Positions 1 to 20,440 of a stretch of 20,440 bases of DNA are shown here, one piece after another. Position 1 is the first letter of the stretch, and each line of letters opens with the position of its first letter. A program made the position numbers and the translations under genes. This DNA comes from Thermoproteota archaeon (lineage in GTDB: Archaea > Korarchaeota > Korarchaeia > Korarchaeales > Korarchaeaceae), in the NCBI GenBank assembly GCA_037917625.1, contig JAVCBY010000059.1, positions 1-20,440 of the forward strand, written 5' to 3'. The notes beneath the pieces were generated by a model, which worked only from the letters and a program-made list of their open reading frames with translations, did no database searches and was not told the DNA's origin.

Positions 1-462
1 GCCATCCACTATCTTGAGCGGATCGTACCTCTCCTCCACTAATATGGGGGCGCACCCACTCCCAGTATAAGTGTACTGAAGCGTCACATTGTCCCCGCTC
101 CTCAGTTGTGTTATGTGCCAAAATTCGTTAGCGCTCGGATTATCAGCTTGAACGTAGTTCGGAGGGTTGCCACTATTCACAGTAGCGTAGCTAGGTGCAT
201 AATGAACTGATATCGTTAGTCCGCTGGGCTTGTTTATCGGGATCCAGATATCGGAGACGGTCTCCCCTGTGTTATTATTCATAACTATTATGCGGCCTGT
301 GACGTTCCAGGGACCGCATAAATAACCGAAGCCCTCCGTGTATATCGTTGCATTAACGTATTCATTCACGATTATGGGTAGAGGCGTCTCCGCCGCTCTT
401 AGATCTGGTGCTTGTAGCGTGAGCAGGATCAACAGGAGCATCGTCACCAACAATCTTTTCAT
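1..462 (-). CDS. Secreted/cell-surface protein, N-terminal 154 aa (runs off the left edge of the window)
   Basis: Not in the ORF track; I translated it by hand. ATG at 462 is preceded by GGGAGGTCA (SD) and the frame is open to position 1: MKRLLVTMLLLILLTLQAPDLRAAETPLPIIVNEYVNATIYTEG...PWNVTGRIIVMNNNTG...GDNVTLQYTY. It has a basic/hydrophobic signal peptide, several N-X-T sequons and a beta-rich composition. Confidence 0.85.
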   Translation of the reverse strand, partial: MKRLLVTMLLLILLTLQAPDLRAAETPLPIIVNEYVNATIYTEGFGYLCGPWNVTGRIIVMNNNTGETVSDIWIPINKPSGLTISVHYAPSYATVNSGNPPNYVQADNPSANEFWHITQLRSGDNVTLQYTYTGSGCAPILVEERYDPLKIVDG

Positions 463-569
463 TATGATGACCTCCCACGAATACTTCCACTACTACGCAG
501 TATCTCAAATTTAAACTTAACGATTAACTTTCAATTGGCTGAATATCAAATTGCTAACTAATAGTATTC

Positions 570-595
570 TCTTTATAATCCTTCTTTATAATCCT
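570..595. repeat. 13-bp tandem duplication (TCTTTATAATCCT x2) in an AT-rich intergenic region
   Basis: Read directly: tctttataatcct|tctttataatcct. Confidence 0.8.
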
Positions 596-776
596 CATTT
601 TAATTGTGCATAACTGACTCACTACCTTCAGTTCTTGAAACATTTTCAAAAATGCATTGTAATACACATCTCCGCTGAGCTAAAAGAATTTCCAATTTTC
701 ATCTAGTCGAGTCGATAATGCTAAGAAGTCGTCGATAGTATGAAAAAGCTATGAATTTAATCTACCCTTTAAAAAT

Positions 777-1238
777 TTATGTTCCTAGCGATTTTCTCAT
801 ATCATCTATGATCTTTTGTAGATCATCCAGCTTATTCCTCACTTCGCTCAGTTTAGCTTCATAATCTTTTAATCTCTCCTCAAGCTCCTTCTGAGACTCC
901 AGAGCTGGGATTGCTATCTCTAGGCTGCCCTTACCCTTTATCTCATCGTAAGTCTCCTTAACGAGTTTTCCTGCTTCTATCTTTCCAGCTAGATGATTCC
1001 TCACCGTTGCCTCAGTCCTCCCCAACTCCTCAGCTATCTTAGAAGTTGAATAGCCAGCCCTCTCCCTAGCTAAAGCGCCAGCTGCTATCAAGAGGGAATC
1101 AAGCCAAGTCAACCTATCCTCAGAGCTCCTCACCTTCTCCAGCACGTCCGGTCTCAAGAGCGTGCCTAGGAGCAAGGCTAACTCCAACTTCCTTATATCC
1201 TCCTTACCCACAGGTTTGAGAGGTACTTCCTCACTCAT
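777..1238 (-). CDS. HTH transcriptional regulator of the family found next to archaeal single-domain KaiC proteins (COG1318-like), with a C-terminal coiled coil
   Basis: Contains [41 protein letters not shown] (HTH). It overlaps the KaiC gene by 8 bp, suggesting translational coupling. Confidence 0.85.
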
Positions 1239-1977
1239 GCTCTATCACCCTCCCCCTAAATACCTTATCCGAATGCACTCTTATACCTTCATCCGTTATC
1301 TCGAAGGGGTGCCTCCTCATATCGTGCTTAGTGCCCCTCATCTTCCAAACTATCATGCTCCTAACTAGCTCTCCATCCACCTCATCTAAGTCGAGCCTTA
1401 TTATACCATCGCTAGCGTGCTCCACTCCTGGCCCTCCGAAGCCCCTCTCAGTCACGCTGACTTGCGATACCATGAGAGCAGTGACTCCTAACCCTGAGAG
1501 TACTCTCTTCAATTGCATCAATACGTTCCTAGCGCTCACAGGCCTCGTGAGGTAGAGCGTCGATACGGAGTCTATAGCAGCCCTTTGAGCTTTAGTATCC
1601 CTCAAAGCCTCCCTAAGCACATCCATGAACTCCCCTATATCATCTACACTCCTAACTACGTACCTCTCCCTCTTAGCGGCTTCCCCTACTCCTCCAGTGA
1701 AGGCATCCACTATCGCGAAGATCCCCTGCTCCTCATAACTCCTCACTTCCCACCCGAAGGAAGCCATCTCCCTTCTCACTTGCACGGGATGTTCCTCTAG
1801 AGTGACTAAGACAGCTGGCTCCCCTAATGTGAGGCCGTGATAGAGGAACTGTTGGCTGAATATAGTCTTCCCAGTCCCGGGGCCTCCGGATAAGAGCACT
1901 ACGTTCCTCTTAGGGATACCACCGTTCACTAACTCATCGAACCCAGGTATACCGCTTTTCACCCTCTCTACTATCAT
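1231..1977 (-). CDS. Single-domain KaiC/RecA-superfamily ATPase (PH0284-like)
   Basis: Motifs: SGIPGFDEL, Walker [13 protein letters not shown] catalytic glutamates, Walker B AAIDS, DGIIRL and KMRGT. The start is probably ATG 1977 (after GAGGGTGA) rather than 2001. Confidence 0.93.
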
Positions 1978-2043
1978 GTTCACCCTCATTATACCCCTCA
2001 CTGAGGATAAAAATTTTAAGTGAAGGGTATGCTCAGCTTCAAG

Positions 2044-3348
2044 CTAATCTAGGTAGTACTCCCTTGATGCGCACCTAACCCCTCCCCCTCCGGCCTCTAT
2101 CTGAGGTATACTAACTCTTATCACATCCAGCCCCCACTCCCTCTCCAAGTACTTGCTAGCTTCCTCATTGTATGCATCTACCACGAGCTTACCCCTCCCT
2201 ATGTTCAGGGCATTGACTAAAGTTATCTCACTGCCCTCAGTTGGTATCTCATCTACCTCAACACCTAACTCATTGAAAACGCTCCCAGCATCAACAATGT
2301 CCATTTCATTTCCGAACTTGATGAAGGAGTAGAAACCCATCCTTCCAGGGCTAAGGAAAACGCAAGGGCCAGCGTTCATCATCACCACATCTAAGTGAAC
2401 TGCTCCAGTCCTCCAATCCCTTATGTAACCCGGTAGGGGGACCCCATATATATCCAAATTCACCCCCTTCAAGGAAAAGTACTCCTTCATGAGCTCGATT
2501 GCTGCCCTATTGCTCCCCCTTATCCCTATCCCCGTGAAGAGAGCTATCTTATCCTTCTTCACTATTATGAAGTTCCCCCCTTCGGCTCTAGCCCTTAAGA
2601 TGCGTCTCCCATCATACCACCACCTAGGCCTGAATGCTGGCTTCAGCCCTATCTTCGAGAAGAATTGAGTAGCTGCATCCTCCTCTCCCCTCCTATGCTC
2701 TAATGTCATGTTCATCACCACTGGGGAGCCCGACCAAGCGACACTCGGATCCCTAGGATAGCCAAGTTTCGGCAATTTCTTCCTCAACTTGACCTTCACG
2801 ACATCGTAGCCGAGCTCCCTCATTTTATCAACGGAATCTCCACCGTAGAAGATTACATTAATGCCCTCATTCTTTAAAGCGTCAGCTATCTCCCTCAGAT
2901 CTTCTATCCAACCTTCGAAACTCGGAGCTTCAGTACCATCGTATGCCCTAGGCTTCCAAACGTAATCAGTCCATCTACCAATTACATCCTCTAGATGTCC
3001 TTTTTCTGGTAAAGCGAGGGCTATATGGGACTTCTGGCTGTCCTCAGGTCTTACCTCCTCCTTCCTCTTGATCCTACTAATTAGATCCTCAGCCCCTTCC
3101 TTCAGGGAATCAGGACCCTCAGCTGAGAGCAGGCATGAGATTAAATCGACCCCTATGAATAGATAGGGGTTTGTCTTTAGCTCCTTCAACTCTATGAACT
3201 CTATCTCCGGCTGGGGTGGTATTCCCGATGGATGAAATACTTCCGTATAACTTACCCTCCTCAAGGGGGGTTCTCTGACCTCCTCAAGGGCTCGGGATAA
3301 TGCTTCATCCTCCGACTTCAGGACCTCCTCAAGGGCCTCCAATATCAA
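2044..3348 (-). CDS. Amidinotransferase / arginine deiminase (pentein) family protein
   Basis: Pentein motifs YPRD, EGGN, HLD and C-terminal GGGGVRCAS (catalytic Cys). TTG start. The substrate cannot be determined from sequence. Confidence 0.85.
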   Translation of the reverse strand: MILEALEEVLKSEDEALSRALEEVREPPLRRVSYTEVFHPSGIPPQPEIEFIELKELKTNPYLFIGVDLISCLLSAEGPDSLKEGAEDLISRIKRKEEVRPEDSQKSHIALALPEKGHLEDVIGRWTDYVWKPRAYDGTEAPSFEGWIEDLREIADALKNEGINVIFYGGDSVDKMRELGYDVVKVKLRKKLPKLGYPRDPSVAWSGSPVVMNMTLEHRRGEEDAATQFFSKIGLKPAFRPRWWYDGRRILRARAEGGNFIIVKKDKIALFTGIGIRGSNRAAIELMKEYFSLKGVNLDIYGVPLPGYIRDWRTGAVHLDVVMMNAGPCVFLSPGRMGFYSFIKFGNEMDIVDAGSVFNELGVEVDEIPTEGSEITLVNALNIGRGKLVVDAYNEEASKYLEREWGLDVIRVSIPQIEAGGGGVRCASREYYLD

Positions 3349-3406
3349 ATCGAACCCCCATGCCTCCGAGCTCAGAATTTAAAATGATTCCTGGGAACCC
3401 CGGGAG

Positions 3407-4669
3407 TCATTTAGATAGGACTAATTCCCTCACTTTCATAGTTCCAAGCTTCTCTAGCTCCAGGAAGCCCCTACTCGCCTTCTCAGCGAAGTAACCACTC
3501 TTGAGCCAGTCGAAGAACCACTGATCTAGGTATCTGGTATCCCCCTGGACCATCCCGTAACCGCCCTTGACCAAGAACCTCAAGTTAGAGACCTCATGAG
3601 AGCCTACAGGATCTGAAGCGAGTATTGGGATCCCGAGAGCAGCGTAGAAGGATAGCTCCGATGGTTTCGTCCATAGAATATCGCTCTTCCTCAGGGCTGA
3701 GTTGAAATCCCTCATATAGCCCTCGGGGTCCTCATTGAATATCAAGCTGATTGAGTCATTTAGCATTTCCCTCATCCCGAGCCTATCCACCCAGTAGAGG
3801 TAATAATCCCTGAGCTTCCTCCTGATTCCTACCGATATCAGGAGCTTGAGCTCCCCCTTGACTAACTTATCCCTCAACTTCTTCATGAGAGCTACGCCCA
3901 GCTTAGCTTGAACACCAGCTCCCCCCACTGAGAAGATCATCGTTAGGGGATGATCCGAGTTACTAGGAATCCCTCCGAGCTTCTCCTTCAACAATGAGGA
4001 ATATTTATCGATGAATATGCCCTTGGGATCGAGATTCGGGAGCCTCTTCGAGAAATCCTCCTTCAAGATATTCATATCCTCTCCTATGAGCTCTAGTGGG
4101 AGGGGAAAGCCCGTCACGAATATCTCGCTCCTCACCCCATAATATCGCAACCTCTCAGCTACTCTCGTCGTAGGAGCTAAGTACTTGATCTTCGATTCCC
4201 CAGGCCTGAGGGGAGCCCATGTCCTAGCTATATCAGCATCGCAGACGAGACAGTAAATATCACTTGGATAACCGTAACGCTCAGCCATGAAAGCTGGGAT
4301 GAAGTAAGTTGATATTAGAGGTAAGGGATCCCTAGAAAGCCTCTTTACGAGATCCCTCCCGAATCCCACTTTAAACAACCCGTATATGATGTGGAGAGCT
4401 AAATTGGGCCTGGATAGATCCCTCCTGGGGTAAAAGCTAGGTACCCTCTGGAAGTAATCGAAGATGAGGAAGGAGAGCTTCCCTATAATAGGAAGCTCAA
4501 TAGATCTCGTGATCCAGGAATAACCGGATGAGAGTAAGCTCCAAATGATCTTATCCTTCTTAGGGATCCCCTCATAATCATCAGCTCTGATCAGCTCTGA
4601 GAACTCCTTGAGAGAGTATGCTGCCCTGAAGTGACCGTAGCCTATCATTGAGTACACGGCGTAACTCAT
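3407..4669 (-). CDS. Putative GT-B fold glycosyltransferase (distantly MGDG-synthase/GT28-like)
   Basis: N-terminal GYGHxRAA, internal VTGFP and GGAG, and C-terminal DILWTKPSELSFYAALGIPI...GSHEVSN resemble GT28 nucleotide-sugar-binding motifs. Confidence 0.6.
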   Translation of the reverse strand: MSYAVYSMIGYGHFRAAYSLKEFSELIRADDYEGIPKKDKIIWSLLSSGYSWITRSIELPIIGKLSFLIFDYFQRVPSFYPRRDLSRPNLALHIIYGLFKVGFGRDLVKRLSRDPLPLISTYFIPAFMAERYGYPSDIYCLVCDADIARTWAPLRPGESKIKYLAPTTRVAERLRYYGVRSEIFVTGFPLPLELIGEDMNILKEDFSKRLPNLDPKGIFIDKYSSLLKEKLGGIPSNSDHPLTMIFSVGGAGVQAKLGVALMKKLRDKLVKGELKLLISVGIRRKLRDYYLYWVDRLGMREMLNDSISLIFNEDPEGYMRDFNSALRKSDILWTKPSELSFYAALGIPILASDPVGSHEVSNLRFLVKGGYGMVQGDTRYLDQWFFDWLKSGYFAEKASRGFLELEKLGTMKVRELVLSK

Positions 4670-4761
4670 CCTACCCCCTAACTCGCAGCCTAAATATAAA
4701 ATGCTCCACGCTCCGCAATCGTAACTTTAGCTCCCCGCATCCTCGCTCAATGACATCTATA

Positions 4762-4805
4762 TGGAAAATTTTCCAGCTAACTACTGCCCTTTTGAAGAGC
4801 TTCCA
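4762..4805. promoter_or_regulatory. Pair of candidate operator sites TGGAA-N4-TTCCA in the divergent GT/AOR promoter
   Basis: Perfect palindrome TGGAAAATTTTCCA at 4762-4775, and TTGAAGAGCTTCCA (one mismatch in the arms) at 4792-4805, exactly 30 bp apart. They sit just upstream of a BRE/TATA-like AAAGATTTATCAA. Confidence 0.5.
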
Positions 4806-4861
4806 GTAGGAACGAAAGATTTATCAATTTCTCCCAACTAAGAGCCGCAGCAGGTGGTAGC

Positions 4862-6664
4862 ATGGTCTCGATATATGCTGAAAAGATTTTACGGATAAAC
4901 TTGAGGGAGAAGAGCATTAAAACTGAGGCCCCTAGGAAGGACTGGCTAGCTCTCTACCTCGGAGGCAGGGGGCTCGGGATAAGATACGTTTATGAGGAGG
5001 TGCCTCCGGGAGCAAATGCTCTGGGCCCTGAGAATAAGATAGTCATCGCCACTGGCCCTCTGACTGGTACTATAGCTCCTCTGAGTGGTAGGTTCGCTGT
5101 CGTTTCGAAGTCCCCGAAGACCGGGACGATAAATGACAACTATGTAGGAGGTTCATTCGGCCCTGAGCTCAAATACGCTGGTTACGATGCTGTGATAATA
5201 GAAGATTTAGCTGAGAAGCCCGTATACATATACATAAGTGATGGGAACGTCGAGATAAAGGATGCGAGCCATCTCTGGGGGATGAAAGTGAGAGAGGCTA
5301 TGGAGGAGCTCAGGAAGGAGCACGGGAACGTTAAGACGATGGTTATAGGGCCGGCTGGGGAGAAATTGAGCTTGATCTCTTCCGTTCATGTAGATGAATA
5401 CTTCGTCGCTGCTAGAGGTGGGATAGGCGCTGTCTTCGGGTCCAAGAAGTTGAAAGGCGTAGTTGTAAAAGCGGAGGAGAGGAAAATTGAGTTACCGAAT
5501 CCTGGGAGGTTCAGAGAAACTATATCGAGGTTGATGAAGGAGAGTGTGCTCACAGAAGCCAATATTTGGGCTAAAACAGATGGTACCCCCATAATAGTCG
5601 ATTTGAGCAATAATGTAGGAGCCCTTCCTCATCTGAACTTCAGGGAAGGATATTATGAGTATGCGAAATTCATAAACACTGATGTAGTCAAGCAGAAGTT
5701 CCACAGTAGGTTCGCATGTCACTCCTGCCCATTAGCTTGCAAGAGGAAGATAAACACGAGGAGGGGTGTCATAAAGGCCCCTGAGTATGAGACCATAGGG
5801 ATGATGGGATCTAACTTAGCCTTCAAGGACATGGACGACTTAGCTTATGCTGCTGAAGTCGCTGATAACCTGGGCTTGGATACTATAAGCTTGGGGAACT
5901 TGCTCGCTTTCATCCTCGAGCTCAAGGAGAGGGGGATAATATCGAAGGAGGATATAGGCTTCGATGTCGATTGGGGGGATGCGGATGGCATAGTGAAGTT
6001 GATTGAGGCCATAGGCTACAGGCAGGGGTTCGGGGACTTAGTAGCTGATGGTGTGATGAGAGCCGCTGAGAGGATAGGTAAGGGCAGCGAGAAATATGCT
6101 ATGCACATAAAGGGATCTGAGATCCCGGCATACGATCCTAGGGGGAGCTGGGGTATGGCATTAGCTTACGCTACTTCCGATAGAGGAGCTTGCCACCTCA
6201 GGGCTTGGACCATAGCGAGCGAGGCCTTCGGTAACATGCCCCCGCACACCTACGAGGGGAAAGCGAAACTCACGAAGGACTTGCAGGACCTCAATAGCGT
6301 GAAGTGGAGCCTCATAATATGCGATTTCTGGGCTCTGGGCTTCCAGGAGATAGCTGACCTCCTATCAGCGGCTATGGATAAGGACTTCACGGTACCTCAA
6401 GTTCAAGAGATAGGTGAGAGGATATGGAACCTCGCTAAGATGTTCAACTTGAGGGAAGGCTTCACTAGGAAGCACGATTATCCTCCAGATAGGTTCTTCG
6501 ATGAGCCTCACACAGTAGGGCCGACCGCAGGTGTTAAGCTAGATAGGGAGGGTTATGAGAAGGCTCTAGATGAATATTACGAGCTCAGAGGATGGGATAG
6601 GGAAGGGAGACCGAAGAGCGAGACTCTGGAGAGGTTAGGCCTCTCCAAAGATCTCAAAATCTGA
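4862..6664 (+). CDS. aor: Tungsten-dependent aldehyde:ferredoxin oxidoreductase family enzyme
   Basis: 600 aa. Motifs: YLGGRGLG, SKSPKTG, GYDAVII, IGPAGEK, GSKKLK, 4Fe-4S CxxCxxxC (CHSCPLAC), EYET, DNLGLDTIS, RGACH, CDF and EYYELRGWD. SD CAGGTGG lies upstream. Confidence 0.95.
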   Translation: MVSIYAEKILRINLREKSIKTEAPRKDWLALYLGGRGLGIRYVYEEVPPGANALGPENKIVIATGPLTGTIAPLSGRFAVVSKSPKTGTINDNYVGGSFGPELKYAGYDAVIIEDLAEKPVYIYISDGNVEIKDASHLWGMKVREAMEELRKEHGNVKTMVIGPAGEKLSLISSVHVDEYFVAARGGIGAVFGSKKLKGVVVKAEERKIELPNPGRFRETISRLMKESVLTEANIWAKTDGTPIIVDLSNNVGALPHLNFREGYYEYAKFINTDVVKQKFHSRFACHSCPLACKRKINTRRGVIKAPEYETIGMMGSNLAFKDMDDLAYAAEVADNLGLDTISLGNLLAFILELKERGIISKEDIGFDVDWGDADGIVKLIEAIGYRQGFGDLVADGVMRAAERIGKGSEKYAMHIKGSEIPAYDPRGSWGMALAYATSDRGACHLRAWTIASEAFGNMPPHTYEGKAKLTKDLQDLNSVKWSLIICDFWALGFQEIADLLSAAMDKDFTVPQVQEIGERIWNLAKMFNLREGFTRKHDYPPDRFFDEPHTVGPTAGVKLDREGYEKALDEYYELRGWDREGRPKSETLERLGLSKDLKI

Positions 6665-6676
6665 ACTCTTTTTGTT
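6665..6676 (+). terminator. Oligo-T archaeal terminator after aor
   Basis: ACTCTTTTTGTT immediately follows the stop codon. Confidence 0.45.
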
Positions 6677-6974
6677 ATCATGCCTTGAAAGTTCACGCTT
6701 TAGGTATTTCCAGTGAGAGAGATCGCTATAGTTCCTTCCAATTTTCGAGTTACTGTATTGTATATTGCTTAAATTCTCAGAGAGAGAAATTAGGGGATCT
6801 CCATACATTCAAATATTTATTAAATTCTTCCGAAAGGTAAAGTAGGGTCCTATCTTATATAGTATCGAAATCGATTACAAATATAGGAGGCAAGAAAAAC
6901 ATAACATTATCATTTATTGAGCAAAAATATTCATTATATTACCAATTATTATATACCAATGTGAATATGATACT

Positions 6975-7042
6975 TTCGAATACGAAATAAAATAAAAATA
7001 ATAAATTCGAATATGGATGTAATTTTTATATTTGAGTACTCA
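6975..7042 (+). promoter_or_regulatory. Promoter of the dehydrogenase gene with repeated TTCGAATA boxes, a TATA box and a downstream palindrome
   Basis: TTCGAATA at 6975-6982 and 7006-7013, TTTTTATA at 7023-7030, and perfect palindrome TGAGTACTCA at 7033-7042. Confidence 0.45.
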
Positions 7043-7054
7043 TTCAGGGACTAG

Positions 7055-8269
7055 GTGGTCCCTTTGGTCAAGATAGTCGTGCTGGGTGCTGGGGTCGTCG
7101 CTCCAGCCATCGTCTATGACCTAGCGGATGATGAAGTGAGTCCGCATGTCGATGAGATAGTCGTCGCGGACATAAATGAGGAGAAAGCTAAGCTAACTGT
7201 AGAAGGAGCTAAGAAATTCACTAAGAGGAAGAAGCTCGATTACGCGAGAGTTGATGTGAGGAATGTGGATGAGACAGCTGAGTTGCTCAGAGGAGCTGAT
7301 GTAGTAGTCAACGGGATAATATATTACTACATACCTCAAGTGATGGAAGCGGCCCTCAGAGCTGGAGTCCATTATACTGATCTGGGCTCTGAAGTACCTA
7401 TCCTGAAGAAGCAATTTGAGTTCGACGAAGCTTATAAGAGAGCTGGTTTGCTAGCGATACCCGGGATGGGAGGATGCCCTGGGATGATAAATGTAGCCGC
7501 TAGGTACGGGGTGGAGCAACTGGATGAAGTGGAGAGAGTGCTGTTGAGGGAGGGATGGGTCGATTTCAATGATTATGACTCCCTCGGGATACCCCTCCCG
7601 GTCCCTTACTCGTTAGATTGCATATTGGATGAGTACATGCATCCCGTTGAGGTCTGGGAGGACGGTGAGATAAAGCTAGTGGATCCCGTAAAGCCCGAGG
7701 ATAGGGAAGTGATGCACTTCCCACCCCCAGTGGGTACCCAGGAGCTCTACTACATCGAGCACCCTGAAGTCTGGACTATAGGGGAGACGTTCAAGCATAA
7801 GGGCCTCAAGTTCGTAGATTACAAAATATCTTATCCTAGGGAGCTCTACATGAAGTATAAGTTATTGACAGATCTGGGGCTCACGAACGATAAGCCAGTC
7901 AGAGTGGGGAGCGTCGAGATAGTACCGAGGGAGTTGCTCAAGATTCTGGTCAACGAGACCTTCAAGGGGAAGGATATACCTCCGAACGATTACGATATAA
8001 TGAGAGTTATAGTCGAGGGGAAGAAGGATGGGAGGAAGGAGAGGATCACGATAGATATTCACACTGAGTGGAATAGGAAATGGGGCTTGACAGCGCAAGC
8101 TGTGACCGTCGGAACTCCCACATCAATTACCGCTCAATGGATGGCTATTGGAAAAATAAAGGAGAGGGGCTTGAAGAACCCTGAGGAAGTCATAGATCCT
8201 ATGCCCTTCTTCGAGGAACTGAAGAAGAGGGGGATAAGGATACATGTGCAAAGGGAATTCCTAATCTAA
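7055..8269 (+). CDS. Saccharopine dehydrogenase family NAD(P)-dependent oxidoreductase (lysine 6-dehydrogenase / carboxyspermidine dehydrogenase-like)
   Basis: Rossmann KIVVLGAGVVA, VVADIN, ADVVVN, GVHYTDL, GMGGCPGMIN and HPEV. The true start may be TTG 7064, after the AGGTGG SD. Confidence 0.88.
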   Translation: MVPLVKIVVLGAGVVAPAIVYDLADDEVSPHVDEIVVADINEEKAKLTVEGAKKFTKRKKLDYARVDVRNVDETAELLRGADVVVNGIIYYYIPQVMEAALRAGVHYTDLGSEVPILKKQFEFDEAYKRAGLLAIPGMGGCPGMINVAARYGVEQLDEVERVLLREGWVDFNDYDSLGIPLPVPYSLDCILDEYMHPVEVWEDGEIKLVDPVKPEDREVMHFPPPVGTQELYYIEHPEVWTIGETFKHKGLKFVDYKISYPRELYMKYKLLTDLGLTNDKPVRVGSVEIVPRELLKILVNETFKGKDIPPNDYDIMRVIVEGKKDGRKERITIDIHTEWNRKWGLTAQAVTVGTPTSITAQWMAIGKIKERGLKNPEEVIDPMPFFEELKKRGIRIHVQREFLI

Positions 8270-8336
8270 TTCCTTTATTGTCTTTTTTCATTTAACTGGA
8301 CATTAACTAAAATTTATCTAAAAAATTAATATAAAA
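8270..8336. terminator. Bidirectional T-rich terminator region between convergent genes
   Basis: T6 at 8283-8288 on the + strand, and A6 at 8320-8325 (T6 on the - strand). Confidence 0.45.
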
Positions 8337-9140
8337 TTAATATCTCACGATGAACTCACAGAATTCATCCCCAGTTGCTTTACATCTCGTCTCCCTAACT
8401 TCCACAGGGGATCTGAGTATCCTAGTCAGAGCTCCAGTGATGACCCCCTTAGTGAAGTAGCATGATGGCTCACTCGACTTCGGGCTCGCCTCTGCCTCTA
8501 GATTCTCCTCGATCTCGATCCTCAAGGTGCCCTCACCTAACTCTAGGCTCGATCTACCCCAGCCTGAGGCAGCTAGCATACCGGACATGACATAACGTAT
8601 CACATCCATTGGTTCCTCGATCCCAGCTCTCCTCGCTATATCTATGTAATTTTCCGCGAATCCCTTCCCCATCCCATATCCTATCCTGTATATTATCGCA
8701 TAATAGGCTTGGGAGCCCAGTATCGCTATTAGATCGGAGGTTAGCGTCTTCCAAGCTTCTTTCGTTAAGGTAAAGATCCTCTCATCGTAACGCATCAGCG
8801 GGAAGTTCAATTTATCTATGAGTAGACCCTCCCTCTCGCATACTTGGTATAATACTCTTCCGATCCCCTCTATAGATGAAAATTTATCCTTAATATCGCT
8901 TATGACAGATTCTGGTTTCCCAGATATGTTCACGACTAAGTAGATCGCCCCCCTCCCTCCCTCAGCGTAAGCGGATATTTTATGGAGGTTCAATCCCAGC
9001 TCTCTCAGGACATCAGTTATCTCTCTAAGGATTCCGATCCTATCCCTAGTTACCTCCATCAGAAAGGCAGCGAGCTTATCCCCCGGTGATATCGTCACCC
9101 TAGTGAGCGGGACCCTGAAGTCTGCTGATCTTTCCCTCAT
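8337..9140 (-). CDS. ACT + V4R domain protein (paralog 1), putative ligand sensor
   Basis: N-terminal ACT signature (DRIGILREITDVL...GLNL). C-terminal V4R metal-site pattern ENLE...CYFTKG...ETRCKATGDEFCEF. Confidence 0.88.
   Translation of the reverse strand: MRERSADFRVPLTRVTISPGDKLAAFLMEVTRDRIGILREITDVLRELGLNLHKISAYAEGGRGAIYLVVNISGKPESVISDIKDKFSSIEGIGRVLYQVCEREGLLIDKLNFPLMRYDERIFTLTKEAWKTLTSDLIAILGSQAYYAIIYRIGYGMGKGFAENYIDIARRAGIEEPMDVIRYVMSGMLAASGWGRSSLELGEGTLRIEIEENLEAEASPKSSEPSCYFTKGVITGALTRILRSPVEVRETRCKATGDEFCEFIVRY
8656..8688. repeat. 33-bp direct repeat, copy 1
   Basis: GCGAATCCCTTCCCCATCCCATATCCTATCCTG, identical to 9503-9535. Confidence 0.92.
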
Positions 9141-9177
9141 GAGTATCCTCTACCCTTACTATTGAATATTTTAACCT

Positions 9178-9990
9178 TCATCCTCGGGGGATCTCTATCT
9201 TAAACTCGCAGTACTCATCCCCCTTAGCCTTGCATCTGACCTCCTCTATTGAGATAGATCTCCCGAAGGCGTACTCTAGACCACCCTTCCACATACCCTT
9301 CGTCATATAGCATAAGGGTTCCCTAGAGGTCCTATCGATCGCTTCGAAGTTCTCCCTTATCTTAAGTGAGAAAACCCCTCCGGCTTCCTCTAGAGATGCC
9401 ATACCGTAACCTGAGCACGTGTAGAGAGGAACTGATATCTTTCGAATTATTTCGAAGGGATCCTTTATGCCTACTCTCTCAGCCATTTTGAGATGATCTA
9501 CTGCGAATCCCTTCCCCATCCCATATCCTATCCTGAAGAGTATCGCCCCTGAAGCTGAGCTCCCCAAGATCCCGGATAGTTCCTCGGATAGATGCTTTAC
9601 GGCCCTAACGTTGAGGGCTACGACCCTCGTACCATCCCTCATCAAAGGGAAGAGGCAGCAAGGTATCAGGAGCCCCTTGATGCGAGATTCCTCATATTCG
9701 ACTGACCCTATCCCCTCTATCGATTCCAGATTCCTCTTCAATTCCTCGATATTTACATCGTCAGGCCTCTCGGCGATTATAGATATGAGGCCCTTCCCCT
9801 CGGTGACATGCATTAAATTAGAGAGGATATTCATCCCCCTGGATGAGAGTTTCCTCGTGACTTCAGCGAGTATCCCAGGTCTATCGCGTACTATCTCGAG
9901 GTGAAATATGAGGAGATCCTTTCCCGGAGATATAGCGAGGGGAGGGAACTTTACACTGAAGTATCGTCCCTCTAAGGGCTCATGGATCAT
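9178..9990 (-). CDS. ACT + V4R domain protein (paralog 2), putative ligand sensor
   Basis: ACT motif DRPGILAEVT...GMNI and V4R motif ENFE...CYMTKG...EVRCKAKGDEYCEF. SD GGAGGT lies upstream. Confidence 0.88.
   Translation of the reverse strand: MIHEPLEGRYFSVKFPPLAISPGKDLLIFHLEIVRDRPGILAEVTRKLSSRGMNILSNLMHVTEGKGLISIIAERPDDVNIEELKRNLESIEGIGSVEYEESRIKGLLIPCCLFPLMRDGTRVVALNVRAVKHLSEELSGILGSSASGAILFRIGYGMGKGFAVDHLKMAERVGIKDPFEIIRKISVPLYTCSGYGMASLEEAGGVFSLKIRENFEAIDRTSREPLCYMTKGMWKGGLEYAFGRSISIEEVRCKAKGDEYCEFKIEIPRG
9503..9535. repeat. 33-bp direct repeat, copy 2
   Basis: Identical to 8656-8688; the tract covers the RIGYGMGKGFA codons in both paralogs. Confidence 0.92.
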
Positions 9991-10038
9991 ACTGACCTCC
10001 GATTACGGATGATCTCACTTAAAAAGTTTGATTCTAAG

Positions 10039-10251
10039 TTAATCTATATGCTCTATGAGGACGGGCCCCGGGAACATCCCCCTGGACCAGAGCCTTTGGA
10101 TGAGGAGGAACTTATCTGAGTCATTATCTATCACTCTCTCACCGAGTATTGCGATGTATTTTCCGCTGAATGACCCCTTTATCCTCTCCTTATTATTAAT
10201 GAACCACAACCTGGCCCTCCTATACTCTAGGAGATCTCTCACAGCGCTCAT
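10039..10251 (-). CDS. Small DUF5678-like protein (70 aa)
   Basis: MSAVRDLLEYRRARLWFINNKERIKGSFSGKYIAILGERVIDNDSD...PVLIEHI fits the WF...GKYIAI...V.D.D pattern of this family. The 141-aa ORF-track extension looks non-coding, so I placed the start at ATG 10251. Confidence 0.65.
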   Translation of the reverse strand: MSAVRDLLEYRRARLWFINNKERIKGSFSGKYIAILGERVIDNDSDKFLLIQRLWSRGMFPGPVLIEHID

Positions 10252-10296
10252 CGATCTTCGGAGGAGAGGGGCTAAGATAAGGCTGAGCGTTAGGAT

Positions 10297-10314
10297 GTAA
10301 TAATCGATTATTAC
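10297..10314. promoter_or_regulatory. Perfect 18-bp palindrome, candidate operator or hairpin
   Basis: GTAATAATCGATTATTAC is its own reverse complement. It lies about 46 bp upstream of ATG 10251. Confidence 0.45.
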
Positions 10315-10451
10315 GACTGCGTTAGAGTTATTTCGATCGATGATGAATCTGCATGTCGATAGTCGCGATCCTCCCTCCGATTGATATATTTTTATCTTAA
10401 CTCCAGATAAAGGGAAAAGATATAGCATTATTTTGAGGACTTCCGCGGACT

Positions 10452-12359
10452 CTAAGTGTAGCAATGCGACTTCCTCCCCACTAAGAACCCCAGGAATATA
10501 CCGAATATTAGAGCGGCAATTAGATAGACCTCCTGAATTCTGCTCTCCTCCCTCACCGTCTGCGTTACAGTCACTGTCTCCACCATTGGAGCGCTCTCCA
10601 AAGGGCTCTTAGTCTCTATCCGCCTCTCAGATGCCTGAGAGAGGAGCGAGATTACGTGAGCGTGAGCGGAGGCCAGCTCATAATAAATTATGGACTCCAA
10701 TAAGTTCTCCTCCATGAGGGATGCCATCTCAGAATAGCTCAGGGCTAGGACTGGGATTATCCCCTTCGACATGAGCGCGTTTATCGAAGAGTAACACGAG
10801 CTCTTAACGGCTTCCTTAACTGCATTGGGATCGCTCGTGAACCACTCATGTATTGAGATTATGCCGTATGCGAGAGCTGTAGTAGAGAGGCCTATGCTCC
10901 CATAATAATCCCCTGAGGAGAAAGCTGAGTTAGCATCATTCAAATTTGAATATGCTTCTTGTAAATAGCTTGAGCTAGCTCCTATCTCCTGTATGAGGCT
11001 CTCTGAGTATGAGATGACGCTCTCAGCCTCATATAGTATTGCGGATGCGACCTCCTTCATCCTGATCTCATCTACTTGCATCCTCTGGCTGAGCCCCATC
11101 AAATCCATCCAATTAAATGCTGTATCAGCCCTCCAATAAGCGTAAGTCAGATGGTGTATCGCTCCCCAGCCCATGGAATCGAGGTAATTCCCCTTTGAAG
11201 CCAGATTGACTGCTTTCTTGAGGGCATTTTTAGCATCATAATATCTAGTCTTAGAAGCTATTATCGCCTCAACTCCGCTCAGATCTTGGGGCTTAGTTGA
11301 ATTTAGCCTCTCACCCAATTCCCTCAACTTGGAGTCCACCCTCCCCATGAGCTCGCTAACAGAGTCCTCGCCCCTCAGAGCGTAATTCAAGAGGGATCTC
11401 GCGTAATCAGCCTCAACTACGGATTGAAAAGCGTAACTAGCCGCTGTGTATAAGTTCCCCTTCGCCATCTCATCCCTCGCGGACGATGAATATTTCTCAG
11501 AATCCGATAAAATATTGTTTATCACTCGCTTGCTTAAAGCCCCGAGCTTCCCAATTTCCGATTGGACGCTTCCCCTTATGGCCTCAGATTGATTTAGGTA
11601 ATTCCTCACCCACTTACTGAGGATTTCCTTGACCTCCTTAGGTATCTCGGGCCTCTCCGATGGCGGTCTCTCGATCCTCAGACCCAGCATGTAGTTTAAA
11701 GCTTCCTCTATCGTGCTGACCTCTACTACCTTCACTCCTAGCTTAGCCCCCACCTCGCTTATATTGACCTTCCTCTTCTCGACAGTCGTCAATATCAGGG
11801 GACCTATCCTGACTTGCTTAGGTACTGTCTCCTCCACTATCTCCTGACCCGCTGGTACCAAGAATATCTTAGCTCCAGCTCTCGCTGCTGCCTCCAATTT
11901 CTGGGGGATTCCCCCCACAGGGCCTATTATCCCATCTAAGTTTATCATCCCAGTTATTATGATATCCTGTCTGACTTGCTTCCCCAGGATAGCTGCTACC
12001 GTAGCTACTGTCATCGCAGCTCCTGCGCTAGGGCCTCCTATCACAGTGCTCCCGGACTCGAGCCTGTAGTAGAAGTTCATGGATTTAGGGTCCACTCCAA
12101 GTAAGTAACTAGCCACTAAGGCAGCTGTCCTAGCTGCACCCTGCGTATCTATCTGTGTGAGAGGCTCCGCTGAGAAGTAAACAATGCCCTCCCCCCTCTC
12201 GACTTCCACAGTGAGGTTCCCTAACGTACCTGAGAGCACGCCCTCCGCTGTCTGATAGACAGCTGGGACCCTGAGGAAAGCCCTGCTCCTCTCAGCTGTA
12301 GATGATATCAGGGGAATTAGCATCAATATGAGGAGCATTGCGAAGATCTTACGCATCAT
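10452..12359 (-). CDS. Secreted, membrane-anchored Lon-like S16 serine protease (archaeal COG1750 type, no AAA+ domain)
   Basis: Signal peptide; GGPSAG catalytic Ser; ITGMINLDGIIGPVGGIPQKLEAA (catalytic Lys); helical repeats; Thr/Val linker; C-terminal TM helix followed by GRK. Confidence 0.9.
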   Translation of the reverse strand: MMRKIFAMLLILMLIPLISSTAERSRAFLRVPAVYQTAEGVLSGTLGNLTVEVERGEGIVYFSAEPLTQIDTQGAARTAALVASYLLGVDPKSMNFYYRLESGSTVIGGPSAGAAMTVATVAAILGKQVRQDIIITGMINLDGIIGPVGGIPQKLEAAARAGAKIFLVPAGQEIVEETVPKQVRIGPLILTTVEKRKVNISEVGAKLGVKVVEVSTIEEALNYMLGLRIERPPSERPEIPKEVKEILSKWVRNYLNQSEAIRGSVQSEIGKLGALSKRVINNILSDSEKYSSSARDEMAKGNLYTAASYAFQSVVEADYARSLLNYALRGEDSVSELMGRVDSKLRELGERLNSTKPQDLSGVEAIIASKTRYYDAKNALKKAVNLASKGNYLDSMGWGAIHHLTYAYWRADTAFNWMDLMGLSQRMQVDEIRMKEVASAILYEAESVISYSESLIQEIGASSSYLQEAYSNLNDANSAFSSGDYYGSIGLSTTALAYGIISIHEWFTSDPNAVKEAVKSSCYSSINALMSKGIIPVLALSYSEMASLMEENLLESIIYYELASAHAHVISLLSQASERRIETKSPLESAPMVETVTVTQTVREESRIQEVYLIAALIFGIFLGFLVGRKSHCYT

Positions 12360-12488
12360 GACCGCCTGGGCTCCATCCTGATCCCCTTAATAACCCTTTC
12401 ATGGCACTCGCATGAAACTTTCTAAAATATATTAAGCATTTAACTTAAGTAACGATACCTTTATTTAGAAGCGGGAGGTAGCTCGCTT

Positions 12489-12923
12489 ATGGCTTGGAAG
12501 CCTAAGAGGAAGGCCTCCCTCAGGTTGGAGGATTTCATGGTCAGGAACCCGATTTCCCTCCCTGAGAACGCTTCAGTCGATGATGCCTTCAGAGTTATGT
12601 GGGAGAACAGGGTAGGGAGCGTCCTCATCGTGGACAGCGATGGTAAGCTCAGGGGGATAGTCACTCAGAGGGATCTGCTATATGCGGGGTGCAGGGGGCT
12701 CATAGGGAAGAATGTTAGCGTTAAGGAGATAATGAGTGAGAACCCGATAACTGCTAAACCATCTGATTCCCTTCAGGAAGCTGTTAGGAGGATGAGAGTC
12801 AATGATGTCTCTCATCTCCCGATAGTAGACGATCAGGGAAAGCCAATCGGTATATTCTCGATGAGGGATGTCATAGATATATTCATGCTCTTAGTGGGAA
12901 CTCTGTTCTCCGAGATGAGTTGA
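12489..12923 (+). CDS. CBS domain pair protein
   Basis: Two CBS repeats (DFMVRNP...IVDSDGKLRGIVTQRD and EIMSENP...LPIVDDQGKPIGIFSMRD). SD GGGAGGT. Its 3' end overlaps the convergent GT2 gene by 33 bp. Confidence 0.92.
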   Translation: MAWKPKRKASLRLEDFMVRNPISLPENASVDDAFRVMWENRVGSVLIVDSDGKLRGIVTQRDLLYAGCRGLIGKNVSVKEIMSENPITAKPSDSLQEAVRRMRVNDVSHLPIVDDQGKPIGIFSMRDVIDIFMLLVGTLFSEMS

Positions 12924-14003
12924 GTAATCCCTCCCCTTCCAACTCACCTTTTTCCCGAATGAAGCGGTGAGTAGGGAGAGGCCTATAAGAGAGAGGGCCA
13001 GTGGGGAGAGTATCATAGATTCTGGCCTCAACTTCACCTCTATGAGGCTCAAGCTCGCATATGAGAATATGCTAACTAAGTAGAATATCGCTAACTCCAC
13101 TCTCATCAACCCGAGGTAAGCTAGTATGGGTGAGGCATATATCGTAACTGCTGTGTAGCTCAAAGCTAGGAATATCAAGATAGATATCAATTTACTTGGC
13201 ATAGAAGCGAGTCCTATCCTCTTAATAGTCTCATATCCCTCCCTCCAACTCCTTATCCAACTGCTCTCCACTATGCTCCCCATGAAGAAAGATACCCTGA
13301 GCCCCTTAGCTACAGCTAACCTAGCTAGGTCAGCGTCCTCCACTAAGCTACTCCTCACCGCTCCGTGAGTCCCGACTGACTCATAGGACTCCCTCCTCCA
13401 GATAGTGAACGCACCCATCAACCACGCTTTACTCTGGCTCATCCTCCAATAAGGGAAGAGTAGCCTTACTAGTGATGTCAGAGCTACTTCTATAGCTCCG
13501 CAAGCCAAACTCTCGCATTTTATCCTAGGGACTTGAGAGAGAGCATCGAACCTCTCAGTCAGGGAGATGGCTCCTCTAGGATCACTCATAACTACAGTAT
13601 CAGCATCTAAGAACACTATCACATCACCTGAGGAATGAAGATAGCCTTGGTAACATGCCCAGGACTTACCCACCCAACCTTCCGGTTTCTCCATCAATCT
13701 TATCAACTTGCACTTCTCATTAAACTTGGATAGAGCTTCATCTTCGGTAGAATCCTCACTGCAATCATCCACGACGATCAGCTCATCCCCATCCCTCAAC
13801 CAAGGGAGCAGTGAGGATATACATTTCGCTATCTTCCCCTCCTCGTTCCTAGCTGGGATTATGTAAGATACTGATGCCCTAGCCTCACCCCCCGGTCTGG
13901 GGAGTCTCGAGAAGCCTACTATGGACTTGATGAAGTTTATCAACGCGTAAGAGCTTATTAAAGCTATGCTCAGCTGAAGAAGCATATAATTTGATACGAT
14001 CAT
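12891..14003 (-). CDS. Membrane glycosyltransferase family 2 (CrtQ/HpnB-like lipid glycosyltransferase subfamily)
   Basis: N-terminal TM helix; IIPARNEE, VVDDCSED, PEGWVGKSWAC, FLDAD and VEDADLA; C-terminal TM helices; WKGR. Confidence 0.88.
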   Translation of the reverse strand: MIVSNYMLLQLSIALISSYALINFIKSIVGFSRLPRPGGEARASVSYIIPARNEEGKIAKCISSLLPWLRDGDELIVVDDCSEDSTEDEALSKFNEKCKLIRLMEKPEGWVGKSWACYQGYLHSSGDVIVFLDADTVVMSDPRGAISLTERFDALSQVPRIKCESLACGAIEVALTSLVRLLFPYWRMSQSKAWLMGAFTIWRRESYESVGTHGAVRSSLVEDADLARLAVAKGLRVSFFMGSIVESSWIRSWREGYETIKRIGLASMPSKLISILIFLALSYTAVTIYASPILAYLGLMRVELAIFYLVSIFSYASLSLIEVKLRPESMILSPLALSLIGLSLLTASFGKKVSWKGRDYSTHLGEQSSH

Positions 14004-14074
14004 TATTTAAGTTTCATGACTGTCCAACGGATATCGCACACATAGGATTAATCCTCTCGAGCTCTGGCTAGCGT

Positions 14075-14875
14075 ATGCTAGGGAAGGAGGTAAGGCTCTC
14101 TAGGATAATGAGGGGTGACAGGATATTATGCATACCCATGGATCACGGAGTGACGGATGGTCCGATAAAAGGGTTAACTGATATCAATTGGATCGTCAAT
14201 GAAGTAACTAAGGGAGGAGCTACTTGCGTTGTCCTCCACAAGGGGATGATAAAGGCCTTGAGGAGCCCTAAGATTCCTTTCCTCATGCACATGTCAGCTA
14301 GCACATCCCTCGGGCCCGAGCCGAACAGGAAGGTGAGAGTCGCTAGCGTCATAGAGGCAGTCAGGTTAGGGGCTGATGGTGTGAGCGTTCACATCAACAT
14401 AGGGGGGGAGAGGAGCGAGCCTGAGATGCTCGAGAAACTCGGATCTGTCGCTTCAGAGGCTGATGAGTTCGGTATGCCCCTCTTAGCTATGATGTACGCG
14501 AGAGGGCCTAATATTAAGGATAAGTTCGATCCCAAAGCTATCTCTCTCGTAGCTAGGGTGGGAGCTGAGCTGGGAGCTGATATAGTGAAGGTCCCATACA
14601 CAGGGGATCCCGAGAGCTTCAAGGAGGTGACTAGAGGCGTTAGCATCCCAGTGATAATAGCTGGAGGCCCTAAGATGAGCAGTGAGAGGGAAGTACTGGA
14701 GATGGTGGAAGGAGCTATGAGAGGGGGAGCCGCTGGTGTATCGATAGGGAGGAACGTCTTCCAGCATGAGAGACCAGCTAGCATGGTCAGGGCTATAGCT
14801 TCGATAATCTTCGATGGTTTGAGCGTGGAGGATGCTATGGGTGTATTGAATGAAGATAGTGGTAACTCTGAGTGA
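14075..14875 (+). CDS. aroA': Class I (DhnA-family) aldolase, most similar to 2-amino-3,7-dideoxy-D-threo-hept-6-ulosonate synthase
   Basis: PMDHG, HMSASTSLGPEPNRKV, PLLAMMYARG, Schiff-base GADIVK, IAGGPK and GRNVFQH. It is adjacent to and overlaps aroD. Confidence 0.8.
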   Translation: MLGKEVRLSRIMRGDRILCIPMDHGVTDGPIKGLTDINWIVNEVTKGGATCVVLHKGMIKALRSPKIPFLMHMSASTSLGPEPNRKVRVASVIEAVRLGADGVSVHINIGGERSEPEMLEKLGSVASEADEFGMPLLAMMYARGPNIKDKFDPKAISLVARVGAELGADIVKVPYTGDPESFKEVTRGVSIPVIIAGGPKMSSEREVLEMVEGAMRGGAAGVSIGRNVFQHERPASMVRAIASIIFDGLSVEDAMGVLNEDSGNSE

Positions 14876-15476
14876 TCCCGATAACTTGAGGGAGAACATC
14901 GAGAGAGCACTTAAGATGGGAGCTGATTTAGTTGAGCTCAGAGTGGATCTAATTTGTGATGAGCTTCCACCCGCGGAATCATTGAGCCGCTTGATATCCG
15001 GGCTCAACGATAAAATAATAATTACTTATAGGAGCAGGGCTCATGGGGGAAGGGGCGACTCTCAAGATGCGAGATGGCTTATATCCGTATCGAAGATATG
15101 CAGGTACGTCGATGTTGAATATGAGAACTCTAACATTGGGATAGAGAATGCCATATTCTCCTGGCATGATCCCAATGGAACTCCCAGTTATGAGGAGCTG
15201 CTCTCGATAAGCGAGAAGTTGCTCTCCTTAGGGGGTATAGCTAAGGTAGTGACTTACGCGAGGGATGAGAGAGAAGCTTACAGAGTCCTCTCCCTCTACA
15301 AATTGGGGCATAGAGGGAAGCTCGTCGCTTTCTCAATGGGGGAGAGAGGTTCTTTCAGCAGGAGGCTCTCAGCAGCTTTGGGCTCCCCCCTCTTATATTC
15401 TCACTTAGGCAGAGCAGTTGCAGAGGGACAGATAAGCTTGGATGAGGCAATTCTCCTCAAGGAATTACTCTCCTGA
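14850..15476 (+). CDS. aroD: Type I 3-dehydroquinate dehydratase
   Basis: ADLVELRVD, IITYR...GG, YVDVE, SWHD (catalytic His), IAKVV (Schiff-base Lys), FSMGERG..SR and GQI. Confidence 0.9.
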   Translation: MKIVVTLSDPDNLRENIERALKMGADLVELRVDLICDELPPAESLSRLISGLNDKIIITYRSRAHGGRGDSQDARWLISVSKICRYVDVEYENSNIGIENAIFSWHDPNGTPSYEELLSISEKLLSLGGIAKVVTYARDEREAYRVLSLYKLGHRGKLVAFSMGERGSFSRRLSAALGSPLLYSHLGRAVAEGQISLDEAILLKELLS

Positions 15477-16059
15477 GAAGATAAGGCATATTCTTTATCC
15501 TCTCATAAGTCCTCACTGGATTGACTTTCCTCAGCCTCTTGAGAGCTTTTATGAGGGCTTCATCCACTATATCCGATTTTAGCATCACCCTCTCCATTGC
15601 TTCATCGAAGTCCTCCGGCACGTATGAAGCGAGCCAAGCCCAGCTCATCAAGTAGCTATATCTATCGAGAGAATCCAAGATTTTTGGATCCCATATCGCT
15701 ACTATAGGATAGACGAACCTAGATAGGAGCTCTTTCTCCCCGCATCTCTCCAGATCCCTAGCTATCTCATACGCTCTCTTAGGGAATGACATCGCTACCC
15801 TGCCTAAGGCTACAGCTAAGATTAGCCTCCCCTCTGATAACTCGCACCAACATTTCATGAGCTGGAAATCATCTGGATTCATGATCCTCCCTATCCTATC
15901 CCCCAACATCGCTGAGAAGTAGTTAGGGATATTCATCTTCGTCGGGGTCCTGCAATCGACAGTCTCCTCCCTCAAGGCATCTGAGAAGGAGGAGCATCCC
16001 CTCCTGAGGGCTTCCAATAGTTTTGGTGCTATTTCATCAGGATCGGGGCACTTCATCAT
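15457..16059 (-). CDS. Hypothetical alpha-helical (possibly HEAT-like) protein
   Basis: 200-aa ORF with typical codon usage, coupled to the upstream gene by an ATGATGA overlap. No motif recognised. Confidence 0.65.
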   Translation of the reverse strand: MMKCPDPDEIAPKLLEALRRGCSSFSDALREETVDCRTPTKMNIPNYFSAMLGDRIGRIMNPDDFQLMKCWCELSEGRLILAVALGRVAMSFPKRAYEIARDLERCGEKELLSRFVYPIVAIWDPKILDSLDRYSYLMSWAWLASYVPEDFDEAMERVMLKSDIVDEALIKALKRLRKVNPVRTYERIKNMPYLLRRVIP

Positions 16060-16889
16060 CCTCTCATCCTCCTCATTATCTCCCTCTTCACGCTCTTAGC
16101 TTCCCTCAAGAGGTTCTCGATCTGCCAACTATCGAAGATTGGGTGCTCTAGGAGGAATAGTATGGACTCTAGGAGGGAGTTCAAGTATTTCATGCTCCCA
16201 GAGATCCTCTCCTCAGATATCAGTAAGTTAGTGCTCGGAGGGTATTCGGGGATGAGCTTCCTCAACGTCTCCATATCTATCATGCATCCCACTTCCTTAA
16301 TTAATCCTCTCCTCAGGGCTCCCTTATCATAACCGTAAGCATAGAGCTCCCCCGATGCTTCACGACCCAAGAGGAGGAATGAGATGAATATGACATCCAC
16401 GCCTTCAGAATTAGCTTCCTCCTCTATCTCCCTCAAGTCCTCTATGGATAGGAATCCCATTAGTAGGAGGACCCTCAGCCTCCCTCCCCTGCTCCTCACC
16501 TCCTCCTTAACCTCATGCAGGATCCCGGGCCTCACATCCGGGAAGATCGATATTAGCACGATATCCCCAGAGCTGGACCCTCTTGGATATGGGATTATCA
16601 TCTCCCCTATCTTACCGTATACCATGGGCCTCCCGAACCTCTCCAGGGAGAACTGCGAGATGATTGAGCTCATCCCAGGATCCCTCAGGAGCCTCACTAG
16701 GGGCTCTCCGCAAATATGAGGGAAAGATGCATACCTTATTAGGGATGGTAGCTCCAAAATATATACGTTATATGGTAAATTTGTCTTGAGAAGTCTACAA
16801 TTCCTATTCGCTATATTTATTTTAGAGGTCTCGAGCACCTCTATACCGAACTCCTCGATTATCTCCTCTAAATGGAGCCTAGGATCCAA
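16056..16889 (-). CDS. Hypothetical protein (alpha/beta; possibly a degenerate phosphoribosyltransferase-like fold)
   Basis: 277-aa ORF whose TTG start overlaps the uppS stop, preceded by GAGGAGG. The fold suggestion is weak inference. Confidence 0.65.
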   Translation of the reverse strand: MDPRLHLEEIIEEFGIEVLETSKINIANRNCRLLKTNLPYNVYILELPSLIRYASFPHICGEPLVRLLRDPGMSSIISQFSLERFGRPMVYGKIGEMIIPYPRGSSSGDIVLISIFPDVRPGILHEVKEEVRSRGGRLRVLLLMGFLSIEDLREIEEEANSEGVDVIFISFLLLGREASGELYAYGYDKGALRRGLIKEVGCMIDMETLRKLIPEYPPSTNLLISEERISGSMKYLNSLLESILFLLEHPIFDSWQIENLLREAKSVKREIMRRMRG

Positions 16890-17667
16890 ACCTCCTCTTC
16901 CTCCTCTGATAGTCCCTTATAGCCCTGAGCAGATCGACTTTCCTCAGCTCGGGCAAGTAGACCTCGCAGAAGTATAGCTCGGAGTAAGCTGACTGCCAGA
17001 GCAGGAAGTTGCTGAGCCTCTCCTCCCCGGATGTCCTTATTATGAGATCAGGGTCAGGTAGATCTGGAGCGTAGAGATGCATCCTTATCACATCATCATC
17101 TATCTCATCAGGATCTAAAGCTCCTTCTTTCACTTTCCTCGCTATCTTCCTCACGGCATCCACTATCTCAGCCCTCCCCCCATAAGCTATCGCTAAGTTA
17201 AGTGTCTTGCTGAATCCGGATGTAGAAGCTTCCATCTCCTCAGCTATACTCCTTATCCCCTCTGGTAGCATCTCCTTCCTCCCGACTACCCTGAATGAGA
17301 CCTCTCTCTCCCTCAGAGTATTTATATTCTCCTTCAGCTCGAGCAACTTCTCCTCCATCGCTTTGAAAACAGCTTCTACTTGATCCTTGGGCCTCCTGAA
17401 GTTCTCGGTTGAGAAAGCGAATAAAGTAACGTGCTCGATCCCTAGATCGAGTAGCCATTCTAGGAGTTCCTTAGTCTTATTAGCCCCGATCCTATATCCC
17501 TCAAGCCAACTTAAACTCCTCTTAAGGGCATACCTCCTATTCCCGTCCAATATGAGGGCGACATGCTTAGGGATGGGCCCCTCCCTTACCGCTGACTCTA
17601 AGTACCTCAAGTAGAGGGGCATGCCCAAGAAGCTAGCTATCCTGTAGACCGCTTTGAGGAGCCCCAA
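16879..17667 (-). CDS. uppS: cis-prenyltransferase (undecaprenyl/polyprenyl diphosphate synthase)
   Basis: IPKHVALILDGNRR, FAFSTENFRRP, YGGRAEI and PDPDLIIRTSGEERLSNFLLWQSAYSE...RRFG. The start is probably TTG 17667, after GGAGGGG (the ORF track begins at 17694). Confidence 0.96.
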   Translation of the reverse strand: MGLLKAVYRIASFLGMPLYLRYLESAVREGPIPKHVALILDGNRRYALKRSLSWLEGYRIGANKTKELLEWLLDLGIEHVTLFAFSTENFRRPKDQVEAVFKAMEEKLLELKENINTLREREVSFRVVGRKEMLPEGIRSIAEEMEASTSGFSKTLNLAIAYGGRAEIVDAVRKIARKVKEGALDPDEIDDDVIRMHLYAPDLPDPDLIIRTSGEERLSNFLLWQSAYSELYFCEVYLPELRKVDLLRAIRDYQRRKRRFGS

Positions 17668-17997
17668 TTCGCACCCCTCCGAGCCATTTATCAAGTCCGT
17701 TATATAATCGGAACTGCTACATTAAAAACTTCGGGATCCTAGAGCTTTCTTCAGGAATGATTGAAGTCCTGGCACAGTCTCCTCGAGTCTGAGGGGATTA
17801 GATCTCATCTTCATGCCTCATCGTTGGTTCTGGGAAATCCCCCAGAACTCATGCATGGACTAAGCCTAACTTATGGGAGATTCATCGGAAATTCAGAGCC
17901 TGATTGAGCTTTTCAATCCACGCTTACCTCACATCGTATCATGAGCGATAATGGACCATGATTTATAACTTATTCCTCCTCCCTATTTGGGAGGCTC

Positions 17998-18405
17998 ATG
18001 GACGAGCTAGACAGAAAGATCTTGGGCATATTAGTGAGGAACGCTAGAACTCCCTTCACAGAAATAGCTGAGCAACTTGGAGTGAGTGAGGCAACCATAA
18101 GGAAGAGAGTGGATAAGCTCATCAGCAGCGGCGTGATAAGGAAATTCACAGTTGAGCTAGGGGATACCGCGATGCGGGCGATCGTTATGATCAAGGTGAG
18201 GCCGGGCTATAACATCCCGAAGGTCGCGAAGGAGATAGCTGATATAGAGGAAGTGGTGAGGGCTTATGAGGTCACGGGGGAATATGATATAGTGGCTGAG
18301 ATAGCTAGCGCCGATACAGCATCCCTAAATAAGACTATAGAGAGGATAAGGAGCAATGAGGGGGTCGGCGGTACCCTGAGCATGATAGTGCTCGCTATCT
18401 GGTGA
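17998..18405 (+). CDS. Lrp/AsnC family transcriptional regulator
   Basis: HTH MDELDRKILGILVRNARTPFTEIAEQLGVSEATIRKRV and RAM domain YEVTGEYDI. SD GGGAGG. Confidence 0.95.
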   Translation: MDELDRKILGILVRNARTPFTEIAEQLGVSEATIRKRVDKLISSGVIRKFTVELGDTAMRAIVMIKVRPGYNIPKVAKEIADIEEVVRAYEVTGEYDIVAEIASADTASLNKTIERIRSNEGVGGTLSMIVLAIW

Positions 18406-18469
18406 ACTCATACTGTTTAGCTCGTCTCCACTGAAATATTTAAAATGTTTCCTCTTCAATATCCGCTGG

Positions 18470-19154
18470 ATGATGATAGAGGAGCTCCAGCTCATCAACT
18501 TCAAGTCGTTTAAAAGAGCTACGATAGTAATTCCTAAAGGTTTTGTCGCAATAACAGGCCCTAATGGATCCGGAAAAAGCAACATACTTGATGCAATTGC
18601 TTTTTTGATGGGATGGAGGGCTAGGAGGCTGAGGGCATCCAAGCTGGAGCACTTAGTCAGGAAGGGGGCTCCGTGGGCTCAAGTGAACCTCACTTTAGCG
18701 AACTCAGGGGAGAGGATCAAGATACAGAGGAGGGTGAAGCCGAATGGGAAGAGCTCATATAGAGTGAACGATAGATCCTTACCAGCTCATGAGGTCATGG
18801 ATATCCTCAGTTCCTTGGGCTTAGTAGCTGAGAGGTACACTTTCGTGACTCAGGGGGATATAACATCCATAGTTGAGATGAGCCCAGGGGAGAGGTATGA
18901 AATACTTAAGGAGATAAGTGGCATCTCTGATTACGATGAGAGGAGAGATAAAGCTTTGGAGGAGCTTAGAGAGGTGGAGCAGCTCTTGAGGGAGATCTCC
19001 GCAGTTCTCAGAGAAAAGGAAAAGGAATTAAAAAGAGTTGAAGAGGAGATAAGAATATTAGAAGAAAGATCGAAAATAGAAGAGAAATATAAAAGGATTA
19101 AGAAATATCAGATATTATCTGAGCTGAAATTATTGAGGGAGAGGTTGAGCTCCC
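18470..19154 (+). pseudogene. smc: smc 5' part: N-terminal ATPase half and start of the coiled coil (228 codons), interrupted by an inversion
   Basis: LINFKSF, Walker A GPNGSGKSNILDA, R-loop RRLRA, YRVN, Q-loop VTQGD and EISGISDY, followed by heptads. After ...LLRERLSS the frame becomes S/L-rich antisense text. Confidence 0.92.
19123..19154 (+). repeat. 32-bp inverted repeat, left copy
   Basis: GCTGAAATTATTGAGGGAGAGGTTGAGCTCCC is the exact reverse complement of 20388-20419. Confidence 0.95.
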
Positions 19155-20387
19155 CACTCCCACCCTCGAACAATAAGGATATCCAGTTGTTGAAGGCATC
19201 TGAGAGCTTCCTCAAAGTATCTCTCAATATCTCCTCCCTCTCAGAATCGATCTTCTCTATTAAGCTCTCTATCTCCTCCTTCCTCCTCATGAAAGAATCA
19301 TACTTCGATTTAACTTCCTCGAAATCCCCCTTCCTCCTCTCATACTCCTCCCTAGCTCTAGGATTAGCATTCCCCAAGCTCCTCAACTCCATTTCAAGGA
19401 TCATCATCTCTTTCCTCGGATCAGGGACTTCGAGTGGATCTACATCAGATAGATCATCGAGCTCCCTCTCCAAAACCTTAATTTTAGCTAAAATTTCGCT
19501 TCTCTCCTCAATCACCTTTCTGGTCTTCCTTATAAAGTCTTCCCTCTTTGAGAGGGCCTCCTGGTACTTCCTCCTCAGCCCATGGACCTCCCTCCTCAAA
19601 GCGTCAAGCCTCTCAAACCCTTCGTCCCTCTCAGGCAGGCTCATGAGCTCCCTCTCCTTTGAAGTTATCTCCTCATCTATCTGCTGGATCTCATCCTTTA
19701 ATTCATTTATCTCCTCCATCAATTTCCCAATATTTCCCAAACTAGGCTTTCCAGCTACTATACTACCCTCTCTTTCCACTATCTCCCCATCCATAGTCAC
19801 ATACTTAGCTCTACCCAGGAGCTCCTCGCTCAATTCATCGAGGTCATCAATCAGTATCGCGTTGAATATCTGCAGGGCCAATGCCTCGTACTCCCCATCG
19901 AATAGGAGGAAGTTGTATAAGCCCCTTTCCCTCCTCCTCTCCTCTCCCCTCAATACGTCCATCGGTATTATCCTGAACCTGCCCTCCACTTCCCTGAGAG
20001 CTCTAGCTATCCTCTTAGCCCCATCCAAGTCCCTAACCACTATATCGTTCAACCTACCCGATCCCACCGCTATGAACGGGAGCTCGTAACCAGGCATGGG
20101 CCTTATCAACTCAGATACGGTTCCGAGGAATGATGGATCTCTCCTGATGAAAGATGGGATCTCCCTTCCCCTCATAATAGATGAGATGACCTCCTCCTTA
20201 GCTTCCAGGGCTTTCCTTAGAGCTTCCCTCTGCCTCCTCAGGGAATCCAACTCAGCTGATATCTGCCCCCTCCTCCTGACGGGAGAATCCCTCAAATTAG
20301 ATTCTAGAGATCTCATCTCCTCCTCCTTTCTCTCAAGCTCCCTCCTCAAGGATTCTACATCGATCTCCTCCCGCTTCGGTTCCTCCA
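19155..20387 (-). pseudogene. smc: smc middle part (coiled coil - hinge - coiled coil - start of C-terminal head), inverted
   Basis: Hinge motifs LGTVSELI, RLNDIVV, GRFRIIPMD and VTMDGEIVEREGSIVAG (about 19750-20157). Smc C-arm motif LGNANPRAREEY. Ends with AFNNWISLLFEGGSG. Length is 1233 bp, or 411 codons. Confidence 0.92.
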
Positions 20388-20419
20388 GGGAGCTCAACCT
20401 CTCCCTCAATAATTTCAGC
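20388..20419 (-). repeat. 32-bp inverted repeat, right copy
   Basis: GGGAGCTCAACCTCTCCCTCAATAATTTCAGC. Confidence 0.95.
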
Positions 20420-20440
20420 AGATAGCTCTCAGCAGCTTTG
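20420..20440 (+). pseudogene. smc: Probable resumption of the smc C-terminal head (runs off the right edge)
   Basis: (g)AG ATA GCT CTC AGC AGC TTT G reads E-I-A-L-S-S-F, a natural continuation of FEGGSG. Only 21 nt are visible. Confidence 0.5.

Follow-up and report, generated by a model that had tools for sequence, protein, structure and literature searches.

An apparent inversion within an archaeal smc gene is best explained as a fold-back chimera at a contig end

The window analysed here, 20,440 nt in length, is the entire contig C34 of the draft assembly G000 (1.22 Mb, 116 contigs, 84% complete). At its 3' end, the smc gene is found with its N-terminal head on one strand and its hinge and coiled coils on the other, between two perfect inverted repeats. 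A sequence-only reading of this region had proposed either a condensin allele that is invertible or rearranged, or else a chimera. We conclude with high confidence that the apparent inversion is an artefact, i.e. a fold-back chimera at the 3' end of C34 which is absent from the genome. The observations behind this conclusion are the anatomy of the contig end, the colinear form of the gene in independent contigs and in relatives, and the recurrence of similar ends across the assembly. As to the origin of the false joins, we infer that they derive from physically chimeric library molecules, of the type generated by strand-displacement whole-genome amplification, which were used by the assembler at the contig end. 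An invertible condensin gene in an archaeon, if real, would be remarkable, so that the question of an artefact was worth settling firmly. Of the two alternatives, the chimera is supported, whereas the biological one is rejected in view of the relatives, the independent contigs and the similar ends found on 23 of the 116 contigs.

Structure of the smc locus

The perfect inverted repeat described in the sequence-only reading was recovered by repeat search at positions 19123-19154 and 20388-20419, with arms of 32 nt that are 100% complementary and are separated by 1233 nt. By our own estimate, the chance expectation for such a 32-nt pair in 20 kb is about 1e-11. The right arm stops 21 nt short of the end of C34. 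The division of the gene between the two strands, also described there, was borne out by the reading frames and by Pfam: the Smc N-head lies on the plus strand and the coil-hinge-coil portion on the minus strand. The plus frame (18470-19154) matches positions 1-136 of the 220 of SMC_N (E 6.8e-28) and includes the Walker A motif, the G..G.GKS pattern being found in this N-terminal head frame, while the minus frame (19108-20439) contains SMC_hinge (E 1.7e-11; frame residues 103-187) amid coiled-coil sequence.

Flipping the segment 19155-20387 fuses the left junction in frame (...ILSELKLLRERLSS|LEEPKREEID...), as had been claimed, and this fused order is the native one in the intact gene of the relative G016 (...QILSELKFLREKLSSLEEPKPEEIDVE...). 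Reversal yields no full smc, the flipped allele ending in ...GGSGELNLSLNNFSR with a stop at 20423-20425, after 651 aa. Neither an LSGGE signature nor a C-terminal head was found in this 651-aa frame. If a true inversion between the two arms had taken place, the C-head codons would be expected after the right arm; a short stub is found there instead.

The intact smc gene of G016 (L010:847-3123; 759 aa, 92% identical to the smc of the window) was used as a query to trace the origin of each segment. With blastn, gene bases 1-685 align with C34 18470-19154 on the plus strand and gene bases 647-1935 with 20424-19138 on the minus strand, both at 92% identity. As for the last ~340 bases of the gene, which correspond to the C-head, tblastn and blastn searches with the whole gene gave no match anywhere in the 116 contigs. 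When the final 6.4 kb of the window were compared with the closed genome G012 and with G016, they proved colinear up to about 19154, after which the adjacent DNA follows on the opposite strand. Since this holds for both G012 and G016, only one non-native join, hereafter J1, lies within smc.

The native 5' part of smc, which comprises the N-head, the Walker A motif and the start of the first coil arm, thus occupies 18470..19154 on the plus strand (gene bases 1-685). J1, the false junction at which the strand switches, falls within 19138..19154, where the G016 alignments of both segments overlap. These positions fit the N-coil on the plus strand as well as the first C-head codons on the minus strand (GELNLS here, GELFLS in G016). 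The microhomology core at J1, GGGAGCTC/GAGCTCCC, is certain, measures 8 nt and contains the palindrome GAGCTC; G016 and G012 have it at both sites, again with a length of 8 nt. The overlap could extend up to 17 nt if the strain has AAC at one codon, in other words if its own C-head reads GELNLS.

The reversed segment (19138..20419, minus strand) corresponds, in the G016 and G012 alignments, to smc bases ~654-1935, i.e. coil, hinge, coil and the first six C-head codons (GELNLS); it is internally intact and its reading frame is open. Concerning the two repeat arms, the left one (19123..19154, plus strand) is the genuine single genomic copy, located in the N-coil and coding for ELKLLRERLSS, and the right one (20388..20419, minus strand) is, judging from the independent contigs, G016 and G012, the same genomic 32 nt read twice. 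The repeat is perfect because the reversed segment runs 32 nt back past the point at which the contig departs at J1. An origin of the 32 nt as k-1 of a k=33 assembly graph was also considered and dropped, since terminal arms elsewhere in the assembly range from 24 to 1062 nt and the position of the second junction explains the value of 32.

This second chimeric junction (J2) and the terminal stub lie at 20413..20440 on the plus strand. Beyond the right arm, the 21 nt that remain belong neither to native smc nor to the C-head. The stretch 20413-20440 matches 15353-15380 (plus strand) at 25 of 28 positions in register, and its three mismatches are clustered: TTTCAGC(AG) is common to 15353-15361, followed by the three mismatches and then by 16 nt identical to 15365-15380. 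The tail 20425-20440 is therefore an exact copy of 15365-15380, which is the only other exact match in the assembly (chance expectation for the 16-mer, 9.5e-6). The source of the stub (15353..15380, plus strand) lies about 5 kb upstream on the contig, within an ORF (14850-15476) for a type I 3-dehydroquinase (PF01487, E 1.2e-35). The tail also has an inverted similarity of 81% to 19193-19208, which was put down to chance, the 16-nt match at 15365 being exact.

Taken in order, these features describe the following path. The contig follows native smc on the plus strand to 19154, where it switches, at the J1 microhomology (8-17 nt), to the reverse strand of DNA located natively ~1.25 kb downstream. 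It then reads the coil, hinge and coil of native smc backwards, to 32 nt beyond its point of departure, before a second strand switch at TTTCAGC (J2) onto DNA 5 kb upstream, and ends 21 nt later. The real gene would accordingly remain colinear and intact, with its C-head and ~1 kb of downstream DNA in the unassembled gap between the end of C34 and the start of C1. In terms of distances, J1 joins gene base 685 to base ~1935 (~1.25 kb) and J2 joins native ~19116-19122 to 15360 (~3.8 kb), each with a segment inverted relative to the genome; the complementarity at the junctions is 8-17 nt for J1 and 7-9 nt for J2.

The gene in relatives and in other sequencing runs

The smc genes of eight relatives were extracted, that of L014 being excluded for it is cut by a contig edge. 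Each is a single colinear frame of 758-775 aa, in which the C-head follows GG.G.L.L(S/T). Across the genus, the query was matched in 17 of 18 genomes, of which 12 have complete frames, all of 758-775 aa. Among the other matched genomes, four have smc split or cut at contig ends, and G017 has a match of 39 residues only. The 32-nt repeat does not recur in these close relatives: G016 and G012 share the 8-nt palindromic core at both sites and not the 32-nt repeat.

In G016 and G012, the DNA situated ~1.07 kb past the smc stop matches the start of contig C1 (C1:1-85/94), which places smc across the unassembled gap of ~1.4 kb between the end of C34 and the start of C1. The real smc is thus expected to be intact and to bridge this gap, and the absence of the C-head from the window and from the 116 contigs reflects a gap in the assembly and no defect of the gene. 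A PF02463 search of G000 for the C-head returned 17 matches, of which only C34 (the N-head) and C62 were above the cut-off. C62 was rejected as the missing C-head, being a paralogue at 27-30% identity, and the remaining matches are weak and of the head-like ATPase kind.

The 39-residue match in G017, a genome rated 99% complete, is located at G017:C24:49846-49962, shows 82% identity and lies within a frame of 185 aa. A full-length smc was not found in this genome with this query; the gene may be diverged, lost or reduced to a remnant.

For the comparison with independent data, contigs of sequencing runs X1, X2, X3 and X6 were aligned to the window at 90% or more, X4, X5, X7 and X8 (small shares) and X9 being left out. 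Three runs cover most of the window, and the runs holding it are labelled as hot-spring metagenomes. In X1 (record 4, ~99%), X2 (record 12, ~99%) and X6 (record 23, a 20.9-kb contig, ~92%), position 19122 on the plus strand is joined directly to position 20419 on the minus strand. The 32 letters of the repeat fit on either side of this single colinear joint (19122/20419), from which it follows that X1, X2 and X6 hold one copy of them. The contigs with the colinear join represent two studies, or one if the study of X1 is set aside as a possible source of the assembly; X1-X3 differ from the window by ~1% (for X1 record 4, at 9 of 759 letters) and none is shown to be the source.

In each of the four runs (three studies), the minus-strand contig departs from the window at 19138 and goes on into the missing C-head. 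The consensus of the loose ends in X6 is exactly the reverse complement of the G016 codons for DRGLEMRVNL, and that of X1-X3 is one base off these codons, with an N -> S change. These matches to the G016 C-head codons indicate that the C-head is present in near-identical strains, directly after GEL(N/F)LS. The contigs of the four runs showed no form other than the colinear one; as contigs drop rare variants, a minority inverted form would be beyond the reach of such data. Positions 20420-20440 are covered by none of the listed contigs, and 19137-19155 is crossed by none of them on the plus strand; this absence carries no evidential weight.

Inverted duplications at other contig ends

The whole of G000 contains 66 exact intra-contig inverted pairs of at least 20 nt, of which 10 have overlapping arms. 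Among the 56 non-overlapping pairs, 25 have an arm at 25 nt or less from a contig end, while the bases that near an end make up ~1.1% of the total. These end-proximal pairs sit on 23 of the 116 contigs: besides C34, the 22 others are C6, C7, C28, C29, C35, C39, C48, C52, C53, C54, C55, C57, C58, C64, C72, C76, C80, C91, C95, C100, C110 and C115. Terminal arm lengths on the affected contigs vary from 24 to 1062 nt, the maximum being found on C80 (4052 nt), which carries 1062-nt arms at both ends. Some lengths recur, namely 125 nt on C6, C29, C55 and C110, and 114 nt on C35 and C58.

Six further ends were mapped to G012 as controls, and fold-backs were found in all five that were informative, the C28 end being without counterpart in G012. 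C55 has the same anatomy as C34: its first 2.6 kb are flipped relative to G012, with an overlap of 5 nt between the two segments. C95, C29 and C53 each finish with an inverted stub (84-125 nt) that duplicates part of the contig's own interior, and the end of C39 carries two inverted stubs in succession.

Genes near the affected contig ends are likely mis-called. The practical value of these observations lies in the quality control of G000: one fifth of its contigs (23/116) carry an inverted duplication at an end, and in at least two of these contigs (C34 and C55) the end is flipped on a kilobase scale. With 23 of 116 contigs affected, 'broken', 'inverted' or 'palindromic' genes within a few kb of G000 contig ends are to be distrusted. 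Such cases can be caught by a simple screen, in which exact inverted repeats having an arm at a contig end are listed and the end concerned is then mapped to a relative.

Two inverted repeats located in contig interiors were also observed. On C1, a repeat of ~650 nt (18426-19081 / 52753-53408) consists of exact blocks of 63, 248 and 246 nt, with its arms 34 kb apart; far from the contig ends and unlike the terminal cases, it may represent a true duplication of a gene or element. On C63, exact inverted pairing is found between a 39-nt sequence and two neighbouring stretches (24665-24703 / 24716-24754 / 24951-24989).

Origin of the false joins and alternative explanations

Homologies of 5-17 nt, such as those seen at the junctions, seem insufficient for a k-mer graph to link two segments without a spanning read. 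On this ground, physical chimeras are fairly strongly favoured over a purely computational misjoin as the source of the fold-back chimera. Chimeras formed during multiple displacement amplification (MDA) have been characterised in two studies. In the first, 85% of 475 chimeras were inverted, the joined segments were mostly less than 10 kb apart and the junctions had 2-21 nt of complementarity (PMC1855051, Lasken & Stockwell 2007); in the second, the overlaps peaked at 6 nt (5-8 nt) and distances reached up to 5 kb (PMC4595205, Tu et al. 2015). C34 resembles the chimeras described in the two papers in several respects: its second segment is inverted relative to the genome, its joined segments are less than 10 kb apart (1.25 kb for J1, ~3.7-5 kb for J2), its junction complementarity is short and within the reported 2-21 nt, and it has more than one junction in a row. 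It differs in being an assembled contig and not a set of single reads, one chimera having been extended by the assembler to a reversed segment of 1.3 kb.

A purely computational misjoin, in which the assembler would have switched strands at short inverted repeats in low-coverage ends, is a variant of the same artefact and appears unlikely. That terminal arms of equal length recur (four of 125 nt, two of 114 nt) points to a parameter of the software or of read length, and all such cases are at contig ends. On the whole, however, arm lengths vary (24-1062 nt), and the homologies are 8-17 nt at J1 and 7-9 nt at J2, with a 5-nt overlap at C55. Such homologies are shorter than the usual assembler k-mers, so that a spanning read seems to be needed. 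From the recurring stub lengths, the ends seem to be shaped by read length or by the assembler.

A real and fixed fold-back or inversion breakpoint in the smc of this strain, by which the gene would be destroyed, is very improbable. The window differs by ~1% from the strains of the compared runs, which leaves room for a strain-private event. Yet such an event would need two strand switches within 1.3 kb together with a 28-nt near-copy from 5 kb upstream, all of this at a contig end, and the same architecture is found on 23 of 116 contigs and is non-native relative to G012 in each of the five informative controls. It is also at odds with the genus-wide survey (smc matched in 17 of 18 relatives, with 12 complete frames of 758-775 aa). 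More improbable still is a related scenario in which the GAGCTC-centred microhomology drives real in vivo fold-backs and the contig has captured a minority or strain-private broken condensin allele.

There remains the comparison with bacterial invertons and intragenic invertible segments, in which a pair of inverted repeats flanks a segment inside a coding region. C34 shares this layout. It departs from it in that its repeat is one genuine genomic copy, that neither orientation of smc on C34 encodes a complete protein, that the structure is at a contig end and that no second orientation was seen in the independent contigs. Nor was a recombinase found: the sequence-only reading had noted none in the window, and a scan of 19 other ORFs agreed with it. 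At E <= 1e-5, these 19 ORFs (at least 110 aa) gave no match to an integrase, invertase or transposase family, four of them (1-462, 10039-10464, 15457-16059 and 16056-16889) having no Pfam family at this threshold. The scan started from 25 listed frames, from which three that overlap strong-match genes and the three smc frames were excluded; of the smc frames, the smc portion of the first (18470-19154) and the whole of the third were scanned separately.

A phase-variable switch, in which site-specific inversion between the 32-bp repeats would toggle Smc, has next to no probability: a perfect 32-nt inverted repeat does flank the segment, whose flipping gives an in-frame left junction, but the flipped product has 651 aa and lacks the C-head, leaving neither orientation functional, the DNA beyond the right arm is a stub from 15365-15380 and not smc, the 32 nt occur once in the colinear contigs and reduce to 8 nt common to both sites in G016 and G012, and the 19 ORFs hold no recombinase family.

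The Smc homologue and its surroundings

The gene of the window is a short-armed Smc homologue and is best named so. The intact Smc of G016 matches SMC_N over residues 3-745 and SMC_hinge over residues 314-412, with both the Walker A motif and the LSGGE signature. Its score against SMC_prok_A is 433.3 bits, below the NCBIfam equivalog cut-off of 729.4, owing to its length of 759 aa vs. the 1165 positions of the profile. The gene of the relatives thus resembles prokaryotic Smc (TIGR02169, SMC_prok_A) by its SMC_N head split over both ends, its SMC_hinge, its Walker A motif and its LSGGE signature, and differs from it by its size (~760 aa vs. a 1165-position profile) and its much shorter coiled-coil arms. 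Throughout the genus, this homologue has 758-775 aa, with the hinge present and arms some 150-230 residues long. Such naturally short arms may be of interest where the role of arm length is studied. In the literature on Korarchaeum Smc coiled coils, as far as titles and the beginnings of abstracts indicate, no work on short Smc arms was found. In the passages on SMC in the Korarchaeota paper PMC12787533, it serves only as a dating marker, and the terms 'single-cell' and 'multiple displacement' are absent from its main text.

Upstream of smc, the spacer 17719-17951, between a prenyltransferase gene (16879-17694, minus strand) and an Lrp/AsnC regulator gene (17998-18405, plus strand), is without counterpart in G016 and G012, and the X6 contig has 441 other letters in its place. 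The spacer varies between strains and lies immediately upstream of the lrp-smc pair. Elsewhere in the window, two adjacent paralogous genes are found at 8337-9990 on the minus strand, both ending in a V4R domain and one also having an ACT domain.
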